DNA of 64,000 nt from Yuukianura sp. NJ FZ-2021 (Eukaryota). Both the position numbers and the translations under genes were made by a program. Location: contig CM102290.1 in NCBI GenBank assembly GCA_046563655.1, positions 5,208,001 through 5,272,000 on the forward strand, read 5' to 3'. Positions 1 through 64,000 of this stretch are shown in pieces (position 1 is the stretch's first letter; each line of letters begins with the position of its first letter). The notes beneath the pieces are model-generated. The model saw only the letters and a program-made list of their open reading frames with translations, had not been told where the DNA came from and ran no database searches.

Positions 1-2703
1 GTTTTTACATTTCAACTATACACATTTTAAAAATCGAAATTTTTATTGTAGCCGCAGTAGATGTAACTTTTATTTTTTTTCGCCACGAAATCCGTTATAT
101 TTTTATTTTTATGTTTTTTTTTTTCGTTTTCAATTTTAAGTTTGTAAGTCGTACTAAATCGTAAATCGCAATCTACTAACAACGTAAAAAAAATTTTTAG
201 TACTAACATGTCTCCGAAAGAAACTTAGTCTTTGTATTATCGCATGTTTTTTTACCCCGCTCGCCTCTCGTGCTTCGTTCGACACTACTCGAAAGTTTAT
301 ATTATTTATGTAATTAATTAAGTTAAGTAATTAATAATAATAATAATAATAATGTTTCGGATTGTTAGAAATTATATACTCGAATAATTGGATTCTTAAT
401 TTCAACTTAAAAGTTTTAAGTTGTAGTAACTCATCATTATCAACTGCAGACGATAAAAGTTGAACAGAAAAAATATTAAAGTTTTCGCTTCTTTGATTTC
501 ATTTACTACGACTCTTGTGTAAAAATTGGAAATTTGAAACTGCAAAGTAGTGTCTAGACCTTGGAAATTGCAATAAAAAGTTGCAAGTTGCAATAAAAAG
601 TTGCACGTTGCAGCTTTTTTTTTTAGTATTGGTCGTTATTGTTATTTGAGAAGTGCGAAATGCAAATACTATGCAACTGCAGTTTGACACATTTGGTAAA
701 CACTTGCCTATGAAATGTTTAGAACCAGAAAAAATGAATATTTATCAAATTGTAAACGGAGGATATGACTAACGTCTAAAAGTTTAAAATTGTGTCAAGT
801 TTTTTTTTAAACTTTTACAACAAATTTTTTTGTCAAAATTTTTAGACGACTTGATTTCCTGGATGCTTGGGTACATTTAGAACAATGTCACTCCTTTCAA
901 AATTTATCTCCGTAGTTGAGTCAGAGTGAACATATAGGATGTACCGTAAAACTTTTTCAAAAAAAAAAAGTTTCCTGTTTTGAATTTCTAAAATTGATTA
1001 GAAAAAGTTAAACTAAGGTCACTTTAAGATAGCGACTAAAAATCCAAAGGCTTGAAAATTATTAATGTAACGGATGACCTCTGACCCTGTTTGGAGATTA
1101 CAAAATTTCAAAAAGTTTCCCAAGGTTTTGAAAAAGTAATTTCGAAATTCCACTTCCACTTTGTTGAAACTTTGTTGTTACACATCGTTCTGACTCTGAC
1201 GAAATATTAAGTTTTGTCCGGGAGAGGTCAAAGGTCGACCTTGTGAAATAGTCTATGACTAATACATTTGATACACAATTAAAGAAATGTCCATTGGTCA
1301 TTGCTCTTTTGTTATCCACAACATAATGTGTCTCATTTTAAATTTTAATTGTCCAATAAAGACAAAACAACCGAATCAAAAACAATTAAAGTTTTTAGTA
1401 GCATTTATCCCATAATCCAACACACTTTTAACTTTTCCTTTTATTTTTTTTTAAAACGAGACACTCTGATTGATGCAGATTGTAAAAATTGTAAAACGAG
1501 ACGAAAATAGTCGAATTGAGGTCAAATTCAACTCTTAATGTTCATTTGATGACATGTTAATTGCCAACGGTCAACTGTGCCCATAAGTTGATGACCTCTG
1601 AAGAGGCAGCTCGTGTTTTAATTATCATCTCATCTCTTACTACAAGAGACAGGAGCCTTAAGGGCCCCACAGAGACTCTTTAAGGGCTCATCCCTTGGAA
1701 GCGTCAAGTGCCTGTCACCTCATTTTGACACCTTGTCTCAACAGAGAGACAGACACACATTATGCAGAGGTGACTGTGTGCTCAAGTGGTTCTGGCTCTG
1801 CTAATTACTACCTCTAAATTTCCAAAAACACACTTTTCACACACACCTTGCTCATTTTCACATTTTCCCATTGTTAATTTTCCCATTAAGAATTTTCCGA
1901 TTTTCCAACCCCATGGGAAAACAATTGATTTCACAAAAAAAAAATCACACACTTGTCTGCTCCCTCCACAAATTATGCACAAAAACAAACAAAAGTGGCT
2001 GCATGTCTAACCATTTTTTTTAAATCCTGAAATTAGAAAGTCTGATTTAAAAAAAAAGTTTTCCAAATTTTTTAGACAAATTACCTTCCGTTTTTTTAAA
2101 ACTTGAAAATTCGATTCGCACTTGATTCAGCACTAGGATTTTGTAGTTTATTTAACACTACCTCAAAAAACGTTTGCACATTTGAAAATAACGTTTTCAA
2201 ATAAGTTCCTTAAAAAAAAACTTTATACGTTGAAATTTTCCAAATTGAAACTCTCGTTTCTAAAAATTAAATGTAGTTAAATTTAAGACTTAAGTTGTGG
2301 TACTTTGGACAGTAAATGTACAGAAACGCCCTGAGAATCAAAATGTTGTGGAGTGAAAGACTCGAAGGTCATTTCTAGCGTCCGACTAAAATTAGTGATT
2401 TTTTACATGTACTTAAACTACATTTGTCGAATCCTCCCCCCGAATACTACAGGTAGCAAATAATCAGTGAATGATTAGGTTATGAAATAACCTTAATCGT
2501 AAAAAATCATTTCTGAAAAGATTGTCTCTGCCTTAAGTGAAAGTAGCACAGTTTCACAACCTTGAACACTGATTATCCAAATCCAAGGACAAATAAGCAG
2601 TCTGTCAATTCTAAATATTCTAAGGAATTCGTTAATTAAACGAATTGTAAAAAACATAAATAGTTGAGAATTAATATTTGACTTTGTTACAGAGTCCACA
2701 TTT

Positions 2704-5700
2704 TCAACTGACTCTGGGCCCTGTCGTGCCGTCCGTTTGAACAAGGTGGTCCAGTTCCGAAGTGACGAAGAAGATCGGATTCTGTTCCGTCGGCGATGCT
2801 CCGCCAGGGTCACTTATAGATAATTCCGCACTGTTGCTCACTGTCAACTGCCCATCGCTGTTCGTGTCTGTTGACGTCGACGTTCCGCTGGATTTCCGGA
2901 CTCTTTTGGGCAATAGATAGAGGAGTGACAGGGCAATGATGACGTGCCAAGCACTGTGCGTCACCTGAACAAAAACAGCATCCATTGGGTTATTTATGTC
3001 GAAAAACTGGCACTATCTTGAAAAACTGGCAGTATCGTGATGGACTTACACTGTAGTTGTCTTCCGTCTCTACAAATGCATATAGAATGAGACCAGCTCC
3101 GCCCAAGCAGACGCCCGGCAGGAACAGAATGACTGTCCAAATGTCCGGTCTGATCCACCTTTTGGCCCGGACACATCGATATGTCCATACGCAGAGTGGA
3201 ATTCCAATGCCCAGGGCAAAGGGAACCACGAAAACGAGGAGTCCTGTTCGATTGTACTCCACTCCAACGGCAATCACAATGGCTCCAATGATGTACAAAA
3301 CAGAGTCGTATTTCGGTGGACATCTTGCCAGTGCTATGAGGGTCACCCAGAAGGCCAAAATGGACGAAAAGAAGTCACAAAACTGAAGGACCTGTTAAAA
3401 AAAATTTTTTTTGAACTTTTGAAATTCTAATTTTTCAATTTTTTTGAATTTCGCAGACTTACCGAGAACCTGGTCAAACAGTAGCCATAAATGTCTTGGT
3501 CGCAAGCGTGATAAAGCGTGGAAGCAATCATTGTGGATAAATAAACGACTGCCTGGGTGAACATTCTTCTTCTAAGAGCAAGGAAAATGGCGGGAATGAA
3601 GAAGGCATTGCTCAGAGTCAGGAGCAAAGTGGCCATCAAGAGGAGGTTCGATGGAATTGCATGCGAATCGTCCGAACAATCCCAGCCCCGGTATCCTACA
3701 AAGTTAAAAATTCAAATTTTGAACTAATTCCCGCCATTTTTGAAATGAAATTTGAATTTTACCGCCTATGCATCGACAAGTCGTGTAGAAGAATTGTCCT
3801 TTGTGTACTTCTTGACATACTCCGTAGTTTCCACATGGGAGAATTGGTCCTCCAGGGGTTTGTGGCTTGCTCAATACACAAGGTTGCGTCCGGATGTCAA
3901 TCGATACCAAAATTTGTGATATCGTACATGGTACTTGGACTCTGAAAATCAAAATTTCATAAAATTTAAGTTCAAAAAGTCATTTTTCGTAACTTTTTTT
4001 TTGTTAATTACCCGTCTAAGTAGCACTTTCCAACAAATGAAATGAACCAGTTGTCCGGTTCTGGAAATGGGATGAGAACAGTAGCGTCCAGCGTTTCCAG
4101 CGATTTTGAGGACACTTCCAAGAACATTCCAGCCTCACAACAGTCCGATCCATTGTTGGTATCTTCACAACAAAAAGTATTCGGTGGACGGGCTTTCCGA
4201 ATACATGCGAACACTACTAGAGTGTGGGCAAGTGGTTTCTAAAAATTTCAAACATCAAAAATAAAATTTTGAAAACGAAAACATAAAAACTGAAATTCAT
4301 AAGTTGGTCCCGTTAGCTTACAACCAGCATGTCATCTAAATGGATGGACACGCTGAGCGTACCACCAATGTCCACATACGGCAACAACTCAAATGTGACC
4401 CCAACAGGCGAATTGTCAATCAAGGCTAGCCAAGTAGTGAACCAGTCTCTACTCTGAAAACAAAACCCAACAAAGTTTTTTTTCAAAATGACATCAAATT
4501 CTGAAAAAGTGAATTTTTTTTCAAAAAACTTACCTCGAGTAAGAACGTGTCTGAGAAATCCTGGGAATGCTTGATTCGTGTCAACCGAAATATGGGTACA
4601 CAGCTACAATTCTTGTCAGAGGAGATCGGGAGTGGTTTGAGGTGCGTAAAATTCATGCGCAGAGCTTGATCTTTTGAATCTGAATTTGCTAGAGCAAGAT
4701 CAGCAAATCGCTGGATAAAACTTTTGCCTAGAATTTGAATCGGACAGTCTTGCATGGTAACGGTGATATTGTAGGATACTTTGGTTTGCGACACGACCAA
4801 AACGTAGTAGTAAGAATCCGTGTAAGGGAGAGGGAAGTCCTCTTCGTAAGCTGAGTTGGCCTCATCCGTCAATGGACTAACAGTCTTAAGGGTTCCCCTG
4901 AGGGAAATATTGGGTAAGCTCCTTGCTTCTACGTAAACAGCATCAATACAACTGGAAGTATTCTGAGTCTCATTGTCTGACATTTCCAGCATTGGTCTCC
5001 GGGATGTTGAAAATTGACATCCGCTAATGGACAACTTGAACTTCCATGTACTCGTAGGGATGTAAAATCTAGCATAGACGTTGAAAAATCGTTAGAACGA
5101 TTATTGAAAGTAATCGATTGAAGTAATCGATTGAAGTCTAACCTGTAATAGCTGTAGCGTTCCAAACTCCGACTTCTTGTGGTCATTTGTGTTTGAAGGG
5201 ACTCGATATTTGTTACTTGTGTCCAAAGTGCAACAGATCCCAGACTGTATTGACATTTGTGTCCGAGTCCCTGCAGGATTTTTAAAAGTTTGAAAATGTA
5301 ACTTTTCAATTTACGTTTATTTTTTGTCCAAAAACGTTTTTACCTGCTGCTGAACATGTTGATCCCAATCGGGCAAGTAGCCAGCAGCGAACCAGCTTCC
5401 AGGCAAAGGATTGTAGACCTTAAAAACAGTAGCATTGTGCGGTTGATAGTACGACAGAAGAGTGATAGTAAACATTGAAGTGCGTTCAGTGTTCATGTTG
5501 GGCGGAAATGAAGAGTTGTCAGGAGCCATGACTGGATAACTCCCATGTTGCAAGTAACTAAAAAACGATCAAATTACGTTCAAAATTTAGCCGATTCTCC
5601 TTAATCCTTGAGCGTAACTTACACATAGACATTCCTCGGACTGCAACTTGGACTGTCCATGAAGGCAGCGAATTCAAATGTGGCCAAAGACACTTCTCTG

Positions 5701-5929
5701 GGGACGTAGTAATGAAAGAGCGTGACATCCGCATAACTTCGGTAAGGCCGCAGTAGTCCTTCTTGACTCACTTGCGGTAAGACGGCAAATCCCGGCTCTA
5801 TAGAAATCAAAACAACTGCAAATTAGGCATTGGCATTCGAATATCCGAAATCTACGGAACTTTATGATGATAATGTTTGGAATTACTCATAAGGGCAGCC
5901 AGGAGACAAAGCTGGAGCCAAGAAGTCAT
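2704..5929 (-). CDS. TMEM8/PGAP6 (post-GPI attachment to proteins factor 6) family membrane protein, ~11 coding exons
   Basis: Spliced by hand: signal-peptide exon MTSWLQLCLLAALM (ATG 5929) joins IVLISIEPGFAV... Later exons give YADVTLFHYYVP, VYVYLQHGSYPV, an EGF-like CGNYGVC...TCRC.GGYRG, then TM segments LLLTLSNAFFIPAI, STLYHACDQ and HSAWHVIIALSL, ending GPRVS* at 2704. The introns checked are GT-AG and keep frame. Confidence 0.85.
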
Positions 5930-8900
5930 TATTGTCCAATGAGATCCGGTGTGTTGGTGACCTGTGACCTCCGTTATACTGGAAAAGTCCTCACTTCTCC
6001 AAAACTTGTTGCATCTCTGGCATTACTTTGCTACAAACTTTCTGCTACTGTCATTCATCCTAAAGGAAAAATCAAGAAAACGATTAGATCCAAATAAGTT
6101 CTATAAACGAAAAGCTCCATAAAACTGGAACGAACCCAATCACAGTAAACAGTAATTAACAAAACTTGGATTTAGGATTAATTGGAACTCACTTTTGAGT
6201 AGCATTAGTGGCTTCTTTGCTTCTAAAATTGACCTGTTTCGGCTACTAACTATCAGCCAGTTGATAAGATTAGATGATATCTCTGGCTACTAAAAATCGT
6301 GTCGTCCGTTCGATTCTGTTGTCTCCGTAGTTCCAAAATTGACCTCTTGAGACCTGTTTAGATCAACAAAACCAATCATTAATTAGCAAACAATCAATCT
6401 ACTCACTAAATCTTGTGTTATCCAGACCAAAAATCAATTCGTTTACATAACGTTACAGCTTAATTCCCAAATCCCGATTACCGACCTATTCTGTACAAAA
6501 TCAGCTGATCCATTCCATAGACAATTCCCATGGTCTTAGACCTTCCATAATCTAAATTGATTGACTGATAATACCTGTTATAGAATCACCGTTGACTGGA
6601 CATCCAGAAGCTAGCCATGGCATGACATGTGGTACATTATTCCGTTTGATGATGAAGACATTTACTTTTACATTGACTTTAATGTCCACCTATAATTTAA
6701 CTGTACCTTTAACTAGTACTTGACTCTAAACTACACTAAAGATTAAGTTGTTATGATTAATAAGATTCACCTGTACGTTGATTGATGTCTGGTCGGTCGG
6801 TGGAGTGGATGTTGATAGTAGGATTCAAGTGTGTTGTGAGATGAGTTTGTTGACCTGCGTGTGCATCTTCTTATCTTAGCTTTACTCTGCCCCTCTTATA
6901 ACTATTTAATTACTTATAACAATTAACGTTTGACTAACGTTTGAGTGAGATACAAAATGGCGCCAGTCGATTGTTCAACGTCGGTTCTTGCTGGAGTTGA
7001 TGTAAAGACTGACGACGAAAGTTGTGGAATGGGGCCAGAACCTTGGACATAAAATTTCAAACCAACTTAATTCCGTTTAAGTCAGCACAAAACGAACAAA
7101 GGACGTTGTATCATTATTGATTCAATCCTGCATTAATAATATCTTATTGAACAAACAACTACCGTCCATTTCATGTCAGCCACAAGTTGACCTTTGCTTG
7201 ACCTTGGATATCAAAATCAATTCTAAAGCCATAGTGTAGGTTGCGTGTCAACCCACCACTCTTTCCCCCTTTTATCCCCCGGATTTTATGAAAAGAACAA
7301 ACAATTCTAGCTGCGGCCATCTTGGAATTGATTAATTGATTAACATTCATGTCCATTCAATTACTTAAGTGGTCTACTTTGAATAATTAACAATATCACA
7401 ACAAAAAAGAGGAAATTATAGATTGACCTTGACCTTGAACTGTCCAGGTCCACTCGTCACTCCGCTTGAGACCAATTCTCAAGAGGATTTTGAAATTTAG
7501 AAAAAGTTTTAAATTGGAAAACGAACAAAAGCAGAAAAAAGAAGAAATCAAAGAAACTTTTGAAACGAAATTGGATCGAATTGTACACGTTGAAAATGGA
7601 GTTTTTCTAAATTGAAAAAGTACTTTTCGAAAAAGTAGAAGATCAAGTTGTTTGATTTTCAAAGTAAACCAAAAAAAAACTGACAGTTCCATTAGTACTA
7701 GTTCACTTTCTTGGTTTCGTTTTCTTTCAACTTGTCCAGTAAAAAAAAACGTTTCACTCCAGTAATCCAGAGAACAAAAGTTTCCAATTCTGCAACAGGA
7801 ATTTTAGTGTGGGAGGTAAACAATGTCCAAATTTAACCGCGAAAAGCTCTTTTTGAACTTTTGGATTTCGACAAAGTTGATTGAAAAAAGAACAAATTTT
7901 TTCGAAATTGAACAACTCCCTGGAGCCTTCTCCAGGAAATTGACTTGTCCAGGAACGACTGATTTGTCTGCACGGATTACTTTCACCAAAAACCAACGCC
8001 CACGTAATTCTCCAGGAAAATTGTGTCTTTTCAAAATAAATTGCCAAAAAAAAAAGAACTTACACTGTTAGCGGACATTTTGAATTCAGAATTTGAAAGA
8101 ACTTCAGTAGATTTCAGTTTTCAGAATTCGTTTAAAAAAAAAAATTCATCAAGTGCAGACGCCCTTGCACACCTTTATTTGTCCACATTCACTTTGAAAG
8201 ATTTTGGCAACAAAAAATTTGAAAAAAAAAATACGTCGTCGCTAAAAAAAGAATTGAGGCACGGCCGACCTTGAAATTGTAGCAAAAGTCAAGGTCATTT
8301 TGTGCTTGTCGAAATTTCAAATAAGGACAACTTTAAGTGAATCTTATTTACATAATTTTTGATGCACACTTATTTTAAATTTGAATTTTTGAATTTTTTG
8401 GTTTCGAAATCATAACCGCATGCGTTTTACAAAGACAAAATTCGTTTTTAGTTTACTCTTGATCTCCATATCCTGTTTCGATTAAATCAATTCTTGAGCC
8501 ATGACCAAAAGTGTTTGTAAATTACAAAAAAAAATTGTATCAAACCATGGCTTTTTTTATATCCAACCAAAATGCTTCCTATTCTTGCTGGGACGTCGCC
8601 GCAGACGTCCGCAATTGAAGTTGAGAAACAGGAATTTTTCACTTTTTCCAACATTTCAATTTTCATATTTTTACAAAATGTTTCGTTTTTTTGTTGTTGT
8701 TTTAGTTGACTTTTCATGTAACTCAGCCTAGTGTATTATGTTAAATTGAAAAGCTGAAATGTTGTGCTGAAAGTGTAGCATGGAAGTGGCCTTGGGCCAG
8801 TGGAGTGGCGATTAATTAGGCACTTAAGGAGGTGCCAATTTGTATGTGGTTCACCAGAAGAGGCCGGAAGGTCCAGTTGACCTTGTCTTCACGAGTTCAC

Positions 8901-9949
8901 TCACTCTGCTCTTCCAGACAACCACATATGCTCAACCCTACTTTTTAAAATTCCAAATTTTGAATACTTTTTTTAAAAAGTTCACAAAAACCTTGCTAAA
9001 ATATCAATTTCCCATCAATTGGCAACCGTATTACTATCATTTGTGATGCAATGAGGGAGAAATAAGCTTCACTTTATAAATTTTGGCTTCTCCACTTTAT
9101 CATCTTTGTCCACTCAATTGATTTTCACTTACTTTCCCAACACTGATTTCCCAAATGTCATTTTTAGATTAACTTTCCACACGCCACAACTTTCCAATTT
9201 AACTTTACATGATCAGTTTTTGCCAAACTTCACTAGAAAATCGTTTTTTGTGTCTAAATCGAATAGAATATGAATATAGGCTATTGATCAAAAATTTGTC
9301 AGAAAAGTATGAAATTTTGAGCTAATTTTCCATTTTGCTGTGCATTGTGCTTTCACCATAAGAAACTCCACAAGTTCAGTAGAAGAAAGGGACGCAGTCG
9401 CCCACTTTCGTTGAAATTTTCGGATCATGGCAATTGACTGCCACGGTAAAAAGGCAGGGCACTTTCCCCGTCCTACACAGATCATTTCTAATGCTATACA
9501 TAGTCACAGTCACAATATACTAATCTTAAATTTTGATTTTCAAATCAAAATTTTGCAATTTCCAAGTTTCACCCACCCAGTTTCCAAATTTTCACTCCGA
9601 ATTTCGGTTTTTTTAATTCGTAAGTTCGGATTTTGTGATTCTATGGAATCATGGTGTGTGAAGCCACAAAAATTTTTTTGTTTCAGAATTAGCATGTGTT
9701 GTATCTTGTACGGAACTATGGTTTGGTAAGCAGTTGATCCACAGAAGATGTTAGACTACTAAAAAGCTCCAGTTGAGTGAGTGAAGTCGTCAGATCCAGA
9801 CACTCCCATTTTGGTCCAGAAGTGCCAAAACAATAAGTTAGAGTGATGCAAGCACAGTGACCTAACTTAGCCGTGACCTTTGACCTCTGACCTCCGACTT
9901 TTGGTCGTGACCTTTGACCTTTGTGCTCAGTTTGACAGCGGGAGTGAAA

Positions 9950-12900
9950 ATGCCGGACAAGAAGGACACAAAGTACGCTGAAGTGCCGACGGACGGCGGG
10001 GGCGGTGGTGGGGAAGCGGTGGGGCTCAAAGCCACCATGTCGCTTATGAACGGAATCACAGTGATCGTGGGGAGTATCATCGGAAGTGGGATTTTCGTGT
10101 CGCCCTCGGGCGTGTTAAAGCATACTGGAAGTCCTAACCTTGCTTTGATCGTGTGGACTGTGTCTGGAGTGTTTTCCATGATCGGCGCATACTGTTATGC
10201 TGAACTGGGTTGTATGATTGCCAAAACCGGGGCAGACTATGCCTATATCATGGTGACCTTTGGCCCCTTCCTGGCCTTCATTCGACTCTGGGTGGAGTGC
10301 ATGATTGTACGACCTTGCAGTCAGGCCATTGTGGCCCTCACGTTCTCCACTTACATCCTCAAGCCATTCTTCCCCACTTGCGACCCACCGGACGAGTCAA
10401 TTCGACTCCTCGCAGCAGTATGTATCTGTAAGTTCAAAATTAAAAAAAAAGAAAAAGGAGGATTTTAAAATATTTTTTTGGCATTTTAGTTTGGTTTAAC
10501 TTTTGAGTCAGTAGGAATTGTTAAAGTTAGGTTATTAGGCTAACCATGTTTTGCTAAAAGTTGATCTTACTCCAGTGTTCATTTGTGATGTTTTTTATAA
10601 GGTTTGGTTACAAAATTTCCGGTTTTGGAAAAAGTTGCATCATTTTTGAAACAGTTTTTAGTCAGCCGACTTTTTAGCAGTTGGCATCCATTCAAAAAAT
10701 TTTTGTTCTGTCATTTCCACTTCCTGTTAAAATTGTCTTGTTCTTTGTGTTTGTTTCCGAATTCGGATCCGAATTGAACCAGAAGCTACCGAGTGCCACA
10801 TGCTGTACATAACCACATGCTTTTTCATACAAACACAGTTGGTGCATTGTACAGACAGACATACCGGTTACATTGTTAGCACTATTATGCAAATTTTAGC
10901 ACAAACAGGTTTTCAAACCGGAATTGAATGAAATCCAATAGGTTTTGTTACATTTCCATTTTAAAGAGGAGAAGCATTTCCCTAGGACGCAAAATGTGCT
11001 GACTAAAACTTTGAGAATCTGTGGAAATGCGTTTAGGCAGGAAATGATTCCGAGGTTTAGACAGCCCTAAGCCAGTCGTGGGAAAAAGCAAAAATTGAAA
11101 TTCAGACATTTTTTGAATTCGAAGTGATGTAAAATTGAATGAATTTTGTTGAAGTGCTGAGAAATTTAATGTTGGTGAGAGGTCACTTGAGGTCATGATT
11201 GACGAGGTCACGCGGTACCTTCAATGACTTTGAGTCACTACAAACTCCATGCAACAAGACTTTCGACGCCCACTTGACCATTGAAAGGTGTCAAATTTTG
11301 GTGTCTGGATTCTGGACGTGAAATTTTTTTTTTCGTGGCGTCTAGTAACGGCGTGAGATCACTTTAATGATGTTGTTCGCAGTCCATTTATGTTTTATGA
11401 TGCGCATGAATTGCAACTCTGCAAATTCGCGAATTTGAACATCGGAAAGTGTTGATTATGCAATTTGCTTTTCCATTGCAGGTCTCCTTACATTTATCAA
11501 TTGTTGGAACGTTCGGTGGGCTACGTTTGTTCAGGACTCGTTCACTTACGCCAAGCTACTTGCCCTCATCATCATCATCGGAACGGGATTCTACCAACTA
11601 AGTCTAGGTAAGGTCAAAGGTCAAGGTCAATCCGAGGTCAAAGGTCAAAGGTCACAGCCAACACAAAGTCAGAGGTCAAAGTCACCGTTTTGAATAAGGA
11701 ACTAAAATGACGCCTTTTTGTCTAAACGTTTTTTGAATGCAAGAAAATAATTTTAAATTTTTAAAAAATTGAATGAAACAAATGTTAAAATATAAAAGTA
11801 TTATAAAAATAATGAAAGTATAAATAAGTTTTTTGATTTGTAGGAAAAGTGGAGCACTTTACATTTGATAACACTGAGCAAGACTTTACGATGATCATTT
11901 TGTCATTCTACTCTGGACTATTTGCGTACAACGGCTGGTAAGACTAACATCTTCATTCATTTGGAGAATTAAAAAAAAAGTGATGATCTGCACTTTTTTA
12001 AATTGTTAAAAAGCGTCTTCAGACGCTTCGTAATTTTCATGATGAAAGTGCTTGTCCAAATATTTGTGATTTATGTTGCAAAGTGATTACACAAAACCCA
12101 TCAGTTCTAATCTTTTATGTTTTTATGTAATCTGTGTCTTATCTTATGTTTTTATGTAACTTATGTTTTCAAGAACATCAAATTAATTATGCTTGAAATG
12201 TACAATAATAGCCTCAATCCAGTTCTACTGTATCCAATCAGTAGTACTCAATCCAGTACTTAAGTGATTAAACTTCTGGAAAAAACTTAGCTTTTTAGAA
12301 TGAAAATTGAAATTTTAAGAATTTTAAAATGTTTTTTGTTTTTGACTTAAAACAGGAATTACCTCAACTTCATCATTGAAGAATTGAAAGATCCTGTGAA
12401 GTAAGCATAACGTTCATAGGAAATTTCTAATTTTCTAATTTTTTTCAAAATTTAAACTTCAAAATTTTGATTTTCAGAAATCTTCCGCGAGCAATTGCCA
12501 TTTCATGTATTTTGGTCACCATTGTGTACGTCCTTACAAATGTCGCCTTCTTCACAACTCTCACTCCAGACGAAATTCTCAAATCAGAAGCCGTGGCTGT
12601 GGCAAGTTTTTCAAAAATTCGAAAAAAAAAATCAAAAAAGCAACAACAAGAAAAAAAACAAACAAAATGATTCCTAAATTTCCAGACTTTTGGAGACAGA
12701 ATGTACGGAATCATGTCCTGGACAATTCCCGTCTTCGTAGCAATGTATGATGCCATTCGAAAAATAAAATTTTGGTTTTCAAATTTTAAAATTTTGAAAA
12801 ATAGTTGTGTATTGCTTTTGTTTCCTCAGGTCTACTTTTGGTGGTGTGAATGGAATTCTGTTGACTTCGTCAAGGTAAAGAAGGATCCAATTTTCTTAAA

Positions 12901-15900
12901 CACATCACAAAATCTATTCTTCGCCATTTTTTTTGCTAATGGATTTTTGCAAGGCACATTTGCCAATTTCCTTGTCAGTGTTTTGCAACCTCTTTTGTTT
13001 TGCATTGTTTGAGACACATTGAGTGGCAGATCTCCTAAAAATAAATGGACTCCATAACACATAACACGCGCCCTAGTTCGTCTGCCGCTGGTGAATTTTT
13101 AGCATAATTGGACCGCCTCCGGCCAACTTGGCCCAACCACTAAAAACTCATTTCCGCATGGAACATGTCACTCAAGAATTAGCACACCAATACTCAGATA
13201 CGGCGGATTTGCGATGAAACACGCTGGATTTTAACCAGTTTCGGCCAGGCTGAAACCGGGTGGCAGAAATCCCAACTTTATGACCTTGAAATTATTGATG
13301 AATTTTGTATTTTCTAATGAAGGACGAATGGTCTGCGTCTGTGCCGTTTGAGAATGTGCTAATTACTGTGCAATAATTTTTATAATTTTCATAATTTTTA
13401 TAGTTTTTATAATTTTCATAATTTTTATAATTTTCATAATTTTTATAATTTTAATAATTTTTAGGTTGTTCTACGCCGGTGCAATGGAGGGACAAATGCC
13501 AGAAATCTTAACAATGATCCAAGTGTCCAAAAGTACCCCCGCCCCTGCAGTCCTCTTTGTAGTAAGCAAAACACAGTCACAATTTGCAAAAAAAAAAAAA
13601 TGAAAAACAAAAGTTTCAAAAGAAAAGGAGTAAAATTTCTGTGTTTAATTTTTGATTTTTTTTTATCTAGGGCCTACTGTCCCTGATTTACTTGACCTCT
13701 TCAAATATTGGACTTTTGATTAACTACGTTGGGTTTGCAACATGGGTAAGGTCATTAGCAGTATAAAACTTAATAATTGTATTAATATATTTAAATATAT
13801 TAATATATTTTATTATATTAATACTTTTTGTGCAGTTGAGTATTGGAGCAGCAGTTGTTTGCATCCCCGTTCTGCGTTACTACGAGCCCAACATGCCACG
13901 ACCTATCAAGGTCAACATCATTTTTCCCATCGTCTACATTATTGCCACTGCCGTCATCACAATCGTTCCCATGTTTGCTGACCCCGTCTCAACAGGTCAC
14001 TTTTTTGAATTTTGAAAAACAAATTTTGAAACTTTTTTGAAATTTTGAAATTTTGAATTTGGATTGCAGGCTACGGCACACTTGTAATTCTGAGTGGTAT
14101 TCCAGTGTACTTGATATTTATTGCATGGAAGGACAAGCCGAAAGCAGTTCGAAATGCGATAAGTAAGTTGAGTCAAACCACAAAAGTTCCAGTGACCTCG
14201 GTTAACCCAACGTCCAAGTTGACCTCAAAATTAAGTGTCACACTTTGATTTGAATGAATTTGAAGTTAGTAAGCAGAGGCATTATCAACACGGTCACCGC
14301 AAATCACCGTTTGCGGTGGATCTTATGCTTACGAAACGAAATTGCAGTCAGACGTGTCAAAATTTGATTAGATTTTTAAAAAAGTATTTGATTAGATTTT
14401 TAATTTTCTAAAATTCTAGGAAAAATTAGTCAATTTTTATTCTTCCACGAACTTTATACTTTTATGGTCAAAATCTTTAGAGTTTTGCTCTTCCTCGAAT
14501 TTGAATTGTTTTTAATTCCATAGAAAATTTGTTGAATTTTATTTTTCCCTTGATTTTTTCTAGTTTTTTTCTAATTTTGAAATTGAAAACTAGCTGATTT
14601 TGGTTATGAATTTTTTTGAAAGTGCTGTTTTTGTTTAACTTTTTGGTTTTGTTTTGAACAGGAAGTGCGACAGTAGCACTTCAACACCTTCTGCTTGTGA
14701 CCTCACCCACGTCCTCGTCTTGTCCAAAACACTCCTTCCGGGATTCGATCCTGTTGACCCCTGGATTCGAAACCATCAATCTCATGACCCCCAGTCGCCG
14801 TCTCTCCCTCTCTGCCTCCACCATGGACAGACTCCTCCTGCCCAAAGGGGGGCAGAGCTACACTGACTTCTCTTATGTGACCCCCTCCCCCCACCCACCC
14901 ACCTCCCCCACCTCCTGGACCATCCCCCAGGTCAAGGTCACTTCACCCCCCAACTACTCCAGTCCTGATTCACCACAGGAAGCCACACAACTACTCCAAC
15001 CCACGCGCTCTAGAAGTCGAACATTGTCCAGCTCCTCACGAACTCCGGATTCAGCTCGTCCTCGTCTCTACTCCATGTGAAAACAGGGGTCAATGACCTT
15101 TGACCTTCCCATTAACTGGGGTCAATGACCTTTGACCTTCCTATTAGCTGGATCAATGACCTTTGACCTTCCTCTTATCTAAACGTATGGGGTAAATGAC
15201 CTTTGACCCTCCGTCCTACAAATTCCCTCAAATTTCAAAAATTTTGGCGCGAGGTGTCAGAAAATGTCAAAATGGTTTGAATTTTTGTTTTGTAAATTAG
15301 CATGGGTGGAGGTCAACTTTACCAAAACAAAATTCTGAAATCTTTTTGTAAATGCAGGGTGCTAGCGATTTGCATGGATTGCATGAAATCAACATTTAAA
15401 AGTATTTTTAAAAAAAGTTTCCGCGTTTTTTTTTTAATTCTCAAAAGTTAAAGTTCTTAGTTCTCTTCACCTTCTCTTTAAAATCAAATTTGTTGTAGGC
15501 TTTGTGCTTATGATTTCGCTGAACTGAAAAACCCGCAATTTTTTAAATTTTATTTTGGCAATTTTGCAATTTTTGTTTTGTTTTGTGTCGTTTCAGATGC
15601 TGGAACCGGATTTCTACAAAAACTGTTTATAGTGTTGAGGCCAAACTAAAAAATTTTACGAGATGCTTTACAGAAGTTATGCTTGAGGGTATGGCACTGT
15701 CCGTTTTCTCAATTATATTTGCCAAATTTTTTTTTACAAAAATATCTTTCAAAAAAAGTTCATTTTTTAAAAAATTACAACCTTTTGCAAAACTTGAGCT
15801 TATTTTTGCCAACCAACGCTTGTTGGTCTCTAAATTTTTTATAAGGTCAAACGTTAACATTTTGACCTTGGCGGCATGCAACGCTAAACTAGAAGAAAAC

Positions 15901-16094
15901 AAGTTCAGTAGATCAGTTAGCCCGTACTAACCACGCGTGACCTTTAGAAAATCGAGGTCAATGACCTTTGACCTAACTTTAAAATTTTAACAAAAATTTT
16001 AACTGAACTTTTTGTTTGGTTTCCAGACGTGTCGACTATCTGGTTACAGAAGTTATTCATTGTGACGCCTCCTCAGCGACCAGCCAATGTGTAG
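9950..16094 (+). CDS. SLC7 L-type amino acid transporter light chain (LAT2/y+LAT-like; resembles Drosophila CG1607 as recalled), isoform using the distal last exon
   Basis: Exon 1 9950-10427 has [20 protein letters not shown] and GADYAYI. Further exons at ~11482, 11844 ([11 protein letters not shown]), 12356, 12478 (NLPRAIAIS), 12686, 12830 ([15 protein letters not shown]), 13465, 13671, 13836 and 14070. Last exon 16027-16094 gives [22 protein letters not shown]. Confidence 0.92.
14662..15080 (+). CDS. SLC7 alternative terminal exon A (long Ser/Pro/Thr-rich cytoplasmic tail)
   Basis: Acceptor ttttgaacag at 14661. Phase-1 join gives [16 protein letters not shown]...RPRLYSM*, open for ~139 codons with coding-like composition. 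Confidence 0.7.
15597..15649 (+). CDS. SLC7 alternative terminal exon B (short tail)
   Basis: Polypyrimidine tract and tttcag acceptor at 15596. Phase-1 join gives [17 protein letters not shown], sharing LQKLFIV with the distal exon. Confidence 0.7.
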
Positions 16095-17614
16095 AAAATG
16101 AACAACTTAAGTGAAGATGAAACTCAATCACTTTTAGTTAAGGTAGTCACTTTAGCCCTGAAAAATGTTAACCATAGTTAGTTAATTACAATTAGTTTCT
16201 TCAATCATACTTTAATTAACTAAACGTAAGGTAAAAAACTATGAAAAAATCAAAGAGTCTCACATTGCCCCGGTTTTGTTTAAATAGTCAATTTAATTGT
16301 TTTGTTTAATTAACTAACTTCAGTTAACTTCCAGTAATTGTCATTTACCAATTTTTTTCTGTTATGTTGTCCAACTAAAGTTTTTTGGTCTTGCATCATT
16401 ACTTGTTTATTGACATTTATATTTAGTTTATTCATTTAGTTAGTTGAATTAAATGATTTAATTGCAGTTAAAGTTAACTTCCTTTCCATGTTTTCTGTTA
16501 CGTGTTTACTCCCAAAAAAGAAGAATTTAGATGCCGTTTTTCATTTCGTTATTAAACTTTCAAATTGGAACAAGAAACTTGTGTTCGTTTTTTGTGTTCG
16601 TTCTCACTTCGCATGTTGTTTTATTTTCATTACTAACAATCCATTCACGCTGTATTTCAACTGCTAAAATTTAAAAAAGTTATGTTCAAATACATTTGAA
16701 CAGAATTTTTTTTAAAGAACGTTATCAATGTTTGAGGGCTTCCGTACTTGCTTCATCGAAACCAAAAAAAAAAGCGAGTAAGCTGCAAAAGTTAAATAAT
16801 TCAGATTCAGAGGCATTTCCAAAATTATCAGATTAGGGCTGCATTAAAATTAAGCAGTTTAATTAATTATTATATAAATATTATATACATATATTAATTA
16901 TTAATTAATTTAATTAAGAGTTGAGCCGCACAGTTAGTGTGTGTAGAGTCCATGGGCAGAAAACTGAAAAACGACAATAATCAAAACTTCAACTGAAAAA
17001 AAAAGTGATGATCTGGAGGATCTCAGGAAACAGGAAGATTTTTACAAAAAAAATCTTCGTTTTTCAAAAACCTTATTAAAAAGGTAGACAAAAACTTATT
17101 CTTAATAAAAAAAAAAGTAGTAATGTACTAGAAAAAATATGAATTTAAAAGAATAGTCATGAGTAGTTTAAGAACTTATCAAGAATAAAAAAAATAGAAA
17201 CAAAAATTTCTGTCTTGGTCGTTACTACTAAAAAGTCAACCAAGAAAAAAAATTAAAACGAATTAAAACTGAAGCGGAATTGTATTAGTTGAACGGCCAG
17301 TTTCTCTGTAATATGAAACACCAATTTTGAACAATTTTTCTTTTATTTAGAACAAGTTTTTTTGAATTTTAAAAAAAACGCAAGTCACTAGATGGCGCAG
17401 TGTGGAGCTCCAGAAGCAAGCGGAGAAAGTTAGAAAATGTGTTTTTTTACAAAAGAAAGAAAATGCAGAGGCAGCAGAATGATAGAGGGAGCTCCAAGTT
17501 CTTTGAAATGTTCTGCAAAATCAGTTTAAACCTAAAAATTTCGAAAAGTTTAAATTCAAAATTTCTCAAAGTTTCGAATGACTTTTGACTGTAAGATAAT
17601 ATTTTACCGTATTG

Positions 17615-18293
17615 TTAAATATTGAGTGCCATTGCCCTGTAGGAGTCCAAAGCATTGGCTTCGACGTCCATGTCATTCGTCACTTTTGCTAAAAATTAAA
17701 ACAAAGTAGATAAAATGAAATGATAAAATTATGTTTTAAATAAATATTTTTTTGACTTGCGTTCGAGAGTTACGGAGCGCGTGTATAAGCGTCGATGGCA
17801 ATAGACGTAGATGGCAATGGCAATAGCAATTGCCAGCATGATCGGGAGAAAGTAGAGTAAGACCCAGTTAGGGCCATCCAGCATCACGTGGTCCACTTCG
17901 TCATTCCCCACGGGGTTTTCCGTAACCTCGATCCCCGTAACCCCGGACCCCGTGACCCCATGGGGATCATGTTTCCCCGACATGTCAACTAGGTTCAACT
18001 TCCCGTCGCGGGCCAACGACTCCAAGTACAGCAAAAGTTCAATGTCCCTACAAATACCGTAATTTCTAAAAGTTTTAAGCAATTAATTATTCTATAATTA
18101 AACTAATTATTTTATATATCAAAACATTATTATAATAACTTATTTAATTAACTAACGACTGAGTCTGGGTTTGCATATCCAAGGTCTTCCGGTCTTCGTC
18201 GTCATCTTGAACAGATTCGTCATCGGGCAACGCCGTGCCTAGCACCGCGGCAGTCCAAATCAACACAACGAAAACGGCCGTCTTTGGATTCAT
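17615..18293 (-). CDS. Small single-pass type I membrane protein of unknown function (~165 aa, 3 exons)
   Basis: Exon 1 MNPKTAVFVVLIWTAAVLGTALPDDES... (signal peptide plus acidic stretch), donor gttagt. Exon 2 DIELLLYLESLARDG...WVLLYFLPIMLAIAIAIAIYVYCHRR (TM plus basic stop-transfer). Exon 3 via a GC donor gives PKVTNDMDVEANALDSYRAMALNI*; the 3' exon join is uncertain. Confidence 0.7.
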
Positions 18294-18912
18294 TTTGAAT
18301 CAAAAAATGAAGCAAAGCAAAGTTGAAATTCTCAAAATTCAAAAACTGAAAATTTTAAATCAGTGGAAGTGGTTTCTTTAAAGGCGAAATATAACTCCTA
18401 ACTGACGCCCAGTTGAATTGCGTAGTTTTGAAAGTTAAAGGAACAATTAAATTTTCAACTTTAAATAACTTTAATTCCCAAAATTGTTTAAATTTTACTC
18501 CATGTTGTCCATTGTTCTCCAAACTTGTTGACCACTTCAGTTGAAAATCAATCATTTTTTGTATACAGTGAAAGTCGTAAAATTTCAAAAAAAAACACAA
18601 GTTTTACGACAAACTCAAACTACTTTTCGCCTCCACCTTTTCTACTTACTAAAAACTTGCCAATTGAAAAGGAAAAACTTGTTGTTGGTTTTTTCATAAT
18701 TTCATGTTTTCAAGATTTCTTAATTTTCCGGTTTCTTACTCATGAGATTCAGTTTCACTTTCTTTGAGCCTGTTTAAACATGGTTTCAAAATCGGAAGCT
18801 AATTTTCGGCTTATTTTGAGACTGGGGAAACATGAGACGGTTGAAGTAGGGCTGGAGTTGGGTTTCTCTGTTTCGTTTCTTACTTTATGCAGAATTCAAG
18901 GAGAGGAAGGAG

Positions 18913-19179
18913 CAAGGTTCCTTGACAACAAAAAATTAATTTTCTTTTACGGGTTGGCTATTACCTCGCTTGTTGACAGAAAAAAAAACAAAAATTGGTA
19001 GCAGTTTTGGTACTACCAATCTAAAATTCGGTAACAATTCGTATGAAAAATTTCAAAAATTCGGCTGTATTGTTATGGCTACGATGCCCTGAATTCAAAA
19101 GACACTTTTTCCGCAAAATCAAAAAAATAACATTAGGTATTACCCAACCTGTTAAGAAAATCCAAGTCAACAAGCCTTG
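18913..19179. mobile_element. MITE with CAAGG...CCTTG termini (P-element-like non-autonomous family), copy 1
   Basis: ~45 bp imperfect TIRs (caaggttccttgacaac...gggttggctattacct / aggtattacccaacctg...caagccttg). Flanks ggaaggag/caaagaag match 5/8. Confidence 0.7.
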
Positions 19180-22100
19180 CAAAGAAGGTTCGTTTTCTTT
19201 GGAGGGAGAAACTAATTTGAGGAGGTTGTAACTGGCCTTTTATTGAAGAAAGTGATTCTGAGAATGAGGATCTCATTATGTTTCGAAGGAAAATAGTTAC
19301 TCCCTCCAGCAGGAGCTTTCTGCTCCAAAGTGAAAGTACTTTTCGTGTCGATGGAATACCAATTTCACTTTCTCCCAAAAAAAAGCACAGCCTTTAATGT
19401 GTGTTACTAAATCCGCTCTTCCAAAAAAGAAAAAAAGTTGTCGTTTGGATGAAGAAAGAAAGTCGTGAAAGTGAAGAACCAATTTTCTCCCCTTTAATCT
19501 CTTGATTCAACTGATGTGATTCCATTGTGTCAGACTCAATTCCACCAACCAGAAGTCCCAGTGGGTACAACATGCTGGGGTCTGGTGCACTTCAACCAAA
19601 AAAGAGCCAGTGGGGGGCTGAACTTCAACCAGAGAGATCCAGATCAAATCAGATCATTAAATGGTTCCTAATTAAGTTGTGAAGATGAGATCGACGAGGG
19701 GGATAAACATCATACTGTCAAATGTGCCCATTTAAACACTACTACACTCTCCATTTAACTCAATTCAAAAATAAAAAGGGCGCGAAATTATTCGGATTTC
19801 AAAATTTTAGTTTTTTTTGTTGTTGTTTTATCTCAATTTGATCTGTCACCAGATGTTTAAAAAAAATTCTTAAAATGATTTTAAAAAATGATAAGTTTAA
19901 AAAGTCACAACCGAAATTTAAAAAGAATCAAGCGCAACTTTTCATCTTTTTTTAAAATTGAAAACTAAAGTTAAAAAACCATAAATTTATTAAGCGACGT
20001 GGAGGTTGAAGTAAACCCGTTTTTCGTTTTTGTAAATTTCATGAAAATCGGGCTAAATTTTGAAAATAAAATATGACCATCTAGAGACTCGAAAACTACC
20101 GGGCTTGAAGTGACAGTTTTCAAAATTTTGAAAATTCGTGAAACTTTTTCTTTTTTCAAAAACCCTAGAAGTGTGTGGTGACGTAACCTTTGACCTTATA
20201 TTTTTCTGTGGCCTGGAATTTTTGTTTTGTGCGGTTGTGGCTATAAGGATTTAGGAAATTCTCCAAAGACCGATAAATTAATAATGGTTGGAAGGGAAGT
20301 ATGGCCTTTTCCCGCGCCAGTTTCAAAACCACACAAAAATACCGCGCCTAAAGTGCGCAAAGAATTCCAAAGTTTTTGTGGAAATCCCAAAAGCGATATC
20401 TTTAGATTGTGATTGATTGCCCTCTTCCCATTGTCCATTTCACTCCCAATCTGTTCACCTCTGGTCCCTCCACATTCCACAAGGACTTTCACTCGAGGGC
20501 CCTCAAGTCCCCTCCTCCTTTTCGTTTTACTCAAAAACTAACTTTTATTAACAAATTTCGAAATTTTGAGATCTAAAATTCAGATTTTAAACATTTTTTT
20601 AATTTTTCAAACTCAGTTTTTTAGGCCAAACGCTTGGAAGGTTTTACCAAAACGGCGTACACGTCTATTATCACAGCTGCTAAAAGTATTTTATTAACAT
20701 TTTTATAAAAATATTAAAACAAATTCTCTTAAATTGCTTAGAAATTACTACATGAAACTTATGCTTTTTAGCGATTTTTCTGAATTTTAAAATAATGTTT
20801 TTTTCTCAATTTTTTTAAAAATTGAGCACATCGGAAACTGCAATTTGTTGAAGATGTAAAATTGAAATCGATTGAAATTAAAAGCCTTTTTCCGTCTCCC
20901 TTTCCTTTGAAAACGTAATCATAATTATTGATGATGGACCGTTGTTGTGTTGAGCTAAGCCTAAAATCCCTCCATCTGGCCACCCCCATTCAGCAGCAGC
21001 AGGGGACTAGAGAGTGTATTGCTTTGGAGGGGCCGACGGTTCGAGTCTCCGTCTCGGCAAAACAGAAAAAAAGCCCATTTTGAACTTTTTTCATTATGAC
21101 ACAACAGATAGAACTTACAAGACCATCAGAAGTGGAGAATCAAAAGGGTGGTGTGGGTTAAGACTTTTCTCGGTTCAAATCCGAAGGGGTGGGGGTCTGG
21201 ATGAGAGGGGGGGGGGGTCTATGGCTTTTTCAATAGGGATTTAAGGGAGGGCCCTTGAATTACTTGGAGAGTGATTTAGGAAAAGTACTTTTTAAGTCCC
21301 CCCCCCCTGCTTGGGGGGGGGGGGCTTAAGGGAAAAAGTCCTCCCCAATGAGTTGATAATAGGAAAATATTGTGTCTGGGACTTTGGGATCTATTAAACG
21401 ATCATACTTTTACTATTACATCATCGCCTTTCCCTCAACCCCCCCCCCACCTCCACCCCTCGTGTTATGTACAAAGTACGCAACCAGTAATTGGGGGGGG
21501 GGTTCAACAATTTACACTTTTTGAGTACCCTGGTCATAAAACTCACTCTCAAGTACAGTATAAGAGTCCTCTTAATTAAAATGGAAGATGATCGATGTAA
21601 TTGGAATCATGATGCGGGAACATTCAAAAAAACTGAAACTTTGTTTTCTTCTCTCATTTTTAAAAAAGGCGCTCTTAAAAGTCATGCATAGTCGCGTGTC
21701 TCCGTTCAAGTGGACTTTATTATTGTTGTTCTTGTTGAAAATGAGTCCCAGCCGCTCTAATAACTATTGCTAACAAGTTTATTTAATTTCTCCCGCCAAA
21801 AGAGGTCGACCGTCATTAAGTTCAAATGGGCTGAGAACATGAGTGGGCGGCGGTGGACGTCCACAATTTATGAAGTATCTCCCATGTAATCTTCCTGTCA
21901 CAACGCTCACACGCGCCTAACCTAACTTTCACCCTACTTCAACTTTTCCCGGGGCAAAAGGCACCTAATTTTGTGCTAATTACCCCGTCACAACTCAATA
22001 ACAGACAAAGTTCGGAGCGGTTTGTTCAAATTTTGGTTAATTACTGAACTAAGCTTTGTGTTTAATGAAAAGTGAGACTGGGGTAACTTGAGACTAAACT

Positions 22101-24983
22101 TGTCAGACAAGATTTTCAAAGTGGGTGGCAGGGGGGGTTAATTAACCCCCCCCCCTTTTTCGGAAAAACTTTGTGAGCCTGAGGAAAAAAACAGAATTGA
22201 TTTTTTAAGTAAAAAAAATAGTTGACCTTTGAGTTTTTCGGGGTCAGAGTTTCAAAATTTTGTTTTTGTTTGATCCATTAACGTTGTTTACAAGTTTGCA
22301 AATTAGGAACTTCATGACCTGACACAACTTATGCATTGGCATCACTCTTGAAAAAAAAAGTAAACAAACGAATTAATTACCTTCACTTCCAGAAGTCTTT
22401 GACTAATTTTAAAAATTTCGAGTGAAACGACGTTTCGATTCTCAAAAGCAAACTTTGGTGAAGGTCTTTTTGAAAAACTTTACAAAAAAAAAACGAGGTA
22501 AAGTGAATTCATTTCCAAAAATTATGAGCTCCCTTTCGTTTTTACTTTAGTGAAAATTATGATCTTGAACATGAGATAATTTCAATGATCTCCAAAAGTT
22601 ATTGACAGTAAAATGAAAGTTTCAGTTAGAAAGTTTCAATTTGGGAAATTAATTGAGTGGCGAGAAAGATGCGCAGAGGGTTGAAATGCGCATGTCTCGT
22701 TCTGTTTCAACTCACCCTCAAAAACTCTAATGTTTTTTGAACATGGAAGTCAGGTGAGTGGCTCATCTCCCCTCAAAACGGTCTCTCCTTAATTGAATTG
22801 CTCTCAAATTAAACACCATCTGGACCTACTCATTATAAACTTCGTTTTTCAAAATTTTACATTTCAAAAAAGTTCAGAACCATTTTTGAACATTTTGAAA
22901 ACTGCTCAAACCCACCCCACATGTACCCAAATGCACAGTAGAAATGCGGAATACCAAAAGTTTTCAGAAAAACTAGAATTTGGCAATTTCGAAAAAGGAG
23001 AAATAAGTCAACTGAAAGTTTGTTTGAAAGAGATGAATTTGGGACCAAAAGTGAAAAAATGTGGTAGGGGGGGGGTTGAAGTTTTGAATGGTTGAGGGGG
23101 GGGGGTGAAAATTTTGAAAGGGGGTGAGAATTTGAAGGGAGGTGAAAATTTGAAGGGGGGGGGGGTTGAAGATTTGGCTATGTGTTTGCTCATTGGGACT
23201 ATTTGTGGAGTGGGAGTAGTTTGTGAGACTAAAGTCATCAAGCGAAATGTTAGGTTAGTCTTTTTCTCATTTCCCGGAATAAGTTCCTTAGGATTTGGCG
23301 GTAGTTGGAGGTGATGACTTTGTGACTTTGGAGTGACTTTGTGACTTTGGAGTGACTTTTGGTTGGCCGAAGTGTTGTCACTCAACTTGGAACAAATCCG
23401 ACCTGAGGAGTGAGTCAAATGGAAAATGGGAGAAAGTTCCCATTTTCTTTCCCTTCAAAGTCACGCTCTCCTCCCTTTCTCCCAATCCGAATCAAAAAGT
23501 TTGAATCTTCCCGCAAAGTCCTAACATGTCACACGCCATCACTCCCAAATTTACTATTCTACCGCAGTCACCTCCATTTCTCAAGATACATTTCAATCCA
23601 AAATTACTTTCTCCAAACTCATCTCCATTCCACGAACCTCTGCTCCCAAATTCAAAAAACTCAATTTCAGAATTCCACAAAACTCAAAAACTCAATTTCA
23701 AATTTACTTCTTCTCAAAATTCCAAATAAACTTTCCCGTTTCTTAAAAGTTGACAGAAACACACACTTCCAAAAACGAAAAAAAAAACTAAACGCACCTA
23801 ACAAAAAATTTTTTTTTGTTTAACATTTGACGAAAAAGTTACACAAAAAGAAAATTTGAAGAATTAATGTTTGAGCCAAAGTAGAAAAGTAGAGGGAGAG
23901 GAGGAAAATTTGCTATTTATTTGTTTAAAAAATTATTATTAGTTTTTGTTTTTTTAATAAAATTATTACTATGTTATGTTTTTTTTATAAAGTTATGATT
24001 AGGTTATGTTTTTGATAGAGTTGTAGAGGTTACTGCGATTTGAATTGGATCGGAATGAAAATAGAGGGGAGTGGAGCATATAATAGGATTTTGAAGTTTT
24101 TAAAACCCTATGGGGGGAAAACAAAGACATTTTGGGTGTGGTGGAATTTTTTTGAAGAAATTTTTTTTTCAAGAAAAACTTTTTTTTTTGAAAACTAAAG
24201 CAGCACATGATAGGTTCCGTAGATTTTTTGAGAGGAAGGAGGTTTAAGGCTTTAGACTCTGATGATGGCATAGGAGAAGGGTTGAAGTAAGGCTTATGTT
24301 GTTAGGATTTTGACTCCCAACGATGGATTTATTGTAACAGCATTTTAGCATGCAATCCAAATCCTAAGGATCCTCTCTAGATCCCAATCGACTTTGGAAC
24401 TTCGAAACACACACTACTTCCTCCCAAGGTGGAGGGGGAGGAGGAGGAGGAGGGAGGAGGAGGAGGGAAAGTGGAGAAAATTCGAATTTGGGAGGAAAAC
24501 GGAGGACTTTCTCCATCTGCTCTCTTTTTTTCTTTGGATTGGAAGTCTTTCCTCCATTTCCTTCTCTTTTTTTTACACTTTGGCGCTCTCCAAAGACTTC
24601 AATCTTGTGTTGAATGGCCTCAGAAGCGTCTTCTATTTTCTCTTCACAATTTCAAAAGTCCTTTCCATTTCCCTCCAAAAAGTCCCCCTCTCTCTCTTCG
24701 TAGCTTCAATTACCACTTCCAATCTTCTCGCGCTCTCAATTCAAATGCTTTTTCCCTCCCAAAACCATTCCCCCGCCCCTCTTTTTTCGTTTTCCCACAA
24801 ATTTTAGACGCCTTACCTTCTCCAAGGTCCAAGGCAACAAAATCTTCTTTTCAAAATTCTCAACTTTCTCTTTTCTTACCAAAACTTTCACTTTTTCGTC
24901 ACAATTCATCACTTTATTACTAAAAAAAGCAACATTTTCAGTGCAAATCAGTTCCTTTCAAAGTGGCGGGAGATGGAACGAAC

Positions 24984-25241
24984 CAAGGTTCCTTGACAAC
25001 GAAATGTTAATTTTCCTTAACAGGTTGAGCACTACCTTGCTTATGGACAAAAAACAACGAACAAAAGTATAAATTGGTACCAATCCCAAAAACTGGTCCA
25101 TCTCAACCGTTTCGTTTGCAAAATTAAAAAAAATTGTTGTTTTGTTATATCTACAATACCCGGAAATAAAAAAGTTGCAAAATCAAAATAGTTTGAGGTA
25201 TTACCCAACCTGCTAAAGAAAATCAAAGTCAATAAACCTTG
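24984..25241. mobile_element. CAAGG MITE copy 2
   Basis: Same TIRs as copy 1. Flanking 8-mers gaacgaac / gaacgaag match 7/8, consistent with an 8-bp TSD. Confidence 0.8.
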
Positions 25242-25749
25242 GAACGAAGGTTTAAAAAATAAATTCATTTGTAATTTGGAGCGGGAGTTTGTTAAGACGT
25301 AAATTGGATGGATTTTGGAGCTGGAAATTAAGGGTGAGCACTTAAGCATCTCTTTTGTCATTCAATCTGTGATGAGACTGAAAAGGAAAGTTGAGACTTT
25401 CACTTCTTGTACTTTGTACTAACTTGTTCCACCTAACTTAATGTGTTCAGTGGATGTATAAAGTGTGTATTTCGGTGTAGAATGTATATTTGGTTGCTGG
25501 ATTCAGTTTCTTCCTTAAAGGCATCACAAATGCACCGCAGAAAAGGAACAAAGGAGAACAAAAGGATTTTGGCTTAAATTAGTTTCAAAAACAAATCCAA
25601 AAGAAAGAGCGCCAAACACGTTGGAAATTAAAGCAGGACGCGCCTTTAGCGCATAATTCAAATTCTTCCCTAGAAGACTCTCACCCACTTCCTCCAATTT
25701 CACTGATTCTTAACTCAAACTAGAACTGTGAAATTTCGAAAGTTTCCAC

Positions 25750-25940
25750 GCAATTGTGTCAACTACCATTTCATCAACAGGAATTGTATCAACACCAAAT
25801 GTGTCAGCAGCTACTCGTGTCAACGAATGCATCCAATCCTAATGTAATATCAATTAAGCATCACACGTTGACACAATTATCTGTTGACAGGATTCAGTTG
25901 ATACAATCTTTGTTGCTGCAATTCAGTTGACCCAATTTGA
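25750..25940. repeat. Foldback-like element: gt(g/a)tcaac units followed by their inverted gttga(c/t)ac units
   Basis: caattgtgtcaac, aattgtatcaac, gtgtcaac on the left; gttgacacaatt, gttgatacaat, gttgacccaatt on the right. Confidence 0.5.
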
Positions 25941-26854
25941 TCCCTTTCAGAATTCGTCCAAAGTTATTTTGTCAAAAGTGCATTTTGTAATGAACTTGGA
26001 ATTTTTGAATATTTTTTTGAAACTGAACCAGATAGAGATCAACTTTCCTTGTTTTCGTGTTGTTCTAAAAGTCTTGTTTTAAAAATCGGACAAGAGATAA
26101 GAAGGGGTAGACTTTGTAGGATCATGACACGCTACAACAACCGACCTCTGCGTCTCTCTTTCTAAAAAGCCCAATTAGAACAAACATTTTCTAAAATTCT
26201 GGACCCTCTGTCCACTCACCCGAAACTGTTTTGAACAAAAGATCACATTTTCTTCAACAACTCAAGCTCGTTTGAACAGAAATGTTTGAACTTGAACAGA
26301 ACACGACCATGTTTGAACAAAACTCCTCTCAAAACATCTCCTCTCCTCTCCAATTTCTTACAAAACAAAACACTTTTGTTTTTAATCTTCTGGAAGATTC
26401 AAATGGACCCGCTTAAAAATGTTCAAAAGAACGAGACAGTTTTTTTTCAAAAATTGGAGCCACGCGTCCCACAAAAATTTCTGTTTTGATTTTCGTTTTT
26501 TTATTTATCAAGTCTAGAGGTGGTGAAAGTTCTACATTTTCAAAATTCTTTTCACTGTAAATAAATTTTGGTTTTTAAACAGAAGATTAAATACTTAGAA
26601 ATTAAAATATTTATGTACAGGATGTTCCAAAAAACGGGTTCAAAAAGTGGCAAATTTAAATTGACCCAACGTGTGTCACAGCACCATTGTAAACTGAGTT
26701 TTAGAAGCAAAAATTGACACTGGAATTTTTTGTTTTCAAAAAAGTTGGTTTCAATTTCGAATAGTTTGGAAAAATTTTTAATTTTGGTGATTGTTATCGA
26801 AGAAAAGGAAAACAAAAATTAAGTTTTTGTTAGGATTTTGTGTAGAAATTGAGG

Positions 26855-29705
26855 CTAAACGAGAGATGCGAGTTGTGACGTGCGTGGGGCTGAGACGATG
26901 GTGGGTGCAGGGGTGGGGTTTGCAGATGAAGTGGTGGGGTGGGGCGGTGGGGCCGTTGTGAATTGGGTGTAGTAGGCCGGCATGGGTGGGAATGGATGAT
27001 TTCCAGTAGCTGACATTCCGGAGGCTGATTCTGGAAGGGAATGATGAGCCTCGTGGTACAGAATAGGAACGCGAACGAGGCGCTGAGCAGTGTGGGCCAT
27101 TGACGATTCAATTTCCGCCGCAACTTGGCGCTTCCACTTATTTCGCCGATTTTGAAACCAAATTTTTACCTGGAATTTAAAAAAAAAATCAAATTTTCTT
27201 TTTCAAAAAAAGCTAAAATCAAAATGCTCAGCCGCAAACATTCCTAAAGTTTCTTAGAATTTCAATTTCCTTGAATTTTCTAAAACTGAAGTCGTCAAAC
27301 TCGAAATCTCAAATAATTTGAGTCTAAATTTAAAAAAAATTCACATTTTCTTTTTAAAGAAAGCAAAATTTAAAGCTTCTCATAAGCAAACCTTTCTAAA
27401 GTTTCTTAAAATTTCAATTTCCCGGAATCTGCTGAAATTGAAATTGCGGAACTCGGAATCTCGAATTATTTGAGCCGCGAAACGTGAAATTTTGAATCGC
27501 GAAACGTGAAATTTAGACGCGAAAAATGCTGTACCTGTGTCTCTGTCAAGTGTAGCGATGCTGCTAATCCTGCTCTTTCTGAACTGGACAAGTATCGCTT
27601 GAGGTCAAAGGTCGATTCGAGCTGGAAAACTTGACTTCTGGAGAAAACAGTCCTTGTTTTCTTTTTCCTCTTGCTGCCATTGGGTCCTCCGTTGCTGCTG
27701 CCCGTGCTGCCGTTGAGCGAACTGTTGCTCGGCTTGTTGCCACCGCTTCCTGGCGACGTCAGTGACGACTTGTCGCCACCCAGATGACGATGGATGTGGT
27801 GGTTCTCGAGAGATCCAAGTTCTGGAGGGGTCGATGACCTCCGACCTCCTCGTCCAGACTCCTCCTTTGTCTCTGTGTCTGACTCAAATTCATCTTCATT
27901 CCCGTCTTCACTCTCAAGGTCATGACCTCCCGCCTTATTTTCAACTGAAATGTCAATCGAACTGTCGGCAGAATTCGGACGACCATCCGACGAGTAGCAG
28001 TCGCTCGCCAGGCCTTCAACGGGAGATCTCTGCTCCAGTTTCACTTTTAAAAATAACGAAAACTTATTTTTGAAATTGATTTTTCAGAACAGATCAAGGT
28101 GAGTTAGCAAGCAGATTGTTGATTTCTACAACAGGTTATTCAATATTTCGAATTTGTTAATTTTGTTAAATAATTTGCAAAACTGGCTTCGCCGTGCCTT
28201 TCTTTGGTAATGATATGCATGTATAATGTAATGGGAATGGGCTCAAAAATTGTTTCCACCAAGATTTTTGAAACTTCCGACTTATTGAACAACCTATTGT
28301 AGAGAATACAATTTGGTTCTCAAGGAACCTTGAAATAGACTTTTTGGAAAAGTTGTCAAGGTCATTGGTTTTTACCCAGAGGTCGATGGGTCCCTTGGTG
28401 AGCAGGGGGTGGTGACCTGGGGAAGGGCCCCCCCTGGGCCCTTAGCCCCAAAGGTTGCGTGAGAGATGACCAAGGGTACCAGCAGGCGGCGGCGGAGCGT
28501 TGAAAGTCCGTGCCACCGTAAAGGCTGAGCAGAGCCGCCGAATGTTGGTGGGAAAATGCAAGGGGAGAGACTAGGCCCAATCTGAAATTCAAAAACGAAA
28601 TTACACACTACATTTAACACCTAAAAGTAAAAGTGAGTTAATTGTTGAGCTGGTTAAGTTTGTAATTAAGTTAATGTTGTTCTAGAGGGAACCTGTTTTT
28701 AATTTGACATGACCTTTGTAATTTGGATCCAATTAGATAGGACCAAGAAACTGGAGAAGCTCAAAGAACGGAAAAGTTCCTAATTAGTTTACAGCAAAAG
28801 TCGACTTTCTCCAGCCAAAAGAAAAACAAGGTCCAAAAAACAGGTTTTAACTTTAACATGTTTGAACACATTTTTAAACTGTTTGAACAAGAACGAGAAC
28901 AAGAAATTTTGGTTTCAAAAAAGCAATTTTCCATGAAACACATGAAATTGGTTAAATTTTCTGAAAAAAATTTTTTTTTGACAAATTATATGAGTAAGAT
29001 TAAGGATTTGAAATTTTGGTGAAATTTCGATGAAGAAAGTTTCAGTTGTTGGAGAATTTTTTTTTGAGGGGAAAAAGAAACCAAAAAAGTTGAAAGTTGA
29101 AAAGCGGATTTGGAAGAGATTTTGAAAATGGTTTCCAGACAGTCGGAAGTGGGAAAGTTGAAATTTGAAGCGAAAAGGCTTCGTAGTGAGGAATTAGTCT
29201 GAGTCTCATCACTTCCTAAAACCCGCTTATTTTCAAAACCACAATAAATTTCATAATTTCAGCTCTTCAAAGTTTCAAAATTTTCAAAAACTTCAAAATT
29301 TGGAAAAGTCTAAAGTGCTTAACAACGAAACAAGAATCTAACTTTCGTATTCAACCGTACAGAAAAAACGTTGAGAATTTTTTTTTAACTTTGAATTTTA
29401 TAAATTTTTTTTTTGAAAAAATACCTTGCTAGAATGTTCGTGTCTTGTGAAATGAGTGGATCTGCTGGATCGAATTCCTTCGTAACTTTGTAACTGGGTG
29501 ACATTTGGTGGGGATGAAGTTGGTGGTGGAGATGATGATGGTGGGACTTGGACGAAGCCAAAATACTTGCAATTGAAAAGGGAGAAATTTTGGTGGGGCT
29601 GGACCCACTTCCAAGCTGCCCAGCTTTTCTATTCACTGGACTCGGACTCCTCGTCACGTGAACTGGGCTGGAAGAGGAGCTGGAGTCGGACATTTCACGC
29701 GGCAT
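26855..29705 (-). CDS. Hmx: Hmx (NK5/H6) homeobox transcription factor, 4 exons
   Basis: Exons 29705-29425 (eh1 motif FSIASIL), 28581-28376, 28043-27535 and 27169-26855. Homeodomain [60 protein letters not shown], followed by the Hmx-type [13 protein letters not shown] motif. Confidence 0.95.
28095..28332. mobile_element. CAAGG MITE copy 3 (fills most of Hmx intron 2)
   Basis: caagg... start and ...gttctcaaggaaccttg end. Core ccgtgcctt shared with copies 4 and 5. Flanks gaacagat/aaatagac. Confidence 0.7.
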
Positions 29706-32700
29706 TTCACTTTTCACTTTCAATTTCTCACTTTTTAGTTTCAATTTCTCACTTTTCACTTCAGCGGGGTCACGAGGTCAACTCACTTTTCAATTTCTTT
29801 GGAATTTTAGTTCGAAATTTACCACAAACTCAAACTTTCTCCTCCACTCCTAAACTTTTTCGTTTCAATTTTTCCCAGAAAAAGTTGCTTCTCGTGACAC
29901 GTTCAAATTTTGACTAAATTTGAAGGAGTGCGGAAGGAGCAATTTCCGAGTTGATTCCTGGGCCTTCGGGAGCGGTGCAGGTCGTCTCCTGCTTGTTTTT
30001 TTTTTTTGCGCAACCCCCCTCCTCGTGCTCGTTTACGGGATTGGTTTATCAGTGGAAGCAATACAGTTTTTACCGTCACACTTTGAACATCCCCGCCTTT
30101 TTGCCCAACCAAAAACATGCGTCCTCCATTTCACTTCCAACACAAGACCTTAGAAACCTTCCCACTTAAGACTTGGCCTTTGAGACTTCAAGCACCCACC
30201 AACCACTGCCTATCTTCAATCACGACCAACACTCGCTTCGACCCACGCTTAAACTCCTACGCTCAATTCACTGCGATCAACGCTTCAACAGCGGCGGTTA
30301 AGCGTTTAAACCAACCTTAATTCCACTTTTTCAACCTTGAACCAAAATTTTTTGAGTTTTATAGACGCTTAGTTTCCGATTTTCAACTGTAATCACAATT
30401 TTTGAAGTCTATTTAATGCTAAATCAACATTTTTTTTGTTTTGGTTACGCTAAATCCAAGATTTTTATGTTTAGCCGAACTTTAGCCGGGAATTCTTAAA
30501 GTATAAACGAATTTTAAACGGCGTTTCTCAAACGTATGACGACATTGATGAAGAAAAAAACCTGTTTTCCAAAAATGTGGGAAAATCTGCACAAATTTGA
30601 AAAATTTTAGCCGGACTTTAACAAAAAATCTAAATTTGAAAAAATATACGTGAATTTGTAGAAAAAAAAAGTAAGCACTAACTATATTAATTTTTGAGGC
30701 CTCACGACATCATAAAAGAACCGAGAAAGTTGGGAGGCCACGGCGATGTTTTTTTTTTACATTGAAATTTTTGCCGTTTGTCTGAAAACTTGTGAAAGTT
30801 ATGCTTTTTTCAGTAAATTGACAATGCTGGTAAATTCGAAACTTTTTTTTAAAATCTGTTCCGTAGTCTGCGGTCATCGTTCCAGGAAGACTAAAATCAG
30901 TCAAAGTGAAACCTGATACGCGCGATCGGCGCGTGTTTTGACGTTTCACTTTTGTCTATTTCCAGACCCGCTCGGTTTCTATGGTTTCCTTCTTCATTTG
31001 GTCTAATGACTGGACTTCAGACAGACTTAGGTACTTAAGGGAAAGTGGAGGGGGGGGGGTAAAGAAGAGGGGGGGGGTGATTGAAGCACTCAAGGCACCC
31101 CCACCCCCTCTCTATTATCCCCCCCCCCTTGTTTAGCGTAGTGGCTCTCCAGTGTCCATTTCTTGCCTTCCAGGAACTTTCTCTCCCAATTTCCGAGAGC
31201 CTTTGTTGTGGAAAGTGGACGCGTGGAAAGTTAGAGTAGAGAGATCTGTTGTGAAGGAGTCTCAGGATTAGTTACCCACTAAAACTACCATCCATTCTCT
31301 TTCTTTTGTCTCCACCAACCTACTCGACTTTCTCCGTCCTTTTCATGTTTTCAAAAAAACGAAACTTTTTCTAAGAGTCTGAAAAGAGAAAAAAAACTTT
31401 TGAGAATAAACAAGGAGAAAGTTTTCTTTTATTTCCTCTGAATTTGTGTGGAAAAAGGGAAATTTGAAATTGGAGTTTCCGTTCCCGCCTTCACACTCCA
31501 TCACTATCAGAAGTAGAGAAAGTGCTCGATCACTTTCCCGCTTGATTTAAAAAACCAATTTCAAATGAAACCTCTGCCACCACTCTCCCACTTTCACTCA
31601 CTCTCACTCTACCAAATTATTCTCCAGAGATACAAATCTCTGAGCGTCAGGAATCAAGGGGCAGAGTCTTTGCCCCCCCCCCCCATAATAACCCCCCCCC
31701 CACTAGTGAGAGGGGGGGGGGTAGAATTTTTGGCTGGAAATAACATACTGATTCAAAAAAAGAAGGGGGGGGGGCGTTCCTGCAAAAAGAAATGACTGTA
31801 AGTTTTGATGATGGACGTTTATGGTCCTATTTGGATTGATTACAACCTCGGGTGGACTTGTGGAGAGGATTGATTTCAGGTTTTTAGCCTAACGTGCCTA
31901 ACCTATTGTAGCCTAACGTGAAACCTAATGTAGCCTAACGCAAAACCTAACGTATTCTACAGATTTCAGGTTAAGAAGGGGTTGAATTAATTGCAAACCC
32001 TCGCTTCTCAACGTATCAGATTCAGTTTCAAATTGGAACATCCGCGCTCTGCTTCAACTTCATTTCAAATTCAAAACTGTAATTATTAAGTTAGGGGGAG
32101 GAGAGGGGAGGGGTCAGAAATTTGAGAATTTTCAAAATTTCTGCAACTAACTTTATACTACACAAAATTTATTTCTTTTTGACCTTGAAATTTAAGAAAA
32201 CAGAAACTGTACCAAAAAATTTCATGTCCCCCTTGCCCCACCGGTGCAGTTGATATAAAACACTTTGTATTTTGTGTGATTGTTTGAAATTGTTTAGAAT
32301 TAAGTTCTTTATCCAAAAATGAAGAGAGTCCGGTATAAAATAATTGAAGAGTGCCAGAGAGGATGGAGTAATTGGAAACTTATTTGGTTTTTTTTCGTAT
32401 TGTGGCGCTTGTTCATCGTTTCAGTTTGCCCTCCTATAAATAGTTTACAATAACAATCATTTTCCACTTCCTTTTGTTAGGATTGTGTGGGGTGCTTATC
32501 AATTTGAGGTACTTCGAAGGGCCCTGCAAGAAAAATGAGAGCCCTTGAAGTCTCATCTGTCAGAACAAACTGCTTAGCAGCTCAGAATGGGAACTCAAAT
32601 GAATAAAGTGCGGCAGAGGGAGGAGCCCTTTGTCATTCAACCGAAAACTTCTAAACAATCTCTAAAAAACTCAGGACTGTAATTTCAATTGTGCAAACAA

Positions 32701-33391
32701 CTGTCAAAAACTCATTTTTGGAAAAAAAGAATCGAAATTTTTCAAAATTTGGTTTGGGATTGTAGAACTAAAAAAAAGCAGAAACTGATAAACTTATTAA
32801 ACTCCGTTCCAACAATTTCTCCAAAATTGTAAATAAAGTTTGAAATTTTAGAAATGTTTTACATTTCATGCAATTTCGGAGTTTAGATTAAAAAAAAATT
32901 GGATGTTCCAGCTCACAAGGGGATGTTTCAACTCAACTTTTGAAAAAATTTGAAACCGTTTTTTGAATTCATATTTTTGAAAACATGAATGGAATTGAAG
33001 TGGAGCAGAGTGAAAAGCTGTTGATAAAGTATGCGGTTTGGATACAAATTGGATTAAGGAAGAAGCTTCTTTCCTTGTGTTAGGTTAGTTTTGTCTTCCT
33101 TGCGTCGAGACAACATTAGGCTAAGGGTACGTTAAGGGGGGCCCTTTGACACAAAGAAAGACGAGGAGAGCCTTTGTGGTGACATTGTGATCTTAAGAGC
33201 CCTTGGCCACAATAAGTCTCACCCATTATTATATTGTTTGTTTGCTCACTCCGTGTTAAATGGAACACTTCCATTCTTCGGTGTTAGGTAATCACTTCTA
33301 AGGGCTCCCTCCCTCACGGTTCAAATAACCGCGCCCTTGTCACCCATTACAACGGTTTTCTCAAAATCTATTTTCAAAAAACACAAAAACG

Positions 33392-33651
33392 CAAGGTTCC
33401 TATAGCAACGAAATGGTTTTCCTTTAGCAGGTTAGGCAATAAGTTCTGTTTTTTCTCAATTTTTTTTTTCTGAATTTGTGGAAAGCAATTTTTCCCCACA
33501 TTTTCCTCTAATCCCATTTGATTATATATAAATCATTGTCATAGGAAGGCACGGTGAACCAAGTTTGGCTAAATTTTTAACAAAACTTAAAAAGTTCGAG
33601 TTATTGTCTAACCTGTTGAAGAAAAAACTAATTTCTAGTTTACAAACCTTG
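33392..33651. mobile_element. CAAGG MITE copy 4
   Basis: TIRs caaggttcc...caggttaggcaataa / ttattgtctaacctg...aaccttg. Core aatcattgtcataggaaggcacggtgaaccaagttt is the near reverse complement of copy 5's core. Confidence 0.75.
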
Positions 33652-36592
33652 CTAAAGTGTTTTGGTAGTAAAACTGAAAAACTGAACAATTTAATTCACA
33701 GAACACATTCAGCTGTGAGTTTTTTTTTAATTTTGAGTTTTATTTTTGTTTAGCAGAGTTGAAAATTTTTCAACAAAATATTGAGTTTTTAGAATTAAAT
33801 TTTTGAATTTGATTTAAATTCGTCGTTTTTTTCACTTTCCTTTGAAATTGAGTAGTTCACTTTAGCTATTTTGTTGAAAAAGTGTTTTTGTAATCAAAGT
33901 TTGAAATCTTTGGACAAAGATTGAGTTGATTTTAAGTGATACAACTCACGCAATTTACGTGTAAAGATCCTTGTTGGATTTGGCGGCTTTTTGGAAGAAA
34001 GGAGATCAGAAGGGAAAAAGTTCCGAAAAATCTCCTTTTCAAAAAAGAATGTAAAGTTTTTGGTTTGTTTTCAATTAGCGTAAAACGTCTCGTGGAAGGC
34101 ATAAGGTGGGGTGCAGAAGAGGCTGTTTAATCCCGCTGAAAAGCCCATTGTCATCCTCTTCCATCTTCCACTTTTTCTTTTGGTGTGTTAAAATCTGTAA
34201 AAGCGTGTAAAAGTGTAAGTACTCCAAAGTACTCCTCTTAAGTTTCACAAAACTAATCTCAAGTATTCTCTTTTCTTTTATGGATTACTAAGCGCCAAAG
34301 CGGATTTTTCCATTTCAGCATTCCATACCAACATAAAACAAAATTTAAAAAAAAACAAAGAAAACATAAATTTTGTAAAATCAAAATTTAACAATTTGAG
34401 TGAAAACTTTTGGATGAAAACTGTTGATATTTTGTGATTGGAGTAATAGCTGAAACACAAAACTGGTTTTGAAATTAGAGTAATTGATTTGACGTTTTTG
34501 AAAGCGGAAAAAAGAGTGGAGGGAGTAACTAATAATCTTTTGGGCTATGTGTAAGCCCTTCTGACCAACTTTTCCCTAATTGGAAATACTCTTTTTGATT
34601 CTTTCTCTCACTCAAAGAGAAAGTAGAACCAGATGAGGATTTGGATCTAAGATAAGAACTCAAGTGATTTTTAATCTACAGTGATTAAATCATACACTTT
34701 TCATCGATTACAGTCACTCCCCAGAGGAAAATTAACCTGATGTCGAAAAACTTTCACAAGGAAACGAAATAAAGAAAAAACTATTTTCAAAAATAATATT
34801 GAATGGGGTCTACTCATGAGGCAATTTTAAGCTAACTCGTTAAATTTCGAACTTTGATTTTCATTGAAAGTTAAAACGTTAGTTTAAAACTCTGAAATTA
34901 ATCGATAAAAAGTAAGAATGAGTGAAACTGGGTGTTGAGTGGAGCTTAAGCGGAAGACGAGGGAGTGAATACATGGGGACTGAATGATCTTTGATGATTT
35001 ATCCGACTTCATCTCCAACTCATCACCAAATTGAACTTTTTCTTTTCATCAGCTTTGAGCACCACACACGCAACAGCATAAAGTCAAAACTTTCCTTTTC
35101 TTTATTCAAAAGTGGTTGGGGGCCCTTCAAGTTGGGGGGCCCTTGAGCAGCTAATCAGTCAATTTAATCCCATCCACAACTTCATCAAACTCCAATCACA
35201 CCACATTTGTTACTAAACACAATGCAATAATTTTTGGTTCGGAGAAATCTACAATTTAAAAAAAACTAAGATTTTGGAAATTGAAAATTTTCAATTTTAA
35301 TTTTGGAAATGCCATGTTTGAAAGGACTTAAGTGATGAAAGTGAGCTGATTTCTGATTTCATCAGAAGATGAAACAGTTTTTGGATTTCAAAAGTTGCCC
35401 AAACTGTGTTCAAAGTTCAAAATTGGAGCGGATGCCCACGAGTGAAAGTGGACCTTTGAAGACTTTCACTTTCACTTATTACTTTCCAAAATGACTTTTT
35501 GTGGAAATTGTTAATGTTAAAAGTTAGGTTAGCATTAAGGTTAATGTTGGGAGATGAAAGGGCCCCCCTTGGACCCCTTGATGTTTCCTCTGGTCCTTCA
35601 TTAGACATAACCTTTGTCTCCCTTTATGAAATCCCCCCATTATCCACCACTCAGCACTTTCACTTCCCCCGTCCATCCACTTTCACTTTCTAATCACTCC
35701 CCTCCTCCCTCCTCCCTCCTCCTCATGACGACCAAAGGGAGACTCACTTCCACACAACAAAAACCGCAACAACCAAACACCCCACAGCTATCATTAGTTC
35801 AACAATTCCGTCAAAGGACCATAACTCCACAAAACTCTTTCAAACTCTCAAAAACCCTTTCAAAACTCTCAAAAACTCTTCAAACAAAACTCGCGTTGTC
35901 CACAAAAGGAATTATTTTTGTCCAAGGGAAAAGTCAAACCCAATTACTCTTCCTCAAAAACTTTCACTGTCAAAGGACCACTCCAACTTTACATTTTTGA
36001 ATTTAGTACTTTTAAATTTTCCCTCCGGATTTTTCTGGTTTTGGAAAAACTTTTTTTAAATTTTAACACACACGACTTTAGGCTTTGTTTGAAATTCTAG
36101 CGGCTTAGGAACTTAAAAATTTAAGATTCTTTTGGAAAACGAAAAGAAGAAATCGGGTGAAGAGATTTTTTAAATGGAATTGAAGCGGATTTTGAATTTG
36201 GAGCCACTTTGGAAGTGGTAAGAGGAAAATGGAGGCGCACTTTCACTCAATTCCTTCCGCAACTTTCTCCCAAAGTCCATCCAAAGCTGCAGAGTGTCCA
36301 AAGACCCCTTACCCCCTAGGGACCCTTGAACTAACACCAATTTCACAAGGGGAGGGGACCTTTTGCTTTCACCTCCAACAAAATTACACATTTCATCCCA
36401 TTTGAACTTCAAATTTTCATTTTTCAACCTCATGTTTCATTTTCCTCAAAAATGGACTTTTTTTGAAAAATTTAGAAACTGCAAAAAATTTACAAAAAAT
36501 TGAAAATCTAGTTGGCGAAACTGAGTAAGAATTTGTGAGCCCTTTAAGTCCCCACCACGAACCCAGTTTTGCGAAGATGCCCAAAAGTGTAT

Positions 36593-36655
36593 TCCGGTCG
36601 AGTGGTTGAAGTCTCTTCCTAATTCGAGTAATCCGGGGGTTCAAATCCCACAGAA
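36593..36655 (+). mobile_element. tRNA-derived SINE head (decayed)
   Basis: A-box-like ggtcgagtggtt and B-box-like ggttcaaatccc at tRNA-like spacing. No convincing acceptor stem. Confidence 0.4.
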
Positions 36656-37039
36656 TGGAGACTTGGAGAGCCTAAACAAGAACAGCAGGGTTCCAAGGGC
36701 CCTCCCCAAGGATCGGATTAACACTGGCTAACACGAAATCCAAACAATGGACAGAAGCAAATAGCCCTCATGCTGGTCCATTGTTGCAAGAGTTGTTGCA
36801 GAGGAGCCCTTAAGTCTCTCCCGTGATCTGAAGGGAGTCATAACTTAACATTGGAGTGATGGATACTTTGAGCAGTGGAGTGATGGATACTTTCCCAATT
36901 TCTTTTGAAGGAGCCAGATCCGATCCGATTAGTCGGCAAATTGGAAAGACTCTGGCGTCCATTTCACCTTATTCTCTTCTGCTTCAATCAAAACTCAAAT
37001 GTTGTTTCAAACAAAGTCCCTTGGCGGTTAGGTTAATGT

Positions 37040-37238
37040 TAACCTAACCTGGCGGGTAACTCAGAAGCCACGACGCATGTACCGCCAGCGGAACACCTTC
37101 AAGGGACAGGGGGGCCCTTGGACACGCTTCGGAGACTTCGCCGCTCTTGATTCAACTTGACTCGTTTGATTCTGGTTTAAATTTAGCAAATAAACAGACA
37201 TACCGACAAGGTCGATAAAATAGCTTTCGCTACTTAAC
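37040..37238 (-). mobile_element. Partial Helentron/HINE-like element
   Basis: Minus-strand 5' end ttaagtagcgaaagctattttat matches the element ending at 55368. The left boundary is approximate. Confidence 0.45.
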
Positions 37239-37407
37239 AACAACAGTTTTTATTTCAAAATATGTTTACGTATGCACTAATTTTTTATGATTTTTCAGTT
37301 ATTTTAGAACATTTTTTGAACACTTATTTTTTGTTGTAAGATGTTTTGAAAACTTCTTTTTTTTTCGGTTGAAGGTGGCTGGTTTTTTTGAAAACTTGTT
37401 TTTTTTT

Positions 37408-38761
37408 TCAAACTCTTTTGGTGATGACCAAAAAGCAGGCGAAGGTGACCGTAACGACGTTGAAGAAAGCCACAATGCATCCAACTACACCAAAAATGAA
37501 CAACTGATGATCCAAGGTTGACATGACCTTGCCAAGACAGCCCTACAAAAAATCATGTCAAAGGTCAAAGGTCACCTCGGGCATGACTCTTCCTGTACTT
37601 GTCTTACCTCAACATAGATGGATTCGTGAGCTTTGGGATTGTCCGGTAACATGTTCTGTCCGCAGTACTTGGCTTCGGCCTGCTTAAGGGCCCGTTTGGC
37701 CTTGAGACAACACGACGTGGGTACTTTGAGACTCGTGAGGCCAAAGTCCACACTTTGCCAATCCATGTAGTTCTTCACTCCACAACACTTGTACTGCAAG
37801 AATCAAAGGAAATGTTAGCTTCTGAGGTCAAGAGGTCAATGGTCAAAGGTCAACCTTCTCCTGAAGACTGTCCCAGGCACGGGTCATCTGAGCACTGTTT
37901 TCGTGGTTGCTGTTTCCGTAGTCCATCATGAGTTCCATCAAGCGATCAGTCATGAGCTCATTTCCATGCATTTTGCCAAAACACGTTCCAGCAGCAGAGA
38001 GCTGAGCCAAGGCAATCACTGACATCAACACGCAGTACTAAAAACAAATTAATAAATTATATTAATATAAAATTATATGATATTAGGGACGTTGTGTTAA
38101 ATTATCTAGTTTTTATAAATTCTATATTTCCTATCAACTCCCTAATTCCTATAAATTCTCTACTTTTATAAATTATATAATTCCTATAAATTATACACTT
38201 GTCTTTTTATAAATTCCATAATTTCCTATAAATTATCTACTTTTAGATAACTTTAAAAAAACTTTAGTCTTCCTATAAATTTTATACTCTCAATAAATTC
38301 TATACTTACTATAAATTCCATACTTTCTATAAGTTCTATAAATTATTTATAACACAACCCCATTATAAATAATTACATTACAAACATCGTATTACCATGA
38401 GATATAGGAATGGTCTTTTCATCAACTGCGCCAACAGACCCACGACCACCGCCAGTATGAGAAATGATGCGCAGATGTCGTAGATCATGGCCATCCCTCC
38501 GGTGACATTCAGCTCAATGTCGCCCATTGTATTTTTCTCTTCGACCTGCGCCGTATTAGCCACCACAAACATACCTACCGCCAACATCTACAAAACCATC
38601 AAAATTATTAATTAAACCAAAAGTAATTAACTCAAATTAACTAATTAACACCTTACAATTGCAATTGCATGAAACACAAAGAACGTAATGTGAATCCCTT
38701 TGCCGGACTTTGGAACTCCACCGTGATGGTGGCGCCGTCGCCCTTGATTTTCCTCATACAT
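37408..38761 (-). CDS. Tetraspanin, 5 exons
   Basis: MYEENQGRRR...FFVFHAIAI|MLAVGMFVV...|YCVLMSVIALAQL...WDSLQEK|YKCCGV...PTSCC...C...|GCLGK...FACFLVITKRV*. Four TM segments with the CCG, PxSCC and GC motifs of the large extracellular loop. Confidence 0.9.
38090..38375. repeat. AT-rich degenerate minisatellite ((t/c)ctataaatt units) in tetraspanin intron
   Basis: Repeated ttcctataaatt / ttttataaatt units. Confidence 0.6.
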
Positions 38762-39528
38762 TATGTAAAAGGGGTCCCTCGGACGTCGTCTCAACTTTGG
38801 CCAATTCAGTTTGACAGCTCAAATTTTACAGTTCAAGGTCAAAAAAGCAGAGTTCGAGCAGAGGTCAAGGACAGGTCAATTTGAGCAGTACAGCAAACGA
38901 GCAACTCCAAAATCCGAAAACGAAAAATCCAAAATCAGAAACCGAGAAAGCTGAAAATGAAAAGTTTGTTTCGTGGTCCTTTGATCATTTCTAAATGTTG
39001 TTTCCATGGAGACGGTCCGAAGCTCTTAGTTCCGTCAAATGCGATTTGGTCTTGTGGGAAAATAGTGTTTTGATCCAGTTCGGAGTGTGATTCTTAGAGA
39101 GTTGAATTATTCATGACATCGGGGTGTCTGGATGGGGGTGGACTTGAGAGTGACTGGATCTTGTTTTCACTTGGAAGGAAACGAACTTATCTAATTTGGA
39201 TTCGGTAACCCTCAAAATGGAACGCCGAAATGGAAGTGTGGTGGCATTTCTTCCACTTCACCAAAAACCGGACGTCACAAACTACGTCACCATCAAAAAC
39301 CCGCTAAAATTGCAGGGCACAATTTTCACAATCCCAGTTCCCCAGAAAAAAAATTTGTCCCAAACCATTTTAAAACTTATTTCTTCACTATGAAACTATA
39401 AAAAATTGCTATGAGCCAAAATCATTTTTTTTGAAAGGTTTATACCGAACCCAAAGTTTTTCTTCAGGGAAAATTTTTTTGCTCAAATTTTTTCGATAAT
39501 TTTTCTTTTGTTCGTTTTCGTTTTTCGG

Positions 39529-39628
39529 ATACCTAAAATTTCTTCTTGATGAATTCTACATACCTAAAATTTCTTCTTGATGAAGTCTACCTGACTCTCA
39601 GGAATACCTAAAATTTCTTCTTGATGAA
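39529..39628. repeat. Three copies of atacctaaaatttcttcttgatgaa
   Basis: Identical 25-mer at ~39529, 39560 and 39604. Confidence 0.8.
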
Positions 39629-40751
39629 AATAATAAATTAAAATTGAAAAAATTTAATAAATTTAATAAAATTTAAAATTAATTTAAAATTAAAAATAAA
39701 TCTTAGTTACGAAAGTATTTCAAAAAATCGAACAAATTCTGAAAATGAAATAATAATATTTTGTTGGTGGGTGGAAGAAATTGAGCCACCCTTACCCCAG
39801 ATGACGTAATTTTTGAACAGTTCTTCCCAGCTACTTTTTTGGAGCGAAGTTCAGTGCCTGTTGTGAAGCCATTATCCTTATGATTCCTAGGAGACTTGGA
39901 AGCGCTTGGGCGATTAAATGGAACTTATTGCCTCTTCCAGCCCAACTTCCGCTCAGAAGCGACGAACGCTGCCAGTCTTATTATCCCATTTTCCGCTTCC
40001 TTAACCATTTTTATCACCCGCTCTTTATCACCTTGAATTATTACAAACCACAAAAGCTTTCACTCCGCTTTCCCTCCTCCTCATAATGACATCATCACCC
40101 TCCTCCTCCACATAATGACATCCTCCTCCTCCTCCTCAAAATTACAAGCTCTACAACATCACTGTCTCTGTATCATTTTTTTTAATTTTTACCATTTTAT
40201 GCTTTTTTTAAAACAATTTTCTGATTTTTTTAAGAGAGACTATAGAGGGTAGTACAGTGTTTCAATTTTTAACGTTTTTTTTTAATTAACAAAAACAATT
40301 CTGGATGACGGTAATTACTGACCTTTTAAAACTTCTTCAAAAACAGACATCAAAAATTCCCTCTTTAACAACTTGTTCAAAAACGGCTTAACTTTAAAAA
40401 CTGTTTTAAGTTAATAACAACGATGAAAAAATAAGTAAAAGTGTCCTCGGACTCCACAAACTTTTAACTTTTTAAGAGATGAACAACCAGTTTTTAGAGG
40501 TGTTTCAAAATTTTTTAGAAAGTGTACAAAACGAAATAAAGATTTGGCACTCTCTGGAGATGGCCATCACCTTTTTGGAATTTAGACAATTAACAGTTAC
40601 TTAATCAACATGTTCTCACCAAAATTTTAAAGTTCCACGCCATTTCCTAATTTTAGGTTCCATTCATGCAGCACCCGCCTTCAAAAACAGCGTCCACTTA
40701 CTAAGGATTCCTGAAAATATTCCAGTTTGCATGTTAGGTTGGACTCAACCT

Positions 40752-40826
40752 AAACGACAACAATGTTACCACAAACGACAACAATGTTGCCACAAACGAC
40801 AACAATGTTACCACAAACGACAACAA
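40752..40826. repeat. 21-bp tandem repeat (aaacgacaacaatgttaccac) x~3.5
   Basis: Directly visible, in the 3' UTR region of the FAM193-like gene. Confidence 0.85.
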
Positions 40827-40955
40827 TTTTTTGATCTGTTGGGGGGCCCTTACTACAGGGCTCTTGCCTTACCTCGTAAACTAAAGTAACAAAATCTGTA
40901 CAAATCAATACAACAAAGAGACGTTTTCAGTGATGTGACGACGTTTTTAGTGTTT

Positions 40956-43900
40956 TCACCAGTGCTCAAACTCCGAAGTACAGCCGAAGAGGGAGTACTG
41001 CGGGCCAGAGGGTGGGGCTGGAATGCTTGGTGGCTCAAACTTCGGCGCTCTCGGTGGCACTGGAACGCTGGAAGTCGGCTGGTGCACTGGAACGCTGGAA
41101 GTCGGCTGGTTGTGGTAGTTGTACATTGGAGGCCGCAGACCTCCGTCCAGCGCTGACGAGAATTCGGAACTCTTCGGAGCAGTCGTCAGATGACCGAATC
41201 CGTTCCCGACTTTGGGATGTTGTTGTTGCAGAGTTGAATTGTACTGGGAAGGTTGTTGCTGTAGGTTACCGGTAGTTGTTAGATTTGGACGTTGCGTAGA
41301 CTGCGACGGTGCTGTCCAGCATTTGTCTTTGAAGGCCATTTCTTTCTGAGCAGCTCCATTCTTGAGTTCCATAGCAAGCTGGAACGTCGTCATGCCAGGA
41401 TTGAATGACGTTGGATATGATACTTGGATGGAAGGTCCAGTTTTGAAGTAATTTGATGCATTAGTCACTTCTGGTTTCGGCGGTGGCAGACGATTGAAGT
41501 TTGCAAATGACGAAGTGCTCGATTGACCTTGACCTGTCATCATTGGATAAGAAGTGACAGGAACCTCTGGTGGACGTGTCGTTCTGGTGAAGGAATGAGT
41601 ATTTTGTGGCTTGACTGATGCTGGCATGGTTCCGTTTCCTTGGAAATCAAATTTTGGAGGTTGATCATTGGAGTCAAAGTCAAGCCGAAGAGAAGATGAA
41701 CTAGTACTTGTGAAACCGGGCGGAGTCTGCACATGAGGACGTCCATCAAAAGGTGTCGTACATGGCCGAGGACCTGCGCCTTGATCAAATGCCCAAGGAT
41801 TCTTCCAAAGTCCAGTACTTTGTCCAAGCGAAAAGAGAGTGTAGCTGCTATCAGCTGACGCCGAAGTCTCTCCAGATTCAAATCCATTGACTTGCGTACT
41901 GGTAGCTTCAACTTGACGTGGAACTGAGCTCCACATGTTGTACTCCATATCTGAAACCTTGGAAGTTGACGGCTTTTGGTGCTGCTCTGCTTTCAGTTGT
42001 GTACTTTTCTCCATAGCATGATTGATTGGCTGCTCGTTATGAAGATACATCGGGACAGAATACTCTTGAGATGATGCTGAGGGCGGAATATCTTTGGGAA
42101 TGACGACAACTTCCAAGTCTCGTGCAACTTTGTGGTGAATACCGGAAACAACGTCGGCCATCTTCACTGGATTCAGAGGCGTGATTTTGAGAAGTGGACG
42201 CGGAGAGTCAGAAAATGCTGGTGAAGGAGCATTTGGAAAGTGAGTAGTACTCGGAGAGGTACGCGGAAGATAAGAAACTTGTGGATCTCGTGTGATTTTT
42301 ACATAGTTGCGTGGCGGATTTCCGTCGGATGACTTCCTGGTACTGTCTCTACTGTCTCCGCGTTGATCTTTCTTCCCTTTGTATTTGTCTCCTTTACGAC
42401 CACTGTCGCTGCCCTTTCCTGAGCCAGAATTTCGACGTCGATCGGAATTTGAATTTGAGGAGGCAGACTTCAATCCAGCATCAGACCCGCGCTTTCCGTT
42501 CCCGTTTTTACTGTTTGTTGCATTTGGTGTTTGCTCGCGTGAAACAGGCCGCTCTTTGCTCCCATTTCCTTCTGTTTCATCACATTTGTTTGCCTTGCTG
42601 CGTTTTCGCTTCTCTTTATTAGACAACACCTATAATCAGAAAAAAAAAAATAGAACACTCAAAAAAAAATTAGAAAACTCAAAAAAACTTCGAAATTCGA
42701 AAAACTTCGAAACTATTGAGTGACACATCACTTACCGTTTCGAATTCCGAAACTCGTCGATTTCCGTAGAACAAGTAATCGTCGCTGTTATATTCCTCTT
42801 CATCCCGGTCGTCACAGTCAGGATTCATCACGATCATGTTGCTGTCAATGTTGTAGTGTCCAGCTCCAGGCGGCGGCATTGGGACACAATGATCTGTTCA
42901 ACATACAAAAAATTAAACTCAATCGTTAAGGAACATGAGTTAAGAGTAAAATTATGACTTACCTGGTTGTTGTCCAGTCACAGGTTGATTCACTTTGGTG
43001 ATTGTTATGCCAGGAGGTAGCTTGAGCGTTGACAAGTCAATCTCGGTAGAGTCAAGCTCAGAGAAAATCGAAAACGGTTTTCCCGTGCAGCGATTATTGC
43101 CAGACGAGTGACATGGAGAAGAATGAGGACCGTTTGGAATGATTGGTGTGAAGCAGGCAGCATCAGTACGTAATGTCGGAGTTGAAGGTACGGTGACGTT
43201 AGTACCGGAACCGAACCAATCGGAATCATGTTTTCTCAGTGTCGACTCCGTATGAAGACGGTCGTGGTCCTTATCCACAGCAGACTTGGTCACTTCGGTA
43301 AGAATGTCAGCGTTCTTGGACTTCTTTCCTTTACTTTTCCCTTGAGAAGACAAATCAGTTTTGGGCAGATCTTTCGAATCTGTGTAAACTAAAAAAAGAA
43401 AAAAAAACTATTGACTTGTCGGAGTGATTTTTATTAAGTACAATGCCCTTTACCTTGTCCGTTTACCAAAGTGTACAGCAAGTCTTCGTCACCAGTTTCG
43501 CTCTTAACGCTGATCGTCACAGTTGTATCCGGCGCCGTGGAATGTCTCCGGATCGTTACCATGTCAGACCTAGGTTTCGGTTCTTCTCGGACCGGACTGA
43601 ATTCCGGTTGGCGGGAAGTACCGGGTTGATCAGAGGTCGTCGGTTCGACAGTCTTACTTGCCTTCTTATTTTGTCGCTGTTTCCGCTTCTTCTCACGTTT
43701 CTTTCGAAGCAGTTCTTCATGAGCTTCCTCCTCGGCATCAATTCTCGCCTGTTCTATTACCCGTAGACGCTCCTCCTCTGCTCTTTGTGCTGCCTCTTCC
43801 TCCAGTCGCTGCAATTTCAAAAAATGGTTATGAAATTGTGACAATTGATTCATAAACGTTTTGGATAACCATAAAAACGTACCTTCTTCTCTCTTTGTCT

Positions 43901-44396
43901 TTCTTTTTTCAGTTTCTTCGCACATTTGGCAGCTTCTGAGGACTGGGCCTTGGATTTGGGAAGATGAGTGCCTTCGATGAGGCTGACCAGCTCATCGACG
44001 TCATCCGTCGGCAGGGGGACCGTGTTCGTTGTCACCACCTCCGGCACCTTCTTCTGCAAAAAACGACAAAACAACGTTTTAGAATAATAACGATTCCTTA
44101 GATAAGATTCTTAGCCCAGTGCTTAATAAGTAGAATTTCACAAAAAACTATTGACCGTTGAGGCCATGCCAATCCAACCAATCCCAACTCACGTACTATA
44201 CTCATTTCAACCAATCAGAATTCACCTTTCCGAGGGAGCACCGATGATTATATCGTGCCACTAAGGCCTTGGCCTCTCGCAATGTTTGTTGGATGAGGCT
44301 TGGGTTGTCCCTTAAGGTCTGAATTGCCTCTTGAACAACTTCAGCCTCATTTTCCCCCTCCCGAACCTGGCAGTATTTCTCTAAGAACGCCGCCAT
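40956..44396 (-). CDS. FAM193-like largely disordered protein with coiled coil (6 exons, ~1000 aa)
   Basis: Six exons join in frame with GT-AG sites. Motifs DDVDELVSLIEG...KCAKKLKKERQREKKRLEEE, MVTIRR...TVTISVK...LLYTLVNGQ and LKLPPGITITKV resemble arthropod FAM193 proteins as recalled. The gene is well supported; the family call is less certain. Confidence 0.6.
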
Positions 44397-47300
44397 GTCC
44401 TCAATTTACTTACTAGATTCCTCCAGAGCCAGAGTTTGGCCGGAAGGAGAGAGATACTCGGACTAGTTGGCTTATACGTGATTAATGCTTTTTGGGTAAA
44501 AATCAGTACTATCTTTGTAGAAGGTGACAATAACAGGTTCACAATCGGTAATTAATCAGACCAAACAATTAAAACGGAGTCAATGAGTCAAAGTTAAACA
44601 ATTAAACAAAAACACTGTCCTGTGCCTCGTGGGCGTAGTACTGCCGGTCACAGGTCAAGTACTATGCAAAAACTTTGGAGTTGGAGCTAAAGAGGGGGCG
44701 ACCGGTACGTTACTCAATGTAATGCTAATGCGGGACTTTAAAATTTTAGAACACCGAATCACGTGATACTAGGACTAGAAGAGGAGTGCGCCAAAAACTC
44801 CAATTCAAATTCCCAAATCTCTTTGTAATTTTCGTTGTCTTCGAATTATTGCCCAACTTTGACTCCACAACAAGAAGCAAAAGTTGATCGGTGTCAAAGG
44901 TCAACTTTTCCTTCTTAAAAATGTGACTAACGACGTTAACTGACTGAATAACGACGGAAAAACGTCACTTTTTAACGGTACCTTTCGGAAATACCCCGGT
45001 ATGGAATAAGTCAGTCCGGAATAGCAGTAGGCAACAAAGACTTGAGTGTTCCGACCAAACATTATGAACAATGTTATGCTGATGTTACTTTACGTTTAAC
45101 AAGATTACAGAAATTTAAAATTTTAGAACGGAGGACTGACTATGACTACTTGAAGACTAAAGTTTTTCGTGACGACGGCAGTAACGTTACGAATACGTGG
45201 GCAAGCAAGTAGTTTCGGAAACATGATAAACGTAAACAGAAAACATGACAGTTGTTCTGGTTGCCATAACAAAAATGTTACGTAAAGCGTAACGTACAGC
45301 AATTTCTTGATTTTCAACAAACTCTTCCATGACGTTTCCATGTTCCCGAAATTACTTCCCTGGAAAACAAAAAATATAAAAAGGTAATGTGCAAAAACAT
45401 AAATTGACAGTCGTCTTTCTTGGTACACGACAAATGATACAATGTTTACATGTTGTGGACAAGTTCAAAATGTTGACAATGGACCATAAATGGTGGCATC
45501 TGATATTTACTCTTTACCATGACCTGGAACTTCCTTAATAATGACATCCTCATTGTCCCATAAGCACAGTTTTGTATATTGCATAAACCTCGTGAGTCAA
45601 CTGCCAAAACTGCTAAGGTTAACGTGAGCAACAATGAATTAAGTCATGCTAAACCAATCAAAACATGTCAAAAAAGTTAATTAAAACTTCCAAATTACTG
45701 TTATAATTGACATAGCTTACTTTGAGTATCCGGTCTCGTCTTCTTTTGAAGTGACAGCACTTGCATCCCTCTGTCTCCGGGTACATGGCCATGAGGACAC
45801 TCCGAGAGTAACAGCAGGCCATTGTTACTCTTGCCAATCGACAAGGACGTAAGTTGGTGACAACGTACTTAAGTGGTAGTTTGTTATGATGCTAATTAGT
45901 AATTGGAAATCAAACCAAAACTTCAATCTTTGTTTAGATTTGTCCAAGTGACAATGCAAATAAAAGAGGGAGACGGTTACTTTGCAGACTTGGACAGGTG
46001 ATGGTGGCGGTGACGGATACTTTGCAGTTGAGTGTCAACAGTGGAATACTTTGTAGAGTCCAACAGAAGTTGAGTGGAGATGAACTAATTGCATTAATTA
46101 ACTAAAGTTGAAGTTGAATTTACAGATTTAGCGAGTCGTTGATTGTGAGCCTCCTATAAACTTTTGAATCCGAGGAGCCAAGTGGATTTTCTCAATTTTC
46201 TCTTTACCCCTTTCCTTTTGAAGGCTCCAAACCATTTTTCATAAGGGTTGGACAATAACATTAACTTTACTGTTCACTTTGATTAATTAAATTCTTAACG
46301 TTAATTGTAATTAAAACTAACCGATCACTTAGTTAGTACGCGCAGTCTTCCTACAACTTCCCACTGCTCCAGTTTAAATTTTACTTTTACCAGGTGATCA
46401 CTGCCAATACTTAGAAGCCTAATGTTCCATAAAAATTTGATCTGTACATAAATTGTGTAATTATGTATTACGTTAATGTAATTTGCAATGTTAATGTAAT
46501 TACTATGTAATTGCGAAAAAAGTTGAACGTGAAAATTTGGGAAAAACAATGCCCTAAATTCTTGTTTTATTTTTTAAAGACCGTACCTATTAACATTCTA
46601 TTTATTTTGCTAATTTACTAGTATTTTGTAGACCTAAAATTTCATCTACTTTTGAATGCCATCGTCAACGTTTCGCAATCATCAAAATTTTAGAATATTT
46701 TCCTGCAACTTAATTGATATTGAAGTTTTTAAATTTCCAAATGATTTATGACCACCGAGAACTCCAGTTTGTGCAAGAGTTTCAATTGCTCTTAAAAATG
46801 AAGCCAAGAACAACGTTAATTTGACAAACCAAAGAAAAAATGCTGATTTTAAAAAAATTGGCAATGTGCAAAGACGCATAATTCTGATTATTGTTTTGAG
46901 CAAGTTAGAAACCAAATTAGATTAGTTAGTTAGGTTCACACTTAGCTTAGCCAAGCTAACTTTTCAGTGTTTTCCGTACTAAAAAGATGACGGTTGATGT
47001 TAACAGTTGATATTTAAACAATATGTCTTTAATTTCGTCAATTTAACAATATAATAATGAGTATGGTAACATCAAGAATGAAACTCATTTTGACAAAAAA
47101 GTTGAACAGTTTTAATGACAATACATTTGAAACATGATAACACTTTTAAACACAATCACAAAGTTAAGTTAGCTTTTTACAATAAAGTTGGATTTGTTTA
47201 TACTTTAACAACTTTTTTGAAACTGTGAGAAGAAATTGTAGAAGTGTTTTGGTTAGACTTAAGGTCAAAGGTCACGAAGCATTTTGTTTTTGTTTACACT

Positions 47301-47469
47301 TAAATCCAAAATGTTTTTGTTTTGATCCGCCAAGTTGTACAAGTCGAGCCATTTAAAGGTCAAGCACCAAATCGTAACATTCCCACGCTTTAAAATTTTG
47401 AAGTGTTAACTTAAAAATCTCGTTTTTTCAAAATTTTAAAATTTGATCCTAAAATTTTCTCTTTTTTTT

Positions 47470-50400
47470 TCAGAGCACCGTGGCGGTGTGGACCTTGTGT
47501 TGATCCGATTCGACCGTGACTGTGAGTTGATGCGAGTTCCGCACTCGACCGGCGCCTTGTTGTTGTTGAATCGGTGGAGACGGAAGTGGAACAGCCTCGG
47601 TCACTTCAAAATTGTCATGCTCAAAGGTCACACCGTGACTGTGACCTTGACCTTCAAAGGTCACGGCGTGACCTGGTCCACTGCCGTTTCGTTTGTTTCT
47701 GGCCCGCGGTCCAGCGACGACGGCGCGACGCTGTTGACATGCGTGGTTGTGGTTTGGTTCAGCTCCATTCCGACGCTGATTCCGGACATCATGGAAACGG
47801 TATGAACCTCGTATCTGGAACACAATTTTTTCAAAACACAACACAAAAAGTACAATTTTGAATTTCTTAAAACATTTTGAAAAACAATGTTGTAAACAAG
47901 AAAATAGTATTTTCTTCAACAGGTTAGGCAATAACTCGAACTTTTTAAATTTTAAGTGTTTAAAAAATTAGCAAAACTTGGTTCACCGTGCCTTCTTATA
48001 TGGCAATGATTTACATGCAATCAAATGGGATTGGAGGAAAAAAATATCTGGGGCGAGATTTTTCAAAAAAACAGGACTTCCTCCCGAACCTGTTAAAGAA
48101 TAACGATTTCGTTGCTTTATGAACCTTGGTGAAAATACTTACTTTACTTCTGTCATAATCCGAAACTTCGGAGCACGGAGATCCCGCTCTGCTTCGAAAA
48201 CAAAAGTTCATACAGCGCAGTCGTGCTCGAAATTCTCTTTGAAATTTGTCCTGTAAAAAAAATTAAAAGAAGTAATTTTCAAAATAACTTTTTTTAATCA
48301 TACATTACAAAAAAGAAGCCTATGAAAAGTAGGTGGGCAGATTTAGGAAATCAAAGCTGGAGAAAAGTCATACAAACTTTTCAATTATTTTTTTTTGAAA
48401 AGTTTTATTGATAAATTCGCCTGCTCACATTGAATTTCCGCAACAAAAGAAGTTTTTATTAGTAGAAGAAGCGTTTAGAAAAGCGGATTTCATTTTTCAT
48501 TTTTCCAGCATCGCTGCTGCTACCATGGAAATTTTCTTTTGAAGGTGATTATAACTCGTGTCACCCTTGGCAACACGCAGACTTATTGCTTTTGACCAAC
48601 GTTTTTGAATTGTGTCCAAAACTCCTACGCTTAATTCCCCTTTCTAACATTAAGGTATTAGGTTTTATGTTATTAAAGATGAACAAAAGTGTCCTTTGTT
48701 CTGTCTGGAAGCGGATTAACACGATAGCACTCACACAACAACGCTTTTGATCTCGGTAATTCGATCAACAAAGAGCTTTTAAAAAAATCATTTAGAAACG
48801 TGAAAGGAGTGAATCAGCTTGTGGTTGGTCAATCTTTTCAAACAATGTGACCTTTTGACCTCAAAACTCTCTTAAAAGATTGACTTTTGAGTACTTTTTG
48901 GAAATTTTTCAAATTGGTTTTACGCCTCACTTCACTTCCGTTTTTGAGAAACGAAGTTTTGTGAGGCCCCACTTTTTCGAGGAACTGAATTTTGGAAAAT
49001 CATTGTTCCAAAGGATAATGAAAGTTGGAGGATTTTGAAATGTTGGAAATTTTGAAATTCACATTGATTGAACTCGACAGCACCAAAGTAAGATTTAGTA
49101 CTGCGCTGGTTCAAACTTCCGTAAACTCTGCATTTGGTAACCACAGCGGGACATTTTGAACAGAAAATGATCATGAGAAGTCATAAAATGCGCCATCGCA
49201 CAATTTCTGCATCCATTTTTCGTGACTGTTTTTTGAAATGAGGCAAATTCTAGGTCACTTTTTTTAAATAAAAAAAAAGAGAGATTTTGAATTGAGCTGT
49301 TTTGAAAAAGCACGTTTCGGTCAAAGTGGATCTACAAATCGTTTCACAAAAGCAAATTATGCCGTTGAGACGAAGAAGCATCTATATCGTTGCCAAAGAA
49401 AAATTATTGTTTAATATTTTCAGACAAAACAAAAATACAGGATATGGGAATATATTGTCTGTCTGTCTGTCTGATTTTGGAAAAACGGAAGAGAAATGCA
49501 AAGTAATACACTTGAACTTCTTTATTTCGAACTAACTTAAGAGAGATTTGACACTATAAAAGGTTCCGATAATAGGAAGCATGCTGGGGACTTAAATACT
49601 GTAATAACTTAGAAATATCGTCTAGTTTCGCTTGGGCTAACGGCAAAGTGTTATTGTAGGCTTCACGGAGCCGGTTTGCATTGAAATTCCGGAGTCTCCC
49701 TCTACCCACAAGAGTGATTGTATGGCGCTCCCATACTCCCTAAATAAATTAAAAAATGTTAAATTTAAAAAGTACTAATGCATGCACATGCAAGTTTTTT
49801 AAATTACCATTCCGTGAGAAATTCTTGAAAAAATTTTATCCAGATTGTCGACATCGTAGTGAAACCAAAGGGATTTTGTCACCTGTAGCGTTCTTGGGCG
49901 TCGATACAAACTGCTTTGATACATAAAGTCCTTGAACATCGTTTGACGCATTTCTACATATTCAAAGGGATTTTCATTTCGGGAATTCTCCACCACCAAC
50001 TTGATGTCGGAAGGAACCGACACTGTTGACCTTCGAAGCACTTTTTCCATGAGACCAAAGTCCCTGTCACAATGGTTGTAGGAGTGACCCGTGACGAAAA
50101 GTTTCTGATTGACCTTGGTAAAAAAGTTAGCGCGAACTAGCAAAGTCAGTGCTGTCAACAGCATGAAATTATTGTTTTGTCCAGTACACCGGTCATTCCA
50201 AATCACGAGCTCCCTCTGTTCCCCTTGCCGTAAAACTCGAAATCGCGTGGTACAGTAGTTCCAAAGGCAACTCGCGACTTCATTTGACCCCCTGTGCGCA
50301 ATGGATTCGTTCCAAACGTGCATTGTTCCAGAATTGTCCGATGAGTTATGGAGTCCAAAGTTGTAATTTGACAGCTTCCTTAAGTAGAACGCGCTACTAT

Positions 50401-53400
50401 TCTTGACATTAGGTGTAAAAATTACTTGCTGAAGATCCCCTGTCAATACAATGTATGTTGGATCTGTTCTGGCTTTTTCGCAATCCAATTTATACGCATC
50501 GTATGCTGCTTGAGCTAAAAATTAATTTAAAAAAAAAATCATTCAGAAAAACGGAGATTTGTTAAAAAAAAATTGTTATACCTTCTGCGTGATGATCGCT
50601 TTGAAGTTGGGAAGTCTCGTTCGGTAAGGTCAGTGCACTCCATGTCAAAGTTGAGTTTAACTTGTCACAAAGATCGCAAGTATCCAACTTTGGCGATCCG
50701 AATGTCAAACCACATTGTTTGAGCATTCCTCTGTAGAAATGTTCCTCAACTTCTAGCGGAACGGCTTGTGCTCGACATTTTTCTATGTACAAGTTGTACA
50801 TTATTCCCACGTTCAGCGATGGGTCGAGATATTGGCGAGTGGGATCACCATTTGCTCTAGAGTAATGACTTTGGTATGTTGGAAACATTTTGATATGATC
50901 AAGCACAGCGTCTTTTTTAGCAGCGGTTATTTTCTGAGGGCGATTTTCATGCCTACCTCGTCCATCCTTGAGGCATAGGTCACCAGAAATCATTTTCATT
51001 GTAACAGTCCGCAATATCTTTAAACCAATTTTAAAATTGAGAAATGTTGAGATAATAAAATGCTTGCTAAATAATTACCTGTTTTTTCAACTGGAAGAGA
51101 TGCATGAAGCCAATCTTACACATTGCAAGTTTAACTCCATCTTGAAACACGCCATAGTTATACACATGTTCTTTTTTTGGCGGATTTTGCGGAACTTTCC
51201 TCTCCTTTGGGGTGGTCACCTCAATGCATCTTGCGAGAAATGCGTATTTTTTATCAGTTGAGTCCAATGAGATCCAATACTGTTTACAAAGTTCATGTTT
51301 TGTCGCCAGTGGAAGAAGACAACCCTGTTTCTGGCATGGACCACAGATTTTAGGATTCTGTGACGGAAGAATTCCCGGGTGGAAAATACCGCTTCTGGAC
51401 CTATAAGGATTTCCGTTAGCCCGATTCCGTTTTGCTAATTCGTCCTTGTGTTCCAATGGGTTTAACTTCCGTTTGCGTTGGAAGTTAGCCCGGTTAATGT
51501 CGGCCTCCGTCAGCACTTTCACTTTTTTTAAATCCATGATTCGAAAACGAAAAACGAAACTTTTAGCCAACAACGCATTTGAAACAAATTTGCCCCTTGA
51601 TACTTTGAAAACACCGTTTCTACTCGTAAACAACATCATTTAGCGAAATAATTCGCCTTAGAAACGATATAGCCGTTTCTTCGTCTCAACGGCACAATCA
51701 AAAAATGCGTTGCTAAAAACTTTTTGAAAAACACTTTTTACTGAATGAATTTTGCACTTGAAATGTTGAAATTTGTAAATCTGTTTCAAAAAAAGGATTT
51801 TGTTACGTTGCCTGTCGCTTCCGGACTTTTGCTTATGTGCTAAATCTTCCAGAACCAGAACGCGCCTAAGGCGCGTGTGCAAAGCGCATTGTCCAGAATT
51901 GCCATTTCCTGTGAATATTTACAGGAAATGACAAAAGCCGCTCGTGTTTTAGCTGCTTCCTGTTGCTTTCACTCTCAAATCTGCTGGTTTTGGGTAACTG
52001 AATTACAGTTTCAAAGTTCAAACTGTCACTGCAATCTCTTTCTCCTCACTTATTCATCACCGACTCAAACAAAGCAATATTGAACTCCCGTTTTTCAAAT
52101 TTCCAGGTTTCAAAATTTTGAACTTTCATAAAAACAAACGTCATTTCATTCAAAGTCAACAAAGAGAGTGGAGGCGTTCATGGAATTTCTCAAAATCTAT
52201 AAACTTTTGTTCAAAACAAGAAAAAGCTTTCACACGCTTTCGCTCCAAGCTTCAAGCCCACAAACATTGGTAAAGTTTCACACTTTTTAAAGTTTTTCAA
52301 ACGTAAAATTTTTTTAAAGTTTTTTTTTTGAAAATTGTCTCACCGAGTAGATTGAGTAGACAAATGGATTGTACGTAGAACTTGACATTGCAAGCCAGTG
52401 AAAGCAAAACCAAATGATGTTGATGTACTGGTAACTATGTTTCAAAGGAAAAATTTAATGAATTAGACACTTCTAATATTTGAAACTACTTTTAGTCTTA
52501 GTTTTTAGCACTTTTAGTATACTGTACTCTTAGTTTATAGTACTTTTAGTTTAGTATTGCGGTAAAAGGCGCTGGATTTATGAAATTGAATTAATAATGG
52601 AAGCACTTTCTCTGGAGTCAAACCAAAATCCGCGCCTTAGTCCAAAGAGGTGCAATGCGCGCTATAAGCGCGAAAATGACTCTGTGGTCTGCTCTTGTTC
52701 CAATTAAATTCCTGAAACGGAGTCCACGAACTTAACCATAAGCTCCACACATACATTTACTCGCTCCATTTCCATTTTGACCTTAAGACTCTAAATTGCA
52801 GCCTCCAAGTCAAAAACATAACAATCCAAAAGAACTAATGTTAATCTCAGCCCCTAATGTTAAACGACTAAAAAAAGACTAAAGATTTTAGTCCTGTGGC
52901 TAAAAAAAGAGTTTGTTAATTGATTTAGTACTTGTTTATGGCGGGTATGAAGGACTGGAGAAAGTTGTAGCTTTGCAAAGGCAACCAACACAGAGCGAAG
53001 ATCAGGACCTAGAAGTGACGTTTCGAAAATAGGCAAAGAAAAGTTTCAAATTTAGTTTCAGTTTTTAAAAAAGTTTCAGAAGCTTCAAAAATTTTGAAAA
53101 GTGAGAAAAGTTAGGTTTCAACTTTTTAAAAAAATGGGTTTTCGAAAAATGTTCCTCTTACCACAACTGTCAGCATCTTGATCACCTGAAAATTAAAAAA
53201 CAAAAATTATTAAAAAGTCAAACAAAACAAAACATAACCTAAAAATTGAACTTTTAAACTTTGCAGTCACTTGTTTCTGTGACCTTTGACCTTATTTTGG
53301 TCACATTAGCCATCTTTTGCTGCATATAACAAACAAAAGATGATGATGACAATGATGATGATGACGATGATGATGATGATGCACATTCCAAGATGAGGCT

Positions 53401-56400
53401 TCAATTGCCGCATCACTTGTCACATCTCACATAAAACTTCATCTTAGCCTCAATTCCCTCATAGTTGGCCCAAATTCCAAAATTTGACAACCCATAAAAC
53501 AATTTTTCGCAAGTTTGCACAATTCGCGAACCGCGAAATTTCGCGTGCAGAATTTTCACGTGTCTTACGAAGAACATGCATGAAGATTAAGTAAGCATTA
53601 AAATTTCAACTCCTTTTGCCTCAAGTGGCGCTGATTTATGGTTTTCTTTATTTCTTTCCACCCACTATGGCGAAGAAATGAAGAAACCACAGTATGTGTT
53701 CTCGGAGTAAGAAAAAAATGGCCCGAGAGAGATTCGATCCCACGACCAACTTTTTTTTTTTGGACGCTGCAGAGAGAAAAGCTTTTCTTTTTGACGGACC
53801 TGGGATCAGTTAAAGCCTTAACGAAGCAGAAGAAAACATGAATAGGCCTTTCGTAAGAAGAAAAGCTAGCGGTTTGTTCTAAAAGCGGAAAGTTAGAACA
53901 CAAAATTTCTAAAACTTAGAACATTTCTGTTCCAAATTGTTTTCTTTTGTGAGCTGCATTGAGTGCAAAGGAAGCGTGAAAGACCGCATTCTCTATCAAA
54001 ATCGCATCATACTACGGGCGTTTTTTTTATTTTTGGAGCCTTCTAGCAAAATGGGCTCAGTTTGTGCTAAGGCAGTTCCATTTCTGCAGGTTTTCAAAGT
54101 TAGCACTGCAGGTCTACAGGAAAAACAGCCTAAAAGTAACAAATAACGCTTCACTAAGCGATTTCCAAAAAGCGGAAATTAGTTTCTCATGAACTAGAAT
54201 TTCTAGCAAGAAGGAAACTATTGATATTTTATGCGGGGCAGTGCTTTAGATACCTGGAAGGAATATTGGCACCAAAATTTGAAAAAAAGAAGAAAATTTG
54301 AAAAAGTTATTTTTTGAAGCCGCTAAAAATTGAGGGAAGAAGGCAATATCCGTTTCTGAATCACAAAACTTGAATAAAAAGAAAGTTAAAAACAAATTTA
54401 CTTGCGATAGAAAAGGAATTGAGAAAACACAATTTTTCAGCTCTAAAAAAATTGAGTAAAAATCAAAGTTTTTTTCTTGTGATGAGAAAAAAAGTTTTTA
54501 AAAGAAAAGTCAAAATTTCTCGACAGCAGAAACGAAATTGAACAAGAATAAAATTTTCTCCGACTTATCAAAAAACTTTAAAAAAAAAGAACAAATTGCA
54601 ACAGCACACAAAAATGTTTTTTTTTTATGTTTTGTTGTGCCTTTTTTTCTTTCGATTTATTTTGATAATTATTGGAATGAAAGTTAACTTTTCGAAACTG
54701 TTTAAAGTGATTTTCTTTTTGAGACGCGTTTTTTAAAGAAAAGTAGTCTGTGTTAAAATGTTAGAAGACACTAACTGTTTTGGAAGTTGCCTTTGTTCGT
54801 TTTGACATTTTGGCCCATGGCCAATAAAGCACAAAAGCTCCATCCGTTCCTATCCAGATCAATTCCTGCCTTCTTTGATGTTTCATTAATGTCCTTCTTC
54901 TGCTCGCTTCCAGCTTCACGATGCTCATGTCACAAAAGCCGACATAAATTTGACGTAGGGACAGTCATAAGACGCACACAAAAGGCTTAAGGACTAAAGA
55001 CAGAATGATCACTTCTGGATCTCTGTCACTTTCAAATAAATCCCGTTGTAAAACGTGTATACGCAAGTAGCGAAAGACTTGTTGACCTTTGACCTACTAT
55101 ACTGCGGAGGGTACAATTACACCGCGGGAACTCGTAGAAAACAGGGCAGAATCAATTTGAAAAAGTTGAGAAATAAGTTGACCTTTGACCTCGGGAAAAG
55201 TTGACCCACCGGCATTGTATTCAACAGTGAACATTTGAGGTCATTAGGTCATCAATAGTGAAAACAAAAATGTTGAGCCCTTTCCGAGATAAATCGTTGC
55301 CGCTTACAGACGGACAGACAGACAAACAAACAAAGTCAATACATAAAGTAGCTTTCGCTACTTAATAAAACCAAAAGCTGTTAAATCCTCAAACTACGCT
55401 CAAAGTCAAGCCTAGGTGTGTCAAATCCTTCCTTCCGGGTTATGCACTTTAAACCGCTAAGTTCAAAAAAAATGTTGTTGTTTTTTTAAATAGGAGCCCG
55501 GTGGATAAGCGAGGATTTACGGTATTCTTAGTTCGTTTACGACCGAGGATTCCCCTTCAAGCGGATGTGCTCCATTTGCTTTTAATATTTTTAGGAGACG
55601 TGCCGACCTTGAGCTTAATTTCGGTAGAGCGAAGACCAAATGAGCATCAAAAATTTAAAGGCTTAGGACCAAATTCAAAAGTGATGTCAGTAAGTTTAGT
55701 CCATGACCAGGAGACTGTTGTTCCAAGTGCCATGTCAATGTGTTCCTTCTAAAACGCTTGTTCAAATATGTCAAAGCGTCTTAGCTCCTTTCTCCTTAAG
55801 AGAAAGCTGAGGTTTAGTAAATCTCACGTTCTCGGAGAGACAATGACACTTTGACACGCTCCCATTTATTGCGAAACTCGTCCGTCCATCGCCATGACAG
55901 TGACAGACAAAAGATGCAGAACTGAGCTGCGCATGTGCCGAAAAGCTACAGTGTTTTCGTGGAAGAGACTTCCATGAAAACAGTTCAAAGGAATCTTTCG
56001 CTCCACGGAACAAATCATCATCATCTGTGTCCTTCCTAAACGGACTCAAGCTACCGTAAATCCTCGGTTATATTGCATACTCTATTTCCGGGCATTTCTT
56101 TACAAAATGTGGGAGATAAATTTGTCGCGAACAAAATGTCGAGGAAAAAACTATGTCGAGGACAAAATGTCGAGGAAAAACTATGTCGAGGAAAAAACTA
56201 CAAGGAGAAAATGTCGAAGATTAAACTACCTCAAACGTAAAGTATCGCCAATCAAATTGTCGCGGACAAAATGCTGAGGACAAAATGTCGAGGACAAAAC
56301 TACGTCTGTTGAGGGTGGAACTACGTCAAAAATAAAATATCGCTAATAAAATTATATGTCGTGGACAAAATGTTCACGACAGACATAAGATCGAAAACTG

Positions 56401-59400
56401 TTTCGTCGACAAAAGGTATTAAACAAAACAAAAGCAGCCTAGTGCCGCTTAAATTGTGCCTACTAAAAGTCGTATGGGAAAAAGTTGGGAAATTTATGTC
56501 TTTCGTGGAAAGTGTTTCGAAATAAGTGTGAGTCTGAGGTTTGCTTACACCTAAAGTGAAAAGGAATTAATTTATGTGATTTCCAAATTTAGTTGGAAAA
56601 ACAAAGAGGTAGTGGTGTTAAATTTGAAAAACACAAACTATAGTTACTCCCTCCATTTTCTCTGACATTTATGCTTTCACTCTTCTCTATGACCACCTTC
56701 CTTTCATCTCTAACACAAAAAACACAAACGAAATCAGATAGCATCGTAGCAGTTTCCCTTTTCATGTTTACCACTATTGTATTTTCGTTTTCTCAAAAGA
56801 GGAAAAACGAGTAGAAGAAAATCACCTTTCTCTTTTTTCATTTTGGAAATGTCACTCTCAGAACTTTTTTTTTACATGAAAAAACTTCTCAAATTTTCGA
56901 TTTGAGAAAAAAGGGATTTTCTTTTTTTCTTCTTTTGTCGGATGTTCGTAAGATTTGATTTATGCATTGAGGTGACATGGATCGTTTAACAAGTGACCCC
57001 GTTGACCTCTATGACCTTTCTTTTGAAAAAAAAAATGCGCCAAATATGAAACCACAAGTTATGACATGAACAAAGGAGGAACAAGTTCTGCGGATGATTC
57101 GACGTGTAATGGATTGGAAAATTGAAATGATACGGAAACGAAAACTTGAAGAATCGTGTTCTGGAAACCGAGTATTTTCACAATTGAATGTACACGAGCG
57201 TGTGGTTAAGCAAAGGCGGTTTTTGAAAAAAAAAGTTTAGAGAGCGGTTATTTTCAAATTCAATTTTCAAAAACGGAAATGAAAAAAAGAGTTTCAAAAC
57301 TTTTTAGGAGTATGTTTTTTAGATCCCGTTGAAAAAAGGTTTGCATAAGCCTCAAGTTTGACTATAAAATTTAAAGCGGCAGGGTTAAGCAAACTCACAA
57401 AAAGTTTGAATAATTAAAAAATGGAACTTGTGTGACTAAAATTTTACCAAAATCTTCAAAAAAAATGTAAACACTGAAACGCTATTGTTTGACTTAAAAA
57501 AAAACATGTTTTGTGAAACTCATGTAAGCGCTGGAGAAACAAAAAGTGGTTTGCTAAGCATTGGACTGTACTCCATAATTTGAAAAATAAATAACCCTCT
57601 GTTTTTCCACAGTTTGGGTTACGTTAGGCTAAATTGCATTAGGTTACGTTAGGCTAAATTGTATTAGGTTACTTCAGGCTAACTTCCATTAGGTTAGTTT
57701 ATTATGCAAGTCCATTTGGGTGTCGTTAGTCTCCATTATGCATTGAATAGAGTATAAGTTTCCATAAGGCGGGTAACGACAAAAGGGAGTCACATGATCT
57801 GGTTTAGACAAAAAGTCCATAAACATAGATTCCCAATTACCAATTCACATGAGACTCCTTTAACTTTCCTTAATCAATACAAAAAAGTTTAAGGAAACTT
57901 TAGTTTTTTCTGAACAAACAAAATTTTGAGTGAAGTTTGCACAATATGCAACTTCGTTGAAACTATCTATCGTGTTTCTTAAAAAGCCATAAGAAATTTG
58001 AAGCACCCTGGAGGTAAAAATTCTAATTTGTCCAAAACACACAACGTAGCAGTTCTTTGAATCTAAAAAAAATTTTTACAGGATGTCCCAAACTCTTTTT
58101 TTTGCCACTTTTTTTTGCCTTTTTCCCAAAACGTCGCAGTTTTTTGCGTTTTCCCAAAACGTCACAGTTTTTTGCCTTTTTCTCAAAACCTTGCCGTTTT
58201 TCGCCAAGTTCTCAAAACCTCGAAGTTTCTTGCATTTTTTTTGAGAATTCTATTTTTTAGGAAATATTTTTTTTTTCAAACAAAGGAGTGTTTTGGCGAG
58301 TGAAGATGATTAGTAAAAGTTACCCGTTTCTTGTTGCGGAGAATGGCTGCGTCTCGAGCATCTTCTGCATTCCCTGGAGCTGGAAGATAAGTCCAGTGAG
58401 GTCGTGTTTTGATTAGGAAGTGTTAATGAGTGAGGTGTGAACTGAAGTGTGACTCACCAGTGGCTCCCCATAGCCTAGTGGCTATCCGAACATAAGCTCC
58501 AGTGATGATGATCAGCGGAAGAAAGTACTGCAGAATGACGAGTCCCAGGAGGTAGTACTTCCGAACGGAGTCACCGAGGCCCACGCTGTCACAGAACGGC
58601 TTCACGCCATCCTTGTCCCGCTTCTCCACGAATCTAAAACAGAATAGACTTTGGAATTAAGCACAAAACTTGTCTTCCGAAACTCATTTCAACTTTTACA
58701 CGCAATGGCTAACGTCAAAATGAATACACTTTTTAATAAATATGTACACCGTGGCTCAAAAGTTTTTACTCGGCAACAAACAAGTATTAATAATAATGTA
58801 CACGGTGGCTCAAAAGTTAATGGTCGGTAAGGAACAAAAGAATCTTAGAAAGAATTTTGCAAAATAATTTGGATTTTAAAAGAAAATGTACACGACGGTT
58901 CAGCATGATTTTGGAGGAGAAAATTTTAAGTCAAAAATGATTTTGGGGCACACAAAGGAAACTTTTTCAAAGACGTAGAAAAGTGAAAAACATAAAAGCA
59001 AACAAGAAATGATTTTGAAGTATTTTAATTTTGGACCACTGTGTACATTTGGATGAGTGCTGAAATGAATAGAGACACAAGTTTAAAGGAATAGGAAGTT
59101 AATAAAGTTTCAAGATGACTCATGAATATTCATTTTTTTTTTGTAAATGTTGAGATTCTGTAAAAGTCGCACTCAATTTTTTTTGTTAGTCCCAGTTTTT
59201 AGATTCTAAAAGACTAGAAAAAAGGACTATGAAGGGAGCCCTTAGGCTCAACCAAAAAAGCTTCGTTCCTCATTCATGTGTTGTTGGAAACTAAAAATTA
59301 ATTAGAACACCTTAAGCCCTTAACCCACAACTTCAACCAAAGAAGGTTTACGTTGTGGCGACCTTCATCAAAGTCATTTTTTAAAAACTTAGTTACTCCC

Positions 59401-62400
59401 TCCACATTCAAAATCTGGTCGGATTTTGGTTACATTAGCACTTTTTTTAGTTTTTCTACTGGTACTAAGTTAATTGGAAAAAACAGAGCGTTTCTATTGA
59501 TTTCTCCGAGCGGGAAAAGAAAAAACGCGTCGTCCTTAACTTTCCAAAATTTCTCCAGGGCTTCCCTTTCATTAGTTGTGTAATCAGAGCCCCAAGTACC
59601 CCCTGGACATAAATCAAAGGGGGCCCTTGAACAAAGACACACGAGTTGCTTCGTTAGTTTCAAAAATTAGGACAAAGTCATTCAAGTGCTACTCATAGTT
59701 GCGTAACCTGAACAAAAGTTTTATGGATAACTTCTTACGGTTTATGGTTCGCCGAGTACTCTAACGGTGACCTTTGACCTTGGCCAGGTCAGAGGTCAGC
59801 TGAGCACCACGCCAAATCTTTTAACAAAGGACTTTTAGCTTTTAGTTGCTTAGCAACTGGATACTTGCCATTTTGTTTTTCGTTTTCCTTTGACGATATC
59901 CTTGGGAATCATAAACAAAGTCAAAGGCTCACACTTTCTTTTCAAGAAAGCACAACTAATCAAAATACCCGCTACTTTTCAAAAAGACAGACAAAAGAAT
60001 ATGACAAGCATTTATGAGATGTCCGTCAACTTTTTTTGCACTCTACAGAACTGTCTTTTTTTCAAAAAAAAAAAACTCAAGCGGAAGTGAACATTGGATT
60101 TATATTTTTTTTTTCAAAAAAGTGACTTTTTCAGGATCCAAGAAGTCTAAAATGGTACTGGCTTGGAAATCACATTGTTGCCGTTGCTGTTGAAGAGTAA
60201 CGTTGAGGCCAACCCCCCCCCCTTGCCTAGATGGGGGGGGGTTTAGGATTTGTGGGGGGGGGGGTTGACGGTTTGGGTTTGAGGCTTTTGAAATTATGGT
60301 AGCAAACCGATAGGATCCGTCATCCTCACCACGAAAACCGCAGGATCATTTCCCTACACAAACAATTCCGGAGCTGGGTTCCAGCGACTTCACTCCAGCA
60401 CATTCCAGTACTTTCCAGGGAATTTGTTCCAGCATCAGGATTTTAGTTACAACAGACTCTTAATTGCAAGACAAAACCATCCATTTCCTCAATTGATTTC
60501 TTCGGGAAGTGGATTTGGGATAGAGTTTAAGTACTTGTTCAAATAGTCGTGGCACAATCAACTAAACAACACAGTTTCAATTTTCAAACTCTGCGGGTAT
60601 TCCCGGGATATCGACATTCGGAATTCTACCATAAAACCTAAACTCATTTTCCCATCCCCAAAACTACTGAAAATGTTGAAAAAAAAACGCTTGGTAGCCA
60701 GCAGTTTACAAAAATTTAGAAATTTTTACCATTTTCTAAAAAAAACGTTTGAAAAATTATGAAAGTTTTTGGCAGGAAGTTTTTGGTCTTCTGTTCCTTT
60801 GTGTTTTTTTGTAAGAAAAAGCGGGAAGTGGAAGGAGTGAATCAAATAATGACAGCGACTAACTACAAAAGTTTGTTCAAAGTGGATTTACAGGTCATCC
60901 TAGATAACTTTTGGGTTAAAAAAAAAGAGTGAAGGGAGTAACTACTTACGTGAAGTCCAGTTTCATTGGAAAGGCCAGGATGCTACTGATGAGCCAAATG
61001 ATGACAATGAAGATGGTGGCCTTGCGCTTAGAAGCTCTAGCGCTCAACGGCTTCAAAACGGCTCTGTAGCGATCCACAGCGATCGCTGCCAGCGTAAAAA
61101 CGCTCACATTGACGCTCAGAACCTGAAAAAGAGTGAGGAAAAATTAGGTCAATTTAGCGACAAAAAAGACGCACATCAATCCTTAAGTTGTTGCTTTACT
61201 TTCTTTTGGAAAAAGTTTTTTCACTCAGCATAAAATCAATTCCTGTCTAAAAAATATAAACCGCCGTATGTATGTAAAAGGAAAACAAAATGAGCCGGAA
61301 GTTGCTCACTTCCGGTCAAACCTAAAAGTCAGACAGACAGACAGACTCGAATAAAAACATAAAGTAGCAAACTACTTTCTCTACTTAATAACCTAACTAA
61401 GCTGACGGCTCAAAGGAAGTACTCCATTGGTTGAATTGAAACAATTCAACTCAAGATTGAGGTTGCATAAGGTTATTTGTTTATGGAAACGTGATGAAAT
61501 GGGTTCATTTCATTCACAAAATTCATTTGACGAGATTAGTTTTTGAACAAGTTTTGAACAGTTTTATTAAATTTTGAAGAACTTTTGAACCAAGAATTTT
61601 GTAGATGACAAGCTGGTAGAGTACCTAAAAAGTAAAGTTTTCCTGGTTATGTTTGTCATGTTTTTGGGTAAGCTGCTTTTCTAGTTTTCTCAACTGAACT
61701 AAACTGAATTAAATTTCGTTTCCCAAAAATTGAGAAAATGGAACTTCAATCTCACAACTCTTGTTTTTTTTCCAAAAAAAAAAAACGACTGCATCAGATT
61801 CGATTTTTATTTAATTACTCAGTCCCTAATCTTCTGAAACTCATTCACGAGAAGCCTAAAAATAGTTTAACTTCATCTAACTTAATTTAAAAATAAAAAT
61901 CCCGTATGGTGGGAAACACACTTATTAAATAGCCAAAGTAGTGCGCTACTTTATGGTTTCCCCCAGTCTATCAGTCTGTCTGTCTGTCTGCTGGTCGGCA
62001 TAACTCTGAAACTACTGGACCGATTGTCAATATGTCCCCACAACTGAATGGTTAATGAATTAATTAATCGGTTTCCGGTTTGACAGGAAGTGGACAACTT
62101 CCATGTCAAAGGTCAAGGTCAAATATTATTTTAAGGCATAATTAAAAAAAATGACATCTACAAAAGTTGTTCATCTCATTGAGGTGAACAACTTTTGTGT
62201 ATAAGTGAGAGGTCAGGATCATCTACACAACACTCGTTAGCCTTCACCCGCTTTAGTATTCATTTCGCTACTTACTTACCGCGTTTATACCGATTTATTT
62301 CCATTTAAAATTTTTTGCTTTTACTTTGATAATTTAGTTCTAAACTGAAAAGGGTTGATTTTAAGCAAATCAGATTTTTCCTTGTAGTCATCCATTTTTT

Positions 62401-63847
62401 TTTTCAAAAATCGGCGACTTTTGAGCGTGAAAATAATGTTTTTAAAAACTTGTCTAAGTAAAAAGTTGCTGATGATGGAAAAATTGAAATGAAGAAAAGC
62501 TTTCTCCGGTTGTTGCAAGGAGAAAGTTTGAGTTTGGAGCCAATTTGCGTGAAAAGAGAAAACAGGTATTACTGAAGTTCCTGACTTTTCACTTTTAGTA
62601 AAGAAAAGTGAAAAGTGAGTGATCCTGTCATTATTGCCAAGGAGGGAGTAACTATTTTCGACTGAAGATGATATGTAAAGTGAAGTTTCCCTTTCAACCA
62701 TGTTAACTTTCTTTTTACTAATCCATTTTTCGTTTACTCTTTAACAGGCTGTTAGCCATATGGAATTCATATCTCCTTTCCTACACGCGCTTCTTTCACT
62801 CAACTGACTTTCAATTCAAAAATTACTCGCTCAAAAAAAGTTCAACAAAGTTTCGTCTCATCTTTTCACTTTACTTTTTTCTTATATTATCAATAAACTT
62901 TTACCGTAAAAGTTCAAGGAAGGGTCGAAGGTCCTTAAGAAATAGAAACTCAAATCCCAGCATTTTGTGAACACTTTTCAACATTGGACAATTTAAACTC
63001 TGCGGTGAATATTTGCGTATTTACGGTAACTCTTACAGTTTTCTACACTTTGGAATTTGTTTAGATTTCTCCTTTTTTCGCTTTTTTTTTGTCAAAAATG
63101 TTTGAGATTTTACTTTGACTTTTTGCTTTTCTAGGGCCTTATGCATTGTTGCTTTTTTCATTTAATAACAGCAAGTTCACTTTTGATCTCACAAGCGGAA
63201 CTGTTTTCACTCAACTTGCTTGTACTGACAGCAACACGCGTCCTCGACGCGAGAAATCTTTTGGAGCACAGCGGACCAATCAGAACGCAGCGGCAGATTT
63301 ATAGTTTGATAAAGTGACTCTGAAAAACTTATTACTTAAACTCTGCTGGACAATTTTGTGTTCCGCCAAAACTATGAGGGGGATGTTGCAAAAAAAGCAT
63401 GAGGAGAAAGTTGCAAAAAACTATGAGGGGGAAGTTGTGAAGAAAGTATAAGAAAACAAAGTTGCAAAAAAATATGAGGGGGAAGTTTCAAAGAAAGCAT
63501 GAGGAGAAAGCTGCAAAAAAATATGAGGGGAAAGTTGCAAAAAATTATGAGGGGGAAGTTGCGAAGAAAGTATAAGGGAGAAAGTTGCAAAAAAATATGA
63601 GGGGAAGCATGAGGAGAAAGTTTCAAGAAGAGTATGAGGGAGAAGTTGCAAAGAAAGATGAGTGGATGAAATGAGCATGTCGTACCTGCACAAATGGGCA
63701 AAACGCACACATAAATTCCGGAAGATCCCATCGCTGAAGAAGAGCTGCTTGGAATTGAAATGGAATTGCGAAGAGTCCGATAATAATGTCTGCCAGGCTT
63801 AAGTTTGCCAGTAAGAAGTTGGTCACGGTTCGCATCCTTCGTGAAAA
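47470..63847 (-). CDS. Lkr: Leucokinin (kinin) receptor-like rhodopsin-class neuropeptide GPCR, 5'-partial (N-terminus/TM1 beyond window)
   Basis: Exons: 63847-63686 (MRTVTNFLLANL...FQFQAALLQRWDLPEFMCAFCPFVQ), 61122-60950 (VLSVNVSVFTLAAIAVDRY), 58633-58458, 58379-58324 (APGNAEDARD), 53185-53162 (VIKMLTVV), 53008-52932 (CWLPLQ), 52434-52344 (YINIIWFCFHWLAMSSSTYNPFVY), 48250-48143 (DKFQREF), 47814-47470. All phases are compatible. Confidence 0.88.
47885..48128. mobile_element. CAAGG MITE copy 5 (fills most of the last Lkr intron)
   Basis: caatgttg...caggttaggcaataactcgaa start and ...gaaccttg end. Flanks ttgaaaaa/gtgaaaat match 6/8. Confidence 0.75.
49359..51695 (-). mobile_element. Full-length DNA transposon (Sola1-like) nested in an Lkr intron
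   Basis: Left TIR atgccgttgagacgaagaagcatctatatcgtt versus reverse complement of the right end gtgccgttgagacgaagaaacggctatatcgtt: 29/33 identical. Flanks AATT / AATC. Encloses a transposase gene. Confidence 0.85.
49554..51537 (-). CDS. DDD transposase (Sola1-like), 4 exons, ~595 aa, uninterrupted frame
   Basis: Exons 51537-51079, 51017-50582, 50514-49808 and 49739-49554, with GT-AG introns of 61, 67 and 68 bp. Motifs DGRGRH, SHYSR, PKLDTCDLCD, GDLQQ, WNE...RGSNEVASCL, WNDRCTGQNNN, GHSYNHCDRDFG. An in-frame upstream ATG exists at 51639. Confidence 0.85.
55040..55368 (-). mobile_element. Helentron-associated (HINE/DINE-1-like) non-autonomous element
   Basis: On the minus strand: ttattaagtagcgaaag followed by the short inverted repeat ctacttt, a GTCT/GTTT microsatellite, and a 3' subTIR ctttcgctactt ~25 bp from the end. 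Confidence 0.65.
56130..56375. repeat. Minisatellite of ~15-20 bp (aaaatgtcgagga(c/a)a)
   Basis: About 8-10 degenerate units visible. Confidence 0.75.
58744..59046. mobile_element. Tc1/mariner-like MITE remnant
   Basis: gtacaccgtggctcaaaa (repeated at 58798) with inverted ttttggaccactgtgtac at ~59029-59046; TA-flanked. Confidence 0.45.
61255..61391 (-). mobile_element. Short HINE-like copy
   Basis: On the minus strand: ttattaagtagagaaagtagtttgctactttatg, then a (GTCT)n tract and ccggaagt...acttccgg palindrome. Confidence 0.55.
61921..62300 (+). mobile_element. HINE-like element with internal hairpin
   Basis: 5' ttattaaatagccaaagtag...ctactttatg, (GTCT)n tract, internal palindrome 62160-62198, 3' subTIR tttcgctactt. 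Confidence 0.65.
63372..63655. repeat. Purine-rich ~22 bp minisatellite (aaaaaatatgagggg(g)aagttgc) in Lkr intron
   Basis: About 12-13 degenerate units, ending ~30 bp from the exon donor at 63685. Confidence 0.85.
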
Positions 63848-64000
63848 CTACAACGAAAAAAAAATTGATGAAAAAGAAATTAGTCTGATGAGATTCGAAC
63901 CCACGACGCAACTCAAATACTCATTTCAACGTTTTCTCCTCAATGAGTTTGAGTTTTGAGCAGAGCGTGGTTTCCGCTCTAAATACTCATCTTTTATTTC

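Follow-up and report, generated by a model that had tools for sequence, protein, structure and literature searches.

How does a single amino acid transporter gene provide its protein with more than one C-terminus? In the 64-kb stretch of DNA analysed here (the window), the last shared exon of an SLC7 gene is followed by three units, A, B and C, each of which could complete the protein. The window probably holds the 3' end of an SLC7 light-chain gene from an arthropod (springtail-like), in which the exon for the C-terminal helix and V-x-P motif is present in three anciently duplicated tandem copies and the tail is set by a 'first stop wins' rule. The tail array is real, but it is of an ordinary kind, and a springtail annotation already shows it.

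Judging from the sequence, the gene belongs to the LAT/y+LAT type of SLC7 light chains and its nearest proteins are springtail ones. The shared coding part (9950..14162, forward strand) was delimited by tblastn of the proteins P0008 and P0010 together with a splice search. It starts with the ATG at 9950 and consists of 11 exons, all on the forward strand: 9950-10427, 11482-11607, 11844-11937, 12356-12400, 12478-12601, 12686-12744, 12830-12874, 13465-13561, 13671-13745, 13836-13995 and 14070-14162. P0008 and P0010 are collinear with all 11 exons across the entire protein (tblastn). Exon 5 uses a GC donor (GTG|GCAAGT at 12601/12602), which gives EAVAVTFGD, as in P0008, and keeps a conserved Val. 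Exon 1 is 87% identical to P0008, 84% identical to Folsomia candida and 80% identical to Orchesella cincta. This exon matches PF13520 (AA_permease_2) with an E value of 1.2e-15, and the close relative P0008 matches it with 1.6e-52. When P0008 was used as a proxy for the window protein, its full-length matches included human LAT2 (E 3.7e-153), y+LAT2 (2.8e-147) and LAT1 (1.1e-146). A conserved Cys after TM3 of light chains forms a disulfide bond with the heavy chain; the window has a Cys in the loop after TM3, in a column that aligns with LAT2 (..LFPTCFPPES..). The penultimate exon with its donor (14070..14168, forward strand) encodes the end of TM12 and closes with the phase-1 donor TAA|GTAAGT at 14162/14163.

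Behind this donor there are three AG acceptor ends (14661, 15596 and 16026), each preceded by a T-rich tract, and the exons that start at 14662, 15597 and 16027 all carry the post-TM12 motif T..LQ(K/H)L..V in frame. The preliminary description had reported these three acceptors and the shared motif, and our searches confirm them: a scan of the 64 kb in all six frames matches the core LQ[KH]L[LF][LI]V three times, each time at an array site. A much looser pattern has six matches in the window, of which three are array sites. The post-TM12 motif of the window aligns with LAT2 LTLVSQKMCVVVYP. As a helix motif (T..LQK...V, then Pro) it is complete in B and C, and A has His in place of Lys. The evidence supports the earlier proposal of a tandem exon duplication, in which the three units are homologous copies of the exon after TM12 that share one phase and give alternative C-termini. 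The predicted proteins are about 604 (A), 482 (B) and 487 (C) aa long. Identity in the DNA alignment of the three units is merely scattered, which suggests that the duplications are old.

A-, B- and C-type tails are used as annotated isoforms in Folsomia candida. RefSeq isoforms X1, X2 and X3 of this springtail (595, 486 and 481 aa) correspond to the predicted A, C and B forms of the window; their first 464 residues are common and are followed by a long Ser/Pro-rich tail, ..APERPAKV and ..LRPS, respectively. The long exon is named in both the GenBank and the RefSeq records. The three-tail set of the window is therefore not novel, since F. candida has equivalent isoforms. Beyond this species, all nine same-species isoform sets, most of them automatic RefSeq models, split at the residue that corresponds to the window donor, seven residues after a conserved K-P (Folsomia, Tigriopus, Macrobrachium, Penaeus japonicus, one transcriptome, two Daphnia, Thrips and Artemia). 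The tail switch is old, already annotated, and widespread in crustaceans and insects; our literature searches brought up no paper on this particular switch. Comparison of the 3' end of the gene at the genomic level rests on one relative (L061/L013), whose locus L061 (80% in exon 1) has the order A-like, B, C, as in the window.

Tail exon B (15597..15688, forward strand) is coding from 15597 to 15649, with the stop at 15647-15649 and a probable cassette end at 15688. Its tail matches P0008 (..GFLQKLLIVLRPS), Folsomia X3 and L061. Tail exon C (16027..16094, forward strand) is terminal; its stop at 16092-16094 is followed by the 3' UTR, and the first ATTAAA sites past the exon are at 16448 and 16551. 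Counterparts of the C tail are found in Folsomia X2 (..LQKLLIVLAPERPAKV), in L061 (..APSKPSQV) and in the second tail unit of L001, a relative's transcript (..APEKPANV). Both tails agree residue for residue with termini of relatives. Conservation of the B- and C-type tails was borne out, as both are kept and used in relatives, in the isoform sets of nine species and in cDNA-like contigs. The suggestion that tail C ends like a PDZ ligand was not. Class I PDZ-binding C-termini follow the rule [ST]-x-hydrophobic-COOH, and tail C ends in A-N-V; the hydrophobic last residue alone is conserved. Of 123 relatives that carry the motif close to their C-terminus, 34 have tails that end in a hydrophobic residue behind Pro or a basic residue.

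Tail exon A (14662..15080, forward strand) has 139 open codons and a stop at 15078-15080. Its product is a variant of the helix motif followed by a 126-residue tail rich in Ser, Pro, Thr and Arg. Tail A as a whole is 46% Ser, Thr or Pro, with 28 Ser, 18 Pro and 17 Thr among 138 residues. The preliminary description had given this tail as about 130 aa long, with kinase-site-like sequences, and had called it unusual for the family. The tail is indeed long, although the exact figure was off (139 codons including the motif); RRLSLS and RSRSRTLS are present as letters; and more than 60 residues after the motif occur in just one of the 123 relatives, the Folsomia long isoform.

On a rival reading, which we hold to be unlikely, protein is made from B and C only, and exon A is a pseudo-exon that is decaying or unused, or else an artefact of the gene models of relatives. 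Tail A found nothing in three sequence searches: an exhaustive HMMER search gave no matches in 1.84 billion representatives, a word-based search found none among longer proteins, and metagenome contigs held none. Exon A has also lost the near-invariant Lys of the helix, which is kept in 95 of 100 distinct tails. The replacement is His in window A, Ile in the Folsomia long tail, Leu in the A-like exon of L061 and His in the Orchesella insert. This insert belongs to a protein model in which an A-like piece is spliced into C, which suggests a prediction artefact. The body of the window tail is not significantly similar to that of Folsomia X1 (score 38, reached by 344 of 3000 shuffles), and tail A minus its first 13 residues showed no significant similarity to any of three further long tails, since 419-1713 of 3000 shuffles scored as high. 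Against this, the frame of exon A stays open in only 634 of 20000 composition-matched shuffles (3%). Its GC content is 57%, versus 30-34% in the flanks, and its codon score is highest in the correct frame (+11.3, versus -12.3 and -10.1 out of frame). A long exon has the same place and order in Folsomia X1 and in L061, and the long tails of these two are clearly homologous (score 70, reached by 0 of 3000 shuffles). Two short blocks also tie the window tail to them. RDSILLTPG (14739..14765, forward strand) was aligned by MAFFT with NDSFIMTPG of Folsomia X1 and SESFVMTPN of L061, and SSPDS (14958..14972, forward strand) with SSPDE of both; as [DE]S[FI]..TP and SSPD[ES], the blocks are common to all three tails and keep their order. 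Tail A also has PPNY, YTDF and basic-Ser sites, but we saw them in neither the Folsomia tail nor that of L061, and our reading draws on none of them. By these comparisons, long tail A appears to have counterparts in springtail-like relatives only and to have diverged fast.

The preliminary description took all three units for alternative last exons, and for B the transcripts of relatives point elsewhere. Four of 10 full-length cDNA-like contigs (L001, L004, L006 and L007) contain two tail units, a B-type and then a C-type, with the second unit starting 0-22 nt past the first stop. B is thus joined to C in transcripts of relatives, as a stop-carrying internal cassette. As for canonical poly(A) signals, AATAAA and ATTAAA are absent from 15081-15596 and from 15650-16026, and L061 likewise has none in the two stretches that separate its three units. 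Donor-like sites lie 8 nt after the A stop and 39 nt after the B stop. The latter, AGG|GTATGG at 15688, scores 6.1 and is the sole donor candidate above 2 after the B stop; donors used by the gene itself range from 4.1 to 11.1, and the scoring matrix derives from 11 sites only. The B-to-C units in transcripts and the missing poly(A) signals suggest that B, by analogy with the relatives, is most likely a cassette that carries a stop and is joined by splicing to C, the terminal exon. We consider it improbable that A and B are alternative last exons in the true sense, with separate sites of cleavage and polyadenylation. Such a reading could appeal to poly(A) signals that are not canonical, which arthropod signals need not be, and to tandem duplicated terminal exons, for which PMC9013439 mentions Drosophila pip and PGRP-LC; moreover, the downstream part of the A transcript was seen nowhere directly. 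However, it would have to accommodate the direct joining of B-type to C-type units in four relatives, the missing signals and the donor-like sites.

There is next to no chance that the three motifs are a coincidence of chance or low complexity in intronic and intergenic DNA: B and C are short, but the core motif falls at array sites three times out of three, on one strand, in one phase and behind acceptors, and this result and the agreement of B and C with relatives' termini refute such a reading.

We propose a model for how the tandem copies could be used. All three exons have phase-1 acceptors, and A and B bring their own stop codons, so the array would behave as 'first stop wins'. If the donor at 14162 is spliced to 16027, the protein would carry the C tail (..PANV). 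If cassette B (15597 to about 15688) is included ahead of C, the protein would end in the short ..LRPN tail and C would be pushed into the 3' UTR. If A is used, from 14662, the resulting protein of about 604 aa would have a helix without the near-invariant Lys and a 126-residue, disordered end rich in Ser, Pro, Thr and Arg. We infer, by analogy, that splicing in the window organism is the same as in its relatives. Exon A too would be followed by a donor, for which 15088, 15120 and 15191 are candidates.

Near exons A and C the window contains repeats. Four copies of GGTCAATGACCTTTGACC, a 32-bp tandem unit (15088..15208, forward strand), begin 8 nt past the A stop, and possible 5' splice sites (G|GTCAAT, G|GTAAAT) occur in all of them but copy 3. 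A fifth copy of the GGTCAATGACCTTTGACC 18-mer (15956..15973, forward strand) lies 54 nt ahead of the start of exon C at 16027. The five matches in the window compare with 0.01 expected. The repeat sequence GGTCAATGACC resembles a nuclear-receptor palindrome. A hormone-response reading was rejected: the 12-mer next to it, TGACCTTTGACC, has 17 occurrences in the window, its complement included, of which five are at the array, and the repeat patterns were found in none of L011, L012, L013, L016 and L061. A more elaborate joint claim can be built on these observations: the switch would be hierarchical, with the first stop winning; the upstream cassettes would end less than 50 nt after their stops, which would protect the mRNA from decay; tail A, specific to springtails, with its Lys lost and two short motifs kept, would be a regulated trafficking module; and the GGTCAATGACC repeats after A and before C would be splice-site or regulator elements that choose the tail. 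Taken as a whole, we regard this claim as quite doubtful.

The closest known system is the Folsomia 'Y+L amino acid transporter 2' with its isoforms X1-X3, which has the same divergence residue, the same three tail types and a long-tail helix motif without the Lys. The long tails themselves have diverged almost past recognition, and PPNY, RRLSLS and RSRSRTLS of the window are not seen in Folsomia. In mammalian light chains, the counterparts of the swapped exon in alignments are LAT2 ..LTLVSQKMCVVVYPE and the 44 C-terminal residues of b0,+AT. Whereas in the window this segment is present in three genomic copies and is predicted to be chosen by splicing, we know of no such splice-chosen tail switch in mammals. 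The C-terminal helix of b0,+AT is described as lying parallel to the membrane and touching the N-terminal helix of rBAT, with a Val-Pro-Pro motif next to it that is tied to ER-Golgi trafficking (PMC9110406). Because the swapped piece aligns with this helix and motif, the tail switch may alter how the transporter touches its heavy chain and how it travels from ER to Golgi or to the surface.

Other tandem exon duplications described, including Drosophila pip and PGRP-LC, consist of homologous tandem exons of which one decides the product (PMC9013439, PMC9741552). In contrast, the upstream units in the window look like internal cassettes, each ending a few bases past its own stop, so mutual exclusion would not be needed. 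Drosophila minidiscs, JhI-21 and CG1607 share the light-chain family of the window gene. Transcripts of mnd are reported to encode one identical protein (PMC11352668), and mnd was ruled out on this account as a case of a tail switch. Lys473 of xCT (PMC11476549) was not placeable relative to the swapped exon and was left unused.

Stop-carrying cassettes before a terminal exon are easily mis-modelled in annotation, as the Orchesella model suggests. The piece that is swapped is not arbitrary: in solved mammalian complexes it adjoins the heavy chain and bears the motif linked to ER-to-Golgi transport. Copepods, shrimps, springtails and thrips have all kept the switch, which suggests that arthropods tune the assembly of this transporter, or its delivery to the cell surface, by the choice of isoform.

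The window is AT-rich (GC 32-45%), introns are short, and one SLC7 gene lies on the + strand. Two proteins of relatives, P0008 and P0010, were collinear with the window from the ATG at 9950 to 14162 by tblastn, and 11 shared exons were placed by splice search. This search took GT donors only, and one conserved valine was lost thereby: a GT donor three bases upstream of 12601/12602 would drop this residue, as judged from the relatives compared, and the site GTG/GCAAGT at 12601/12602 restores it. Thus, one transporter intron is probably GC-AG, with its donor at 12601/12602. Exon 1 matched 930 of 1344 candidate proteins at E <= 0.001; among the best 120 of these 930, the named ones were nearly all arthropod, bar a nematode group (Trichinella, Haemonchus). 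The closest among the matches listed was P0008, a transcript product (87%), and exon 1 of Folsomia candida (tblastn) and Orchesella cincta showed 84% and 80%. Judging from these sequences, the gene's host is an arthropod most like springtails. The Pfam domain is AA_permease_2, P0008 matched human LAT2 at E 3.7e-153 with LAT1, y+LAT1/2, xCT, Asc-1 and b0,+AT ranking behind, and the tail motif aligns with LAT2 ..LTLVSQKMCVVVYPE. The gene encodes a light chain of the LAT/y+LAT type, which belongs to a heteromeric amino-acid transporter.

Across the 64 kb there are 17 copies of the 12-mer TGACCTTTGACC or its complement GGTCAAAGGTCA, among them those at 9874-9919, 11612-11654, 37563, 37841, 47263, 53280, 55083, 55179 and 59768; short runs with a 7-base period are frequent. 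Copies lie just 5' of the transporter ATG and within intron 2 of the gene, in opposite orientation, and the element looks like a genome-wide short repeat. The ORF list also shows three features on the - strand: an open frame that includes a homeodomain-like segment (27466-28083), three adjoining intron-free frames of 170-240 aa that may be a mobile-element gene (49799-51639), and the window's longest open frame, 557 aa, Ser/Pro/Thr-rich and of low complexity (40956-42629).

The penultimate transporter exon (14070-14162) closes with TAA/GTAAGT in phase 1 and is followed on the + strand by three acceptors with AGs ending at 14661, 15596 and 16026. Translated with the carried base, the first exon (A) gives the motif plus 126 more residues, with its stop at 15078-15080; the second (B) and third (C) give short tails. 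Across all six frames of the 64 kb, the core LQ[KH]L[LF][LI]V is found at three places, each of them a tail site. Thus, the three units noticed in the preliminary description are correctly observed and are not due to chance.

The proposed tail switch is real and old, and the annotation of relatives already contains orthologous isoforms. Three RefSeq isoforms, X1 (595 aa), X2 (486 aa) and X3 (481 aa), belong to the 90% cluster around the Folsomia protein; they share 464 residues and then continue, in this order, with a 131-residue tail, with TTTTQNLQKLLIVLAPERPAKV and with NGTTQLLQKLLIVLRPS. The window predicts isoforms of ~604, ~487 and ~482 aa. Nine isoform sets, each from a single species, were compared (Folsomia, Tigriopus, Macrobrachium, Penaeus japonicus, one further transcriptome, Daphnia carinata, D. 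magna, Thrips palmi and Artemia). In every set the proteins share the first 464-480 residues and split at the residue homologous to the window donor, seven residues past a conserved K-P. The motif lies near the C-terminus in 123 of 145 proteins, and regular expressions sorted these tails into C-like (ending in a hydrophobic residue preceded by Pro or a basic one; 34), B-like (RP..; 27), long (Folsomia X1 only) and other (61). Orthologues in copepods and a mite (P0002, P0003, P0128, P0130, P0132, P0133) seem to have further duplicated sets, namely a first coding exon in two alternative forms and the ..SLxYLxSSNI..INYxGFATW exon in two versions; the gene models P0002 and P0003 run through both copies one after the other. 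Neither exon was found in a second copy in the window.

Speaking against exon A, its tail found no match among 1.84 billion representatives, in a word-based search or in metagenome contigs, and without its first 13 residues it showed no significant similarity to any other long tail. In its favour, its 139 codons are open, as in only 634 of 20000 shuffles, its GC is 57% versus 30-34% in the flanks, and the codon score favours the correct frame. In L061, a genomic locus of a relative at much the same distance as Folsomia (80% in exon 1), the first exon behind the phase-1 donor is A-like (..CLTHSMQLILVVVGP.., with a long Ser/Pro-rich frame); B (..LQKLLIVLRPS, stop) and C (..APSKPSQV, stop) come next. 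The long tails of L061 and Folsomia are clearly homologous (score 70, reached by 0 of 3000 shuffles). Window tail A scored 50 against L061 (75 of 3000) and 49 against a weakly similar insert in the Orchesella cincta model P0009 (31 of 3000; BLASTP E 0.021). This 75-residue insert (residues ~446-525) follows the penultimate exon and precedes a C-type end; it probably represents an A-like exon wrongly joined to C. Two blocks align in window, Folsomia and L061: RDSILLTPG, NDSFIMTPG and SESFVMTPN, and SSPDS, SSPDE and SSPDE. Of 100 distinct tails, 95 have the helix-motif Lys (the rest 3 Arg, 1 Gln and 1 Ile), the one Ile being that of the Folsomia long tail; window A has His, and outside this count the L061 exon has Leu and the Orchesella insert His. 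We conclude that A, a predicted exon in the window, is the fast-evolving orthologue of the springtail long-tail exon and is probably functional. The kinase-like sites noted in its tail are present in the window, but neither the Folsomia tail nor that of L061 showed them.

The 18-mer GGTCAATGACCTTTGACC has five copies in the window, all on the + strand, versus 0.01 expected. Four form a tandem array of 32-bp units at 15088-15208, from 8 nt past the A stop, and the fifth (15956-15973) lies 54 nt upstream of exon C. It contains possible 5' splice sites and a near-palindrome that resembles a nuclear-receptor site. Donor-like sites 8, 40 and 111 nt past the A stop all fall within the tandem region; A may thus be either a terminal exon or one joined to a downstream exon.

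Scanning metagenome contigs with P0008 yielded 70 loci, of which ten are intron-free and cover the full length. Four of these cDNA-like contigs (L001, L004, L006, L007) carry two consecutive tail units in one transcript, the first closing with a stop and the second beginning 0-22 nt later; the other six carry one unit each, that of L002 being plainly C-type (..GADKPADV). In L001, the P0008 transcript, the B unit is 60 nt, ends 7 nt past its own stop and is followed by ..SVTDFLQKVLVVIAPEKPANV and a stop; if B were skipped, the upstream exon would join C in frame. AATAAA/ATTAAA is absent between A and B and between B and C in both the window and L061, and the window's first such signals lie downstream of C, at 16448. 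Past the B stop there is a single donor-like site, AGG/GTATGG, which lies 39 nt on at 15688. Its score is 6.1 with a crude matrix of the gene's own 11 donors, which themselves range over 4.1-11.1. The earlier proposal that B is an alternative last exon does not fit transcripts that run B into C or the lack of these signals after B. Because of the two-unit transcripts, the missing AATAAA/ATTAAA and the site at 15688, the best reading of B is a cassette that carries a stop and precedes terminal exon C, as seen in relatives and predicted for the window.

A literature search found no paper on this tail switch. Tandem exon duplication is well described as a source of isoforms, including the duplicated terminal exons of Drosophila pip and PGRP-LC (PMC9013439). 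The transcripts of Drosophila mnd are reported to encode a single protein (PMC11352668).

A PDZ ligand had been suggested for the end of C; the fit is loose, as A-N-V has no Ser/Thr at position -2. In b0,+AT-rBAT, a helix at the C-terminus lies parallel to the membrane and contacts the N-terminal helix of the heavy chain, the Val-Pro-Pro that follows has been connected with ER-Golgi trafficking, and Pro482Leu leads to cystinuria (PMC9110406; bioRxiv 10.1101/577551). By alignment, the swapped exons code for the C-terminal helix, the V-x-P stretch and the protein end. Because they cover this segment known from b0,+AT, we infer that the isoforms may differ in how they contact the heavy chain, in their export or in how long they stay at the surface.
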